This document shows, piece by piece, positions 1-64,000 of a stretch of 64,000 bases of DNA. Each line of letters begins with the position of its first letter. Within the stretch, counting starts at the first letter, position 1. The notes below the pieces were generated by a model. That model worked only from the letters and a program-made list of their open reading frames with translations, ran no database searches and was not told where the DNA came from. This DNA comes from Barthelona sp. PCE (Eukaryota), in NCBI GenBank assembly GCA_040285745.1, contig JAUFOR010000003.1, positions 558,001-622,000 of the forward strand, in the 5' to 3' direction. A program made the position numbers and the translations under genes.

Positions 1-983
1 AAGTGCACTGGAAAATCTCTAAAAGAAGCTGCTCTTATTTCTGAAAGAGGAGTTGAGTACTCATCCAACATGAACATGCACTGCACATCGTGCTTATCCA
101 TCCGGTAAAAGTTAGTTACCCCAGTTGCACCATCATACTCAGAGCAATAAACCTCGTCATCAATGCAAACAAAATTCCAGTGCTCACAAACAACATCTGG
201 GAAGCGACTGCGGATGGTAGGTTGAGGCACAATGACATCAAGCACACGGGCGATGATGTCTCCCTTTTCCACATTCCCGTTGAACGGTGTTCTGATTAAT
301 TCACTGTTTTTATCGATTCTGCAGCTGAAAAGCGTGTCATTTTCAGCTGTAATGAAACGGGTGCATCCGGGCGTGTGATCCATAGCATAGACCGAATAAT
401 TTTGTAATACACAGTGTACGGGTATTTCTTCACCTTCATCCACCATGAACGTCTTAACAGCTCGGTCGGCCCCATGTATCACGTAGGCAACTCCGTCATG
501 CGAAACATATTGGATATTTGTACAATCTATGCTTGGCCGCATCACAATACGTTCCTGATCAAGATCCCATATTATATGGGCCCATGAGTCTTCTTCCCTC
601 ACGATACCCACGAAAAAGCGCCCATTTAACATGACTCCGTGTATTTTGAAAGGTAAAATGACATGTCGAACAAAGGTAAACTCCCCTTCACAGAATTCAA
701 ACAATTCCAACTTCCATCTCTCATCTCTGGACCTATACGAGGAGCGGTAGAATATGGTGGGCTCAATAAGAGTGGGTTTCAATATAGAATGCGGACTATA
801 TTGATTGTGTGGGAGAATCATGCGGGAGATACGTGAGGTGAAGGTTTGTGGGCCCCGTAAGACATTGTCTTCATTCTTACTTATGTAACATATTGAACGT
901 GTGTTGATTTTGCTATTTGTGCTTATTGCAAAAGCTGTATGCTTTAAAGAGATAAATGTGAAGTTTTTTGGTGCAATATTCAT
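1..983 (-). CDS. Hypothetical protein, 3'-truncated by the window edge (not in the ORF track)
   Basis: Manual translation of the minus strand is open from ATG 983 (MNIAPKNFTF...) through MILPHNQYSPH... (ATG 821) to position 1 with no stop. Rich in aromatic residues, Cys and short beta-strand-like segments. Confidence 0.7.
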   Translation of the reverse strand, partial: MNIAPKNFTFISLKHTAFAISTNSKINTRSICYISKNEDNVLRGPQTFTSRISRMILPHNQYSPHSILKPTLIEPTIFYRSSYRSRDERWKLELFEFCEGEFTFVRHVILPFKIHGVMLNGRFFVGIVREEDSWAHIIWDLDQERIVMRPSIDCTNIQYVSHDGVAYVIHGADRAVKTFMVDEGEEIPVHCVLQNYSVYAMDHTPGCTRFITAENDTLFSCRIDKNSELIRTPFNGNVEKGDIIARVLDVIVPQPTIRSRFPDVVCEHWNFVCIDDEVYCSEYDGATGVTNFYRMDKHDVQCMFMLDEYSTPLSEIRAASFRDFPVH

Positions 984-1411
984 TAAAGAAGCCCATAAAA
1001 ATCCACTATTAATTCGATACAAGAAAGAAATTGATAATCACGGGAATCCATTATTTAAAGATGTCAGAGACTTTGAATATGCATATTCATCCTTTTGAAG
1101 TTTGATAGTACTTTGGCTTCAGATATTCAGATAGTTTTTGTTTCAAAAACTGTTGCTGATTGTTTCTCACATATTTACAACAGCAAAGCTCGTAGCATCA
1201 TGTTCAAAACAAAGTAAAAGCAAGGTAATATACGTTTTATGATAAATGAAGCAGTAGTAGTTTGTGCATGTAAGCAGTTTCCGAATATAGGATTATCTGT
1301 AACTTAAAGATCCACGAATGTAACAAATTTATACCCTTTTATGATACGCAATATTTCAGAACAAGTGTCTAAATTTGTAGTCGATTATTCACACCATTCC
1401 AATTCATTTCA

Positions 1412-1750
1412 ATGCTTAACGATTTGAAAGACATCGCAAGAGAGTACAGCGAAAAGCAGTCCATGCAAGATGCTCCCGGTACAGCGCACTTAAACAAGTA
1501 CATTTTTCTTTTTGCGTTTTTAGCAGCCTTTACCATTCTTTGTCGAGTCATCATTGGAGATTTCCCGTTCAACGCATTCCTCGGTGCATTGTTCTGTAGT
1601 GTTGGGTGTCTCACATTAACTGTTTCTCTAAAAATTCAGCTTAACAAGTCTGAATCATCAGAGTTCAAGTTCAAACCTTCACGCATCCTTGCAGACTTCT
1701 TTATTGTGAGTGTATTACTCATATTCATTTCAATCAGTTTCCTTGGTTAA
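1412..1750 (+). CDS. DAD1: Oligosaccharyltransferase subunit DAD1/OST2
   Basis: 112 aa, three hydrophobic segments, signature GDFPFNAFLG and C-terminal RILADF...SFLG. Confidence 0.9.
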   Translation: MLNDLKDIAREYSEKQSMQDAPGTAHLNKYIFLFAFLAAFTILCRVIIGDFPFNAFLGALFCSVGCLTLTVSLKIQLNKSESSEFKFKPSRILADFFIVSVLLIFISISFLG

Positions 1751-1810
1751 AATGCAAACTTTTTTATTAGGTTAGATGAAAAATCGTGTAAACAGTCAGT
1801 TGTTCGTTAC

Positions 1811-3352
1811 TTATTCTTCAGCTGGAATTTCTGTTGCTGAGAGTTCTTCATTAGATACAGTTTCCACATCTAAAAGCTCACGCTCAGTCATTCCTTCCTC
1901 AATTCGCACTTCCTCCTCGACCATGTCTTCGCTAGCAAGCTCCTCTTCTTCAAGAACTTCTTCAACGACTTCTTCAACGACTTCTTCTTCAACTTGAGAA
2001 TCAATTTCTTCGACAACGATTTCCATCTCGACAGCGGTTCCGTTAGCCTTCTCCTCTGCCTCCTTACGTTTTCCTTCTTCGACTTCAGGTCTATAGAAGA
2101 AGAAACCAATAAAGGTGATTAATGTTGAAATTGTTAAGAAAATCCAAACAGCGCGGTATCCAGCAAAGTCATAGATCTTGCGGGAATCGTCGTTGGGATC
2201 GGTTGTCGATGTACCAACCTTTGAAAGAATCTGGCCTGCAACGACTTGGAAGATGGCTGCACCCAGGAAGACAGGGAAGTTACACAGTGAGACAACAGAG
2301 CCGACCTTATCATAACCGAGTACCTTGGCAGCAGAGAAGAGCGCGTTGGCAGAGGGGCTGACGGAAAACGACTGGACAACAATAAGCGGCCAAATCCAAA
2401 CATTCATGCCCTTTGTGACGAAACACATGATGATAAGGGTGACAAGACAGTTGAATACAACGATAAGCATGTACTTCTTTGTACCCCAACGCTTGTGGAG
2501 GTAAGATACAATCATAGCACCCCACAACAGACCACTGTTATATAAGGTAACAACCATTTCGGCTGAAGTCTTTGACATACCACCGATATCGCGAAGATAT
2601 CCAATCAAGAAAAGGCCAACCACGAAGAAAACCGAGGTGATGGTCAGCGTCCAAAGAATCAGGAGTTTGATTTCACGCATTTTCATGGCTTCAAGCATTC
2701 CCTTATAGATATCAGCGACATTAATACTCTTCTTCTTCGGGGCATCTTTTCCACCCTCCTGTTCTTCAGGGAAGAGATCTTCGGGCTCACCAGCAAAAAG
2801 CATAAATATACCGAGACAAATTGCAGTGATGATTGCGACAAAGAAAGAAGCTGCACGCCATCCGAATTTGTCAAGGAACATTGCTAGAGGAGCGGCAGAG
2901 ACGACAGATCCGAATCCACCAACCATCATAAACATGGCCAAAACACTTGAGAATCGATCGATACTGAACCACTTTGAGAAGTAGTAGTTTGAAGGGACAA
3001 ACGTGGCGCTGACACCAACACCGATGAGGAATCGACCAACTGATGCGACAAAAAATGAGCTTGTGGCGCCAATAATGATTGAGCCAACAACGGATAGAAC
3101 CTGTGTGATTGATACGATGTAGTACGCACCGAATTTATCAACGAATGGGGTGAGCAAGAGCTGAGATGCAGCGTAACTCCAGAAATAAAGGGAAGACCAA
3201 AGGGAAAAGTCTTTAGGCTCAAGGTTAAAGTCCGTTGACATAGGGTCAATAAGGACTGAGGGGGATGTTCTGTTGAAGAACACTGTGAGGTAGAGCAATG
3301 AGCATGCGAAAAGAATCACATTGGCTTGTGCTTTTCTGCTTCCAAGTTTCAT
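1811..3352 (-). CDS. MFS transporter with a Glu-rich C-terminal tail
   Basis: About 12 hydrophobic segments, motif-A-like FVDKFGA, GRFLIGVG, KFGWRAASF. Confidence 0.9.
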   Translation of the reverse strand: MKLGSRKAQANVILFACSLLYLTVFFNRTSPSVLIDPMSTDFNLEPKDFSLWSSLYFWSYAASQLLLTPFVDKFGAYYIVSITQVLSVVGSIIIGATSSFFVASVGRFLIGVGVSATFVPSNYYFSKWFSIDRFSSVLAMFMMVGGFGSVVSAAPLAMFLDKFGWRAASFFVAIITAICLGIFMLFAGEPEDLFPEEQEGGKDAPKKKSINVADIYKGMLEAMKMREIKLLILWTLTITSVFFVVGLFLIGYLRDIGGMSKTSAEMVVTLYNSGLLWGAMIVSYLHKRWGTKKYMLIVVFNCLVTLIIMCFVTKGMNVWIWPLIVVQSFSVSPSANALFSAAKVLGYDKVGSVVSLCNFPVFLGAAIFQVVAGQILSKVGTSTTDPNDDSRKIYDFAGYRAVWIFLTISTLITFIGFFFYRPEVEEGKRKEAEEKANGTAVEMEIVVEEIDSQVEEEVVEEVVEEVLEEEELASEDMVEEEVRIEEGMTERELLDVETVSNEELSATEIPAEE

Positions 3353-3726
3353 TGTTTTGTTTTCAAATAAAAGGAATGTGAAGTACTTTAAGGTGTGTTA
3401 TACGGATGCAAACGTCGTGAGAAGTTGCAAACGGCAATAGAGAGGTGTTGAAAAGGATGAGTATTAGTTCAACAAAGCAGTTCTGTTTTTTCGCTTCTTG
3501 CGAGCTCAATACTAACGTTGAATTTGTATAAACGGATATTTACAAGCGTAGACTAGTATAGCACGCTCTGTTGAACATGCCTGCACTTTTGAATCACTAT
3601 GTGATATTTTCAAGTGAATTGAAGCAGTCAAATTATGGTCACTGTTCCAGAATTAACGCCTTCAAATGGACAATACTATTAAACTTTATTCTCGATGCTT
3701 TCAGCAATTCATCTTCTTTCTGTTTC

Positions 3727-4794
3727 ATGAAAACACTGCAGGGCAGCGCAAATTTTCGAGAACGACTCTTATGTGCCATCTTAGCGTTCGAACCAATCGA
3801 AATTATTAACATTCGTCAATATCGTGAGGGATTAAGGGATCATGAGATTTGTTTACTTCGACTCATACAACATATATCACACGGCAGTCGTCTAGAGATA
3901 TCAGAGGACAACTGTTCATTTGAATTTCATCCAGGTAGTCTTATTGGTGGGAATTTTACTTTCCATTGTGATATTGGCAGATGCTTGTCATATTATATGC
4001 TTTTCCTTATGACAGTAGGCGCTTTTTGCCGCGAGGGCATCGATTGCACCCTATACGGTGTCACTACACATAATAAGACCTCTGATGTGAGTGTTCATTT
4101 TTTGAAGCACGTTGCTGCTCCTTTATACAGCCGTTTCCTTGATCAAATTGACATCAACATTCTATCCTATGGCTTTGGACCTAACGGCGGCGGCGTAGTT
4201 AAGTTATTTGTTCCAGAAATGATTGAGCTGAAGAGCATTAACAGCACAACGCCAGGCAAGTATGTTAAGGTTGGTGGCGTCAGTTACGGTGGTCGTATTG
4301 CAGCAAACCTTGTTCCCAGACTTACAACGGAGATCAGAAGGTTACTGGATGATAAGATTACAGATTTATATATTAACAATGATCATCGAAAAGGAAGACA
4401 TGCAGGCGAAAGTCCTGGTTTTGCGTGTTGCCTTTATGCTACTTCAGTGACGAATACAGTTGTTGGGGTTGACTCGGTAGCACAAGGTGGAGAGTCACCG
4501 GAAGATGTTAGTTCACGTGGTGTTCGGAAGTTACTATCTAGAATGAAGGAGGAGAGTGGAGCTTCTATTCCTTTTCCTTTGCAAGAGTGGATTCTTCCAC
4601 TGATGGCGCTTAACCAACGAGTGTTCCAACGTGTCATGTTTGGTCGTAAAGTTTCTTCCAAGAGCATCGTTATGCTGAAGTTGATCAGACATTTTTTTAA
4701 CGTCAAATTTTCAGTGCAAAAGCAGGATTCTGGATGTGCATTGATTACATGCAGAGGCAAGGGCTACACAAACATGTCCAGGTCGGCAATTTAA
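3727..4794 (+). CDS. RCL1: RNA 3'-terminal phosphate cyclase-like protein Rcl1
   Basis: MKTLQGSANFRERLL, GLRDHEICLLRLI, FHPGSLIGG, GFGPNGGGVV, SPGF, C-terminal CRGKGYTNMSR. Start moved to ATG 3727. Confidence 0.93.
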   Translation: MKTLQGSANFRERLLCAILAFEPIEIINIRQYREGLRDHEICLLRLIQHISHGSRLEISEDNCSFEFHPGSLIGGNFTFHCDIGRCLSYYMLFLMTVGAFCREGIDCTLYGVTTHNKTSDVSVHFLKHVAAPLYSRFLDQIDINILSYGFGPNGGGVVKLFVPEMIELKSINSTTPGKYVKVGGVSYGGRIAANLVPRLTTEIRRLLDDKITDLYINNDHRKGRHAGESPGFACCLYATSVTNTVVGVDSVAQGGESPEDVSSRGVRKLLSRMKEESGASIPFPLQEWILPLMALNQRVFQRVMFGRKVSSKSIVMLKLIRHFFNVKFSVQKQDSGCALITCRGKGYTNMSRSAI

Positions 4795-4910
4795 TAGTAA
4801 AGCAAAGTTTTTAATACCAGTGTGTGAGAATGCTGTTTTTGCATTTCTTTCTTTTTTTCCCTTTATTAGCGTCTCAAACAAAGGCCTAGTAGCACACAGG
4901 GCACGCACAG

Positions 4911-7076
4911 ATGACAACAAGCGTATTAACAAAGATATTGCAAGAGAACGCTTCGTTACGGTTGAAACTGCGGCGAATGGAGTTGGAAGATGCTAGAGAT
5001 AAGGATCTTCCCCCAAGTTCAGCCATCTTCCTCACGGAAGATGAGCACAAAGAGTGCCTTGAAGCACTTTCTACAGAAAATACACGTTTAACTGCTTTAA
5101 ATGAGCATTTGACGTCTTCTTTGAGGCGCTCAGACGTCCAGATCCAGGATCTACAGAAGGAAGTATCCTTTTTGGAGCAAGGAATTAGCAAAACAGTTCG
5201 TGAAGCAGTACAGGCGACGACAAACAAGTTTCAGAACCAGTTATCAACGATTGAGAACTCTTCAGATGACAGGATGCAGGGCCTTAACTCAAAAAACACA
5301 GAACTGAGAGGGCAGATAAGTTCATTGATGGACAAGTTGAAAGGAGCGCATTCTACCCTTGTAGAGCTCACCCGCAAGAACGATGCGCTGAAGAACCAGA
5401 AGGAGCAGCTCACAATATCGGTCAAGGAGCTGAGCATCGAGGTCGATAAGAATTCGTTGGATGTCCAGCATTTCCGTGATCTGGAAACCTTGAGCGAAAA
5501 GACAATTGGGGAGCTAAAGGAGAAGAACACGCTAATCATCGATTTAATTGACCGAATCAATGAGCTAGAGATTGGTGGTGGTGGAACGCAGCCAAGGCGC
5601 ACCAATTCCTTATTTAATGAAAGCGAAAAGGTCAAATCGCATTTAAGCAGCGATGTCCTGACACGCCTGAAGAAGGAAACAAATGAGGCGATCATTAGTG
5701 ATGATGCTAAAAACAGTCTTGAATTAATTAGGTCAGCTTCGTTTACAAAGAAAACTCCAGCACGTGACTCACGTAGGTCGGCAAGAGGATCTCGCAGATC
5801 AACCAGGGGATCTCGTATGAACAGCGGACGGCCACAAGTTTCCTCGATATCCGCTCGAGTCGATGTTATTGAAGAAGCAAGTGAATGTGCTGAAGACAAT
5901 CTCTCAGAATATGATGATTATGATAACGAGTCAGACTCAGACATTGATTTCCTGGATAATGTAGTCGTTGCTGGTAAGACAGCTCGTGAGTACTACTCTG
6001 AGGTTGTCGAAGAGCCCAACATTGTTGATATGGGTGTTCAAACAGATCTCCCATTCTTCCTCGCCACAGCTGGAGGTTCTGAAGGATCAGAAGCAGTTCC
6101 TGTGCCCGTGTTCCAGGTGGAGTCGATACCGAACGAGATCAGTACGCCAATCATTGAAAATCACAGTGTGGTAGACACTGTTCCGGTTGTTGGCGAGCCT
6201 GCGATGAACGAGTCTCCCATTCGCAGTAAGTTGGATTCGCCAGTGTTTTGTATCGTGGGAGAATACAGAGGAGGGCAGATGCAGCAGTTCGAACCAATAA
6301 TGGTTGCATCACCGTCTCCAATAGCACCAGCGGTAGCGCCATTCGTAGCACCAGCATTCTCAAATACTCAAGAACCTATTGCCCCACCAACCGACCAACC
6401 GACCAACGGTTCACCATATCGTCGTCGCAGAGACTCGATCACATCACAGTATTCTCAGTATTCACGTGTTTCTATCTTCAATGATTCAGGATCGCAATTG
6501 GAGAATCTTGCAAGAAAGAGCGGTAAGCTTTTAGCAAGTCATTTGATTGAGGATGAGGGAATTGATCCAAAAGACGCTCCAGATTATAAGGAACTATTGC
6601 AAAGAGCAAACAAACTGGGTAAGCGCGTGGAATTGTATAAGAAGAAATTGGATCATGTAACATTGAATTTGAGAGCAAAACAAATTGAATTCTTAGAAAC
6701 TGATGAAGCTTTGCAGAAAGCAAGGTTAGACGTTGGTAAATTGAGAAAGAAGGTGTACGAACTGGAGAGAGACGAGCCAAGTGAGGAGAATAAGGTTGTT
6801 TTTGAAGATTATATTGGGCTTCAACGTACCGTCGCTTCGCTTCGCAAGAAACTGGCTTCAATTGTTCAGAGGTGTAGGTGCGGTTCGGTCCAGCAGGTGC
6901 TCCCTCAAAGTGTGCTACAGGGTATTTTAGAGGAGAGCGAAAAGATGAAACCAGAGCATCATGTTGTCCAACCATCACCTCAAATTGAGATTTCACAGCA
7001 GGATAACCCTGGATTCCCGCCAAGGCTCTCAAAACTACACAAGCTGAGGGAATACAGAGATGCACATGAACATTAG
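4911..7076 (+). CDS. Coiled-coil protein with acidic/Pro-rich middle, unknown function
   Basis: 721-aa ORF with heptad-rich N- and C-terminal segments. Confidence 0.7.
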   Translation: MTTSVLTKILQENASLRLKLRRMELEDARDKDLPPSSAIFLTEDEHKECLEALSTENTRLTALNEHLTSSLRRSDVQIQDLQKEVSFLEQGISKTVREAVQATTNKFQNQLSTIENSSDDRMQGLNSKNTELRGQISSLMDKLKGAHSTLVELTRKNDALKNQKEQLTISVKELSIEVDKNSLDVQHFRDLETLSEKTIGELKEKNTLIIDLIDRINELEIGGGGTQPRRTNSLFNESEKVKSHLSSDVLTRLKKETNEAIISDDAKNSLELIRSASFTKKTPARDSRRSARGSRRSTRGSRMNSGRPQVSSISARVDVIEEASECAEDNLSEYDDYDNESDSDIDFLDNVVVAGKTAREYYSEVVEEPNIVDMGVQTDLPFFLATAGGSEGSEAVPVPVFQVESIPNEISTPIIENHSVVDTVPVVGEPAMNESPIRSKLDSPVFCIVGEYRGGQMQQFEPIMVASPSPIAPAVAPFVAPAFSNTQEPIAPPTDQPTNGSPYRRRRDSITSQYSQYSRVSIFNDSGSQLENLARKSGKLLASHLIEDEGIDPKDAPDYKELLQRANKLGKRVELYKKKLDHVTLNLRAKQIEFLETDEALQKARLDVGKLRKKVYELERDEPSEENKVVFEDYIGLQRTVASLRKKLASIVQRCRCGSVQQVLPQSVLQGILEESEKMKPEHHVVQPSPQIEISQQDNPGFPPRLSKLHKLREYRDAHEH

Positions 7077-7107
7077 TAAATAGCATTTGTTTTTATTCCA
7101 CTTTTCG

Positions 7108-8070
7108 ATGCGTGTTCTGCTTCTTGGGGGCACAGGTTTCATTGGGCACCACGCGGCACGTTGTCTTTGCGATGAGGGGTACGATGTTCGGGTATTGCAC
7201 CGTAGATCAAGTGATCTCTCAGTTCTCGATGGACTGCAGTTAGAGAAGGTTGTTGGGGACATGTTTGATCCTGAAAGTCTGGAGGATGCCCTTTCAGACG
7301 TTGGTGTTGTGTTATGTTGTTCAGGTTCCAGTGCTTGGGATGTTATTGGCAGTAATTTGGTTTTCCGAGATTTGGATATGATTTTTAACTTGTTTGAGGC
7401 TGTAAAGGCAGCTGGCAGGCCTATTCGCGTAATCACATTGAGCAGTGTCGCTGCAGTTTCGGGAACATCGCGCCCCGTCGTGTGTGACGAACGTGATTAT
7501 TCCGATGAGTCAATCGCTCCCTATGTGGCTTTCAAGTTAGAATTCGAGGCCATGTGTAGGAAATACGTCGCCGATGGGCTTGATATCGTTATTTTATGTC
7601 CAGCAGAGGTGTTTGGTGTTGAAGATTACAGAAAAGTAACATGTGGAAATGTTATTGATGCTATTTCTGGCTCCTGTTGCAGCATCGTCCCGCGCGGCGG
7701 TATCACGCTTTGCTCAGTAACAGGGGTTGCGCGTGCAATGGTTTCAGCAATCGACAAAGGAGTTTCAGGGGAACGTTATGTGCTTGGAGGACCGAGAGTA
7801 ACGATCAGAGAGTTTTACGAGGCATGCCAGGGCCTTTCAGGCCACGAGTTACCATGCATAGAGCTTCCAGGATTTATTATTTCCCCAATCTGTCGATTTT
7901 TCTCATTTTTTCGGTTTCATATCATTAATCCGTCAGTCATCCCATATATTGTTCGGTACTGGTATGTTTCATCCGAAAAGGCGGTCCGGGACCTTGGTTA
8001 TGTGACGGAAACAGTTGAAGAGATACTCAGACCAACAATTGAATTTGTGTTAGATGAGTTTATTCGTTAA
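7108..8070 (+). CDS. NAD-dependent epimerase/dehydratase (extended SDR, HpnA/dihydroflavonol-reductase-like)
   Basis: MRVLLLGGTGFIG Rossmann motif, LSSVAAV, YxxxK (YVAFK), GERYVLGG, SSEKAVRDLGY. Confidence 0.9.
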   Translation: MRVLLLGGTGFIGHHAARCLCDEGYDVRVLHRRSSDLSVLDGLQLEKVVGDMFDPESLEDALSDVGVVLCCSGSSAWDVIGSNLVFRDLDMIFNLFEAVKAAGRPIRVITLSSVAAVSGTSRPVVCDERDYSDESIAPYVAFKLEFEAMCRKYVADGLDIVILCPAEVFGVEDYRKVTCGNVIDAISGSCCSIVPRGGITLCSVTGVARAMVSAIDKGVSGERYVLGGPRVTIREFYEACQGLSGHELPCIELPGFIISPICRFFSFFRFHIINPSVIPYIVRYWYVSSEKAVRDLGYVTETVEEILRPTIEFVLDEFIR

Positions 8071-9349
8071 ATACTTCAGTAATCTTCAAAACATTGCAGC
8101 GTAAATCTTCTACGTCAGCAACATCATCAGGATCTAAGTCAGAGAAGATCTGATGTTCTTTCTTAACATTAGCAAAAAATTTGTGTAAAAATACAAGACG
8201 TCTTAACGACCAGTTAAAAATTATTCCTTTGACCAAAATTCCATCCTCTCCATATTCAAAAGTGTTCATACAGAGCGTACTCATTATGAATGGTGTTTCA
8301 TTAAAGGTAAATGGTATGTTTTGGTAATCATACTCGATTAGGAAATTGAAAAATGACTTGATGTGCTTAATGCCTCTGATTTGAACACCCGATGAGTAGT
8401 CAGACAGGGTAGTGTCCAATGTATTTTCTATATGCAGTGAATTATTGAGGAAAATTGCAGGAATGCCTTTTTCAACTAAAGTCTGTCGTAGAAACTGGCT
8501 CGTCTGACTTAATGTCACGGTGAGATCAAGGTCATTAGACTTGAACATGATCCACATATCATTGAAGTCCTTAACACAGAGATAGATTGTTCTGTGCTTG
8601 TTTTTTCCGTTATCATATAGAAATTCAGTAAAAAGAGAAGAAAAACTAGTCCTAAACATATCAACAGTGAACAAATTGGAGCTCTTTAAAGACAAGAACT
8701 CATCCTTACCCCAAAAAGAAAGATTAGGGAAAGAGTGAAGCATTAAGCAAGAAAAAAATGATTGTTCAAAGTACGTGTTGTAATCATCTAATGAAACAAA
8801 CTTTGGGACGTTGTCTGCAGCGCTGATGCACTTGATGAAGTTGGTCTTTGCCAACATTAAGTTGATGTTGACACCATCTACTTGGGGTGGTCGTTGTAGT
8901 TGAATGGGTATAAGAACATTTGTGTGAATGGAAAACACATCAGTGGCAGCATTCTTGGGCTTATCCACCTTTGTGATGACAGGAGAACCGATTGCTTGAA
9001 AAATTGGGGAGTTGGCTACTGGTGTAAAACTTGATAGTGCTCCAGAAGTGCTTTCGGCACGAAGGTAAGAGTGTGCTTCCTGTATGATGTTGTCCACGTC
9101 AGCAAAGTCCTCATTGTGTGATTTAAAGTATTTTGGTAGCATAACTCGGGGTGATTCAGCACGAGCTGAAAGTGGTGAGAAGCAATCCAGCCTATTGAAC
9201 GACGTGAACGGTGAAACAGGTGCTGTTCTTATCGTTCTAGGTGTAGTACTAGAGATAGAGCGGCTTGAGCTTGCTCTCTTTCGAGTAAGGATCGGAGATG
9301 TGTCCAAGAAGATGTCGAGGATGGGAGTTCCAGAACGACTATCTGACAT
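8060..9349 (-). CDS. DONSON: DONSON-like replication factor
   Basis: Ordered blocks FRTSFSSLF, IYLC, TLSQTSQFLRQTLVEKGI, VQIRG..IKSFFNFLI and VKGIIFNWSL match the block order of the DONSON core. Disordered Ser/Pro-rich N-terminus; start placed at ATG 9349. Confidence 0.65.
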   Translation of the reverse strand: MSDSRSGTPILDIFLDTSPILTRKRASSSRSISSTTPRTIRTAPVSPFTSFNRLDCFSPLSARAESPRVMLPKYFKSHNEDFADVDNIIQEAHSYLRAESTSGALSSFTPVANSPIFQAIGSPVITKVDKPKNAATDVFSIHTNVLIPIQLQRPPQVDGVNINLMLAKTNFIKCISAADNVPKFVSLDDYNTYFEQSFFSCLMLHSFPNLSFWGKDEFLSLKSSNLFTVDMFRTSFSSLFTEFLYDNGKNKHRTIYLCVKDFNDMWIMFKSNDLDLTVTLSQTSQFLRQTLVEKGIPAIFLNNSLHIENTLDTTLSDYSSGVQIRGIKHIKSFFNFLIEYDYQNIPFTFNETPFIMSTLCMNTFEYGEDGILVKGIIFNWSLRRLVFLHKFFANVKKEHQIFSDLDPDDVADVEDLRCNVLKITEVFNE

Positions 9350-9496
9350 CCCTTGAAAAGCAAGGAACGTGGCAAAGGAAAAGGAATAATAAAGGAAAAG
9401 TAGCTTTTTACATTGTATAGCACTGACGTTGTTCACACATATCTTCTTGTCAACATGAAATGTGTAAAAAGCCCAAAATTCAACAGTTCAGTTTTA

Positions 9497-10780
9497 CTAA
9501 TGATTCGTTGGATCCTCCAAAAAAGGCTCTTCAATCTTATCAGGACCGATGTAAACCCACTGGAGATCCTGTTCTTGCTTTGTTTCAATCTCAATTGGAA
9601 GAAGTGGGGTAAATTCGATTGGGTCCTGTGAGTGATCAAGCGGTTTCAATGGCTTTAATTCCCATGGCATGGGCTCGTCAAGTGTTGTTTCCTCCTCTTC
9701 AGCTCTTTGATTGAGTTCTAAAACGTTAAATTTGGTTGAATAATGAACATAACTCTGCATCGTCTCCTTGGAATAAGCAAATACATTACCTTTTGTCGTC
9801 CTCACGTACAGTAGCTTTGTCGCCGGGTGATAGAGCACCTGCTTGAGCTGCACTGCCAGAGGGAGGTTGAATTCTGGGAACCGACTCAAGACGTTATAGA
9901 ACATCAGCCCTTTGGGGTTGTTCGACGAACAGCAGAAGTATTCGTTGTCAGGGGACATTGTTACTGACGTGTATGTCGTCCTGTTGATTTTGTCGCTGTA
10001 AGAATAGTTGTGCTTCATGTGTTCTCTGCTGAGTGTGAACACATGTATGGATCGATCGGTGTACAGCACAGAGCAATGTGTGTTAGACATGTCGCTGACC
10101 GATATACTCGCCTCCACGATCAGAGAAGAGGAAGACGATGCAATAGAACTATCAGTAAGCTGAATATCCATTGTGTACTTGAACAGGCCACCTCCGGCAA
10201 CAAACACATAGTAATGGTCCAGAATCCACTTGCAGTACACAGCAGACCCCTTTGTGGTACTGTTAACCTCGCTAACATGAATAGAATAGTACAATGCCTC
10301 TTTTCCACTGTGTGGTGCGACAACAACAAGTGCGTAGGATCCACAATTTGCGATGAATCGGTTCCAAGGGACATCCACGTCCATAGGTGTAACAAGTTGA
10401 ATCGAGCGGATCAAGGCCACAGGTAAACTATATATCAGAGTTGGTCGTTGTAATGTGCTACCTACGTAAGGCATCTGAAACAGACGTACGTTGTCAAAGA
10501 GCAGCGGGTCCGGCTTGGCGGAGTTCGTTGCGGTGATAACAAAAGATCCATCATCAGCTGCATCAAGTGCAACTATGGGATGCTCATCAAAAGCCTCAAA
10601 ACTGCATGCTATACTTGCTGAAAGCTGGTCATATACGATCACATCTCCACGTTTGGTACCAAAAAATAGGTACGGTGATCCTTTGGGAAAACACATACAA
10701 GAAATTTTGTAATCGAGCAATGTGTCGTATTGCTGCTTCTGGTGACCCAGATCGAACGTATCCAGAAGCTTAAGATTCAT
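9497..10780 (-). CDS. RBBP5: WD40 protein, COMPASS subunit RBBP5/Swd1-like
   Basis: N-terminus MNLKLLDTF (cf. MNLELLESF), WD40 repeats, then YSTKFNVLELNQRAEEEETTLDE resembling the RBBP5 post-propeller F.EL.EN..Y.ERE.EFD motif. Confidence 0.75.
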   Translation of the reverse strand: MNLKLLDTFDLGHQKQQYDTLLDYKISCMCFPKGSPYLFFGTKRGDVIVYDQLSASIACSFEAFDEHPIVALDAADDGSFVITATNSAKPDPLLFDNVRLFQMPYVGSTLQRPTLIYSLPVALIRSIQLVTPMDVDVPWNRFIANCGSYALVVVAPHSGKEALYYSIHVSEVNSTTKGSAVYCKWILDHYYVFVAGGGLFKYTMDIQLTDSSIASSSSSLIVEASISVSDMSNTHCSVLYTDRSIHVFTLSREHMKHNYSYSDKINRTTYTSVTMSPDNEYFCCSSNNPKGLMFYNVLSRFPEFNLPLAVQLKQVLYHPATKLLYVRTTKGNVFAYSKETMQSYVHYSTKFNVLELNQRAEEEETTLDEPMPWELKPLKPLDHSQDPIEFTPLLPIEIETKQEQDLQWVYIGPDKIEEPFLEDPTNH

Positions 10781-10988
10781 AAGAATGCCCACAAATAATG
10801 AAGGAGGATATAGAGCTGAATGTTCTTTCTTGAGAGAAACCTTGCAATTTCTTCATTTTCTGTGCATACAGTGGGATGAAAGAATTTACGCGAGGTAAAA
10901 AAGACCAAAGCATTATGTTTATTCAAGAGCAATGAGGCTCAAACTGTTTTAACATTTTAACTCTTTTTTGCAGTTTTAACATGGTTGA

Positions 10989-13607
10989 ATGCATGTAGAA
11001 TCACAGGAAAGTAACGTTTATGATAGACAAAACGGTCCAATTGATGGATTTATAGAAGAGTCATCTTCCAATGCTGGTCAAAATAGGCGAAGACAGCTTT
11101 TGAAAGATATTCAGATCAATGCCACAACACTTGCATCAGAAAGCCAAGCTGAAGCACCAATTTTGAGTCGTGAACAATTTCGTTTTGTTATGGGTCGACT
11201 TGTTCATGTAATATTCAGTGGTATTAGGTTATACGAGCCCGAGGAATGCCTTGATTTTAGCCGTCTTACCCTCATTTTTAGCAGAATAGCTCTTGTTCTG
11301 TTACCAACATTTATTGCTGCATTTTGTACACTTCTATCCATAAATCCTTATGTATGCATTGGTATTATCTTTTTTATTATCCTTATTGCATTTGTTTTCA
11401 TTCAGAGACGTATAAAATTTAATGATTACAAAAAGTTTTGGTGTAGATTACAATCTCCTTTCATAACACACACATATTTGCTCTGTTTTGTGCACACTGT
11501 GCTAATATGTATAGAATTTTTTCTAATTTTAATTGTTGCATCAGAACACACAACATATTGTTTATTATTATCCCCGTTAATACATGGCTCTATAATCTTG
11601 GAGCCACCCGTTGAGATGAACGCATCTCCTAATGCACACTTTATTGATCAGTATTTGAGGTTCAGTTTTATGCTGAGTTTAAGTATTTTTCTCCAAAACC
11701 ATCGAGTGTATTTTATTATTGTATATGTGTTGTTGACACTTGGTTGTTTTGCCCCCTTAACAGAGATACCAAGGGGTATGATGCGAATGTTGAAGTTTGC
11801 ATTGGGGATGGGCGTAAACTCTCCCCCGAGTAGATATGGTTTCAAAATGATTGGTTTTTCAATTATTTGTTCAGTTGCATATGGAGGCAAATCTATGGAT
11901 TATATAGTGATTGCGTATATGGCACATTTCAACATCCATGCAATTTTCAAACATCCTCGGAGAAAATCAACGGTTTTGTTATTTCTTTTTTCCATTTCAT
12001 TGTTTACTCTTGCAAGGTTATCGACAGAAAGAATTCCAATTCAACCATCGCTGTATCTAATTCTCCCTTATTATTTATACTCATTCGTAAAAAGAGACCC
12101 TCACATATTTTTGTTTCAAAGTTTTGTAACTCCATTATTGGTGGTCATGTTTTTAGATTTAAGAATTCAAAATCATTTTCCAATATCAGCTATTACAGCA
12201 CTCAATTTATTGTTCGCTCATCCAACGGGTATCATTGGGGTTGTTGTTTTACGCTCATTTAATTTTGTTTATTCAAATAATTCTATGATAATTTTCTCTA
12301 TCTTAACATGGTATGTTACAATGAATATAATAGTGAGTTTGTTGGCCTGGGTAACAGTATTTAAAAACCATGGGAGAGGAAGAAAGGTAACTGTATGGAG
12401 TTTAATATTTTTCCCAGTTACGTTAATTTCAGTTGTTGTAAGTTCTGTATTATTGATTCCTTGTCATTTCCTTTTTGGTCTTCCAATACTACTCCCCGTT
12501 GCCCAGATACCACCCATATATTCATTTAAGACATTTGTTGTTAGTGAAACACCAGAAAAAAGTCCTGCCTATCGAAAATTATTTCAACAAATTCAGACTA
12601 TGTTTACTTCATGGTCTCTTTATAGTTTGGAGAACCATTTCTTGGCCGTGGTACCAGAAACAGGACACGTTATCCTGGGAGAGTGCCGTTTTAAAAATTT
12701 CAACAGTGAACAGATTGTATTACGTGGTTTAGAATTGCAGGACGTAACAAGTTGTCATGCAGTAGAAACCAGAGCTCTCTTTAATAAGATTAAAGAACGA
12801 AAAAAAGTTGGTCTTGTGCTCCAATATATTTGTTCCAAGTTTTTAGATATCGACGTATATCAGAATCAGGCATTGCCTACCTTAAAGAACGCAGATCCTT
12901 CACTGTTTTGGGGGTTGTTTATCAAATGTTTGTACTATCACGCCAACGCTGTTCACTATGATGATGATAAAGTAGCTTTTTCGGATCTTACGAATTTGCA
13001 AGTGGATGATTTTGATTTTATGTTTAAGAATGTCCGTGGTGAATGTATATCTGCGCTTTTGGATCGTCTGGGATGTATGAATGCTTTTGATTATTATGAT
13101 AACCTTTTTAGATTAGCTTCTTTTAATGATTGTGATGAAGATGAATTTACTGTACGTGAGAAACAGATAATCAGTAACGCAGCCAAGAGCAGCATCTTTC
13201 TCGCGTATATAGAGGTGCTTATGATGGGAAAACCAAGCGAATATGACAGTTATTCGTTTGTTGATTTTTTGGAGGGTTGTTTGTTTGATTGGAACATTTG
13301 TTTGAAGGGTGAAAAGAGCCCTACCAACTCTAAGAAGACGATTTTCTTTGATATTGGAGGCGATAAATGGTCTTCAGTTTCCATCACACCACAAACAGCA
13401 GAAGTATATATTGCGATCATTAATTCCAGTTTGGTGAGGTTTCATCATGCTGCTTTGCGTTTTGAGATGTGTTTTTGTGGAGTTAATGATGAGGAACGAT
13501 ATTCAATGCAAAGCAATGAGAGTTATTATCGAAACTTGATTATGTCAGCTGCACGTCAACCGTTTGGTTACCCCGTCACAGAAAATGTGGTTTCAAAGAC
13601 ATTTTAA
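10989..13607 (+). CDS. Pecanex-family membrane protein (PCNX4-like)
   Basis: Many TM segments; Pecanex_C motifs RGLELQDVTSCHAVE and NDEERYSMQSN..YYRNLIMSAARQPFGYP. Confidence 0.85.
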   Translation: MHVESQESNVYDRQNGPIDGFIEESSSNAGQNRRRQLLKDIQINATTLASESQAEAPILSREQFRFVMGRLVHVIFSGIRLYEPEECLDFSRLTLIFSRIALVLLPTFIAAFCTLLSINPYVCIGIIFFIILIAFVFIQRRIKFNDYKKFWCRLQSPFITHTYLLCFVHTVLICIEFFLILIVASEHTTYCLLLSPLIHGSIILEPPVEMNASPNAHFIDQYLRFSFMLSLSIFLQNHRVYFIIVYVLLTLGCFAPLTEIPRGMMRMLKFALGMGVNSPPSRYGFKMIGFSIICSVAYGGKSMDYIVIAYMAHFNIHAIFKHPRRKSTVLLFLFSISLFTLARLSTERIPIQPSLYLILPYYLYSFVKRDPHIFLFQSFVTPLLVVMFLDLRIQNHFPISAITALNLLFAHPTGIIGVVVLRSFNFVYSNNSMIIFSILTWYVTMNIIVSLLAWVTVFKNHGRGRKVTVWSLIFFPVTLISVVVSSVLLIPCHFLFGLPILLPVAQIPPIYSFKTFVVSETPEKSPAYRKLFQQIQTMFTSWSLYSLENHFLAVVPETGHVILGECRFKNFNSEQIVLRGLELQDVTSCHAVETRALFNKIKERKKVGLVLQYICSKFLDIDVYQNQALPTLKNADPSLFWGLFIKCLYYHANAVHYDDDKVAFSDLTNLQVDDFDFMFKNVRGECISALLDRLGCMNAFDYYDNLFRLASFNDCDEDEFTVREKQIISNAAKSSIFLAYIEVLMMGKPSEYDSYSFVDFLEGCLFDWNICLKGEKSPTNSKKTIFFDIGGDKWSSVSITPQTAEVYIAIINSSLVRFHHAALRFEMCFCGVNDEERYSMQSNESYYRNLIMSAARQPFGYPVTENVVSKTF

Positions 13608-13684
13608 ACTGAATAAAGTATTGAGGAATTTCGCAGGCGTTTTAGTTTTTTGTACCTTTACCTTTTAGTATGACTTAATCAAGC

Positions 13685-16519
13685 ATGTCATACAGGGATC
13701 ATCTAGACGAGGAGACACGCAAACTGCTCGAAGAGCTGGATGCAGGGAGTTCTATTACAAAGCCGTCCGTTGTTGGTTTTGAGGACTATAAATCATTTGA
13801 TTCGTTGAATACGCCAAGTGACAGCAGCGACGATGATATCGATGGGCTTTTAAATAATTATCTTTCTGTTTCTAATAATCAATTGTCAACATATGTTGAT
13901 GATTTCGACGATTTGGTTACCATAAACGTGGGAATAGAGGCCCCAGCCTCTGGGAAGGAGCGCGAACTTGATTTTGACCTTGATGAAGTAGATTTAGGCT
14001 TTGAGGTTGAAGTTTCAGATGTTTCAGATCGAGAGCTCCTTGGTTCTGTCGTGCTTGAGGATGTGAGCCCCGTGGCAAAACCTCTAACATCTCTGATTGG
14101 CATAATCGACGAGTTTGATCATAGTGATATTTTGACAATGCCTTCTGTGGAAGTTACATCAACTGATCTAATTGAAAAGAAGCTTTCCGAGATCACCCAC
14201 ACACTTGTACCACTATCTGTTGAACCTGATGTACTTGATGTATCTGATGTAGCCTCGGAACAAGAGTCTGAATCAGAAGTTTTGGTTAATAACGAAGAAG
14301 ATCATATCATCAAAGAAAAAAAGCCGCAAATGACTGACATTTTTGCAGCAGCACTCAAGGAGAACGAAGTCGTGAATGCTAGATTGCGTGAAGAAGAGGC
14401 TTTGAAAAAGAAGGCAGATGACCATGCTCGTCACCAACAGGAGATAAAGAAGCGTGAACGAGAACAAAAAATAGCTGCGTTGCAAGAAAAGCAAGAGAGA
14501 ATGAATCGTGTAAGGATGGCCAAGCAGCAAGCTGAGGCAAAGGCTAAAAAAGCCTTGGAAGAGCGTGAGCGAACGCAGCAACGATTATCTCGCCCGTTCA
14601 CAAGCAAACCTTTTCCAGTTGATGTCAAGAAGATGAGTTCCCTTGTTTATTGTCCTCTTTTTACAAAATCATCGCAGAAACCGTCACAAACGGTTGTTCC
14701 TGCCCGGCAAACAACGCAAGAGGTTACGATATCAGTAGCTTCTGACTTTTTGGGTTTGAATGCCAAATTAGTAACTTCGCTCACACTGCATTGCGATGTT
14801 CCAAGGCAATCATCGTTCATGGCACGCTTTGAGAGACTTACAGAGCTCATTATTGATGGTGTTTCCATTGTTGAGGTGGAATCTATGCTGAAAGAGTCAA
14901 GTTTCTCTCTTCAGTCCTTGTCAGTTAAGAATGCAAGCCTCGTATCATTTGATGGTATAGCAACGCTGAAGTGTATGCAAAAACTAAACGCAGTTACGTT
15001 GGAAGACGTGAAGCAGGTACGATTGGGAACGTTGATGGATCTACCGTTGTCTTCTCTCACATTTATTAGAGCAGACGCTCCATACTTCGAACAAAATGGG
15101 AGAATAGCACAGCAGCTTACGCATATCAAGTGCGTGGAGTGTGAATTACCAGTGATAGAGGTGAAACCTCATGCAATGTTGCGTTCATTTACTGTGGAAC
15201 GATGTGCGGCACGGCGTATTTCGTTCAACACTGGATCATTGAGCGAGTTACAAATGCTAAACGTCAGCGATAATCCTCTTCCAATTGAGTGTCTTTTCGA
15301 CATGTGTCGTGCACTTGGACCGTTCTCTTTGCGTCAATTGTCGGTTGAGGGAATATCTGGAACGAACCAAACGGTTAAAGAAGTACTATGTGGATATTTC
15401 TCACAATTGACACACTTAAACAACCGTGTTGTCTCTGTGGATAACAATATAGCTGTTATTCGTGCCCGAACAAGCGTTTTGAACTACAACAAGTTGAAAA
15501 GAGCAGAAGAAATCAATTTCTCAAGAGTCAGGTGTATAGATTTTGTTCACAATGCAGGTGCGTTTTTCATTCGTTTTGCTGAGGATCAGGTGCAAAAGAG
15601 AGCACGAAAGGCTGCACTTGAAAGAGTAATTGAGTATTGTAAGCTGTATCAAAGCGCTGTTGCCACAAAAGTCCTCAGCCAGTTTGTTGAGAATATATGG
15701 TTGCCAAGCTATAGAGGGCACCGTAACTGGGCTGCCACAACAATCCAACGAGTTTTCCGTGGCTATGTCATCCGGAAACGGTATGGAAAAACGGCATCAG
15801 ATGATCTAGATCTAGATCTAGATCTAGATTTGGATTTTGATTTTGATATTGATGCAGTTACCGAGAACAAAACGTTTGATTTAGACGACTTTGATCTGCC
15901 AGAGTTGCCAAAGGTGAGGAGCATACCGGTTTTTTCGGAGATTTCATTTGAAGCACCAGTTACACCAAGTACTCATCGTTCATCTGTTGATGAGGAGAAT
16001 CTGCGGTCGATTGAGAACGATATAATAGCCAGGATCAGACCTGTACTGCCCAATGCACCGTCGTATGACGACCTGGAATCGATTGCTTCCCTAAGTAGCC
16101 ATCAAAGTGCAATGACGGACGAGATACCGCAGGTTCGAATCTCCAACCGTAAAGAAGAAGTTAATCCTTACGTAAGTGAGGCTCTAACAGCAGCAGCTAA
16201 GGATTGGCAATTCGATGATGATCCTGAAGTTATGCGGGCATACTACCAGCGAAATAGACGATACAAAAAGTTTACAAATAAGGACAAGAAGAACCGTGCC
16301 ATGCGTGATCCTGTTAAGCGGTTCACTGTACTACAAAAGAAGTTGTTGAAACAAAATAGACCAGTAGCTGAACTTTCTCATCTTAATTCGAGCGTTTTTG
16401 ATGTAGAATCATCGCCGAATTCATCAAATTTGAATAATTCTGATCATCCAACAAGGAACTTGGTTACAAAGCGAAAAAAGCAAATGAATATGAACGTTAC
16501 TTCGATTCAGTGGGATTAA
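13685..16519 (+). CDS. LRR and IQ-motif protein (LRRIQ1-like)
   Basis: Acidic N-terminus, coiled coil, LRR-like repeats (LQMLNVSDNPL), IQ motif AATTIQRVFRGYVIRK, C-terminal DWQF...DPVKRF block. Confidence 0.7.
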   Translation: MSYRDHLDEETRKLLEELDAGSSITKPSVVGFEDYKSFDSLNTPSDSSDDDIDGLLNNYLSVSNNQLSTYVDDFDDLVTINVGIEAPASGKERELDFDLDEVDLGFEVEVSDVSDRELLGSVVLEDVSPVAKPLTSLIGIIDEFDHSDILTMPSVEVTSTDLIEKKLSEITHTLVPLSVEPDVLDVSDVASEQESESEVLVNNEEDHIIKEKKPQMTDIFAAALKENEVVNARLREEEALKKKADDHARHQQEIKKREREQKIAALQEKQERMNRVRMAKQQAEAKAKKALEERERTQQRLSRPFTSKPFPVDVKKMSSLVYCPLFTKSSQKPSQTVVPARQTTQEVTISVASDFLGLNAKLVTSLTLHCDVPRQSSFMARFERLTELIIDGVSIVEVESMLKESSFSLQSLSVKNASLVSFDGIATLKCMQKLNAVTLEDVKQVRLGTLMDLPLSSLTFIRADAPYFEQNGRIAQQLTHIKCVECELPVIEVKPHAMLRSFTVERCAARRISFNTGSLSELQMLNVSDNPLPIECLFDMCRALGPFSLRQLSVEGISGTNQTVKEVLCGYFSQLTHLNNRVVSVDNNIAVIRARTSVLNYNKLKRAEEINFSRVRCIDFVHNAGAFFIRFAEDQVQKRARKAALERVIEYCKLYQSAVATKVLSQFVENIWLPSYRGHRNWAATTIQRVFRGYVIRKRYGKTASDDLDLDLDLDLDFDFDIDAVTENKTFDLDDFDLPELPKVRSIPVFSEISFEAPVTPSTHRSSVDEENLRSIENDIIARIRPVLPNAPSYDDLESIASLSSHQSAMTDEIPQVRISNRKEEVNPYVSEALTAAAKDWQFDDDPEVMRAYYQRNRRYKKFTNKDKKNRAMRDPVKRFTVLQKKLLKQNRPVAELSHLNSSVFDVESSPNSSNLNNSDHPTRNLVTKRKKQMNMNVTSIQWD
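15803..15829. repeat. (GATCTA)4 coding microsatellite, self-complementary, encodes DLDLDLDLD
   Basis: gatctagatctagatctagatctagat read directly. Confidence 0.9.
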
Positions 16520-16718
16520 ACTTGTAAAGTATTGACAATAACGTTGCTGTCTGAAGGAGTTCACCTGATTCAATGCAATTTTGTTGATTTTTTAATTTTA
16601 TGGCTTGATATTTTTGTAAAGTGCGTATTGGATCAGCTGACAGTGGTTAAGTCTTCATTTATTAACAAGAATTTGAGATTAGCAGCGTTGCGTTTTTTTT
16701 TCCTTTTCATTCAACAAA

Positions 16719-17330
16719 ATGTCAGAAAACACACTAGAAACGGCCCCAGTGGCCGAGGGCAAAGACGAGATCCTGGACGATAGCAATTTTGAGATTAACG
16801 ATCTTAATGTCGACGATATCATTAATGAGATAGAGAAGGACGATCTACTGAGCTCCTTACAGTCGGATATCACAGAAATTGAGAAGAAACAGGTGTCAAT
16901 TTCAGAACAAACAGACAAACTCAAAAAAATTGTCAAAGCATCAAGCTATGTGCCATTGGCCGAACGTGAAGCTGCCGACGCTCGCTCAGTGTTTCTGAAG
17001 AGTGTGCCAGTTGCTGCAGCAGAGCTAGATGTAATGGATTTGTTAACAACATGTGGACCAGTTCGTAGAGTAAGCATTAAGCGTCAGAAAAACCCTCGCA
17101 TCCCAGTCACCACATGCTACGCTGAGTTTGAGAGCGTTGACGCTGTTGAAAAGGCATTGCAGCTCATCAATCCAACTATTCTTAATCAACTGATTGAGAT
17201 TCACAGAAAACGCACCAATATTCCTTCATTCCATCAAGCTCGTGGTTCCTCGTCACCGTGGCGTGGTCGTGGAAGGCGTGGAAGGCGTGGAAGAGGTCGT
17301 TCTAGACCTCATCATCAACCAGGTTGGTAG
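16719..17330 (+). CDS. PABPN1: Nuclear poly(A)-binding protein PABPN1/Pab2
   Basis: Acidic coiled N-terminus, EAADARSVF...CGPVRRVSI...YAEF RRM, KRTNIPS, RG-rich tail. Confidence 0.88.
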   Translation: MSENTLETAPVAEGKDEILDDSNFEINDLNVDDIINEIEKDDLLSSLQSDITEIEKKQVSISEQTDKLKKIVKASSYVPLAEREAADARSVFLKSVPVAAAELDVMDLLTTCGPVRRVSIKRQKNPRIPVTTCYAEFESVDAVEKALQLINPTILNQLIEIHRKRTNIPSFHQARGSSSPWRGRGRRGRRGRGRSRPHHQPGW

Positions 17331-17519
17331 TATCAATAAAATGTAGTATTTTTACAAATTGCAAAGGAAAATGTATTATTTTTGTGACTAATTCGAGCGT
17401 CTGTGCTGAATGTGAAAATTCTTTTGCAGTTCTATGACAAAGTCAGACGAAGGAAATATAACCTGCCCAAAATAATGCTAAAAAATGAATTTGAAAAATT
17501 TACTAAACTAGAATACAAT

Positions 17520-17783
17520 CTACAACTTTGAGTGAGCGTTCTCATCGAATTCGTAGTTACCTTGAAGGTCTCTGAAGACGACACAAGCGTGTCTCTCCTC
17601 AGCACCGTTGATTTCAAGAACTAAAGTGAAGCTCATGTTTCTACCGGCAACAACCTGAGTCTGGAAGCCTTCAACAGCCTTCAATTGAAGGGGAACCATG
17701 GTATTAACCTTTAAGTTGATTCTTTCAACAGCAAGATCGACTGCAACCTGATCAACGTCTGAGCTAGAGTAACCACCAACCAT
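17520..17783 (-). CDS. Cystatin (cysteine protease inhibitor), no signal peptide
   Basis: 87 aa, N-terminal MVGG and QVVAG motif. Confidence 0.85.
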   Translation of the reverse strand: MVGGYSSSDVDQVAVDLAVERINLKVNTMVPLQLKAVEGFQTQVVAGRNMSFTLVLEINGAEERHACVVFRDLQGNYEFDENAHSKL

Positions 17784-18212
17784 TATATGTATTGTTATAA
17801 AGTTAAAAGTAAAAAGAGGAATGAAATCCAAATGCAAGTCAAGAAGTGTGCAACATACTTGCTCTTGGTAACAAAGGGAACAAACTGTTAATTTATACCT
17901 TCTCAACGTTCAAAATAGAAATTATCCATGTATATAACGAGAACTTTTTTCTTACAATTCTTTCACATTTTTAAGCTTTGTAAAAGCACATAAGAGAATT
18001 AATACGGTAGAAAGAGGGAATTAGTGCACCTTAATCCTCAAAAAACTTGGTACATGTAAAAATTCTCTATGACATTAGAAGTTCTTATATGGAATATTCT
18101 GATCAAATATCTGGACTAAATCAGCTTTTATGCGTTCAATCATGTTTTTATATCGGTTTGAAGTTACTTGGTTTGTTTAAACGTTTTTCTTCCATTTCTT
18201 ATCTTTTGGTCT

Positions 18213-18977
18213 ATGTTACCATCAGACATTTACACAAATCAGTTTCTGAGTTCACCTCGGTTATCTCATTCTCCTAAAGCAACTATGCGTAGAAAAAAGT
18301 ACTCTACAGCTTCAAAGTATTCTTCAACAAGCTATATGAGCTCTCCTAGGCTGTCAGAATCGCACAGAGAACCGCATAGCACCAAACGATATTTTGCTTT
18401 GGAAAAAGATGATGTACATATGCATGAAACAAGGAAAGCACGCTCCACAACCTCGTTTGACAGTCCCAGAATATCTCAACAGACACCTAATAAGCGAAAG
18501 AAGCGCCCAAAGACGACAGCAATCAGTGGAGAACGCCTTATTGAGAAATATTCCAGATCTCCAGGACCGGCTTATAACTTAAGCAGTTCACAGTCATACA
18601 AGAGCGCTAATAAGCATGTGGCATCTCCTTTCATGCCCAAAACCCCTAGATTCAAGTCGTATGAGACAGATTCACCAGGTGTAGGAGCTTATGACCTGAA
18701 GGGGAAGAGCAAGAAGAAGTTGGGATATACATTTGGTTTGAAGCACGCAGAGATAAAGGACACCTCTAAGCATGCTCCGGGTGTAGGTTCATATGATATT
18801 GACAAGTCGGCCAAGAAGAAGATTGTTTGTAATTTCGGAAGAACCAAGCGTTTTAGAATGCCAAAGAGCTACGGACCCGGCCCTCAAGCGTATCAAAGTC
18901 CCCGCATCAACAGCCCTAGTGCGGTGACGTTGGGTACAGCACCACGTAACACGCATGAATGGTTATTCCGTGATTAG
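18213..18977 (+). CDS. SHIPPO-repeat (ODF3-like) axonemal protein
   Basis: Repeats SPGPAY, SPGVGAY, APGVGSY, GPGPQAY in a basic protein. Confidence 0.8.
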   Translation: MLPSDIYTNQFLSSPRLSHSPKATMRRKKYSTASKYSSTSYMSSPRLSESHREPHSTKRYFALEKDDVHMHETRKARSTTSFDSPRISQQTPNKRKKRPKTTAISGERLIEKYSRSPGPAYNLSSSQSYKSANKHVASPFMPKTPRFKSYETDSPGVGAYDLKGKSKKKLGYTFGLKHAEIKDTSKHAPGVGSYDIDKSAKKKIVCNFGRTKRFRMPKSYGPGPQAYQSPRINSPSAVTLGTAPRNTHEWLFRD

Positions 18978-19042
18978 CTTTTTGAAAAGTGAGTTTTTAA
19001 ATACTAGTTCTATTTTACATGATATGGTATGTTAAGAAAGTG

Positions 19043-19597
19043 CTATGTCGAGTGAAGCACCTTTCTAAGATTGTCAACCGATAACTTTGTTTGTAAATTT
19101 CTAAATTTGTTATCTTCAATTATTGAGTTTAACCGTCGTTGATTCTTAACTATTTCTTTGTTTAGAATGCGAATTCCACGCTCTTCAGCTCGTATATATA
19201 CATTACACTCTGTTAATTCACTCTTAACCTTGTTCAACTCTTGAAGCTCAGCTGTGTCTGAATGCTTAGAAGCTTTCCGTCTTCTTTTCCTTAACTTACC
19301 ATCGTCCCGCTTATATATGGCGGCCTTGTTGGCCAAATCAAATGCTCTGTGATCAATTTCGCGAGAAAGATTCTGTGTGACAAGGTCTATATGATTTATG
19401 GCCCCGCGCAGTGTCTCAATCTCTTGGGTGAACGTCTCATGCTCTGAATGAGCCTTATTCGTTAATCTTTCAAGCTTCTGCAAGCTTGCCAAATTCTCTT
19501 CTATGTCGAAATGATAATTCTTACACTTATGGTTCAGTTTCGTGAGCATACTACGTGCAGAGGCCAACATAGTTATCTGTTCCGGCGTCAAATTCAT
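19043..19597 (-). CDS. Coiled-coil protein, unknown function
   Basis: 184-aa ATG ORF with heptad pattern. Confidence 0.65.
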   Translation of the reverse strand: MNLTPEQITMLASARSMLTKLNHKCKNYHFDIEENLASLQKLERLTNKAHSEHETFTQEIETLRGAINHIDLVTQNLSREIDHRAFDLANKAAIYKRDDGKLRKRRRKASKHSDTAELQELNKVKSELTECNVYIRAEERGIRILNKEIVKNQRRLNSIIEDNKFRNLQTKLSVDNLRKVLHST

Positions 19598-19825
19598 TAT
19601 TCAAATGTGCCCATTGTGAGAAACTGGAAATTTAGTTTACCAAGTGCTTCATATGCTAGAGTCTGTGTGTGTGGCAAAATTCTGGTACAGAGCATTTGTT
19701 AACGTTTATAATCGTATTTCACTGTTAGACCAACATAACTTTCGAATTCAACTCATAGATTCGTGTTTACAATTTTTAATTCCTTTTTATTATTTTTTTT
19801 GGGCAGATTTACTTATTCAGGCCAA

Positions 19826-20911
19826 ATGTTTCAGTCAGCTGGGGCTTTGCAGCGAACAGGGAGATTAAAAAAGCAAAGGAGGAGCATTTCTATGCTTGTT
19901 AACTCGCTACACACATACTACTTGAAAATTCACGGTGACAGGGAAGAAAAATGCTACGATATTGACGAGGGCACGTTTTTAAAGCTTTGTACGGATGTTA
20001 ACACATGCAAAGAACTGTTTGCTTCATGTGCACCCAATATACTTGCGCATATTTGTATTTACACCTCCGGCACATCGTATCTGCTACTTTTTATAGTTTT
20101 AGCATACATTCCGAAACGTATATTCGAAGATAATCCTTCATTGAGTAAGTATTTGAGAATACAAGATGCAACGCTCGCCCGTAACATCAGCAGTCTTGAA
20201 CAGGAACATTATACGGCCTTCAATATGCCCTTTCTCTCCGGAACTGAGTTAACAATTCTTGTTTTATCACAATTATCAGAAATCGATGCAACCAGGTTTA
20301 TTTTTCCAAAAGATGATTTCCTTGAGTTAGAGATAGTCTCAACAGAGAGCTTCCTGTACGTGCTGCTACATGTCATGCGGATGCGGTCTAATCAAGTTGA
20401 TATATCAGGTTTGAGAAACGTTTCTGTACATCAGATCTTTAGTTTGCTTGTAACAAACCCTGCTCATCTATTCATCCTCACGGATTATATCGTGGCATTG
20501 CATTCCTCACTGTTTGATAGTTATGTTCCGCAAATTGTTACTTTATTGCTCAAATTGAAAGAAAGTAACTCCTTTTACAAACTACCTGTTTTTTTGCTTT
20601 TTTTACTTCAGTCAGAGTCAGAGCTAACTGAATATATCGTAAGCTTGAAGCCATCGTTTGAAGAATTGTTTTTTAGCAAGGAAGAGTGTTCAAATCCCAC
20701 GTCACATGGTTTTTTAGCACTTCTTCTTTTTGAAATATGGAAACAACACAAGGAATATGATGCGCCCACACGTAAGGAGATTGTTAACGGGCTTTTGATT
20801 CTTAATGGGCTTTCTTTAGAGGGCGTTGATGTTAGTGGAGCAATAAGCACTCTGTTATCATTCAAAACTCCGCCGATGTCACCAGTAATATTATCAGTAA
20901 AGTCAAAATAA
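19826..20911 (+). CDS. Helical-repeat protein, possibly a divergent WAPL domain
   Basis: Leu-rich helical ORF. SAGALQRTG...ISMLVNSL and SHGFLALLL loosely resemble the first and last WAPL-domain blocks. Confidence 0.45.
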   Translation: MFQSAGALQRTGRLKKQRRSISMLVNSLHTYYLKIHGDREEKCYDIDEGTFLKLCTDVNTCKELFASCAPNILAHICIYTSGTSYLLLFIVLAYIPKRIFEDNPSLSKYLRIQDATLARNISSLEQEHYTAFNMPFLSGTELTILVLSQLSEIDATRFIFPKDDFLELEIVSTESFLYVLLHVMRMRSNQVDISGLRNVSVHQIFSLLVTNPAHLFILTDYIVALHSSLFDSYVPQIVTLLLKLKESNSFYKLPVFLLFLLQSESELTEYIVSLKPSFEELFFSKEECSNPTSHGFLALLLFEIWKQHKEYDAPTRKEIVNGLLILNGLSLEGVDVSGAISTLLSFKTPPMSPVILSVKSK

Positions 20912-21191
20912 AAAAAAATTTTATTCTATCTACATGTCTTACAACACTTATAACACCGTAGTTTTTACCGCATGTCAAGTGAATGATGTTGGTGTATCCA
21001 TTTAGATCAACAGAAAGTTCTGCATCAATGGAATGTCTAACTCTGACGGCTTCATTCATCATTTGAAGCTGCCATACACCAAGGTCATTCAACAGTTCGA
21101 ACTTAGATATTCCAAAACTACATTCTATTGGAATAGATGCGCAAACTGATACTGAACGGTGTTGTTCAACGAGTTCATACTGAGATGACAT
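20862..21191 (-). CDS. Small hypothetical protein with a C-terminal hydrophobic segment
   Basis: ATG 21191 ORF; its 3' end overlaps the convergent gene by 50 nt. Confidence 0.45.
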   Translation of the reverse strand: MSSQYELVEQHRSVSVCASIPIECSFGISKFELLNDLGVWQLQMMNEAVRVRHSIDAELSVDLNGYTNIIHLTCGKNYGVISVVRHVDRIKFFFILTLLIILLVTSAEF

Positions 21192-21563
21192 TGTACTGAG
21201 AAAAATACAGAATAAAAAACAATATTCAAGCAAAAAACAAAAAAGACGGTGTAAGGATAAAATTTTAAGATGTGTCGGATACGATCTTTAATTTACCACA
21301 CAAGCAGCCCTGTAAATATTAAAAAATAGAAAGAAAAAAAAAATTCTAACTAAGCCCTGCATTTTAAAATCCGCTTTTGGGAAATAAAACATCTCCACAG
21401 TCATATCTTCTTTGAAAAGCAATTTGTTCAATGCTGATAAGCAGAAGAAATCAGTATGCAAAGAATTTTGGAGATTTGCTTGTTTGATCTATCTTTGATT
21501 AAGTAGAGTGCTTGTTTTATCACAGATAGATATGGGTATCATTGTTAAACTACATGTTTATTC

Positions 21564-22490
21564 TTATTTTATATCTTCAAACAGTTGACAAAACCATGAT
21601 ACTAAATCGCCAACACTAATGACTCCTATGGGTTGTTTCTCCCTAAATATCCAGCAGTGATGCTTTTTAGTCGTGTGAAGACACACCATGACCTCTCTTA
21701 ACGAAGAGGCCTCATCCAATCTGATGAGAGGCGCATACGTAAGTGTGTCTGTTTGTCTGACAGAGGCGATCACGTCCAATACGTTCTTGTCCAGCGCATG
21801 GATGTCCAATAACAAGCCCTTGAGGTCAGAACGGCTTACATTCGTCAGATACTGACCATGGCGATCTCTTATAATCGCACAACTGACTTGCAACTTATAA
21901 AAATCACGTAGAACCTTTAAGAAACGATCATCCCAATTGCACATGTACAACTGTTTCTCGCATCCGAGCTCCGAAAGTGGTACTTCAAATAAGTCAGTTT
22001 GACCAATAAGCCCATGTAAAAAAACAAGTGTGTTAATGATATCGATTCGAGCTATGATCTTGAGAATCTGTCCATCATCATCAACCATGGCAACGGTGTT
22101 CTGATCTTTTAAAACCATTAAAACTTCTTGAATTGGTGTATCAACGCGTACAACAATCCATCTGCAGTGCTGGACATGCACGTCAACCGTATGGCTGTTC
22201 AAGAGCGAGAATATTGTCTCATTAGGGATTGTATTGTTACTCTCAATGAACTCATTGCTAAAAATATTGACAATGTAACGTGTGAGGTCGCAATAGTCGA
22301 TAAATCCACAATATTCATCGGTTTCTGAATCGTATACCGGTGCGGAGACAATAGAATTCATTGCCAACACACGAAATGCTTCAAGAGCAGTAGAGTTGGA
22401 ATCTACTGTAAACACTTTGTTGTGATTTAAATGCGTAATGTCATCAGCCCTAAGAGCAAGAAACGGAGCCCAAAAGTCAATTTCGTCCAT
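21564..22490 (-). CDS. Four-CBS-domain protein (AMPK gamma/SNF4/Sds23-like)
   Basis: EAFRVLAMNSIVSAPVYD, GFIDYCD, NVSRSDLKG, GVISVGDLV. Confidence 0.85.
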   Translation of the reverse strand: MDEIDFWAPFLALRADDITHLNHNKVFTVDSNSTALEAFRVLAMNSIVSAPVYDSETDEYCGFIDYCDLTRYIVNIFSNEFIESNNTIPNETIFSLLNSHTVDVHVQHCRWIVVRVDTPIQEVLMVLKDQNTVAMVDDDGQILKIIARIDIINTLVFLHGLIGQTDLFEVPLSELGCEKQLYMCNWDDRFLKVLRDFYKLQVSCAIIRDRHGQYLTNVSRSDLKGLLLDIHALDKNVLDVIASVRQTDTLTYAPLIRLDEASSLREVMVCLHTTKKHHCWIFREKQPIGVISVGDLVSWFCQLFEDIK

Positions 22491-22565
22491 CAGAAAAGGG
22501 AAAAAAAGTGTATTGCATTTAATTATCCTTTCCTAGCTTCGAACAGCTTAATATTTCAATTCAAA

Positions 22566-22847
22566 ATGAACGAAGATGATCTTATGTACGATTTCAACGA
22601 TGAAATGACCGACAATCAACCTCGCAACCGTCTTTCCCAGGTTGTTAAGCCTGTAGTTACGGATGAACAAGCAATCAGTCATCAGGACAGAAGTACTCTT
22701 ATGGAATCAATGCGCGCAGCACATGGAGAGGTATATGATGATGTTGATAAGGGGTGTATTCGTTTCATTCTTATTTTACTGATTGCAATCACAATATTTT
22801 CTTTTGTAATGAAGTTCTATATCAAGTATGAGGGGAGGAATGCTTAG
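22566..22847 (+). CDS. Small protein with one C-terminal TM helix
   Basis: 93-aa ATG ORF, hydrophobic FILILLIAITIFSFVM. Confidence 0.6.
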   Translation: MNEDDLMYDFNDEMTDNQPRNRLSQVVKPVVTDEQAISHQDRSTLMESMRAAHGEVYDDVDKGCIRFILILLIAITIFSFVMKFYIKYEGRNA

Positions 22848-25800
22848 CTCATTGTTTCTTCTTCATCTGTAGCGTTCTCTAAACCAGTTTCTGTACTTAT
22901 TAAATTACCAAAAGCACTTGTATATTGTTGAAAGATAGCTTCCATAGTCAGTGGGTGCTGTTGTTTGACAAAGAAGCGGTAATCCAATGTGATATCACTC
23001 TCATTAATATCGTAATTTGTAGATTCTTTGCTGTTAATAAACTTCTCCATAAATTCGTTGGGTGTCTTGACGTAGGCGTTAATTTCTTCTGAAGCAGGCA
23101 ACGCATCACGGCCAACTGAATGCATGATGTCAGTTGGGATGTAAGTATCATCATCATAACGAGGTTCAGCAGTCAGCATCATTGGTTCGATTCTTTGCTT
23201 TAAATGCCATCTAATTTGGTTTCTGATGAAACTGAAGCTGGGACGTGACATTGTGCGCTTTAACATGACAGATACATCATTGTACCGATTAAAAACAGAA
23301 CTGTAATCAACATCACCAGCCACAAACTTCATCTTTGTATTCCTCTGCTTTGGTACCAGTCCTCTGTTGTTAACAAGACGCTGTGTCTCGTTAGCGTACA
23401 TGCCTCGGTCCTCTGAAAAGCGAAGAAAATACAAAAATGCGTCATTGAACTCGGATCCAAGGTGCACGGTGCTCGGATCAATCGTTCGTCTTCTTTGTGT
23501 GTAGATGGCAACTTGGTATGCATCCCCGGTCTTGACAATGCGATGCAAATGATCAAGGGGAAGAACACTCCGTGTAATACGTGCTGCAGCCATGCTGTTT
23601 GTGTTCAGCAGTAAAATGCATTTACGACAGTTAATCATCGAGTCAACTCTCCTGAGGATCTCTCTCAGCAACCAATCCATATAGTAACATTCATCATCAC
23701 ATGACTCGTGATACTCGTTACCAAAAATGATTAGATGCTCCTTCTTCCAATCTGGGTTACTCTTAATGAACCTTGTGACGTTGCTGAGACTTGTCGCGAT
23801 TAGTTCCTCTACCTTATTAGTTATTCTTTCATCATTTAAGTCCACATTCCAGTCAAAGACAAATGATTTGCGAATGGAGGTGATGCACATGTCAATCTGG
23901 AGGAACATCCTGAAGAACACAAGAATCGATTCATTAGCAAAAATCATACCTGGAACACCATTGAAAATTCTATACACCGTTGGGTTGGTTAGCAACGCAT
24001 CTATTATTATCTTCATCTGTGCTTGGTTTGAGAAACTAACTTCAATTGGCATGCTTGGCTCTCTGATGAGGATGGGAGCGTTTAGATGATAATAATCAAT
24101 AAGAAAATGAAGGTCTCGACGAAGAATTTCCTTTTTCTTCTTCCTGAAAATGTGTTCTTGTTCCTGATGGAATTTGATACGTTTTTGCTGCTTATCAGAT
24201 ATGATGCTCGATGTCATCCCAATGTACTCGTCAAGAACCTCTGGGAAGTTCAAACACAAACGCTTATATAGATCGATTGGCTTGACGCTGTATATCTCAC
24301 TAAGGATAGTAAAGTGCGTATCCAGCAAACACGTAGGGTACTTTGTTTCATCTGTCATCTTCTTCTTCTCTTCCAATAAAACACTGTTAACGTTTCTAAT
24401 GCGATCCAGCTCACTGTCAAACTTCTGAAGTATCTCACCGTACTCATGATACTCATTGATACTTGGGAGAGGGAAACCTTCATATACAAAGCTCTCATTA
24501 ATCCGTGGTTCACTAATGTAATTCAAATTAAGAACTTCTTTTTGCATTTCGCTCTTGTGACTGAAAGAAATAGAATTCATTTCCCCATCATAAGTATGTC
24601 TGTAAGAAGTATTCTCGATGTAGTTCAGCTCATCTTGTTGAGGTTTTTGTACTGTAGAAGGCTGAAGAATCTCTAATACAACTGGGTTGGTAACTTGCTC
24701 CTGCCAATGCACAGTAAGACTATTATAAAACTGAACAATGAGGTCTGGACCTAAAATGTCAATTGATAGTGTCATTACAGCGTCCATAGAGAGAGCTCCA
24801 TAGTTAAAAAAAGCAAGAAGCTTCACAAAAATTGTATACGCTCTATTTGTTAATGTTGTCTGTACAGTCTTGATGAAAAGATGCAGAGGTGTACTCCCCT
24901 CAATAATACGCTTCTTATCCTTTTTCTTTTTAGGTTTTGAATCGCGTTTTGCTTTACGTTTCATCATCTCATCACGTCGAGTACTACTACGCTTCCTTTC
25001 TGTCTTTAACTTGTGCTTGACAAGTGAGGTAATCTTTTTCTGCAGTAACGGAACGCAATGATAGCTCTGTGGAGCAGAAGCTGTGAGATCCTTCAATCTG
25101 CTTAAACAAGATGATTGGAGACGGAATGGTGCAGGTAAAAAGCTTACAAACAATGTCAGAATGTGAATGTTGTTAGAAAACGTTTTAAAAACCCGATTAT
25201 CCAATTCAACCAAGTTTAAAGGTGAACGATCCATAGATTCCATGAGAACCGATGAAAATCGTTCGTAATTGTGCGCGTCAGTGATTTGTAGGTTGTTAAG
25301 GGCTTTGACAGCGTCATCGTAGATTACAGAGAACCCAGTAAAACTAATAATCTCATCTTGCTTGATTTCAATTATTGGGAGCCTGTCAAAGTTAGTGTTA
25401 GTGTGCTTCATATGGCTGTTCATCTTGAAGAGCATCGAACGTGCCTTCTGCTGGTCCTTTGGTGGTAAAAATTCATAAAATCCTGCAAGGAGAGTTGCAT
25501 CGTTGTCAAATAATTTGGAAACTGCCAAAACTACTTGTTCGACGCTTAAATCACCTTTTGAGAATCGTGCCATAGTGCGGACGAAAGCCGTATGCTGTCC
25601 TGTACGCATGACAAGCGAGATAAAGTTCTGAACCTTTGATTCAAAGGTGCGCATTGCCGGTGCATTACGAGAAATTTCGTAGTTTGCACGATTTCGATTT
25701 GGCTTCGCAGCCTTGCTGGCGTACCTTTTGTTAACAGTTCGGTAACTGATGGACTTGTCAAATGAAGGAACTGTCGCAGTTTTGGTACTAAGTTGATTTG

Positions 25801-25972
25801 TCTGTATATTCGATGGTGTAGTGGTAGACTCAGCTCCATGGGCCACCTCCGCGCCCGTTCCTACAGTAGAGACACTGGTTGCATTGGTAACAGTATCTGA
25901 ACTAGAACTGGCGGATTCTACCATGTTAGGATCACCATTTCCTGGTTGTTTCAGTGAATCTGATGTCAACAT
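22844..25972 (-). CDS. SIN3: Sin3 co-repressor
   Basis: Three PAH-like repeats (e.g. VSKLFDNDATLLAGFYEFLP) and HID-like SYR...KEVLNLNYISEP. Confidence 0.8.
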   Translation of the reverse strand: MLTSDSLKQPGNGDPNMVESASSSSDTVTNATSVSTVGTGAEVAHGAESTTTPSNIQTNQLSTKTATVPSFDKSISYRTVNKRYASKAAKPNRNRANYEISRNAPAMRTFESKVQNFISLVMRTGQHTAFVRTMARFSKGDLSVEQVVLAVSKLFDNDATLLAGFYEFLPPKDQQKARSMLFKMNSHMKHTNTNFDRLPIIEIKQDEIISFTGFSVIYDDAVKALNNLQITDAHNYERFSSVLMESMDRSPLNLVELDNRVFKTFSNNIHILTLFVSFLPAPFRLQSSCLSRLKDLTASAPQSYHCVPLLQKKITSLVKHKLKTERKRSSTRRDEMMKRKAKRDSKPKKKKDKKRIIEGSTPLHLFIKTVQTTLTNRAYTIFVKLLAFFNYGALSMDAVMTLSIDILGPDLIVQFYNSLTVHWQEQVTNPVVLEILQPSTVQKPQQDELNYIENTSYRHTYDGEMNSISFSHKSEMQKEVLNLNYISEPRINESFVYEGFPLPSINEYHEYGEILQKFDSELDRIRNVNSVLLEEKKKMTDETKYPTCLLDTHFTILSEIYSVKPIDLYKRLCLNFPEVLDEYIGMTSSIISDKQQKRIKFHQEQEHIFRKKKKEILRRDLHFLIDYYHLNAPILIREPSMPIEVSFSNQAQMKIIIDALLTNPTVYRIFNGVPGMIFANESILVFFRMFLQIDMCITSIRKSFVFDWNVDLNDERITNKVEELIATSLSNVTRFIKSNPDWKKEHLIIFGNEYHESCDDECYYMDWLLREILRRVDSMINCRKCILLLNTNSMAAARITRSVLPLDHLHRIVKTGDAYQVAIYTQRRRTIDPSTVHLGSEFNDAFLYFLRFSEDRGMYANETQRLVNNRGLVPKQRNTKMKFVAGDVDYSSVFNRYNDVSVMLKRTMSRPSFSFIRNQIRWHLKQRIEPMMLTAEPRYDDDTYIPTDIMHSVGRDALPASEEINAYVKTPNEFMEKFINSKESTNYDINESDITLDYRFFVKQQHPLTMEAIFQQYTSAFGNLISTETGLENATDEEETMS

Positions 25973-26451
25973 CGTTCTCTCTAAAGATTTGTATGTAGGG
26001 AAACAGGTAAGATTACGAGAAACAATAAACTTTTTCGTGTGAGGGTCTCAATTCTTTACAAGCACATTCTTCGATGACAATCGACCACTAGGAGCACAGT
26101 TTGTCACAAAGTTCTTTAGAAGTGGTATGCCGGCACTCAATTTTCTACATTCTTTCTTTAATTCGTTTTAAAGTGATGAGATCCACACATTCATGCAGTT
26201 GCGAGGTGAGATTTACGTTTTGCTTCTCAAAAATTCAAAGGAGTTCAAAGGAAAACTTTCATGAGCCTACGCTACTTATATGATTTTAAATAGTCTGAAA
26301 TGAGTGGCATGGGGGAGATATTTTCCGTAAACCTCACATTATTACTCCAACACTACATATTTCTGTAGTAGTTTTTTTTAGCCTTACCTTTTGTTTTTTT
26401 TCATTTAATCAAGTTTATAGAACCTCTATTTGAGTTTTATTGCAATTAAAG

Positions 26452-26787
26452 ATGAATAATTTAATTTCCTTGGATGATACTATGACAACAGGGGTCATTT
26501 CAGAGCTTCCTAAGCAGGGATATACTAATTTGGTTTCAGTGGATGATCTCCAAGCACAGGATGTCATCGAACTGCCGGAATTTGAGCTCCCGGATGGATC
26601 TACGCTGGATACCAAACCCTTTATTAGTAATTTCATGATACCGAGCGCTATCTATGAAAACGATGAGCCATGGACTATGGAAGACCTTAGCAACAGTCTT
26701 GACTCGCTTTTCATAAAATTAGACGAGCAAGTTGCTTCAATTGAAGATTTTGTAGAAAAACATCCTAATTTGCCGTCAATTAAGTGA
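26452..26787 (+). CDS. IFT43: Intraflagellar transport protein 43 (short form)
   Basis: DG..LDTKPFISNFMIPSAIYENDEPWTMEDL resembles the conserved IFT43 C-terminal block (ID...L...L.P...V.E.D..W..D.L). Confidence 0.65.
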   Translation: MNNLISLDDTMTTGVISELPKQGYTNLVSVDDLQAQDVIELPEFELPDGSTLDTKPFISNFMIPSAIYENDEPWTMEDLSNSLDSLFIKLDEQVASIEDFVEKHPNLPSIK

Positions 26788-27260
26788 TTATAACCTTTAA
26801 ACGCATGTATACTACTTTCGATTGTGATATGTTATTAATTGAATTTTGAAGGGGAACCGCATTTAAGTATTGGTATTGACGGTTATTGTACCGTATTTGC
26901 ACATATTTCAATTGTTTTATGGTTTTCAATCTCTTAAAAAGGATCTTTTATAAAAGCAGTGAAAATAAAATCTCGAAATTGTTTTGAGAATGAAAATAGT
27001 GATTTGATTCATAGATATTGTTATAAATATCCCAGTTCTAGTAACTAAAGCAGCGTTCAGTACCATTTCTACCTCTTAATAACATATTAAAAAAACTTTG
27101 TGGACCTTCTTTGGATTTCGATCGATAAGCCAATATATATGTGAATAATTTGCATTTTCAGATAAAAATTGTCTCAACCACCTCAAATCCATGAAGCAAC
27201 TTAAGCCAGGGTAGCTAATACTTGTTTTCTTTTTCTTTAACTATATCGCGCAACACCATA

Positions 27261-28118
27261 ATGTCTTATCTTTTACAGAATCCTGAATTTGTCGAGAAGC
27301 TCTCTGAAGCAATTCCTGTACGTACATCTGTACGTAAGTACCTTAGTGACAATGTTGAGCAGCCTATTATCAATCAGATAATTGAGGCAACCGAGTTTAT
27401 CAACGCTCATATGCAAAAACTGGGCAGTCACGCTCGTGTGCTCTTTTTGCATGAGAATGTAAGCAGAGATTCTTTAACAGGTTTCTTTGGCTTCCGTCAC
27501 GATTCAACTGGTCTTCTTGTGGTATTTGTTGGCTCGAAACTGGATGGTAAGATGGCTGATGCATACTTAGGTTACGCTAGTGAGCTCTTCATTCTTGCTG
27601 TTGAAGGATTCGGTGTCTGTACCTGCTATAACGGTGCCATGCACTCTCCTGAAGCCGTTGTTGATAGTATTAACGCGAATAACATTCCATATGACTCTGA
27701 GAAGGATTATTTCCTTTGCGTAACTAGTTTGGGATATCCCCGAGAAAGAAAGACCTTTGGTGAACGCTTAATGAGCGGTGTTGTGGGTAGCCGCAAACGT
27801 AAACCTATCGAAAATCGTCTTGTTGAATCTTTTGATGTGGAGATTCCAGAGAACATTCAAAAATTGTTGGATGCTGCAATCGCCAGTCCTTCTGCCGTGA
27901 ACAAACAACCATGGCGTGTTAAATTGTCTTCTGATTTTAAGACTTTTGGTATTTACTATGCTGAATACAGAGAATGGGGAATGCACGATGCAGCGATTTT
28001 CTTCTCTCATTTTGTTATCGCTTTGGAGCAGGCTGGTATTCCTTTTGAGGTAGATCACATCGTTGATGAGGAGCCTATTAATGGATTCTATCCAATTTAT
28101 CGAGTTACACTTCAGTAA
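27261..28118 (+). CDS. Nitroreductase family protein (TM1586-like, two-module bacterial type)
   Basis: EAIPVRTSVRKY, GYASELFILAVEGFGVCTCY, SLGYP, SRKRKPIE, ASPSAVNKQPW. Confidence 0.9.
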   Translation: MSYLLQNPEFVEKLSEAIPVRTSVRKYLSDNVEQPIINQIIEATEFINAHMQKLGSHARVLFLHENVSRDSLTGFFGFRHDSTGLLVVFVGSKLDGKMADAYLGYASELFILAVEGFGVCTCYNGAMHSPEAVVDSINANNIPYDSEKDYFLCVTSLGYPRERKTFGERLMSGVVGSRKRKPIENRLVESFDVEIPENIQKLLDAAIASPSAVNKQPWRVKLSSDFKTFGIYYAEYREWGMHDAAIFFSHFVIALEQAGIPFEVDHIVDEEPINGFYPIYRVTLQ

Positions 28119-28345
28119 GGATTAAAAAAATTCCATATTGGTCATAAACCTGCTTGTTAATAAAGTTCAATTTTGAATATTTAAAAGTAATTTTGGAAAT
28201 TAAGCAATAGGATTCTATCTGAACAAGGTATTTTTATACCGAAAATAGCTTGTCTTTCGAAAATATTTGTTTCACGTTTTTTACGTATTTTTTCATAAGC
28301 GCATCAACGTTTTACAGAGCTCAGTGACAGAAAAAGTGCAAATAC

Positions 28346-30571
28346 ATGTCCACTGTACTTTTACACAGCGTTCCACAACGCAAATCTGTTAAATCAGCAC
28401 TTTTAAGGGCTTTAAGAAGATTTGGGGAAGTGAAAGAAGTACTATGGGTTAGCAACAACGGACGAGTTGTGTTTGAATCTGAAGAAGCTGCAGTCAAAGT
28501 ATGCAGTTCACCAAAATTTCGTTTTAAGATCGATAAGAATCGTTCATGCACAATTAACGTTTCCCTAAGCAGCGGGATAACATCGTTCCTCAGTACATCA
28601 GGAGCTAAATCAGAAGTCTCATCTAAAAGTGGCCAACTATCTATCCCTCAGCCACAACAAAACACTCATACTCCCCTTCCCACTCCTCACCTCAGCGTTA
28701 TATCCCACACATCTCCATACCAAACACCTCTATTGTCATCATTTGATGATAAATCAAAGGTTTCATGCGTTCATCCATGCTCTAAGAATGGATTAATGAG
28801 ATCAATTCGCCTCCAGCGCTTCTCAAACGTATTTTACGACTTCAAGGTGCCACTTAACAGTGGTACCACTGTTATTATTGCAGAGCGGGGATCTGGGAAA
28901 TCGTATCTTGCAAAATTGCTTAGTTTGATCCAATGCTCATATCAACGTTTGTCGGAAACAGAAGGGGCTCACGACTACGACATCCCTAGGACCGAGAACC
29001 TTTGTGTAGAAAAGAAATCATCAATTGAGTTGAATTTCGATGGAAACACTCACATGGTATTTATTAGAAATAAGGAGAGTCATTTGAACTACTGTTTCTA
29101 TGTGAACAACGGGTTTTATTCAACCGATAACCAGTATCCGTTGTTATGTATTGTGGATCTAGAAGATGGACTAATTCTGCCTGTTGAATACAAACGAAAT
29201 CACAAGATTTCATTTGACGGAGGATATGGTCGGATTATACGATTTCTTATTGCAGTCCTGATGCAGAATGATGAAGCTTATGGTGCATTTTTGGAACTCA
29301 TCAATTTGTTTTATCGCAATTTTGAGGGTTTTGAACATAACATAGAAGATGAGGAAGACAGCATTCTTCGCATGTATCCCATGTTCAAGGACAGGAAAGG
29401 GAAGGCTAAGAGAGATGTAGAGCTTTTTGATGCCGAAATGACGTTTAAGAGATTAGTATTGCTCATTGTTCCGGCTTTAACATTGAAGTACGATATTTTT
29501 TGCATCAACTGTGGGTTTAGGGGCATGTCAAGTGATGAATATACCACATTTTGTGATGTGATCAACCATCTTCAACAGAGATGTTCAAAACAATTTTTGT
29601 ACATAACAAATTGTGAACAGGCGCTTCAGATTTTCCCTAAGTATGATTGCAGGCTGATGTACTGCAGCAAAAACAGGACAAAAATCGTTGATTTGGGAGT
29701 ATTGCCATATTTTGAATTTTTTGGCGAGTTCGATTTACGCGCTCTTCAGTTAGATTTTTACTTCAACGTGTTGAGATCAAGATCACTCATCATTGTTGAG
29801 ACAGAAACAGATAGATCTATGCTCTTGACACTGTTTAAAAAGTGTGATTTCTCACAATCCTTCTTCAAAAGATTTTTTTTCGTGACGCTTGATTCACTTA
29901 TTGGGGATAACATACCTGATCTGGATTGTCTCTCAATTGGTAATGTGAAGTGTCCGATATACCATTCGTTCATATCACACTTTCTTGAACGAGTAAGCGC
30001 CTTGAGTGGGTCTCAATTGAAAGCGTTTGTGTTTTGCGGCCACGGGGGCCGTATGGTGCACGAAGTTAAGCTGTTTGAAGATAAAGTGGCGAATTTGCAA
30101 CCTAACACAGCCTTTTCTTTAAAATATCTTTTTTATAATCGTTATGGGGTAGCATGTGAGGTGCTCAACCAGGATGCGATTATTGAATATTGTGTAAGTA
30201 AGTACTCTGATCGCTTCCAGACATCAGAAGAACTTTGCTCAGCTTTTGTTGAGATGAGTCCAAGGTTTTATCCTCATCTTTTGAACATATTTGTTTACAC
30301 ACAGTTACTCCGCGCTACAATGGAACGAAAAATGGTTAATACGCACGATTTGTTTCAGCAAGTATCACACAGTATTCAAGGGTTACCTATAGACAAGTGT
30401 TTAACCTTGATTCCGTTTGAAATTGGATGGGGAATCATTTCTACTGTGCTTAAAGAACGTTTTGGTGTTTATATTGATTCAGGAGAGATTCTAGCTTCAT
30501 TTACACAAAAAAATATCTCACAATGTCTTTTACAATTATTTAAAAGTCTGATACCACAGAATGAGAGATAA
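28346..30571 (+). CDS. RRM + ABC-type ATPase + TOPRIM-like fusion (OLD/GajA-like architecture, degenerate motifs)
   Basis: N-terminal RRM-like (RRFGEVKEV, GRVVFESEEAA); LQRFSN...LNSGTTVIIAERGSGKS Walker A; KRLVLL...IFCINCG; KQFLYITN; LIIVETETD. Confidence 0.65.
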   Translation: MSTVLLHSVPQRKSVKSALLRALRRFGEVKEVLWVSNNGRVVFESEEAAVKVCSSPKFRFKIDKNRSCTINVSLSSGITSFLSTSGAKSEVSSKSGQLSIPQPQQNTHTPLPTPHLSVISHTSPYQTPLLSSFDDKSKVSCVHPCSKNGLMRSIRLQRFSNVFYDFKVPLNSGTTVIIAERGSGKSYLAKLLSLIQCSYQRLSETEGAHDYDIPRTENLCVEKKSSIELNFDGNTHMVFIRNKESHLNYCFYVNNGFYSTDNQYPLLCIVDLEDGLILPVEYKRNHKISFDGGYGRIIRFLIAVLMQNDEAYGAFLELINLFYRNFEGFEHNIEDEEDSILRMYPMFKDRKGKAKRDVELFDAEMTFKRLVLLIVPALTLKYDIFCINCGFRGMSSDEYTTFCDVINHLQQRCSKQFLYITNCEQALQIFPKYDCRLMYCSKNRTKIVDLGVLPYFEFFGEFDLRALQLDFYFNVLRSRSLIIVETETDRSMLLTLFKKCDFSQSFFKRFFFVTLDSLIGDNIPDLDCLSIGNVKCPIYHSFISHFLERVSALSGSQLKAFVFCGHGGRMVHEVKLFEDKVANLQPNTAFSLKYLFYNRYGVACEVLNQDAIIEYCVSKYSDRFQTSEELCSAFVEMSPRFYPHLLNIFVYTQLLRATMERKMVNTHDLFQQVSHSIQGLPIDKCLTLIPFEIGWGIISTVLKERFGVYIDSGEILASFTQKNISQCLLQLFKSLIPQNER

Positions 30572-30641
30572 AAATGGAAGAAATAAAAATTAAAAAAACT
30601 ATTAAAAAAGGATCATCTGAAAGGAATACAAAGCATTTGTT

Positions 30642-31905
30642 TTAAGAATATTGTTCGACAGGAATCACTTCAGGAAGGGGAAGAATCTCAACGCCCAGTT
30701 CTCTTTCGACTTCATATAACGTAATCTTGTCACGATCTGTGACAAAGTTAACAGCAATAGCACGAGTACCAAAACGTCCACCACGACCAATACGATGCAG
30801 ATAAGTAGCAGCATTAGAGGGGAAATCAAAGTTAAACACGACATTGACCTCAGGAGCATCTATACCACGAGTGATTAAATCAGAGGCAACGAGGAATCGG
30901 ATCTTACCTGATCTGAAATCTTGGAAAACACGATTACGCTCGTGCTGGGTCATTTTTGAGTGTAGATGGAAAGTAGCATAATCAAGTTGAGTGAGTTTTC
31001 TGGAAAGAAGTTCAACTCTACGAACACTGTTGCAGAAAATTACACATTGAGAAAGCTGAAGTTTTGTCATGAGGAAGTGGAGACATTGCAGCTTTTGATT
31101 CTCATCAATATAACCATAGTACTGAGTGACACCCTCGAGGATGAGCTCGTTCATAAGGTTAACTTTCTTAAGATCCTGTCCACTTCTCATGAAACGGTTA
31201 ACGAATGCTCCAACGGACTCTGGATATGAAGCAGAGAACAGGGCAGTCTCGTGTTCAGGTAAGTGGGTGAAGACGTTGGCGATGTCTTCTCTGAACCCAG
31301 TTGAGACAAGCTTGTCTGCTTCGTCCAAAACAACAGCAATGAGATTATTGGTCTTGATAATCTTACGACGAAGGAATGAGACTAAGCGGCCAGGGGTTGC
31401 GACGACCATGTGTACCTTCTGCTTGAAACGTAAGATATCTTGTTGCCAATTTCCACCTCCAGTGGTACAAACAACCTCAAAACCATCAATAAATTTGCCG
31501 AGTTCTTTGGCAACGTTGGAGGTTTGGAGAGCTAGTTCACGGGTAGGAACGATAATAATAACTTGAGGATTGAAGATATCGATGTCAATACGTTCAATGT
31601 AGGGAATAAGGAATGATGCAGTTTTTCCCGTACCGTTTTTGGCACGGACAAGGACATCTTTGCCAAATAGAATGTGAGGAATTACTTCTTCTTGAATAGG
31701 TGAAGGGTTTTCGAAACCCTTTTCAACGATGCCCATAAGGAGCTCCTGTTGCAGGTTCCAGTCTTCAAACTCGATGCCTTTGGTAGCTAGTACATCCTAA
31801 ATGTGAGAAAATGTTTGTGAAAAAAAATGATGCAATTGACCCAATTGTACGTCGTTTGCCCATGAACTGTTAACAACATACGTCTGTGCGGTATACTTCA
31901 GTCAT
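30642..31905 (-). CDS. DDX6: DEAD-box helicase DDX6/Dhh1; exons 31882-31905 and 30642-31796
   Basis: Spliced product MTEVYRTD|DVLATKGIEFEDWNLQQELLMGIVEKGFENPSPIQEE; AKNGTGKT, PTRELALQ, DEAD, HRIGRGGRFG. Confidence 0.95.
31797..31881 (-). other. Spliceosomal intron, 85 nt, phase 0
   Basis: GTATGT...TTCTCACATTTAG; removal restores the conserved DDX6 N-terminus in frame. Confidence 0.9.
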
Positions 31906-32344
31906 TGCGCTTTGATATGTATGCTTTTTTGCGTGAAAAGGTAGAATAAATGCAGTGCATGTTCAAATAGGTGTTTTTATACTCCGTAGTAATTGTTTGA
32001 CCATTGTATAAAGGTTTGGGGTTATATTTCGTGCTATTTAAGTTCTTTATAGATTGTCAATATGGTTAGTGGGCCTTTTTACCAAATTCCAAATTTCTGC
32101 CATTAAAATCAACATTATGTGGTTTTTTTGGGTGAATAAGCGGATACCAGCGAAGCAACTACTTTTATTCACTTGATAATCCACATTACTTTTTTCATTG
32201 TGTATTAATAAGTATTGTAGTTTAAATGATGCGCCCAGTTTAAATATAGTGTTTATAATACGTGGAAGGTAAATACTTTAGCTTCATATGGGGTGCTTGT
32301 TTGGTTTGTCGTTTACCCATTTTTGTACCCTTTCAATGAATTAG

Positions 32345-34540
32345 ATGTATAATAGGCTGAACTTGGGCAAAAAAGAGGTCAGAGGGAGTCACTTTAAGCC
32401 TCAATACTCAAACAATATTGAGATGCTAGCTCAAAAGCGAAGTCTGGGCATGGTGAGCGAAAATAATCAATACCAACACATATCAGTACCCCAACCATCA
32501 CCAGTACGCAATAAGAAGAGACGTAAATCAAATTATAAGATGGCTGCCAAGAAGGATGATGCTGTTTCGGATGCACGAAAGTTTGAGCAGTTACAGGCTC
32601 GCTATGACGCGCTCCTGCTGCAATACCACGATCTTCAGCATAAATGTAGCACCCTAGATTCAACTGTTTCTGCAGTTTTTGGTTTGTTCGGAAAACTTGA
32701 GAAAACAACCGATGAGGCACTTCCTCTCCGACTAGAGACAGCACTGAAGCTCATGAAGCATTCAGTAACTGATTTAACTGATTTATTTGGCAATTCCAAG
32801 GAGAAGAAACTTAACGATGCTGCAACACTCATTCAACAAACATGGAGGGGTTATAAACGGCGCAAGAAGCTCCATAATTTGTTGAAGCTGAAGCAAGAAT
32901 GGAGATTGGAGCGTCTTACACACAGTGATTTGATTAGGTGCGTCGAACGATATTCAGTTTCTGTCTTAAGAAGAGTGCAATTGGCTGACTCAATGCGGAA
33001 AAGGTTGGATTTAAAGATTATGCGAAAAGCATTTCTTAGTTTGAAGCTGGAAATGGAAGAAAATCGAGTAGAGATGTTAGAGTTGAAACGACAAGAAGCT
33101 ATAATTGCTGAAAACCACCGTATTTACCAAATTTCTACAGCTTTTAAACAGTGGAAAGGTCTAACTTTCGGACCTCGGTCAATGAAATCTTATGAACGTC
33201 GTAGGAAGGAACGTTCATTGCAAGTAAGATCAGCACTGTTTCACAGCGGCATTGCAGTTGCGGAAATGACTGATGAGTACGTCGAGGCACATGTAATTGA
33301 GTCATTTATCGAAGACTTTTTGAAACGCTCATCAGCAAGACAAAGATCTTCAGTATTACGTGCATGGCGCTCCATCGCTGCTGATGATATGGACTTTGCC
33401 AAGCTGCAACGTGCTACTGATTTTTATAATAGACATTTATTGAAAAGAGGTTTTGAAAGTTTTAAAATTTTTGTTAAACAGCAGCAAACAACACTTTCTA
33501 TCATCAATACGCAAAGTTGGATTGCTCCGACCCAGCAGAATAGACTCACAGACGCGAAAAACCTTCACAAATTGGTGCAACCAGCCTTCGAGGCGTGGTT
33601 GGGATATGTCCGAAAACAGAAAGCCATTGTACAATTCGCTCAGCGCGTAATTGAGAACAGGCTCATCCGTATCATCGGGGCATGGCGTGGTCAGGCTCAC
33701 AAAGATCGAGAGAAGAAGACGATTGTTCTGGATTTGTTCAAGGGTTATGGAACACTTGTCAGAAAGAGGTTCTGGGATGTCTTGATGGTGCTCTCACAGC
33801 GTTCACGCGAACGTCGTCTCGCAATAGAGATTGTGCTCGAGCATCGTGAGAGGATGAGAACTCGAAAACTACTAAAGAAATGCTTCAAAGGGTGGCGTTA
33901 CGTTATAGTAGATGAGGTATCTAAGATTCCACTAGAAGGAGAGAAGTTGGTCAACGAGCTGCGTAGTAATTTACAGTCAGAGAAGAAGCTTGAAACCCAA
34001 TTGAAGTTGGCGGTGAATACAATCAACCAAATCAACAATCGGTTAAATTCTTTTGATGTAGAGCGACGCAACCTCCAGGACAAGATAGATAAGAGGAATA
34101 AGATTATTAAACGCCTGAGAAATATGCTGGATTTCCAGAAAAACCAAATCACACAGTTTGAAAGTGTTTTAAGTGATAGTTTTGGTATTTCAAAGGCAAG
34201 TCTATCAAGCGAGCGCAGTGGTGAGATCAATGAGCGTATTTCTGTCGATTTGACGGATTTGGATTTACCTATGCAAATAGAAGAAGAAGAGTTTGAAGTA
34301 CAAGAAGTCTCTGGAACACGTAATGCGTTGAAGAATCGTATTGTTGATCTTACATTGAACTTGGAGGAAGCAGAAATGAAGATAGATCAACAGGATAAGA
34401 GTTTAAATTTATTATACACTGCCCTTAAAAGTTCCCGAGAACAAAAACAACAAAGTAGCGTATTTAGTCGTTCTGGAACACCAGTTCAATCACCCATAAG
34501 TTCAACTAAGCCCTCTATTGTTCCTTCACTTCGAATGTAA
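32345..34540 (+). CDS. IQ-motif and Sfi1-like repeat coiled-coil protein (putative centrin/calmodulin binder)
   Basis: AATLIQQTWRGYKRRK; periodic AFKQWK, VLRAWR, AFEAWL, IIGAWR, CFKGWR. Confidence 0.65.
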   Translation: MYNRLNLGKKEVRGSHFKPQYSNNIEMLAQKRSLGMVSENNQYQHISVPQPSPVRNKKRRKSNYKMAAKKDDAVSDARKFEQLQARYDALLLQYHDLQHKCSTLDSTVSAVFGLFGKLEKTTDEALPLRLETALKLMKHSVTDLTDLFGNSKEKKLNDAATLIQQTWRGYKRRKKLHNLLKLKQEWRLERLTHSDLIRCVERYSVSVLRRVQLADSMRKRLDLKIMRKAFLSLKLEMEENRVEMLELKRQEAIIAENHRIYQISTAFKQWKGLTFGPRSMKSYERRRKERSLQVRSALFHSGIAVAEMTDEYVEAHVIESFIEDFLKRSSARQRSSVLRAWRSIAADDMDFAKLQRATDFYNRHLLKRGFESFKIFVKQQQTTLSIINTQSWIAPTQQNRLTDAKNLHKLVQPAFEAWLGYVRKQKAIVQFAQRVIENRLIRIIGAWRGQAHKDREKKTIVLDLFKGYGTLVRKRFWDVLMVLSQRSRERRLAIEIVLEHRERMRTRKLLKKCFKGWRYVIVDEVSKIPLEGEKLVNELRSNLQSEKKLETQLKLAVNTINQINNRLNSFDVERRNLQDKIDKRNKIIKRLRNMLDFQKNQITQFESVLSDSFGISKASLSSERSGEINERISVDLTDLDLPMQIEEEEFEVQEVSGTRNALKNRIVDLTLNLEEAEMKIDQQDKSLNLLYTALKSSREQKQQSSVFSRSGTPVQSPISSTKPSIVPSLRM

Positions 34541-34627
34541 AAGATGAAAGTATTTTCTTTAAATGCGCAAAGGAATGAAATACGGTAGTGAGTACAGTGG
34601 TAGTGGTCTTTTTAATATATTAATTAA

Positions 34628-34752
34628 AGCTGTAAAAAAATGGTCATTCTTCTACTTCCTTGCAAGATCTAGCTCTTCTCGCACTGTTAGATACCCTCAC
34701 ACCATTTATTATCATTTCTCTATGCTGAAAATACTTTGTGATCCCGAGCATT
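34628..34752 (-). ncRNA. Candidate snoRNA-like small RNA
   Basis: Hairpin, AGAGAA (ANANNA), second hairpin (AAATGGT/ACCATTT), then ACA; also contains GAGGGTATCTAA, antisense to the conserved SSU rRNA UUAGAUACC region. Confidence 0.25.
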
Positions 34753-34939
34753 GAAAACATTTGTAAAAAAAAATTTCATTTCTTCTCAACCATCTATTTA
34801 GGAAGTGTCCCAGGAACCCATTTCCATTCCAGGCACAGTATCCACATGGTAAAAAGTGAAATAATAGAAAACAGACAATAAATTTCTCCTTTCTGTTTTC
34901 TTACTTATTTTGTTCTCTAAACATTTAAAAAACACCAAG

Positions 34940-35903
34940 ATGGCTACTACTTCTTTAACCAACATGCGTCGTATCTGCATTGATAAGTTGTCTATCAACA
35001 TTGCGTTAGGTGAGGCTAGCGATAAGGTATGTGTTATTTTCGAGCTTACGAGAGATTTATAAGGTAACGTGACCACTTTTTGTTGAAGAAAAGCAGCAAT
35101 ACGCAGATATATATTTTCTTAATGACTGCATTTTAAGGTTTCTGTTGTTTTTATGTGCACAACGTGTTTAACACAGCACTGTAACGATCTATTCCAAACT
35201 AAAATGCTCTTTGACGTCTGTGTGAGGATATAGAATTTCTATATTCAGCCATTCTCTTAGAAATGTCTCTTTTGAACTTTTAATTCTCTATTTGTGATAT
35301 ACACAGCCCACTTTGTTGTATACAAAGTCTCAAGAATGTTTTCTTGATGATTTTCTTACTTTTGTGTGGAAGCACTTTATTTTCAAACAATTATATTGAT
35401 GGGATACCATCCGCGTTATTCATTTAAACTTCTCAAAGCTATTGAAGAGACTTTAAACTCACATTTAGGTTGTCAAGGCTGCCCGTGTCCTTGAGGCCCT
35501 TACCGGTCAGAAGCCCGTCTTCGCCAAGGCCAAGCTCACCCGTCGTGGTTTCAACGTTCGTCGTGGTGAAGTTATTGCCACCTACGTGACCCTCCGTGGC
35601 AAGCGCGCTCACAACATCCTTACCAAGATTCTTGATGTCAAGGACAACTCCCTTCCCTCTTCCTTCTTTTCCAAGGAAGGTAACTTCAGTTTCGGTATTG
35701 AAGAGCACATTGATATCGAGGGACTTTCTTACGATCCTTCCATTGGTATCCATGGTATGTCCGTCACTGTTTGTCTCAAGCGCCCTGGTGGTCGTATCAC
35801 CAAGCGTCGTGCCCGTCGCGCAAAGATCGCCCCCCAGCACCACGTTACTGCCGACGAAGCCCGTCAGTGGTTTGTTGAGGAGTTCAACGGTCAACTCTTC
35901 TAA
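34940..35903 (+). CDS. RPL11: 60S ribosomal protein L11 (uL5); exons 34940-35026 and 35469-35903
   Basis: MATTSLTNMRRICIDKLSINIALGEASDK|VVKAARVLEALTGQKPVFAKA...GNFSFGIEEHID...YDPSIGIHGM; strong C/T-ending codon bias. Confidence 0.97.
35027..35468 (+). other. Spliceosomal intron, 442 nt, phase 0, structured
   Basis: GTATGT...ACTCACATTTAG; joins the two RPL11 exons in frame. Confidence 0.93.
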
Positions 35904-36012
35904 GTTGCCTTTTTGATTGGTTGTTTTAGTAAACAAGTACAGAACTTTCTCAGTTTTATAAGGTTGCACAAGAAATTAAACATTACATTACTCTGCTTTT
36001 ATTAAACTAGTA

Positions 36013-37377
36013 CTAATGACGTTGTCTACGTCTTTTTTTCTTGTCTCCGCTCAGAGCTTTCTTTAAACGCTCTCCTTCAACGTCTACTTTCTCAAATGAT
36101 ACATCGTCCAAAGGTTCCAAATGCTGTTCAGATTTTCTCTTCCTATTTGTTTTTTTACCAGAATGAGCTGGGGGCTTCCTACGCTTGTTTGTAGGATGTG
36201 CATGTGTTTCAGTCTGTTGTCTCCTCTTCTTTTTAATCTTCTTTGGTGCTTCAGGTGTTTCTTCTCTCCTCTTATTTTTTCTACCATGCTTTGGTTCTCT
36301 CTCCTTCTTTCCTTTTCCTGTGATCTTAATAATTGATCTATTTAACTCATGTAAAGTTGCTTGTTTTAAATCTTCCACTAACTCAACAAATTTTTCATGT
36401 TGTTGATTCACAATTTGAACATCCATATCTAAATTAGCACTGCCTTGAGAATTAGCACTCAATACCCTACGTCGTCCGTCACTAGAATTTAGCAAATCTC
36501 GAACTGTTAAGGTATCCAAGTCACGCCATGTTAAAAGAGAAGATGGTGCACTGCGTTTCTCTTCCTCTTCAGGCTCATACTCATTAAAGCTATCATTATC
36601 TACTTCACTTTCGTTTTCTTCATAACGGGGTTCAGGAAGGGTGGTGTTGACGTCATGCATAATTTCATCAGTAACATCATCAATGTATTCTTCAACATGC
36701 TCACCAGCACTTGGTTGAGAACCTACATCATCGAATTCTTCTTCTTCTTCTTCAAAGTTAAACTTTGGAGCATTAATATGGTCTTCATCAAAAGTTGTTG
36801 AATCTAGTATTTCATCATGTTCCCGGGATTCATGCTCTTCATTAAATTGTGGAGATTCATACTCTTCATTAAATTGTGGAGATTCATGCTCTTCATTGAG
36901 GACTTCCTCCTCCTCATCACTAAATTTCTCAAAATCAGATACATGTTCAGGCTCTGCAGGACCAGGGGACTGTTCCCTGGATTTGACATCATTAACATCA
37001 TCATTAACATCTTCTGGTACTTCATCAAAATCGAAATCCTTCTTTTCTTCAACAACATCTTCAACCATCATCTCAACGTCCTCGTTCTCATAACTATGAT
37101 GTATATCATTTGCTTCTTCAACTGTATTTCCTTCAGTTGGATTTTCAAAATAAGTGTTTGCTGTAAGACCTTCTACCTCAACTAAATCATCTTCAATGAC
37201 CTCAGTTTCCTCGCGTGTCTCGATCGCACTGTTGTTTATGATAGGAGACTTCTGTTCTGCATCCAAAAGAGTAAAATCGTCGTTTTCTTCTTCAATTTCC
37301 CGTTCATTCGTGTTCTGGGGCTTCGAGCCTGTGTCGAGATCAAGAAGATCGTCCAGGTCGTCAAAATTTGCAGACAT
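36013..37377 (-). CDS. Highly acidic low-complexity protein with a basic C-terminus
   Basis: Long ORF, D/E-rich then K/R-rich (NLS-like). An alternative in-frame ATG lies at 37440. Confidence 0.75.
   Translation of the reverse strand: MSANFDDLDDLLDLDTGSKPQNTNEREIEEENDDFTLLDAEQKSPIINNSAIETREETEVIEDDLVEVEGLTANTYFENPTEGNTVEEANDIHHSYENEDVEMMVEDVVEEKKDFDFDEVPEDVNDDVNDVKSREQSPGPAEPEHVSDFEKFSDEEEEVLNEEHESPQFNEEYESPQFNEEHESREHDEILDSTTFDEDHINAPKFNFEEEEEEFDDVGSQPSAGEHVEEYIDDVTDEIMHDVNTTLPEPRYEENESEVDNDSFNEYEPEEEEKRSAPSSLLTWRDLDTLTVRDLLNSSDGRRRVLSANSQGSANLDMDVQIVNQQHEKFVELVEDLKQATLHELNRSIIKITGKGKKEREPKHGRKNKRREETPEAPKKIKKKRRQQTETHAHPTNKRRKPPAHSGKKTNRKRKSEQHLEPLDDVSFEKVDVEGERLKKALSGDKKKRRRQRH
36827..36897. 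repeat. 27-bp coding tandem repeat, about 2.6 copies (NEE[HY]ESPQF)
   Basis: gattcatgctcttcattaaattgtgga / gattcatactcttcattaaattgtgga / gattcatgctcttcatt. Confidence 0.9.
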
Positions 37378-38122
37378 GGTTCCTTGAAAGGGATATTTTT
37401 GGAATAACATAGAATTTGTTTGTAATTGTTTTGCAGACATACAAAATTTAGATCTGTGGGGTAGTAATTTAAAGAATTTACCTTAAATATTAATGGATAA
37501 TAGCCACCATTGTAGCTTTTCTTTGTTCATCATTATTTTTCATTTCTTGACCTTTTTGCAATGTTTAATGGTGTTATAAACCTAATTTCCTGATTACCAA
37601 AGCTATATTTTTTAAACAGACTAATTGTTGCTTTACAAGATCTTTATGAGTTTACAGCACTTAAAATGAGAGAAATTGACGTTTTTTGCGTGGATTTATT
37701 AATCTTTTGCAAAAAGAAACGTTTAGTTGATATTGTATTATTTAGTTAATGCGAATAACAAGTCTCAAAAATGTTTTTCCAGGTGATGTCAAAGTATCTA
37801 ACAGCTCAAACCCCACAAGAAGTTCGATATTGCCCAAAAAGTGAAAATAAAAGAAAAAAAAGATGGTTTGCTTAAATTAGACCCTAAAAAATAAGCTGTG
37901 ACACCATAATAGTAAAAACCTGGCAAAATTGTATTGTTGGTATATAAAAGTTATTGAAGTGCTATGGTGGAAAGTTGAATTAAGTTATTTGTGATATGTA
38001 GAGTTTTTCCTAACATCATGACGAGTTTTCTTCTGAATATAAACATCAAGCAGCAATGATTTCATGAAGAAAAGTTCGTTAGACGTTTTTAAACCTTTTC
38101 TTTAAGTTCATTGAAGCATCTT

Positions 38123-38716
38123 ATGGGATGTTTCGGTTCATCAGCGCGTCGCGCATATTACAGAAAGGTGGTGATTGCTGGATTGTACGTTGTATTGCAA
38201 AATTGCAAAAAAATCATATTATTGCTAATATTTAGAAGTAACGCCGGTAAAACCACGTTAGTGAAGCGATTGTTACATCCGGAAATCTCGCTTCATGCGG
38301 AGTCTGCCCCCCCTGCCACAATTGGAATCGAGTCATCCACAGGAACACTTCGTGGAGTACCTTTTAATCTTGTAGATCTCTCAGGTGCAAAGGCATTTCG
38401 TTTCCATTGGGCCAATTATCACCCAATTGCCGATCTAATCATTTTTGTAATAGATGCTGCAGATTACGATGCCCTTCCGGAGGCAGTACAAGTGTTAAAG
38501 GAACAGATCCTTGACAACGAAAAGTTGAATCACATTCCACTGCTGATTGTGGGCAACAAGACAGATAAAGCAGGTGCAATAGGTTGTGAACAACTCTCTA
38601 GTTACTTAATCAATGTTAACCAGAATGAAAGGACGTATGACGTGTTAAGTACAAGTGCTATCACAGGACATGGAACTCAACAGGTTGTTATGAAACTCCT
38701 AGAGTATTGTGAATAG
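38123..38716 (+). CDS. Arf-like small GTPase (possibly ARL6/BBS3-related); exons 38123-38184 and 38236-38716
   Basis: MGC N-terminus; splicing gives P-loop GLSNAGKTT; TIG, DLSGA, FVIDAAD, GNKTD, TSAITG. Confidence 0.85.
   Translation: MGCFGSSARRAYYRKVVIAGLYVVLQNCKKIILLLIFRSNAGKTTLVKRLLHPEISLHAESAPPATIGIESSTGTLRGVPFNLVDLSGAKAFRFHWANYHPIADLIIFVIDAADYDALPEAVQVLKEQILDNEKLNHIPLLIVGNKTDKAGAIGCEQLSSYLINVNQNERTYDVLSTSAITGHGTQQVVMKLLEYCE
38185..38235 (+). other. Spliceosomal intron, 51 nt, in frame and stop-free, splits the P-loop
   Basis: GTACGT...GCTAATATTTAG; removal restores GLSNAGKT. Confidence 0.9.
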
Positions 38717-38867
38717 TATAGATCTCAACATTTCATTATTTGTACTTAGCAAAACACATGCATGTGAGCAAAGCATACACATATTTTGTCTTTAGGAAGA
38801 CACAAGAGTAAAAAGAATTGTTTATCTCAACTTCTTCTTTTTCACGTCTTTTACTTTTTTGCATAAA

Positions 38868-40571
38868 ATGGTCAAATTTGAGCTTTTAAATAACAGGAAA
38901 CATAATATTTTGAATATAATGCATCAATGCAAATTGGACTGGCTAGAAAATGATCCAGATTGCTTTTTTGTCCTTGAGTATGACGAAAATCCATTAAGAA
39001 ATCCTGGAAATTCACCCAGTGATGAAAATAATGGTCTTTGTGAGCGTCTTATAAAATTTTCAGCTGAGAGGGATTGTTACTGTTTTTTTGGGAAAAATGA
39101 TGAGTGCATTGAACTGCCACACGACTGTGACGAATATGTATGCTCGGGATCATTTGTTTATTTCAGTACATTATCACAGCAAGTTATTGCAGCATATTTT
39201 AATGAAAATGGGATACTATGTACATTTACACTGCCGGATGTCATGTATATTAAAAACGTGTGTAAGGTTGTTAATATGAAGAATAAGGATATTATTGTTA
39301 CACATCTCAACAAATTTTTTGTAATTTGTGAAGGGGAAGTTTATGAATTAGAGTTACCTAATGGATTAACATTAAACAAGTTAACTTTCACGTCCTGTTT
39401 TGAAATGAATGGATATTTTTATTGTTCTATTAAGGGAAAAAATACAATCACCTTAACAAACAAAAGTGTTTTATATGATGTTTCGGGGGTTGAGACTGAT
39501 AGCTTTGTTTTTGAAGATGGAAGATTGTATGCAGTCATTGATGGTTGGCGCTACAGTTTTAACATTAATGATTGCGAGAAGTTTCAGTTTGGAATACCTT
39601 GCAAAGCAAAATATGATTTTATCAATAATTTGCTTGTTCAACGTAATTGTGGTTATAATCTGGTCATCAATCCAACAAGTGAGGAGATTCATGTGTTTTT
39701 TAATTGTGAAGATCGACCAAAGAGATTATATTCAGCCAAAAATACTTTGGAAACACATTTCTTATCGTATGAAACATGTTCAAGACGTTGCACAATACAT
39801 GATTCTACGATGAAGGAAGTCAATCATATGGCTACCGTTTGTGAACTTGATTACCAAATTCAACCTGACTTTAATGGGAAGTGGTATGTATGGCCTGGGA
39901 ATCCTTCTACATTTTTGGGGGATAATGTGATTAGGAAATGTTGGCCTACTCGTATCTACGACCAAGAAGTGTTTATGGTTGAAGGTACTGTCTGGGGATT
40001 GTATCCGTCGAGTATTTTTTGTGGTGTAAGAACCGATGTATCACCAATTGAGTTTGGCTGCGGTATGTCTCAACCTTTCCTCAGTCCCAACCCTTTTAAC
40101 CAGAATGTCATTGGTGTTAATGGGGTTTTATACAAAGGAAATTACTATGTAGGTGTTTTACTACGAATTAATGATGCTTTGCATTTTATTGATTTATGCC
40201 TGACTGTTGAAGGTAAACATAATTTACTTTTTATTGATGAGTGGATGTTTTTGTACAACGGGTGTGTGTATCTGATTATTGTTGGCGATAATACGAATAT
40301 TCAACATGAAATTGTTCAACTAGCTGAATGTCCGTGTATCCCTCAACGAGTCACTGAAGAAAGCAATGTGGTGTGGGTATGTCCATCCAAAAGATGTGTT
40401 TATCAGATTTTTGATGAATGTGATGATTTTGTGGTGAAGAGAAGACAATATTGGTTTAGTGAAGAGGGATTGTTCTTGAGAAGTGGTTATAATTTGTTAA
40501 AAATAACTGAGATACTTGATGTAGATGCTGTGACATCAACGGATAACCTTGGTATTTTTGAGTATGAGTAG
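38868..40571 (+). CDS. Hypothetical AT-rich gene, Cys/aromatic-rich predicted all-beta protein
   Basis: 567-codon ORF; no family recognised. Confidence 0.7.
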   Translation: MVKFELLNNRKHNILNIMHQCKLDWLENDPDCFFVLEYDENPLRNPGNSPSDENNGLCERLIKFSAERDCYCFFGKNDECIELPHDCDEYVCSGSFVYFSTLSQQVIAAYFNENGILCTFTLPDVMYIKNVCKVVNMKNKDIIVTHLNKFFVICEGEVYELELPNGLTLNKLTFTSCFEMNGYFYCSIKGKNTITLTNKSVLYDVSGVETDSFVFEDGRLYAVIDGWRYSFNINDCEKFQFGIPCKAKYDFINNLLVQRNCGYNLVINPTSEEIHVFFNCEDRPKRLYSAKNTLETHFLSYETCSRRCTIHDSTMKEVNHMATVCELDYQIQPDFNGKWYVWPGNPSTFLGDNVIRKCWPTRIYDQEVFMVEGTVWGLYPSSIFCGVRTDVSPIEFGCGMSQPFLSPNPFNQNVIGVNGVLYKGNYYVGVLLRINDALHFIDLCLTVEGKHNLLFIDEWMFLYNGCVYLIIVGDNTNIQHEIVQLAECPCIPQRVTEESNVVWVCPSKRCVYQIFDECDDFVVKRRQYWFSEEGLFLRSGYNLLKITEILDVDAVTSTDNLGIFEYE

Positions 40572-40715
40572 ATATTTGAATATAAAAATGCGAATAATAC
40601 ATTTTAATTATTATACACTCTTTTAAGGGAGTTTGTGTGGATCGATACACTTTAAGTAAATTTGTAATCGTTTTAGAAGTAAGAAATATGCTGCTTTTGG
40701 AAATATCACCCTATC

Positions 40716-41096
40716 ATGTCAGAAGAACCCATTGTTGAAACAACAGCAGCCCCTGTTAGTCTCGAGAAGGTCCGTGATCTCACGGAAGAAGAACGTATTG
40801 CTCTCAGACGAGCAAAATTCGGCTACATTCCTATTGAAAATAAGGAAGTTGAGAAGAAGCTTGCTTCACTTGATGCAGAGGAAAGGGAGAAGATTCAGAA
40901 GCGTATGCTTCGTTTTGGTGTTGTAGAACCTCCTAAAACTCAAACAGGCAAGAAACATGCTAAGAAGAAGGCTAAAAACCCCAACAGAGAGCAAACTAAG
41001 CCTAAGAAGGGCAAGAAGGAAAGGAAAACCAACCGAGTTGTCATCTCAAAGAACTCCAAAAGTAAGAATAAGAGGAACAAGAAGAAGTCTCAATAG
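40716..41096 (+). CDS. Tho1/MOS11/SARNP C-terminal-motif protein
   Basis: Two R..[KR]FG motifs (RRAKFG, KRMLRFG) and a Lys-rich tail; no SAP domain seen. Confidence 0.7.
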   Translation: MSEEPIVETTAAPVSLEKVRDLTEEERIALRRAKFGYIPIENKEVEKKLASLDAEEREKIQKRMLRFGVVEPPKTQTGKKHAKKKAKNPNREQTKPKKGKKERKTNRVVISKNSKSKNKRNKKKSQ

Positions 41097-41364
41097 ATCA
41101 CTTTTGTATAGCTAATGTTCATATAATTCAGTAAATTTGATGTTGTGAGTGAGTACTATCCATATTATAGAAGTTAGGATTTTTTATTGTAATATCTTTT
41201 CCCTTTGCTAAAGCAACTTTAACGATTTATTATTGTGGTTAAATGTGTGTTTACATGTCATATAAAATCATTCTTGTAAAATAACGATGTACCAATTCTT
41301 GTTTCAACGATTCTTACTTCTTTCACTTCAGAACTGATTCATAGCAGAACACATTGTTGGGATT

Positions 41365-42252
41365 ATGTTTTCTCATCGCATTAAGAACGCTTCTGATCTG
41401 CGATATGCCGGTTCATTTGAGTTTGATAATATGTTGAGCATATCTATGAAGGCACCGCTCTCCCCAAGGCTTAAAACCCGCAAAATTGTTTCCGTTGACC
41501 AATCTAAAGTATCTAAAAGAAGACCATACACACCGAAACGTAAAAGCCCATTGTTAAGGCAGCTTTCAAATCCACCAAGCCGAATTGCAATGGAAGGGGC
41601 CGAAAAGCGCAAAAGGGCAAGTAAGGCAGCAGAAAGCACACCTATTCCGCCCAAGTATTTCAGTAGCAAAACAAAATATCAACCTTTAGAAGATATTTTA
41701 CCTCCAGTTCGACACACAGAGGGCTTTGCACCCTCACAGGTTAAAAGAGATCGGGATTATCTTAAGAAATTCAGAAAGCAACGATCAATTTATAGAAGAC
41801 AGCGAATACCTTTAAAAAAAGTAATTGATGATATTGTATCAAGACCATCAACTTCATACGTAAATAATAACACAGAACTCATACACACAGATAATGCCAT
41901 GAACGCAACCTTTACATTACAGGAAAAGGACAAAGAAGCTGATGAAGGAAAATTGTATAATAGACCAACAGAATGTAACACATTTGAAGAACCTGAACGA
42001 CCAAGGACTAGTTACATACCCGAAACGAGCTCCCTGAAGCTTTTTGAAGATGATTGGAAGCCAATGATATCGCAAGTATCTGAAACAATTTTTTCAGCAA
42101 GGGTCAGGTCCAAAGCTTTGCAAAAAGGAAGAACAAAAGGTTCACTCAGTTCAAAATTGTTACGTTCACCGCCCAAACCAACAGCATCAAAAAGACGAGT
42201 CAATGGAAATTTTTGGTCCACATCTTCACTTTCCTTGACTCAGCATTTGTAA
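41365..42252 (+). CDS. Basic, disordered hypothetical protein
   Basis: 295-aa ATG ORF, K/R/S/P-rich. Confidence 0.65.
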   Translation: MFSHRIKNASDLRYAGSFEFDNMLSISMKAPLSPRLKTRKIVSVDQSKVSKRRPYTPKRKSPLLRQLSNPPSRIAMEGAEKRKRASKAAESTPIPPKYFSSKTKYQPLEDILPPVRHTEGFAPSQVKRDRDYLKKFRKQRSIYRRQRIPLKKVIDDIVSRPSTSYVNNNTELIHTDNAMNATFTLQEKDKEADEGKLYNRPTECNTFEEPERPRTSYIPETSSLKLFEDDWKPMISQVSETIFSARVRSKALQKGRTKGSLSSKLLRSPPKPTASKRRVNGNFWSTSSLSLTQHL

Positions 42253-42266
42253 AAAAGAACTATTTA

Positions 42267-45200
42267 CTATTCTTTGTTTTTGGGGTTAAAAAGAAAAGAA
42301 GTTGTTGGAGCAAAATTACAAATAGGATAACCATAAGGCATGCTAGTGGAACTGACCAAAAGGTTACGAAGGAACATTGGGTTAGATTGAATAGATGCAC
42401 GTTCTGTTTGAGTACTCCTCAAAACAAGAATTTCCTGCACGGTAGAAGCCCAAAAATGTCTTACAGTATGTTCTTTAACTGTAGCTACAAAGAATGCTTC
42501 ACTAGATAGTTGATGGTTGACGATCTCATAGACTTCACCGTTCTCATTCCTGCTGGCTGCAATTGAAATACGACGAGGAACCTTTGAATACAGCCATTCA
42601 TTAGAATTGAAAGCGGCAAAAAACACCTCCTTCTTTATGTATGCCTTAAACAAAAAGTTGTAAAGATCTTCATTATTTGAATGCTCAGAAACAGTATAAT
42701 TGTATGATTCTAATGTGAGATACAACGAAAGCCGTAATGATTCACATATGACATTATAATACTGGTTGTAGCTTGGCAATTTTTGATCTCTGGGAATATT
42801 TGAAGCAACATACTGTTTCTCAAAACCCATGAGAAGTACACGGCCAATAATATCTTTGGTGAAATCAGCCTGTTTGCCAAAATCATGCTTACCCAAACTT
42901 GTTACCTGCTTAAGATAATTTGCATTGGCCAATAATTGATATCTCAACTGCTGGATAATTTGAACAACTTGCACACAGTCACAGCTGGGGAGAGTCCCGT
43001 TGTGATCGAGTTGGTAATTGACAAGCTTCTCAAGACAATGAACACTGAATGATTGATATCGATCAACTTCATCAGCATTAAAATGAGCAAAGACATCATT
43101 ACCCTGAAGGAAACTTGAGTCAGCGTAAGCTTCCTCAGCCAATTTAGGTACATACCCGAAGAATTTAGGTGAACAAAGTACAAAAGCAGCAGCAAATTCA
43201 AACCATTTTATGAAGCCTATTAAACGATCATTATCAATCAAAATATTGTTTAGATTCATCTTAGCACTTGATGTACTATCAAAATGAAGATCGTATTGGG
43301 CAGGTTTTAAGTTTGAAATAGGATTACCAATAAAGATTGCTCGACCGATGTTGCCCAAATACGAATCACTAATTGATGATTTGTCGTACATTTCCTGAAC
43401 AAAACTCATTTCAGTAGAATGACAAGGTGTAGAGTTTAACTCTAAACAACGAGCTTGGAAACGTACAAATCCTACGCCAATTTCTATAACATGAACAAAA
43501 ACTACGTGATTCATGTTGGTGATCATAAATATTACACCAGGATAAAGGGGTACATAACCGTATCGACCATAGAACATATCTCTGCTGATTGATTCACTGA
43601 TCGTTTGATTGATGCGAACATAGAAGCCAATATCATTGGATGAGCCACCGCCTTGTTGGTCAACCTGGAATTTTTCAGGGTATTTATCCCAGAATTTACG
43701 CTGACGGAAACCAGCAGGCATATAAGCAGGCCAAGCACCAGCAAATGCATACGTTGTTAGATCAAGGATACCCGCAACAGCTAAGAGCAGAACAAAGAAA
43801 GGAATCATCATGAGGGAGATAATGTGATACTTAACAGCACCAAAGTCACCCATACAAGAGAACGAAGAATATGTGAACTTGATGTAAACAATGGCTCTGT
43901 ATACCTTGACGACAATCATTGAAATCAGAGGAGAAGCGAGAACAAAATCATAGATGTTGAAATAGGGAGCTAAATCCATTTCAACAACTGCATACGACGC
44001 AAGTGCAAGAACTGCATTCAGGTATGGTGTCTGGAATGCACGACGAGCAAAGTAGAAACAGGAGCAAAGTACAAGGATGCTACTCTTGTCACTGGTTTGT
44101 TCAAAAGCCATTGTGAGAAGCATGGGCATAATAACAATACATGAAATACCTTGGAATAGAAGCATAATTTTGGAAACAAAACTTGGCTTATCAAACGTGT
44201 ATTTGGGAGCAGCGAAACCGTTTGATGTATCAGTCTCGATACTATACGCTTTAAATGAGAAATTCCCCCAAAAATAGTGAGGAATGTTTGCCATACGACC
44301 GGGGATCAAAATATTTGCCAAGTACAACAAAACAATATATATCACAATAAGAATCTTGAAATCTAATACGGCTGGAACAAACATAGCTGAAGCAAAAGTG
44401 ACACCAACCAAAGCCAATATCATGCTTACATTTTTTCCCGTCATTCGCATATCCGAAGGAATACCACTGAGAGCGACTGCCCAAGCAACTAACATTGGGA
44501 TTCGTAATTTTTCATCTAACAGAGTAACAGAATACAAAACACCGGCAGAGACGGAGCAAAGCAAGGTTAGTCCCCAGAAAGAGGTTGCAGCAGATCCACC
44601 AAAGACGTAAATGTGAATTTGTTCCAGCACCCAACCGAGAAAAGCTTTAGGGTGGGTGACAAGTCCAATCAAAACAATGAATGGCATCAGACCCAGCATA
44701 TATGTAAAGATGGTGTTTGTATAAGATGTATATCTAGCAACATCGACAGCAAATGATCCAAGATAATACGTTCCAGTCGGGTTATACTCCTTTATGAGCA
44801 TAAGAACTGCTGCACAGAAGACAAAGTAAAACGCGTTTGACATGAGGTCAAGCGGTTCATCACCACGTTGACTACCAGAACGTGGCTCAGCAATACAAAA
44901 GAGAACTACACCTGATGATGCAAATCCGATTGTTGCTAAGATGAACTTCCATCCGTAAATTGATGGTAAAACATTAGCACCTGTATAAACAAGAGCAAAA
45001 CTGAGCAAAATTCGACCAATAGTGACAAGAAGTGGTGATCTGGTGAGAACCTTAGAATATTTTGCCTGATTGACGAAAATGGATGCCACAACTAGTAATG
45101 CAATTGGCAATGATACTGCCATATATCCGAAAAGGTAGACGGGTGCGTCTGATAACCCCATAACCAAGCCAGTGATCCAGAATAGTATGAATGCGAAGAA

Positions 45201-45332
45201 TTTAATAAGTACTTCAACTGGAGAACGCTCATAGAGAAAAGAGAAACCAAACAGACTGGAGAAACCATTGTATGGCCAAAACGTGAAGCAACTCTCATCG
45301 TCGTGCGATAGAAGAAAGTCACCAGCTTCCAT
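42267..45332 (-). CDS. Pecanex-family membrane protein (PCNX1-3-like)
   Basis: LEQIHIYVFGGSAATS, VHVIEIGVGFVRFQARCLELNSTPCH, VRHFWA...ERASIQSN..FLRNLLVSS...PYGYPI. Confidence 0.88.
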   Translation of the reverse strand: MEAGDFLLSHDDESCFTFWPYNGFSSLFGFSFLYERSPVEVLIKFFAFILFWITGLVMGLSDAPVYLFGYMAVSLPIALLVVASIFVNQAKYSKVLTRSPLLVTIGRILLSFALVYTGANVLPSIYGWKFILATIGFASSGVVLFCIAEPRSGSQRGDEPLDLMSNAFYFVFCAAVLMLIKEYNPTGTYYLGSFAVDVARYTSYTNTIFTYMLGLMPFIVLIGLVTHPKAFLGWVLEQIHIYVFGGSAATSFWGLTLLCSVSAGVLYSVTLLDEKLRIPMLVAWAVALSGIPSDMRMTGKNVSMILALVGVTFASAMFVPAVLDFKILIVIYIVLLYLANILIPGRMANIPHYFWGNFSFKAYSIETDTSNGFAAPKYTFDKPSFVSKIMLLFQGISCIVIMPMLLTMAFEQTSDKSSILVLCSCFYFARRAFQTPYLNAVLALASYAVVEMDLAPYFNIYDFVLASPLISMIVVKVYRAIVYIKFTYSSFSCMGDFGAVKYHIISLMMIPFFVLLLAVAGILDLTTYAFAGAWPAYMPAGFRQRKFWDKYPEKFQVDQQGGGSSNDIGFYVRINQTISESISRDMFYGRYGYVPLYPGVIFMITNMNHVVFVHVIEIGVGFVRFQARCLELNSTPCHSTEMSFVQEMYDKSSISDSYLGNIGRAIFIGNPISNLKPAQYDLHFDSTSSAKMNLNNILIDNDRLIGFIKWFEFAAAFVLCSPKFFGYVPKLAEEAYADSSFLQGNDVFAHFNADEVDRYQSFSVHCLEKLVNYQLDHNGTLPSCDCVQVVQIIQQLRYQLLANANYLKQVTSLGKHDFGKQADFTKDIIGRVLLMGFEKQYVASNIPRDQKLPSYNQYYNVICESLRLSLYLTLESYNYTVSEHSNNEDLYNFLFKAYIKKEVFFAAFNSNEWLYSKVPRRISIAASRNENGEVYEIVNHQLSSEAFFVATVKEHTVRHFWASTVQEILVLRSTQTERASIQSNPMFLRNLLVSSTSMPYGYPICNFAPTTSFLFNPKNKE

Positions 45333-45634
45333 ATTGTTGGAAAAAATCGAAAAGTCAAATACATTGTCTTTCTTGATTTATTGTCTTCAATTTGCTTTTT
45401 CGAGGCATATGGTGTGATATGTCCTCCATTTATTTGTGTTGTATTGTAAATAGAGGCTTTAAAAAATGCCACTCATTTTGGATGTTGATCAACATGAGAT
45501 TTCATTTATTTTGTCGAAGCTCAGTTTCTCATTCGAGGCACAGGTTGTCAATCATTTATACTACTAACAAAATAAGGCGACAGTATTTCATTTTCAATAT
45601 TCAAATTCTGAATTTTCTTTAACAATAGCACTAA

Positions 45635-46159
45635 TCAATCAACTTTCTCTTTTAGGTGTCTATAACGTTTCTCATTACGGGTAAGAGCTTTATCAATAGA
45701 TTTTAATCTCATAAAAAGAAGTGTTCCATCAATAGCAAGTGCAAATCCCAATCCTATTAGAGTTCCAGTAATTATTCTGTCACATGCTTTCCCAATTAGA
45801 AGTCCCATTATAGTAAAGACAACTATACTGATAAATAAATCAAAGAGACCAAAACCTAGAGCAAAAGAATTGGTTCTCTTTGATGTATCAACGGATCTTT
45901 TTGAGTATTTTGCGTATGCCTCTATGTTTTGACGCTCAGCTTGAGTTAGTGGTTTCTCCTCAATGGAGGAAACTACACCGCATGATTCGCTTAGCTCAAA
46001 ATGATTAGCTACATTGTTTTCCTTCAGTTTTCTAACCAATTCACCGAATTTGGGGAACGGGCACGGATTTTCATAAGTGATGTCATGTATTTCGAGTGCA
46101 TTTAGAAATTTGTCACTTAGTTTAACTTTAACAGAGTTGATATCCTTTGAGTACAGCAT
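45635..46159 (-). CDS. V-ATPase assembly factor Vma12/TMEM199-like
   Basis: About 174 aa, soluble N-terminal half, two C-terminal TM helices, basic tail ending KEKVD. Confidence 0.55.
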   Translation of the reverse strand: MLYSKDINSVKVKLSDKFLNALEIHDITYENPCPFPKFGELVRKLKENNVANHFELSESCGVVSSIEEKPLTQAERQNIEAYAKYSKRSVDTSKRTNSFALGFGLFDLFISIVVFTIMGLLIGKACDRIITGTLIGLGFALAIDGTLLFMRLKSIDKALTRNEKRYRHLKEKVD

Positions 46160-46242
46160 TCGGAACAATTTTGACCTTAAACTAATCAATAGACCATAAA
46201 ATGAAAAAAGAAAAGGGATAAAGAACTATTTACAAATTGAAG

Positions 46243-47787
46243 CTAAAATACCCGCGCTTGAATAGCACCATTGATGAAATTGACCAGAAGGACTACTAGA
46301 CACAAGAAAGGAAGTGTGTATTTTAATAGTTTATCTACAATACTAGAAAAACGAAGTGCACTCAATAACTCGTTAATAAACTCTTGTCCATCTGTGAAAA
46401 ACATTGGCATTAGGTTAAGGATACCAATAGAAAAAGATAAACTGGCTAAGCAATAAAGTAACTTCAAAAGTCTCTGTGGAAATTGAATTGGGAAGAATCT
46501 ATGCGATTTAACACCAGCCCAATAATACTCTGACACCGACACCGCCTTTATGAGCTGCTGTGGATTACCGATGACAGCTACCTCAATAATATGTGGTTGA
46601 ATAATTCCTTTTATCTGTGATTTTGTTATATTTTTAATATCATGATTTGTGATTAATGTAATCATTTTTTCTTTTGGTACCATTCTCATTGTAAAGAGCA
46701 TCTGATTTTCAGGTAGTTCAGGTTGGACACAGATACCTGCATTACCAATTAATTCATAACAATCTTCGTTTGTTGAACAGTAATCACCACGAATTATGCG
46801 ATCGGGATCTATACATCTTTTATGGAATAGAGATACTCCCACAGTATCAACTACATTCTGTGAATAACTGACACATTGGAACTCACCTAATGGCTTATCA
46901 CAACAAAAGTTACTATCAACAAAATGCTCATCCAAATCTTGCAAGGCCTGACAGTGTCCACGGCCAAGATCCTTGAATGGTGGTCTTGGCAGCATGTTGA
47001 TACATGTTGTGAACGATGTGAAGTTTGATGTTGAGCACATACCAACATCAATGAGTAGATCTCCAGAGGATAGAGCGTTTTTCAATGGCGAATAACCATC
47101 TATATCAGTAATGACGAGTCCAATCTCGTTAACATTATAAAACGCACCCTTTAACACGAATGGTGTCAATGATATGAGTCCTATCACAACGACCCAAGTT
47201 ACTAAATTAAATAAGGCACCAGCAGACGTTACCATTAGTCTTTTGATCATGCTTAATTTGTTGAACTGCTTCTTATCCAGTGAAATAAACGCTCCAGGGA
47301 AGCATCCTAGCAGGTATACCTCAATTCCTACCGTGTGGACTCCGAATAATCCTGCACATAATCCATGTCCTATCTCATGAACAACAACACTGATTAGGAG
47401 TGAGAAGACAAGGTAGTCAAGGTACTTGAACGGCATATTGAGGCCTGGGATGATGGGGACCATTGGTGGGATCACAGTTTTTGGTGACAGAAACATTTGT
47501 GATGTGTTATAGAGAATATATGGGAAGAAACCGAATATCGTAGCAAGGGCAATGCAAACTCCAAGATAGTAGAACTTATACTTCATAGAGAGCAGTTTTA
47601 GACGCTTACCACCCATTCTTTTGGGTTTATGGAATCTAATCTTCCAGCTAATTGGGCTCATACTTATATTCCGGTCGTTGAACCACTTTGCAATGCCCAA
47701 GATGCCGAAATGATCGGTCAAACTCCTAATAACAAAGAATGCAACGACATTAGCAATGAATATTCCAATAACAATATTTAAGAACAT
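46243..47787 (-). CDS. MBTPS2: Site-2 protease (peptidase M50) with PDZ-like and Cys-rich insert
   Basis: PIIPGLNMP, HEIGH, SAGALFN, NLMPMFFTDG. Confidence 0.92.
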   Translation of the reverse strand: MFLNIVIGIFIANVVAFFVIRSLTDHFGILGIAKWFNDRNISMSPISWKIRFHKPKRMGGKRLKLLSMKYKFYYLGVCIALATIFGFFPYILYNTSQMFLSPKTVIPPMVPIIPGLNMPFKYLDYLVFSLLISVVVHEIGHGLCAGLFGVHTVGIEVYLLGCFPGAFISLDKKQFNKLSMIKRLMVTSAGALFNLVTWVVVIGLISLTPFVLKGAFYNVNEIGLVITDIDGYSPLKNALSSGDLLIDVGMCSTSNFTSFTTCINMLPRPPFKDLGRGHCQALQDLDEHFVDSNFCCDKPLGEFQCVSYSQNVVDTVGVSLFHKRCIDPDRIIRGDYCSTNEDCYELIGNAGICVQPELPENQMLFTMRMVPKEKMITLITNHDIKNITKSQIKGIIQPHIIEVAVIGNPQQLIKAVSVSEYYWAGVKSHRFFPIQFPQRLLKLLYCLASLSFSIGILNLMPMFFTDGQEFINELLSALRFSSIVDKLLKYTLPFLCLVVLLVNFINGAIQARVF

Positions 47788-48181
47788 TTTATATGATTGG
47801 AACCTGCGTCAACCAGAAGAAAATACTTCTGCAAGTTGTGGAGGAGATGAAAATTGGAATAACAAGCTGATAATCTAAATTAGCTCTATGTGGATTCTAT
47901 TGCATGTGTTATGCAGGAAATCGTTGGAAGTGGATAGCTTAAGTGGATTTGCTTTGTCAAAAAAGTGTAAACTACTTTGTGTAAGAAAAGAACTGATTTA
48001 GCAGGCATTTAACATTTTCTGAGCATAAAGACATCTTTAGTTATATTACATTGTAATCTCCCCTTCCACGTGACAACAGTGCCATTGTTGAAGTTAGTGA
48101 ATTGTATAGCTGTAAAGAAAATCTTGGGATATGAATTGCTTTTCTCGCTCTTTTCACTTTTAAGGAACATAATTTATCGAT

Positions 48182-51037
48182 ATGAAGCTTCAATTTGACA
48201 TTCACTACAGAGTTTCATTTGGCAACATGCTCTTTTTGCGTGTTGTTGATTCTTCTCAAGAAATTTTGACGGACAGTGCATATGAAACTGCTGAGGGTCA
48301 TAAAGACTTCACTATGAGCTGGGTTTCTGATGATCTTTGGACCATCGAGATTGAAACTTTATCGGGTGATTTGGAACTCAAATATTTGTACGTTGTCCAA
48401 TATAACGATCGTGATTACCTCATTGAACCTTCCCCCCACCACCAACTTTCCTTGTCCAACACAACAAGCAAGGTACATATTTTTGATCAGTGGCGCCTTG
48501 ATTCAAGTCTTGCTGACAGAATTGCTGGTAAGGCTTGTTTTGAGAAGGTCATCTTCCGCGAGGAGGCTTCTGAGCTTGTTAAACTTAACCCACCTAAGGG
48601 TACTGATCGAATCACACTTAGTTTCCGTGTTTATTGCCCTCGTAAGATTAGTATTGCTAAGCTGAGCATCGTTGGTGACTGCTCTGAGTTTGGTGAATGG
48701 GATATTGCTGATGGAATCCAGCTCAAACATATCGGTGATCACATCTTTGCTGCCGATGTTGTTGTACGTTCATCAAGCCTTAACTCCGCTTATAAACTTG
48801 TTATGCACACCAACCAAGAAGAAGTCTGGGAGAACGGTGAGAACCGTAACCTTTACTTCCCTGTTGACGGTGCTAACATTTGTGTTTGTGATCTTGGTGT
48901 TTTCCGTTATCCTGATGAAGATCTTCCCAGAGGTTTCGGTGTCAACCTTCCCCTTTTCTCAGTCCGCACTGATGAGTCATGTGGCTGTGGTGAGTATGGT
49001 GATCTTCCCAAGCTTGTTGACTGGGTAAAGTCAATGGGTGCACGTATGATTCAACTTTTACCTGTCTCTGACACCCGTGTCTTTGATGATTTTAAGGATT
49101 CATATCCGTACAAGCCTCTTTCTGTTCTTGCTCTCCACCCCATCTATCTTACTCTTCGTCTTATTCCAGACTTCGAGAAGGTTGCCAACGAGTATGGTGT
49201 TCTCGCTAAGCAGTTAGACAGCGAGAAGAAGGTTATGTATGTTGAGACACTGGCTCTCAAGATGAAGTATCTCCGTGAACTTTTCAATCTTGCATTTGAT
49301 GATGAAACTGGTACTTTCATCGATTCTGATGTCGCCACTGATGTTCAACTCTTCTATGATGAGTCTTTCTGGTTACCTTCCTATTCAGCCTTCCTTGTCT
49401 ATAAGAACGAGTACGGAAGCTCCGATTTCCGTAACGATTGGCCTGCTGAGTTCTCAAAGTTCGACGAATCCATGCTTGAGTCCATCAAGAAGGATCCCGC
49501 TCTTTTCAAGGAGTATCAGTTTAACGTTTGGATTCAGTACCACTGCGACAAGCAGTTGTCTGAAGGCTCCGAGTATGCTGCCAAGCATTCTGTCGTCCTT
49601 AAGGGTGATGTTCCCATTGGTGTAGCTTTCCGTTCCGTCGATGCATGGGCTTTCCCTGAGCTCTTCCGTCTTCACATGTCCACCGGAGCTCCACCGGATC
49701 AGTTCTCAGCTGAGGGACAGAATTGGGGATTCCCTCCATACGATTGGGACAAGATGGCTGAAGATGATTACGCTTGGTGGCGTTCCCGCCTTCATCAAAT
49801 GTCGCGTTACTTCCACGCTTTCCGTATCGATCATGTTCTTGGTATGTTCCGTTTGTGGGAGAACCCACGTGAGCACAAGGCAGCTATCCTCGGTCGTTAT
49901 CAGCCTACTGTCAAGTTCACAAAACACGATTTCTCATTCGATGGTCTTTGGGATCTTGATAGATACGCTCAGCCTCACATCACTGATGAGGTCATCGCCT
50001 CTTTCACTGCTGATCCTAATATGATCGAGTCAGTTAAGAAGTCTTATCTTCAAACGCACCCCACTGTTGGTCACCGCTACGTTTTCCGTCCTGAGTTTGC
50101 TAACTCTGAGAAGGCCCTCTACGCTCATTATAATAAGTGTATTGAGGGTATTGATAGCGAAGAGGTTCGCCATTGGTTTAAGATTGAGCTGTCTATTGCT
50201 TGCAAGTTGTTCAATAACAGAACTCTCGCTCTTCATAAGGAGGATGGTGAGGAGTTTTACTGTCCCCTATACACCATGCAGCAGACAGAGTCTTTCAACG
50301 CTTTGCCTCATTACGTCAGAGAGCATTTCATTCGTTATCACACTGATTATCACTACGGTTCTACCCAGTTGTCGGTCTTCCACCAAGCAGCTCAGAAGCG
50401 TTTCCCTATGATTTCTTCTACAACTAACATGCTTATCTGTGGTGAAGATCTTGGTGCTATTCCTGCTGGATGTGCTGATGTCATGATGCAGTACGATGTT
50501 CTGGGTCTGCGTATTCAACGTATGCCTGAGAAGGGACTGTTCTCTCATCCTGATGACTATGAGCAGCTTATTGTTGCTTCCCCTTCAACTCATGATATGC
50601 CTCCAATCCGTCAATGGTGGGTTAACGAGCGTTTTGATGGTGTTAACGAGCACGAGCATAACCGTGAACAGGCACAAACACATCATCCTAAGATGACCCG
50701 TTTCTACGCCGAGATTCTCGGTAAGAACACCAACGAGATTCGCTTTGATGATGATCCTAAGTTCATTTCCGATCTTACTAACGCTATCTTTGATCAGCAC
50801 ATCTACTCACCTGCTATGTGGACAGTTTTCTTGGTTCAGGATCTTATGTATCTGGATACCCAATATTATCCTACTGATGTCAGTCCTACTGATGAAATTA
50901 TTAATAGGCCAGATATTCCTGAATTCTATTGGAGATATCGTATGCATGTTCCTTTGGAGACTCTTTTGGAAGATCGTGATTTTTCAAAGATGGTTAAGAA
51001 GAGACTTGCTCAAGCAAATCGTACAAAAATGTACTAG
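48182..51037 (+). CDS. DPE2: 4-alpha-glucanotransferase DPE2 (two CBM20 + GH77)
   Basis: QLLPVSDT, DSYPY, LKGDVPIGV, GAPPDQFS, GQNWGFP, FRIDHVLG, CGEDLG, STHDM, WRYRMH. Confidence 0.95.
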   Translation: MKLQFDIHYRVSFGNMLFLRVVDSSQEILTDSAYETAEGHKDFTMSWVSDDLWTIEIETLSGDLELKYLYVVQYNDRDYLIEPSPHHQLSLSNTTSKVHIFDQWRLDSSLADRIAGKACFEKVIFREEASELVKLNPPKGTDRITLSFRVYCPRKISIAKLSIVGDCSEFGEWDIADGIQLKHIGDHIFAADVVVRSSSLNSAYKLVMHTNQEEVWENGENRNLYFPVDGANICVCDLGVFRYPDEDLPRGFGVNLPLFSVRTDESCGCGEYGDLPKLVDWVKSMGARMIQLLPVSDTRVFDDFKDSYPYKPLSVLALHPIYLTLRLIPDFEKVANEYGVLAKQLDSEKKVMYVETLALKMKYLRELFNLAFDDETGTFIDSDVATDVQLFYDESFWLPSYSAFLVYKNEYGSSDFRNDWPAEFSKFDESMLESIKKDPALFKEYQFNVWIQYHCDKQLSEGSEYAAKHSVVLKGDVPIGVAFRSVDAWAFPELFRLHMSTGAPPDQFSAEGQNWGFPPYDWDKMAEDDYAWWRSRLHQMSRYFHAFRIDHVLGMFRLWENPREHKAAILGRYQPTVKFTKHDFSFDGLWDLDRYAQPHITDEVIASFTADPNMIESVKKSYLQTHPTVGHRYVFRPEFANSEKALYAHYNKCIEGIDSEEVRHWFKIELSIACKLFNNRTLALHKEDGEEFYCPLYTMQQTESFNALPHYVREHFIRYHTDYHYGSTQLSVFHQAAQKRFPMISSTTNMLICGEDLGAIPAGCADVMMQYDVLGLRIQRMPEKGLFSHPDDYEQLIVASPSTHDMPPIRQWWVNERFDGVNEHEHNREQAQTHHPKMTRFYAEILGKNTNEIRFDDDPKFISDLTNAIFDQHIYSPAMWTVFLVQDLMYLDTQYYPTDVSPTDEIINRPDIPEFYWRYRMHVPLETLLEDRDFSKMVKKRLAQANRTKMY

Positions 51038-51058
51038 TAAATGTGTTTACTTTTGTTT

Positions 51059-51652
51059 TTATTTATATTCTGTATCAGGAATATAAAAAATGACTGGTTT
51101 AAGTTGAATTGCTTGTAGATGACGTGCATAACAAGAAAATCCAATAAATCCAAATGTTACTGCAGCCATTTCAAATACTGAACCTGTTTTAAAGTCGTCA
51201 ATCACAAAAAAATACAGGTATATGAGGATTGATATCGTAGAACAAACTCCACAAATACGCGGAAGCTTTCCACCAATATTAACAAACAACAAACAGATAC
51301 AAAGAGTTGTAAATAGCATTGTTGAGAACACCATATGTGTTGTAGGCGTGTCGTACATATTAAAGAGGCCCGTGCATGTAAAATTAATTGTAAAAGAAAA
51401 ACCAAGCGCAATGATGAACTTTTTTCGTTTTTCAGTTATGTGATACATAGAATAGAACATAGCTGCTGCAAGAAAGCCCGTGCCACACAAGGAGATTCCG
51501 AATAATCCCTTCAAAACACTACTTTTCGCGCTTTCTGAAATGATAAATGGAAAACTAAGCGAAGTGGTGAGATGTGCAATAATCATACATGTAGCCAATG
51601 AGAAGATGGCCCAAGCACACATAGCCCTTGCAAAAAAACCACCTGTAAGCAT
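51059..51652 (-). CDS. Frag1/DRAM/Sfk1-like multi-pass membrane protein
   Basis: About six TM segments; FPFIISES, THMVFS, VFEM. Confidence 0.6.
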   Translation of the reverse strand: MLTGGFFARAMCAWAIFSLATCMIIAHLTTSLSFPFIISESAKSSVLKGLFGISLCGTGFLAAAMFYSMYHITEKRKKFIIALGFSFTINFTCTGLFNMYDTPTTHMVFSTMLFTTLCICLLFVNIGGKLPRICGVCSTISILIYLYFFVIDDFKTGSVFEMAAVTFGFIGFSCYARHLQAIQLKPVIFYIPDTEYK

Positions 51653-51714
51653 GAAAAGGAAAAAAAAAATATTTGCAAATGAGCTCTTTTTGATCAATTC
51701 AATACTGCTTCTAT

Positions 51715-53340
51715 TTACTCATTAAAGTCAAGACCGCTGATTATATCACCAGTTTTCTTCATCATAGCGATCTTACGCTTTTTCTTACGTGGTTTCTTCT
51801 CCTTCTTCGTAACAATAATTTCAGCTTCTGGAATTTCTTCAACAACTACTTTCTCATGGATTTCCTGCATCTCATTATCCTTTGTAGATACCACTTCTTC
51901 CTCTTCTTTGGGTTCAATCCTCTGTACTTTAACAGGTGGAGCAGTATCTTGCTTTTCTGCATTCAGTTCTTGTTTAATTTTTTCTGCTGCAGAAACATAC
52001 GGTCTGAACTTTCCCTTCTTGATAGATAGTTTCAGATTTGTGTAGTGCATTTTAATTTCTTCAACATCTTCTTCCGCTAGCATCTCTCCCAAATCTTCAC
52101 GCAAAAAGTCGTAGCGTGAGACAAAACTATCGAGACTAGTTGCCAATAATACATGATCACCGTTCTCACATACGTGCCACGAACAGTCGGTAATATGGCG
52201 CCAGTGGACATCTTTGAAAACACATAATGGTGCTGAGTGGATTGTATCGTAAACAGAAATGGATCTTTCAGCACAAATTGCCATATACATCTTATATGGA
52301 GCCTTCAATAGTGGAGATTCAACAGCCATATCTTGTTCTGAGCATTTGTAAAGACCAGGTGCAAACCGAACGACAGTAGTGATTTCGTCACCCAACGATA
52401 TAAACCCACAGGGTTTAGGAAGATCAGTGCGTGAAAAAATTGCAACTGTGTTTGAAACCTGCTTCTCCTCTTTGACATAACCGTGTTTTGTTTCAAACAC
52501 TGACCGGAGCATAGAAGGTTCAATCTCCTTCTCTATGTACCTCTGTGTATTAGTTTCTACTTTCGCACTCGGACAAGCAATAAGTAGACCATCTGGAGAA
52601 AATGCCGGTCGTCTGAAAAATCCTTCAGTAAGGTTTTTATCGATTTTGAGGTTGAATTCGGTGGTGTTGAGCTTGGAAAACTTCTTTGGGTGTCCAAAAT
52701 GATCATGTACAGCATCAATCGTAAATGGCACAAAACATGCACATGGCTCAACTGAAACAGCTGCTGCTATTATATTAAGGGGGTCCATTGCACAGCCCTG
52801 TGCTGCGTTTTTGAAGATGTGTTGCGCTGTGATAGTGCCGTTGGACATGTCCCAAACGAAAAACTGACCATCCTCGTTACAAGTCAACAAGAACCGGTCA
52901 TCGTACGACCAACTTGCGTCTGTGATGGGACCGATGCTGTGCCCCCGTAGGATCATGACATTATCCCACTGTTCGATAGCTTTAAGGTCTTGTAAAAAAC
53001 TACTCATTGGTCTTTTGGATTTTTGCCATATCTTGACCTCGCCATGGCTTCCTCCCGTGGCAACATATCGTCCTGAATTTGAAAAGCGTGCTACTTGACA
53101 GATTGGCTCGTGAGCAACAAACTGTGTAATGAATTTTGGTTTCGAGTGATTTAGGTCTAATTCCCACATAACAACAATTCTGTTAAGTGAAGTGGTAACG
53201 AAACGTGGTTTTGTTGGATGAAAATGAACTGATAGTAAGGAAAAGGCTTCCTTCTTTTTCAATGCCCTTTGGTCACTGCCCCACCATGAGAATTCAAGCA
53301 ATTCGTACCGGGTTTTGCGCCGTTGTAGTCGATCTTGCAT
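51715..53340 (-). CDS. CHAF1B: Chromatin assembly factor 1 subunit B (p60/Cac2)
   Basis: WD40 repeats; FFRRPAFSPDG, PYKMYMAI, VYDT, HWRHITDCSW, TSLDSF. Confidence 0.88.
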   Translation of the reverse strand: MQDRLQRRKTRYELLEFSWWGSDQRALKKKEAFSLLSVHFHPTKPRFVTTSLNRIVVMWELDLNHSKPKFITQFVAHEPICQVARFSNSGRYVATGGSHGEVKIWQKSKRPMSSFLQDLKAIEQWDNVMILRGHSIGPITDASWSYDDRFLLTCNEDGQFFVWDMSNGTITAQHIFKNAAQGCAMDPLNIIAAAVSVEPCACFVPFTIDAVHDHFGHPKKFSKLNTTEFNLKIDKNLTEGFFRRPAFSPDGLLIACPSAKVETNTQRYIEKEIEPSMLRSVFETKHGYVKEEKQVSNTVAIFSRTDLPKPCGFISLGDEITTVVRFAPGLYKCSEQDMAVESPLLKAPYKMYMAICAERSISVYDTIHSAPLCVFKDVHWRHITDCSWHVCENGDHVLLATSLDSFVSRYDFLREDLGEMLAEEDVEEIKMHYTNLKLSIKKGKFRPYVSAAEKIKQELNAEKQDTAPPVKVQRIEPKEEEEVVSTKDNEMQEIHEKVVVEEIPEAEIIVTKKEKKPRKKKRKIAMMKKTGDIISGLDFNE

Positions 53341-53495
53341 GTGAAAGCAGGAAAAAAGCGAATTACATTTAAATCCGTTTTTTTTTTGTTGAATCCTCGA
53401 GCAACACACCAAATTCAAGCTGTAACAAAAATATGAGTTTCATTGTACAAAGTTTCGTTTTTTGTACAATTTTTTCAACCCTTAACAACTTTTAA

Positions 53496-55172
53496 ATGTC
53501 CAGTAGCTTGCCTCCTAAGCCGACAAACACTGAAGACAGCTCCAAAATGGACGATGATGAGTTGTATATGCAACACATCATGGCTAATGATCCAATAATT
53601 GGAATGGACGGGGCTACGTTTATAACAGATGTTAAAGATGAGGGAATGGAGTTCGATGATGATCTTATGATTGATAAAGAGCTTCTAGAAGATATGCTTA
53701 AAGATATTAAACTTGACGATGAAAAAGATGTTGAAATCACACAAGAAGAGCGAGATATCCTTAAAAGGGAGCTCCAGCAGTCACTGTCCCAGTTAGATGG
53801 ACATATTGAGAACCTCTTGTCGAAGGCGCAAGAAGCCCGCACACTGGCGATTGAAACACTCGAGTTGAAAGACTCTGAGGGCAATCCTCTGGTGCAGGTG
53901 CCACCCAATTACGACGAGGTTGTCGATATGATTAAAGCAACTCCACGCGGTGAGCCAATAGACGATCTAAAGCAAATTTTGAATGCCACAATGACCATGC
54001 CAGATTCTGATCGAATGCAGGCGGAGCTAAAGGCCATGCAGATTGAGGACAATAGGATTGATGAATTGATGGGTGAGGAGGACCAGGTAAAATCCAGAGT
54101 AGATCAACTGGTTGAACAGACGAAAGATATATATGGACAATTTTTGAAGACAAAGCTTCTCAGACTCCAAGCGCCTATGACCATGGAAGTCCTTGGATTA
54201 TCTGAAGAAGATTTCATAAAAAAACCAAACAGCGCACGACCCGGTTCAGCCCGTTCAGTCCGTTCAGCCCGTTCGAAGCGCCCCTCGTCAAAGAGTTCAG
54301 TGCGTTCAGCGGCCTCAAAAACGAGACCACAGTCATCTTCAACGAAAAAAAAGCCAGTTGAAACACCACGTGTAGCACCACCGATTGAGGTTGATGTTAG
54401 AGCATTTAGGTTGACAGAAGAGCAGGAGTCGGAGGTTCAATCGATACTTTCGGTTAATGAGGTTCCGGATTCGATTCTTGCTGAGGATGAAGCATTAGGC
54501 AAGTTGTCAGTTATTGATTCAGATTTGTTAAAGTTCGAGGAACATACAGAAGAGATGGATGACGTGTCGGTGCGTGATCTGAGAATGGATTCAGTCGGTG
54601 GTAATTTATATTCCCGTGGTCAACGCGATTATTTAAGAGAGAGACGCGAACGCAATGAGGTTAGCAAACGGTTGAGTAATATAGAATCCCGTCTTGTGCG
54701 CATACAGGGAATTCCTACCGCTCCTGATATCGAATCAGAAAAGATAAGCAATTTAGTAGGTGAATTGCGTTCGTTAAAGCACATCCAAAACGTGATGGAA
54801 GATCACAAGGATATTACAACAGAGGAGGTGCTGGAAGCCATTGGAATCAAGAAACCCAACATAGAAGAGTATTTCCAAAGCCAAAATGAATTGATTGAAG
54901 AAGTTGATGATGTGATCAATGAATTTGAGGAAACTCTTGATGCTGATGCGCTTAAGGAGTACCAGGAGAGCATTTCCAAAAGCGGTATGGATGATATAAT
55001 CCAGCAAATGATCAATGATTATGAACCAGATTTTGAAGGAGAAACTCACGATGTTAGAACGGATTACACAGAGGAAGAGCTCGAAAGCGTTATTCAGAGC
55101 GTTGTAGATCAGTATGATCCGAACATTGATGTCAATACTTTAGGAATTCCAGATGTCATGGATAAAATGTAA
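53496..55172 (+). CDS. Acidic coiled-coil protein, possibly FSIP1-like
   Basis: LTEEQESEVQSIL, LSVIDSDL and DYLRERRER...RLSNIESRL follow the FSIP1 block order; weak match. Confidence 0.5.
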   Translation: MSSSLPPKPTNTEDSSKMDDDELYMQHIMANDPIIGMDGATFITDVKDEGMEFDDDLMIDKELLEDMLKDIKLDDEKDVEITQEERDILKRELQQSLSQLDGHIENLLSKAQEARTLAIETLELKDSEGNPLVQVPPNYDEVVDMIKATPRGEPIDDLKQILNATMTMPDSDRMQAELKAMQIEDNRIDELMGEEDQVKSRVDQLVEQTKDIYGQFLKTKLLRLQAPMTMEVLGLSEEDFIKKPNSARPGSARSVRSARSKRPSSKSSVRSAASKTRPQSSSTKKKPVETPRVAPPIEVDVRAFRLTEEQESEVQSILSVNEVPDSILAEDEALGKLSVIDSDLLKFEEHTEEMDDVSVRDLRMDSVGGNLYSRGQRDYLRERRERNEVSKRLSNIESRLVRIQGIPTAPDIESEKISNLVGELRSLKHIQNVMEDHKDITTEEVLEAIGIKKPNIEEYFQSQNELIEEVDDVINEFEETLDADALKEYQESISKSGMDDIIQQMINDYEPDFEGETHDVRTDYTEEELESVIQSVVDQYDPNIDVNTLGIPDVMDKM

Positions 55173-55294
55173 ATTATGTTGTTGTTTCTCGATATTGGTG
55201 GGCGGAAACAGTCATTAGGTAAGTATAATAAATGTTTAATAATGCGGGTGCTCGTTTAGTTCACTTCACCCTTTTTCGTTGAGTTGGCGCTTTT

Positions 55295-58200
55295 ATGGTT
55301 CGCACAAAAGTACTCTGGCACCAACAGCTGGACTCAGGAGCACCTATTCATGCAATTGCGTGGAACCCGCAAGGTACTCGTTTTGCTATCTCTAAGGACA
55401 ATGAAATTCTCATGTTTCGCGCAACAGATAAGGCACCCATGAAACAGCTTAAGGCGCACGAAGCACCGGTTTACGCTTTAGCTTGGAGCAGCACAGGACA
55501 GTATCTTATTTCGGGATCTGCGGATGGAGTTGTCATCATTTGGACTGCGGAATGTGAGGGAAAATCATCCTTCCAGCTCTCAGATGCTATTCAATCTATT
55601 GACTGCTGCCCTATTAGTAACATTTTTACCGTTGTATCCACATCACAATTTGCTGAGGTCAAGAGCATCACACAACCAGCAGAGAAGTCAAGTTTGGGCA
55701 ACGATGCATGTTGTATTAAGTGGGCTCCTGATGGAACGCAGTATGCAATTGGTTTTTTTGACGGATCGGTAGCTGTACGTAATACAGCTGGGTCTTCTCT
55801 GTACAAGTTGCGCATTCAATCACAGCAGCCCGTGTGGTGTCTGCAGTGGGTTAAAAAAGTTGTAGATGATCAGGAACGCTTGATCCTCGTTGTTGGTTGT
55901 TGGGATCAGTCCTTATCATTTTTTTCTGACACACAGCTGTTGCAGACTGTTAACATTGGGTTTGACCCATGTTTCATGGACTTTGTTAGTGACCAAAACC
56001 TCATTTTATGTGGTGGTTCAAGTGGAAAAGCCAAGTTTTACACACTTTCAGGTGTAGAGGTTGCCACAGTTGCAGAGGCTCAGAGCTGGATCTGGCAAGG
56101 CGCAATCAGACCGGACACGACACAGTTGACGTTGGGTACGTATAGCGGTACCATAGCATCTGAAATAATAATATTCCCCATGATTCATTCATTGTACAAC
56201 GACACATATGTTTTCTTGGAGAAACTTAATAATGTTGTCATCCAAAACACAATAACAGATGCAAGGTCACGTATTGTATGTCCAAGCACAGTGAAGAAGA
56301 TTGCAGTGTACGATAATAGGTTAGCAATCATGCTGGAAGATAAGATATTAGTCTATCGTTTGAACGTCAATGATCATGGTGGTTGGAACATCAAGCATTA
56401 CAGCAGTGTCCCGATGACCAACGATAGCGCGTTAATGTTGGTCACTGCCCAGGCTATGCTTTTCTGTTCTGACGTCTTAATTGAGGCCTACGACTTTTCA
56501 GCCAACATGCTCAAGAAATGGGAGTTCCCCGCCGCTATCAGATACGCTAAGGTGTTTACAAGTATAGCCGGCAATGAGGTTCTGCTTATAGGACTGAAGA
56601 ATGGTGACATCTACCGTATGTATCTTGGTGCTGATTTCTATACTCATCTACTGACAGTTAACGGTTCAGTACGCTGTATCGACTTTAACGCTAACCGTAC
56701 CAAGATTGCATGTGTCGATGGTCTTTCAACATTAACGATATACAATCTGAAGACCAAGACTGTAGAATATACACATAAGGGGATCACAACTTGTTCATTT
56801 AACAGATACCATGACGATTTAATATCTTTTGCAGGTCAGAAGACGATGTTTCTGAAATGTGATAAGTTTCCTATTATTGAGACATCACATAACGGTTATT
56901 GTGTTGGTTTCCAGAACAATAAGGTATTTCTACTTAATTTTAACAATGTTTCTATTCTTGATGTCTCATTCAGTATTGATATACGACGTTATGTTTCTTT
57001 GAATGAATTCAAGAAGGCTTGGAAATTATCCACACTTGGCTCAACAGATCAGGATATTGAGTATATTGGTATGTTTGCACTTCGTAACCTTAATTTCGAA
57101 GTAGCAAAACAGTGTTATCAGCGCCTGAAGAAGGTTTTTGAATATGAATACATTGTCGGTTTAGAGAAGAGTTTGAAGGCCGGTGTTGACAGGAATGAAT
57201 TGCAAGGACGTATCTACGCGTTCCTGGGTCAGTTCAAGCAGGCGTCTCAGTTCTTCCAGAAGAGCAACCCATCGCTTAGCGTTGAGATGTATTCAGACCT
57301 GTGTAAGTGGGAGGAGTGCCCACTGGTCACAAACGAGCTGATCGAGAGGCAAGCTACGTATGAGTATGATCTCGGTAACGTTCAGCGATCGGCACAACTG
57401 TATATGAGCATCAAGAACTTTGATAAGGCTGTTAAATTAACTCTAGAGGATGGTGAAATTGAAGGCATCTTGAAAATTGCAAGGTTGGTACCTCGTCAAG
57501 AGGTTGATTTGTTGAGGAAATTAAGTAATGTTCTCGTTAAATGTAATCAGATCGACGCTGCACGTGACATTCTCGTTAAGATTGGTGATCAAGCAAGTGT
57601 TATCAATTTGTTGATCCACGAAAAGGATTGGGATACGCTTTTTATACAGATCAAAACATATCCTGAGTATTCAACAAAGGTTCACACCGCATATGGATCG
57701 TATCTAATTGAGAATAATGAATTTGAATCAGCCATAGAACATTTGAATATGGCAGGAAACCTCGAGTCATCAATTGCTATTATGCGTCGACTCTTATTTT
57801 GTAATATCATGATTCACAACCTCCGAAGAATCTCCCTATTTTGTCAAAAACTCAATTTAGATACACTAGTTTTGATGGGTAAGACGACTAATAATAATAT
57901 GTTACGTGCTCTTTCAAAGTATTCTATAGAGACCAACAGACATGCGCTTCTGTACCACTGCTATGACTTAATCGAACGCCATATCAAGGTTCCTTTCTCT
58001 TCAATGAGTGACCGAGCTCTTTTTAATGCTTCAGTGTTGTTAATGGGATTTATCAGTGACTTGGATGTGTTACCGTACATGATGGATGTGTCGTTTGTCC
58101 TGTTCGTGCTTGCACAGAGCGCATATAAGCTCGGATGCAACAAAACTGCACGTGAGGCTCTCCAAAGTCTTTTACAACATAAAGTTAAGGAGCAAATCCA

Positions 58201-58693
58201 CCAACAAGCAACAAATTTATTCATTCAGCTCCGTGGCAAGCCGTTTTCGGATAACCAAGAGTTTGAATCATCATGCTCACAGTGTGGTAGTGCTTTGAAC
58301 ATTATCGAACCCAGTGACACATGTCGAGTGTGTAACACACAACGAGTTAGATGTATGGCCAGCTTTGAAATCATCCCTATTTGCGAGTTTTTCATTCCTC
58401 CTGAGATGGATGTTGAGAGAGCTATTCATTATGCAAATCTTGAGAGTGGAGAAGAGGTAACACTCCCGATGGCTGAATCTATCATGTTGTCTGAAGATGA
58501 TCTCACACTTCTCAGTCCAGATTCGGTGTTTGTGCATCAAAATGTGGATGCTGGTTTAACTTGTTTCTACTATTTAAGGGAAGACATTCCAATTTATATG
58601 TGTTCAAGTTGCGGTAAGTTCTTGCTTGATGAATACTATGAGGAGGCATGCTTGAACGGATCTTGTCCGATGTGTAACGTTGCGCTTGAATAA
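55295..58693 (+). CDS. IFT122: Intraflagellar transport protein 122
   Basis: N-terminal WD40 propellers (LKAH..VYALAWS, GFDPC), VKKIAVY.NRLAI, alpha-solenoid, PFSD, C-terminal CxxC pairs. Confidence 0.92.
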   Translation: MVRTKVLWHQQLDSGAPIHAIAWNPQGTRFAISKDNEILMFRATDKAPMKQLKAHEAPVYALAWSSTGQYLISGSADGVVIIWTAECEGKSSFQLSDAIQSIDCCPISNIFTVVSTSQFAEVKSITQPAEKSSLGNDACCIKWAPDGTQYAIGFFDGSVAVRNTAGSSLYKLRIQSQQPVWCLQWVKKVVDDQERLILVVGCWDQSLSFFSDTQLLQTVNIGFDPCFMDFVSDQNLILCGGSSGKAKFYTLSGVEVATVAEAQSWIWQGAIRPDTTQLTLGTYSGTIASEIIIFPMIHSLYNDTYVFLEKLNNVVIQNTITDARSRIVCPSTVKKIAVYDNRLAIMLEDKILVYRLNVNDHGGWNIKHYSSVPMTNDSALMLVTAQAMLFCSDVLIEAYDFSANMLKKWEFPAAIRYAKVFTSIAGNEVLLIGLKNGDIYRMYLGADFYTHLLTVNGSVRCIDFNANRTKIACVDGLSTLTIYNLKTKTVEYTHKGITTCSFNRYHDDLISFAGQKTMFLKCDKFPIIETSHNGYCVGFQNNKVFLLNFNNVSILDVSFSIDIRRYVSLNEFKKAWKLSTLGSTDQDIEYIGMFALRNLNFEVAKQCYQRLKKVFEYEYIVGLEKSLKAGVDRNELQGRIYAFLGQFKQASQFFQKSNPSLSVEMYSDLCKWEECPLVTNELIERQATYEYDLGNVQRSAQLYMSIKNFDKAVKLTLEDGEIEGILKIARLVPRQEVDLLRKLSNVLVKCNQIDAARDILVKIGDQASVINLLIHEKDWDTLFIQIKTYPEYSTKVHTAYGSYLIENNEFESAIEHLNMAGNLESSIAIMRRLLFCNIMIHNLRRISLFCQKLNLDTLVLMGKTTNNNMLRALSKYSIETNRHALLYHCYDLIERHIKVPFSSMSDRALFNASVLLMGFISDLDVLPYMMDVSFVLFVLAQSAYKLGCNKTAREALQSLLQHKVKEQIHQQATNLFIQLRGKPFSDNQEFESSCSQCGSALNIIEPSDTCRVCNTQRVRCMASFEIIPICEFFIPPEMDVERAIHYANLESGEEVTLPMAESIMLSEDDLTLLSPDSVFVHQNVDAGLTCFYYLREDIPIYMCSSCGKFLLDEYYEEACLNGSCPMCNVALE

Positions 58694-58849
58694 ATAACAG
58701 TATTGTTTTGCCTGTGATTGATTTTCTTCTTTTGCCTTAATTTTTTCAGTTTTTACCTGTATCCATGAGTTTACACGTGTATATGGATTATTTATGAGTG
58801 TGATGGCGCATATTAGAGGTAGAAGCTTGTTTAAAAGAATTTCACTTCT

Positions 58850-59137
58850 ATGGTTAAGATAACTAACTACTTAAAACGACTTGTGAGGGACACGTTAACT
58901 GTGGAGCTTAAAAATGGGTCAGTCGCACGAGGAACTGTTGAATCTGTTGATGGTTCAATGAATATTCTTTTAAAGGATGTTAAGGTTACGCTCCCGAAGC
59001 GACCAACTGAGATGTACGATTATTTGGATATTAGGGGCAGTCAGATTAGGTATCTGCTTTTTCCACAAACTCTAAGCTTAGAACGCTTTTTACAACCAGT
59101 GAAACCTTCTCGAAACCCACAGAAAAAGTCAAATTGA
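58850..59137 (+). CDS. SNRPD1: Small nuclear ribonucleoprotein Sm D1
   Basis: TVELKNGS...GTV.SVD.SMN..LK.VK.TL; IRGSQIRY..P..L.L; lacks a GR tail. Confidence 0.85.
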   Translation: MVKITNYLKRLVRDTLTVELKNGSVARGTVESVDGSMNILLKDVKVTLPKRPTEMYDYLDIRGSQIRYLLFPQTLSLERFLQPVKPSRNPQKKSN

Positions 59138-59142
59138 TGATG

Positions 59143-59613
59143 TTACACAACTGTTTCAAGGTATTCGACAACAAGACCGTTTAAAGATGATTCACCTTCT
59201 TTTTTAGGTGTTTGACGGAGTTCATTGATGACCTCTACGGCTTCAAGGATAATTTCGGCAGTCTCTTCATTGTCACAGTGAATGCTGGTGATTAATGTCT
59301 CTAATAAATCATATTCTTCGTTTTCGTAATAATCCAACAGCTTACCGACTATAATTTCGCTTATATTATCTGTTTCAGGAATATTTTCTAGTTCTAAATC
59401 AATGCGACGCCTTAGAATAGATTCCCTAGTTCGAAATTCGCTTTTATCCCAATCCTTTGATCCCAGAGTCAAACCCACCGCCTTGGGGTTGTTTAGCAGC
59501 TGAAGAAAAGCTTCTGATAAAGGGAAAGCTTCTTTCAATTCTAACGTTCCCATTTTTGATCTTTTGTGTGTAGCTCTGGCGCTGTTAATTAGTCTAGCCG
59601 TTGGTGACTGCAT
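59143..59613 (-). CDS. Hypothetical protein
   Basis: 156-aa ATG ORF with acidic helical C-terminus. Confidence 0.6.
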   Translation of the reverse strand: MQSPTARLINSARATHKRSKMGTLELKEAFPLSEAFLQLLNNPKAVGLTLGSKDWDKSEFRTRESILRRRIDLELENIPETDNISEIIVGKLLDYYENEEYDLLETLITSIHCDNEETAEIILEAVEVINELRQTPKKEGESSLNGLVVEYLETVV

Positions 59614-59726
59614 GATACAAAATAAATCCAATAAATGCAAAAGATAAGGTAGATAAAAAAGTCAACAAATTTTGATATTTTTACATTGATAGATATGAAT
59701 CAAATAAAACAATTGCTCTGATTACC

Positions 59727-60299
59727 TTACCATTCCTTGAGGAAATCAGCAAACTTCAAAACAGCTTGACCACGATGGGAAATTGAATTCTTGTACTCAG
59801 CAGACATTTCGGCATATGTTTGAGCTTCCTCAGCCTCCTGTTGAACAGGTTCAAAGATGGGGTCCCAACCAAAGGCATGGGGACCTCTAGCCGGTACAAT
59901 CTTTCCCTGGCATTGTCCAACAAATGTGTATATTTCCTCGTCTACACCATTATTGAAACATAAAACGCACTCAGCATGGGCAGACTTATCCTCATAAGCC
60001 ATCAGCATGTTGTTGAGACCCTCATGATGTAACTTCTTGAGGAAGAACTTGATGAACGGACCAGGAAGGTTACCTATAGCGTGAAAACATAAACCTGTAT
60101 CTTCAACGATAATAGGGCCTGTGACGTCAGGATGGGCCATTGCAGCACGACATTTCATGATTGAAACCTCTTCAACAGACATTTCCTGAACCTCAGGACC
60201 TAAATCAACATCCAAAGCAACAACCTCCATTCCTTCGAGGATTTTCTCGACCTCTGCGGCCTTGTTCTTGTTGCCAGTAACAAATGTGATGCTTTCCAT
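59727..60299 (-). CDS. ITPA: Inosine triphosphate pyrophosphatase (Ham1)
   Basis: FVTGNKNK, VEDTGL, LPGPFIK, FGWDPIF, KNSISHR. Confidence 0.96.
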   Translation of the reverse strand: MESITFVTGNKNKAAEVEKILEGMEVVALDVDLGPEVQEMSVEEVSIMKCRAAMAHPDVTGPIIVEDTGLCFHAIGNLPGPFIKFFLKKLHHEGLNNMLMAYEDKSAHAECVLCFNNGVDEEIYTFVGQCQGKIVPARGPHAFGWDPIFEPVQQEAEEAQTYAEMSAEYKNSISHRGQAVLKFADFLKEW

Positions 60300-60480
60300 T
60301 AATGAAATAAGTTAAAAAAATATAAGCAGCCCAAACCTGGTCCCTTTCTGTTCAAGTAGAAGAATCTCGTTCACCACATACGGATGAGTTAATTTTCACC
60401 CAATAATACAAGAAAAATTATGTGTAAGAGGTTAAAAAAAGGTTATTAGTCCATAAGTCCAATCCTATTTACTTCAACAA

Positions 60481-61110
60481 TTATAACACCTTCTCATGAT
60501 GTAAAAACTTCTTGATGTACAACATTTCGTATATACTTATACCAACAATAACCATAATAAAGAAAATTGTGAAACGGGGTACACGGCTGTTTGTTGCTTC
60601 ACTTGTATCACGCATATTTGCTTCTCGGTCACGAAGATACATTGCCTGGGCATGGACGTCACGTGCCATATCAAGGGCATACTGTACTTCAACGTGCAAT
60701 GGGTCAAGATGCTGTTTCATAGCAAGTTGTCTGTAATCACGACCGCTTTGTCCCACTTTGTAATCAAATTCAATGATTCGGGACCACTCGCTATTGGGGT
60801 CACTCTGAAAATGTGAAATAAAACAAAATCTGTGCTCACCATATGACTTTGAGCTGAATGCAAATTTGGTTTTGTCTTCTGTTACCAAGTCACGCTGATA
60901 TAGAGATGTTCCATCAGGATTGAACACCGTGAATGCAATATCAAACTCTTTCGTTGTCTCATCAAGAACTTGGACATCATGTGTGTAACCATTAATGAGC
61001 GTGCCCTTACCCAAGTCTTCGGAGAAACACTTCTGCCCATTGGGTGCCATATAAAACCGAATAGCGGAGGCTGCCGACAGGAAAAATAATACCAGCACCA
61101 AAAAACGCAT
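60481..61110 (-). CDS. p24/TMED cargo receptor (GOLD domain)
   Basis: Signal peptide, KCFSEDL, FCF, YLRDREANMRDTSEATNSRV, TM helix, tail KKFLHHEKVL. Confidence 0.92.
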   Translation of the reverse strand: MRFLVLVLFFLSAASAIRFYMAPNGQKCFSEDLGKGTLINGYTHDVQVLDETTKEFDIAFTVFNPDGTSLYQRDLVTEDKTKFAFSSKSYGEHRFCFISHFQSDPNSEWSRIIEFDYKVGQSGRDYRQLAMKQHLDPLHVEVQYALDMARDVHAQAMYLRDREANMRDTSEATNSRVPRFTIFFIMVIVGISIYEMLYIKKFLHHEKVL

Positions 61111-61255
61111 TGATATGGGGGAAAATCTGTTTAACAAACAAATATGCGGTTAATCACACTGTGAGCTCTGCTCAAATGGATAGGTACAGCGAATTTACAG
61201 GACCAATAACTCCAAACAAGGAAATGGCTCATAATTACATTTTTCCCTCTCAACA

Positions 61256-62818
61256 ATGCAATTCGACAACGTCGACTTCGTGCCTGTGGATAACGACAAT
61301 CCCAAGGCTATCTTCGGGAATCACAAGTTTCAAGCAAACAAAGACATGAACGTAGGTGATGTCATTTTTACAGAGACTCCTTTATTCCGTACGCTAGCAC
61401 CTGGGTTCACAAACCGCATCTGTCCCAACTGTCTTGATCTTTTGCCAATGGATCAGTATCGTTCAGAGGAAATGGAATCAACAAAGAAGTGTGACGATTG
61501 CATTTTGTTTTTTTGCTCTGAAGAATGTCATAATGAATGTGACGTCCACCGTATGAACTGCCAATTCTTCAGTATCATGAGTAGCGAGGAGATGTCAGAT
61601 CAAATTGATATTATTGATGTTCATCTGTGGCTTTATTCCTTAATCTATCTGACTATGCTTCACGAAGGAAAGCTTGATATTCTCAAGGACCTTGCCCCTG
61701 CCGACTTTTCCGTTATGCCAATCGAAAGAATGGAGTATTGGTTGGAGCAAGCCGAACTGTTCAAGAATTTCCTCAAAAAGTACGATGATCGTTTCCCGTT
61801 GGAGGCAGAAAAGGTGACAGGCGAAGAGATTGCGCTTGCGTTCTACCATCTTAACACATTGCCCTGTCCCATGCCTTCCAAGAATGAAGAAATTAGCGAG
61901 GTTGGTTATGGTGTTTTCATTCACATGCATTACTTCCAACACAGCTGTGTCCCCAACGCCATCATCCACCAAAGCAACAAAGAGATTGTATTCAGGGCTG
62001 TTAAGCCGATCAAGGCTGGCGATGAAATCACAGTTTCGTGGATTAAGCTCTTCCAGTCAGCTCCCAAGAGACAGCAACAGCTCATGGGAATACGCGGAAC
62101 AAGGTGTCAATGTGAGCGATGCACTTCACCCGAGCGTGTCGAATATGACCAGCAATTTGATTCACTCGTGTGCCCTGAATGTGAGCAACAAGCTCTTGTC
62201 ATCACCCCTTCTAAGCAGGGCGTCTGTTATGCATGCAAGCACGTCACCAGTGATAAGTACATCACCGATATCCAGACTCAGCTGCGTCTTCTTGAGGACA
62301 CGTTCAAAACTATTCTGAACCAACGCTCAAACAATGAATTCGAGAAATTGTCTCGCGCAAGTAATCAGTACTGTAAGATCAGCGAGTATTGCAAGGCAAA
62401 GTTCGGAGAGAAGAATGCAGACTACCTTGAGGTTATTAAGAAGAGAACAACTTTAACAAAGCGTTTGCGTAATTGGAAGAGTGCATTAGAAGCAGTTGAT
62501 GAGGTTCTCCGCTGGGTTGATGACGAGAAGGTCATCACACCTTATAACCCAGAACGTGGTGAGTTGTTGCTTGCACGCATTTTCTACAGATTGGAGTGGA
62601 TTAAAGATTTGGAGAATGTAACTGTTGAAGAATTGAAGAAGCCTGCTCTGGCTAAAGCACTTAAGCGCGATATTATCAAGAAGAGGGAATTGCTGGACAC
62701 TGTAAGAGAAATATTCACTGTTGTTGAAGGTGAAAACTCTGCTCATATCAAATCAGCCGATAAGTTTGATTTAGTAATTGCTGAATTTATGAACGATCCC
62801 ACCATTGCCAGGAAATAA
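61256..62818 (+). CDS. SMYD-type SET/MYND protein
   Basis: GDVIFTETP, MYND-like CxxC...C..C.....CSEEC, HSCVPNA, GDEITVSW, post-SET CQCERC, helical C-terminus. Confidence 0.85.
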   Translation: MQFDNVDFVPVDNDNPKAIFGNHKFQANKDMNVGDVIFTETPLFRTLAPGFTNRICPNCLDLLPMDQYRSEEMESTKKCDDCILFFCSEECHNECDVHRMNCQFFSIMSSEEMSDQIDIIDVHLWLYSLIYLTMLHEGKLDILKDLAPADFSVMPIERMEYWLEQAELFKNFLKKYDDRFPLEAEKVTGEEIALAFYHLNTLPCPMPSKNEEISEVGYGVFIHMHYFQHSCVPNAIIHQSNKEIVFRAVKPIKAGDEITVSWIKLFQSAPKRQQQLMGIRGTRCQCERCTSPERVEYDQQFDSLVCPECEQQALVITPSKQGVCYACKHVTSDKYITDIQTQLRLLEDTFKTILNQRSNNEFEKLSRASNQYCKISEYCKAKFGEKNADYLEVIKKRTTLTKRLRNWKSALEAVDEVLRWVDDEKVITPYNPERGELLLARIFYRLEWIKDLENVTVEELKKPALAKALKRDIIKKRELLDTVREIFTVVEGENSAHIKSADKFDLVIAEFMNDPTIARK

Positions 62819-62830
62819 ATATATTTTGTT

Positions 62831-64000
62831 TTATTCACATTTTTCTGAATCTTCTTCAACCTCAACTTTTTCAGAAACTTCATGTTCGAGGTCTAAAGGT
62901 TTCACATCCTCATCCTTTGGCTGAGCTACGTGCTTAACCACGGCAGGAGTTAATGGATGCATCTCTTCTTCCAAACTGGTCTCAATAGCAGTGTTCCAAG
63001 CATTACCTAACGTATTTGCTCCTTTAAAGAAGCCTTTCACACGATCTCTAAGTCGACGCTTCTGCCCAAGCCCGATAAGTCGACTCTGTTGCTTTGTGAG
63101 CCCGAGATAACTGGCAATCACAGGCAACATAACACTTCGAGATTCAGGGACAGTTAAATAGTCTACAAAGAATTCTGCACATGCCGCACGATCAACGTAC
63201 AGTATAGGCACTGAAAGGTCATTGTTAATCTCAACCTCTTGATGGTCAAAACCCAAGGTTTCCAACAATGAACGTGTTTCGCTCGTTGCTGAAGTGGCTG
63301 CTGCTTCTACATCGATTGAGCATCTCATATACCACTGCATTAATGACTCATGCACAGCCTTAAACAAAGGAGCGTACTCGCAACTTTCACTTTTTTCGGT
63401 TGAAACCCGTTTCAATTCCTCAATTTCATTTTTCTTCATATCCAATTCCTTGTTTTGCGCTTCAATTGTCGATTCCAGATTGACAATCGATGAACGTAAA
63501 CCAGATAGGACACGCATGTTCTTCACCAACTCCAGCTCTCGATCAACAGCTAGCTTCTCACGCTCACTGTCCTTCTCTGATTGATTGGTCAACTTAACGT
63601 TAAGATTTGCTATTTCAGTATCTTTCTCGGTGATACAACTCTTCAAAGACTGTACTTCAGTGTTCAACTCAGTCATCTGATCTAAACGCTTCTTGTAAGT
63701 GTTTAACCTATCCTTCAGTCCTGCAATTGTCAATTCAAGATCACCAACAACGGTTTTCTTTGCAGCTAATTCTGCATTCAAGCCGTCTACCTCATTATCG
63801 AGTGCAACTTTTGCAGTCTGTAGTTCTGTCAATGAAGCTGAATTCTTTCTCAATGCTCCTAAGTGTTTCTTATTCTCGCTCATAAGCTTCTTAATGTAAT
63901 TAATTTGATCTTCAATATCAAACTGTTGAGTTTCTATTGTTTTTTTGAATGACAGTTCAGCAATCTTCAACTCTTGAAGTTCTTTTACCGTTTCATTATA
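62831..64000 (-). CDS. Coiled-coil golgin with GRAB/GRIP domain (GMAP-210/Rud3-like), 5'-truncated by the window edge
   Basis: Long coiled coil then VDRAACAEFFVDYL...MLPVIASYLGL and a GA1-like TLGNAW; the frame stays open to 64000. Confidence 0.7.
   Translation of the reverse strand, partial: YNETVKELQELKIAELSFKKTIETQQFDIEDQINYIKKLMSENKKHLGALRKNSASLTELQTAKVALDNEVDGLNAELAAKKTVVGDLELTIAGLKDRLNTYKKRLDQMTELNTEVQSLKSCITEKDTEIANLNVKLTNQSEKDSEREKLAVDRELELVKNMRVLSGLRSSIVNLESTIEAQNKELDMKKNEIEELKRVSTEKSESCEYAPLFKAVHESLMQWYMRCSIDVEAAATSATSETRSLLETLGFDHQEVEINNDLSVPILYVDRAACAEFFVDYLTVPESRSVMLPVIASYLGLTKQQSRLIGLGQKRRLRDRVKGFFKGANTLGNAWNTAIETSLEEEMHPLTPAVVKHVAQPKDEDVKPLDLEHEVSEKVEVEEDSEKCE

Follow-up and report, generated by a model that had tools for sequence, protein, structure and literature searches.

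A predicted end-to-end helix in the RPL11 intron of Barthelona sp. PCE and its possible role as a zipper stem

The two ends of a 442-nt intron in the uL5/RPL11 gene of Barthelona sp. PCE can pair with each other in a thermodynamically stable helix, and this pairing exceeds chance by a real but moderate amount, about 1 in 250 to 1 in 2000. We lean towards reading the helix as a distance-shortening ‘zipper’ stem, and we infer that it would form in vivo and promote splicing. The 3′ arm, once transcribed, would pair with the 5′ arm and the 340-nt interior would loop out; GTATGT and CTCACATTTAG would stay single-stranded, tethered within about 15–22 nt of chain. Pairing of the intron ends by a probably reduced spliceosome would be made as easy as in the short introns of the host, and the helix would also conceal decoy signals in the looped-out interior.

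The uL5/RPL11 gene and its 442-nt intron

The window, the whole 64-kb stretch of DNA that we analysed, comes from Barthelona sp. PCE, which is not a diplomonad but a barthelonid metamonad; the genus is placed in Metamonada incertae sedis. According to PMC11316075, Barthelona and the skoliomonads are together sister to Fornicata, and the 10.2-Mb Barthelona genome is the smallest reported for a free-living eukaryote. Translation of positions 35469–35900 matched the NCBI protein PCE1_001215 (hypothetical protein, Barthelona sp. PCE) with 100% identity over 100% coverage. This 173-aa protein is encoded on a 1.59-Mb contig and contains the Pfam domains PF00281 (Ribosomal_L5) and PF00673 (L5_C), and by these sequence matches the gene that carries the 442-nt intron is uL5/RPL11. 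When the same translation was compared with a large protein collection, all source-named matches besides the Barthelona entry were archaeal L5 proteins with at most about 50–52% identity, and the majority of the matches were unnamed. The restriction of named matches to archaea probably reflects the content of the collection rather than the ancestry of the protein.

Two runs of a single study each gave a contig, of 599 and 589 nt, in which position 35026 is followed directly by 35469 and no other letter differs (Table 1). The contigs span 34905–35945 and 34913–35943, respectively, which is the extent of an mRNA. Both runs are small and recorded as ‘DNA?’, with no run on record as RNA listed; they are coded as different organisms and yet contain an identical spliced RPL11 contig, so they are not independent of each other and possibly not of the source of the assembly. 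Each run also has a second, diverged RPL11-like contig, which touches only 35679–35714. The deposited 173-aa protein reads ...GEASDK/VVKAARV... (the slash marks the junction), that is, exon 1 joined to exon 2 with 35027–35468 removed. Because the spliced contigs and the deposited gene model agree, the junctions are settled, and both the RPL11 identity of the gene and the intron boundaries proposed in an earlier sequence-only reading of this DNA were correct. The intron is contiguous in one gene and is cis-spliced: the exons and the intron lie side by side and the spliced contig joins them, and there are no separate loci for two halves, as there would be in a Giardia-type split intron.

Table 1 Features of the uL5/RPL11 intron and of the comparator introns (positions in the window; linkers are given as 5′ part + 3′ part, with the 3′ part counted to the putative branch A at 35461)
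Feature	Position	Strand	Linkers (nt)	Basis
Exon 1 of uL5/RPL11, 29 codons, MATTSLTNMRRICIDKLSINIALGEASDK	34940..35026	+		Deposited 173-aa protein starts with these residues; spliced contigs start at 34905 and 34913
Phase-0 spliceosomal intron, 442 nt, GTATGT...CTCACATTTAG	35027..35468	+		One contig per run (X1, X2) skips exactly 442 nt, GT..AG, 0 mismatches; protein junction ...ASDK/VVKAAR
5′ splice site GTATGT	35027..35032	+		Sequence; same hexamer in the 85-nt intron, GTACGT in the 51-nt intron
5′ arm of the end-to-end helix	35033..35071	+		RNAfold, ensemble pair probabilities, RNAduplex
Helix segment GTT/GAC	35033-35 with 35449-51		6+9 = 15	
Helix segment TTTTCG/TGAAGA	35037-42 with 35443-48		10+12 = 22	
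Helix segment AGCTT/AAGCT	35043-47 with 35436-40		16+20 = 36	
Helix segment GAGAG/TTCTC	35050-54 with 35430-34		23+26 = 49	
Helix segment TTTA/TAAA	35056-59 with 35425-28		29+32 = 61	
Helix segment GGTAACGTG/CGCGTTATT	35063-71 with 35412-20		36+40 = 76	
Looped-out interior, 340 nt, without recognisable element	35072..35411	+		Fold versus shuffles, Rfam, window self-search
3′ arm of the end-to-end helix	35412..35451	+		RNAfold, ensemble pair probabilities, RNAduplex
Fused branch-point/acceptor motif CTCACATTTAG	35458..35468	+		Exact 11-mer twice in the window, both at intron 3′ ends
Exon 2 of uL5/RPL11, 144 codons + TAA	35469..35903	+		Match to PCE1_001215, Pfam PF00281 and PF00673
Comparator intron, 51 nt, GTACGT...CTAATATTTAG, Arf-family GTPase gene	38185..38235	+		Motif and protein homology only; removal restores P-loop (..AGL/SNAGKTT..)
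Comparator intron, 85 nt, GTATGT...CTCACATTTAG, DEAD-box helicase gene	31797..31881	-		Motif and protein homology only

The interior of the intron yielded little when searched for elements of its own. Folded alone, its 340 nt gave z = −1.52, with 24 of 300 shuffles folding as well, which suggests that the ends are the structured part of the intron. A search against Rfam families gave only three chance-level hits for the intron and its surroundings (cut-off E = 10), none at gathering score in the whole window, and nothing resembling 5S rRNA or another known motif within the intron; the interior also contains no C/D box pair. These searches thus found no snoRNA or other RNA hosted by the intron. 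The 64-kb window holds no repeat of any stretch of the intron (best non-self hit 18 nt, E = 0.08). A perfect 8-bp hairpin with a 1-nt loop, ATATAGAA/TTCTATAT, lies mid-intron at 35228–35244. Strings that resemble the branch/acceptor motif occur as decoys at two places in the intron, TTAACACAG in the looped-out interior (35168–35176) and CTTACGAGAG inside the 5′ helix arm (35045–35054).

Geometry and stability of the helix

RNAduplex places 32 bp in the helix, 25 of them Watson–Crick and 7 G-U. Its six segments are separated by bulges of 1 nt and 2 nt (one each) and by 2x1, 1x1 and 3x4 internal loops. The helix opens at the first base past GTATGT and stops 6 nt (TTTAAA, 35452–57) short of CTCACATTTAG. 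All six segments had been proposed from the letters alone, together with the start and end of the pairing, and every one of them was recovered at the same coordinates in the sequence and by RNAduplex. Owing to its interruptions and G-U pairs, the helix was missed by a search for gapless inverted repeats.

The unconstrained minimum free energy (MFE) fold of the whole intron (RNAfold, −93.5 kcal/mol) includes the helix, and in the ensemble 29 of its pairs (35037–35071 with 35412–35448) have probabilities of 0.62–1.00. It was kept when the first 6 and last 11 nt were forced to be single-stranded (MFE −92.5 kcal/mol), at 20 °C, and in 34 of 40 versions in which the interior was shuffled. Calculated without dangling ends, the energies are −22.3 kcal/mol for the full helix, −13.7 kcal/mol for the inner 18 bp (35050–71 with 35412–34) and −7.0 kcal/mol for the outer 14 bp. 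The placement fits a zipper role, because neither the 5′ splice site nor the branch motif is engaged by the strongest parts of the helix.

One feature of the predicted ensemble points the other way. In the naked, unconstrained RNA, AUGUG of the 5′ splice site (35029–33) pairs with CACAU of the branch motif (35460–64), which includes the putative branch A, with a probability of 0.53–0.66, and such pairing would inhibit splicing, not help it. This counts against a zipper stem and favours a helix that is regulatory and inhibitory, as does the position of the outer helix, which by the account in PMC12350175 would be too close to the signals for the yeast A complex; regulatory structures in yeast ribosomal-protein introns have also been published (PMC12311795, PMC13232506). 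Against an inhibitory role, only fully spliced contigs were seen, although contigs cannot show the absence of retention, the intron has no known motif of the 5S-rRNA-like or any other kind, and no alternative, mutually exclusive structure was identified. We regard inhibition as very unlikely. The same AUGUG/CACAU motif pair is present in the 85-nt intron of the window and absent from the 51-nt intron.

We then weighed the zipper stem against pairing without function, in which the intron ends are complementary by chance and the spliceosome copes with 442 nt. The statistic was the duplex energy of the 44 nt after GTATGT against the 51 nt before the branch motif. At −25.0 kcal/mol, this duplex is far below the mean of dinucleotide shuffles (−11.85 kcal/mol, sd 2.85) and was matched by 1 of 2000 of them. 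The whole intron folds with z = −2.28, and 1 of 100 shuffles was as good. Among pairs of segments of the same size and spacing across both strands of the 64-kb window, 25 of 1312 attained −25.0 kcal/mol, a background that is not matched for composition and that speaks for chance; after restriction to pairs in which each arm differed by no more than 6% in G+C from its real counterpart, 5 of 1327 same-geometry pairs did so. Also on the side of chance, this is a single intron (n = 1) with a nominal P of 0.0005–0.004, for a feature chosen by a reader seeking oddities. We nevertheless take the excess as real, if moderate, because the location of the helix was fixed beforehand by the splice signals and not searched for, which leaves little room for a search effect. 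Of 3486 long-range pairings of segments inside the intron, moreover, none is stronger than the end-to-end pair (the runner-up among independent pairs reaches −19.9 kcal/mol), and PMC12350175 and PMC6679479 describe this arrangement for yeast and for three lineages of metamonads. Chance complementarity seems unlikely to us. The excess of G-U (7) over A-C (1–2) juxtapositions was not significant after allowing for the U-rich composition (P about 0.08, a hand estimate from base counts), and we dropped this asymmetry as a sign of selection at the RNA level.

The arms may instead have a history as DNA: a MITE-like element, inserted into the gene’s intron or having created it in the manner of an introner, would have left them as its decayed terminal inverted repeats, with any help to splicing as a by-product. 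Transposon-derived introns with inverted ends exist, and this intron shares with introners ends that are inverted repeats of each other. At the DNA level, the two arms match at 26 of 39–41 columns, and the antisense strand still pairs at −18.9 kcal/mol; this possible DNA-level inverted repeat is a point against the zipper stem, whereas the better pairing of the sense strand (−25.0 kcal/mol) counts in its favour. The age of the intron bears on the same question. In a metagenome scan, 80 loci matching the 173-aa protein were kept, none of them from a barthelonid (best protein identity 58%). Eleven of the 80, eukaryote-like RPL11 loci, were inspected by tblastn, and in none of those that cover codon 29/30 was there an intron at that position, so the intron is not obviously ancient. 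Within the 64-kb window it has no other copy and, unlike introners, it has no target-site duplication, as the arms lack a flanking direct repeat (flanks ..GTATGT and TTTAAA.., by eye); its splice signals lie outside the repeat, and its interior holds no ORF of note. An origin from such an element appears quite unlikely.

Short introns of the window and the collapsed length

Among the 36 ORFs of at least 150 aa in the window we found three introns, including introns of 51 and 85 nt that the sequence-only reading had named as a yardstick for the long one, and which were located at 38185–38235 (+) and 31881–31797 (−). All three start with GTA[TC]GT and end with CT[CA]A[CT]ATTTAG. The presumed branch A lies exactly 7 nt before the end in each of them (motifs at 35458–35468 (+), 31797–31807 (−) and 38225–38235 (+)), which puts the putative branch point of the RPL11 intron at 35461. 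PMC6260720 describes the same fused branch/acceptor geometry and spacing in Trichomonas. Neither short intron is significantly structured (z = −0.26 for the 51-nt and −0.68 for the 85-nt intron, 1000 shuffles each); of the three introns in the window, only the long one is.

In constrained folds at 37 °C, the 51-, 85- and 442-nt introns have 37, 48 and 23 exterior unpaired nucleotides, respectively, which supports the proposal that the long intron would collapse to a size no larger than that of the short ones. The fit is not exact: the predicted collapsed length of 23–30 nt falls short of the 51-nt intron, a mismatch that weighs against the zipper stem. It had also been suggested that the spliceosome has a strict length limit, but a single long intron is no basis for one. 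Lengths of 51 and 85 nt, a 1.7-fold difference, both occur in introns that lack significant structure, and thus any such limit would lie above 85 nt.

Several observations accompanied the intron search. In the Arf-family gene, the 51-nt intron keeps the reading frame and contains no stop codon, and a plain ORF call reads through it; if retained, it would add 17 residues in the P-loop without truncation. A 104-nt candidate intron on the minus strand (42813–42710, GTATGT...CTCACATTAG) was rejected because it is in frame inside a 1021-aa ORF, and a 97-nt candidate at 14973–15069 because no frame is open across it. Loose motif-plus-ORF scans gave hundreds of chance candidates, which were excluded from the counts. 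The 1021-aa ORF (42270–45332, −) and an ORF of 872 aa (10989–13604, +) both have a C-terminal Pecanex_C domain (E = 2.7e-18 and 1.5e-8, respectively) and may be paralogues about 30 kb apart.

Comparison with zipper stems and split introns

A zipper stem is a known kind of structure; for barthelonids we found no earlier report of intron structure by title or abstract, and in the text of PMC11316075 the word ‘intron’ occurs once, in the methods. In yeast, zipper stems are found mainly in long ribosomal-protein introns and are supported by DMS data, and the stem of RPS17B is essential for efficient splicing (PMC12350175); that of RPL7B is a splicing enhancer (PMC12311795). At 32 bp, the helix is long enough for a zipper stem as PMC12350175 defines it. 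The positional rule derived there from modelling of the A complex (at least 10 nt, at least 20 nt, 42–85 nt of linker) sets the two apart. Measured to the putative branch A, the full helix of the RPL11 intron leaves 15 nt of linker, pairing from 35037/35448 leaves 22 nt and pairing from 35043/35440 leaves 36 nt; only the inner 18 bp, with 49 nt, satisfy the rule. By analogy with yeast, then, the full helix would be too near to the signals, which is an argument against a zipper stem, and the RPL11 intron further differs from those of S. cerevisiae in having its branch point fused to the acceptor (7 nt). Under the zipper reading that we favour, either the outer 14 bp (−7 kcal/mol) would melt at spliceosome assembly and leave an inner stem of 18–23 bp, or the footprint of the spliceosome would be smaller; the second option would agree with the short collapsed lengths published for Trichomonas.

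The closest likeness is to the long introns of other metamonads. Stems in long cis-introns of Giardia lamblia, S. salmonicida and T. vaginalis bring donor and acceptor to within 35–45, 41 and 25–44 nt, respectively (Hudson et al. 2019, PMC6679479), so the precedent in long diplomonad cis-introns that had been invoked for the RPL11 intron is in print, for Giardia and Spironucleus and also for Trichomonas. Like these, the RPL11 intron belongs to a ribosomal-protein gene in an intron-poor metamonad genome, where the 5′ splice site is rigid and branch point and acceptor are fused in one motif; its predicted stem is stable and leaves the splice signals single-stranded, and the path between them shrinks to a few tens of nucleotides (23–30 here, against 25–44 in T. 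vaginalis in PMC6679479). It differs in its barthelonid host, in being long, with a 340-nt looped-out part, and in the interruptions of its 32-bp helix, and its collapsed length is shorter than, not equal to, the shortest intron seen (51 nt, three introns compared). The compared metamonad long introns have an acceptor motif of the ACTAACACACAG type, and the motif here is CTCACATTTAG.

A functional helix would extend structure-assisted splicing of long introns to a free-living lineage beside Fornicata, and reliance on the pairing of intron ends would track intron poverty and spliceosome reduction, not parasitism. The short linkers (15–22 nt) then make a concrete prediction about how large the spliceosome footprint is in these organisms. 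As a lone example, the helix adds modestly to a known theme, and with only one long intron we make no claim of generality. A wider proposal, which we find tentative and somewhat doubtful, is that barthelonids would share with diplomonads and parabasalids a need to clamp every intron of more than roughly 100 nt end to end, the reduced spliceosome being able to pair a donor only with a branch site that already lies nearby. The tighter abutment than in the yeast A complex would then reflect a smaller footprint, and the trait, ancestral or repeatedly evolved in the sampled metamonads, would have been a pre-adaptation for the trans-spliced introns of Giardia.

In those introns, the two ends are kept together by complementary stretches that adjoin the donor half and the branch/acceptor half (PMC6679479, PMC10711314), a precedent that the sequence-only reading had cited correctly. 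The authors of PMC6679479 propose that stems of long introns could precede fragmentation into trans-spliced halves; the idea that the RPL11 intron is such a precursor is speculation carried over from that literature, and nothing in the window bears on it. Like the Giardia halves, the RPL11 intron has complementary arms next to the donor and next to the branch/acceptor motif; unlike them, it carries both arms on one transcript of one gene, where they accompany ordinary cis-splicing.
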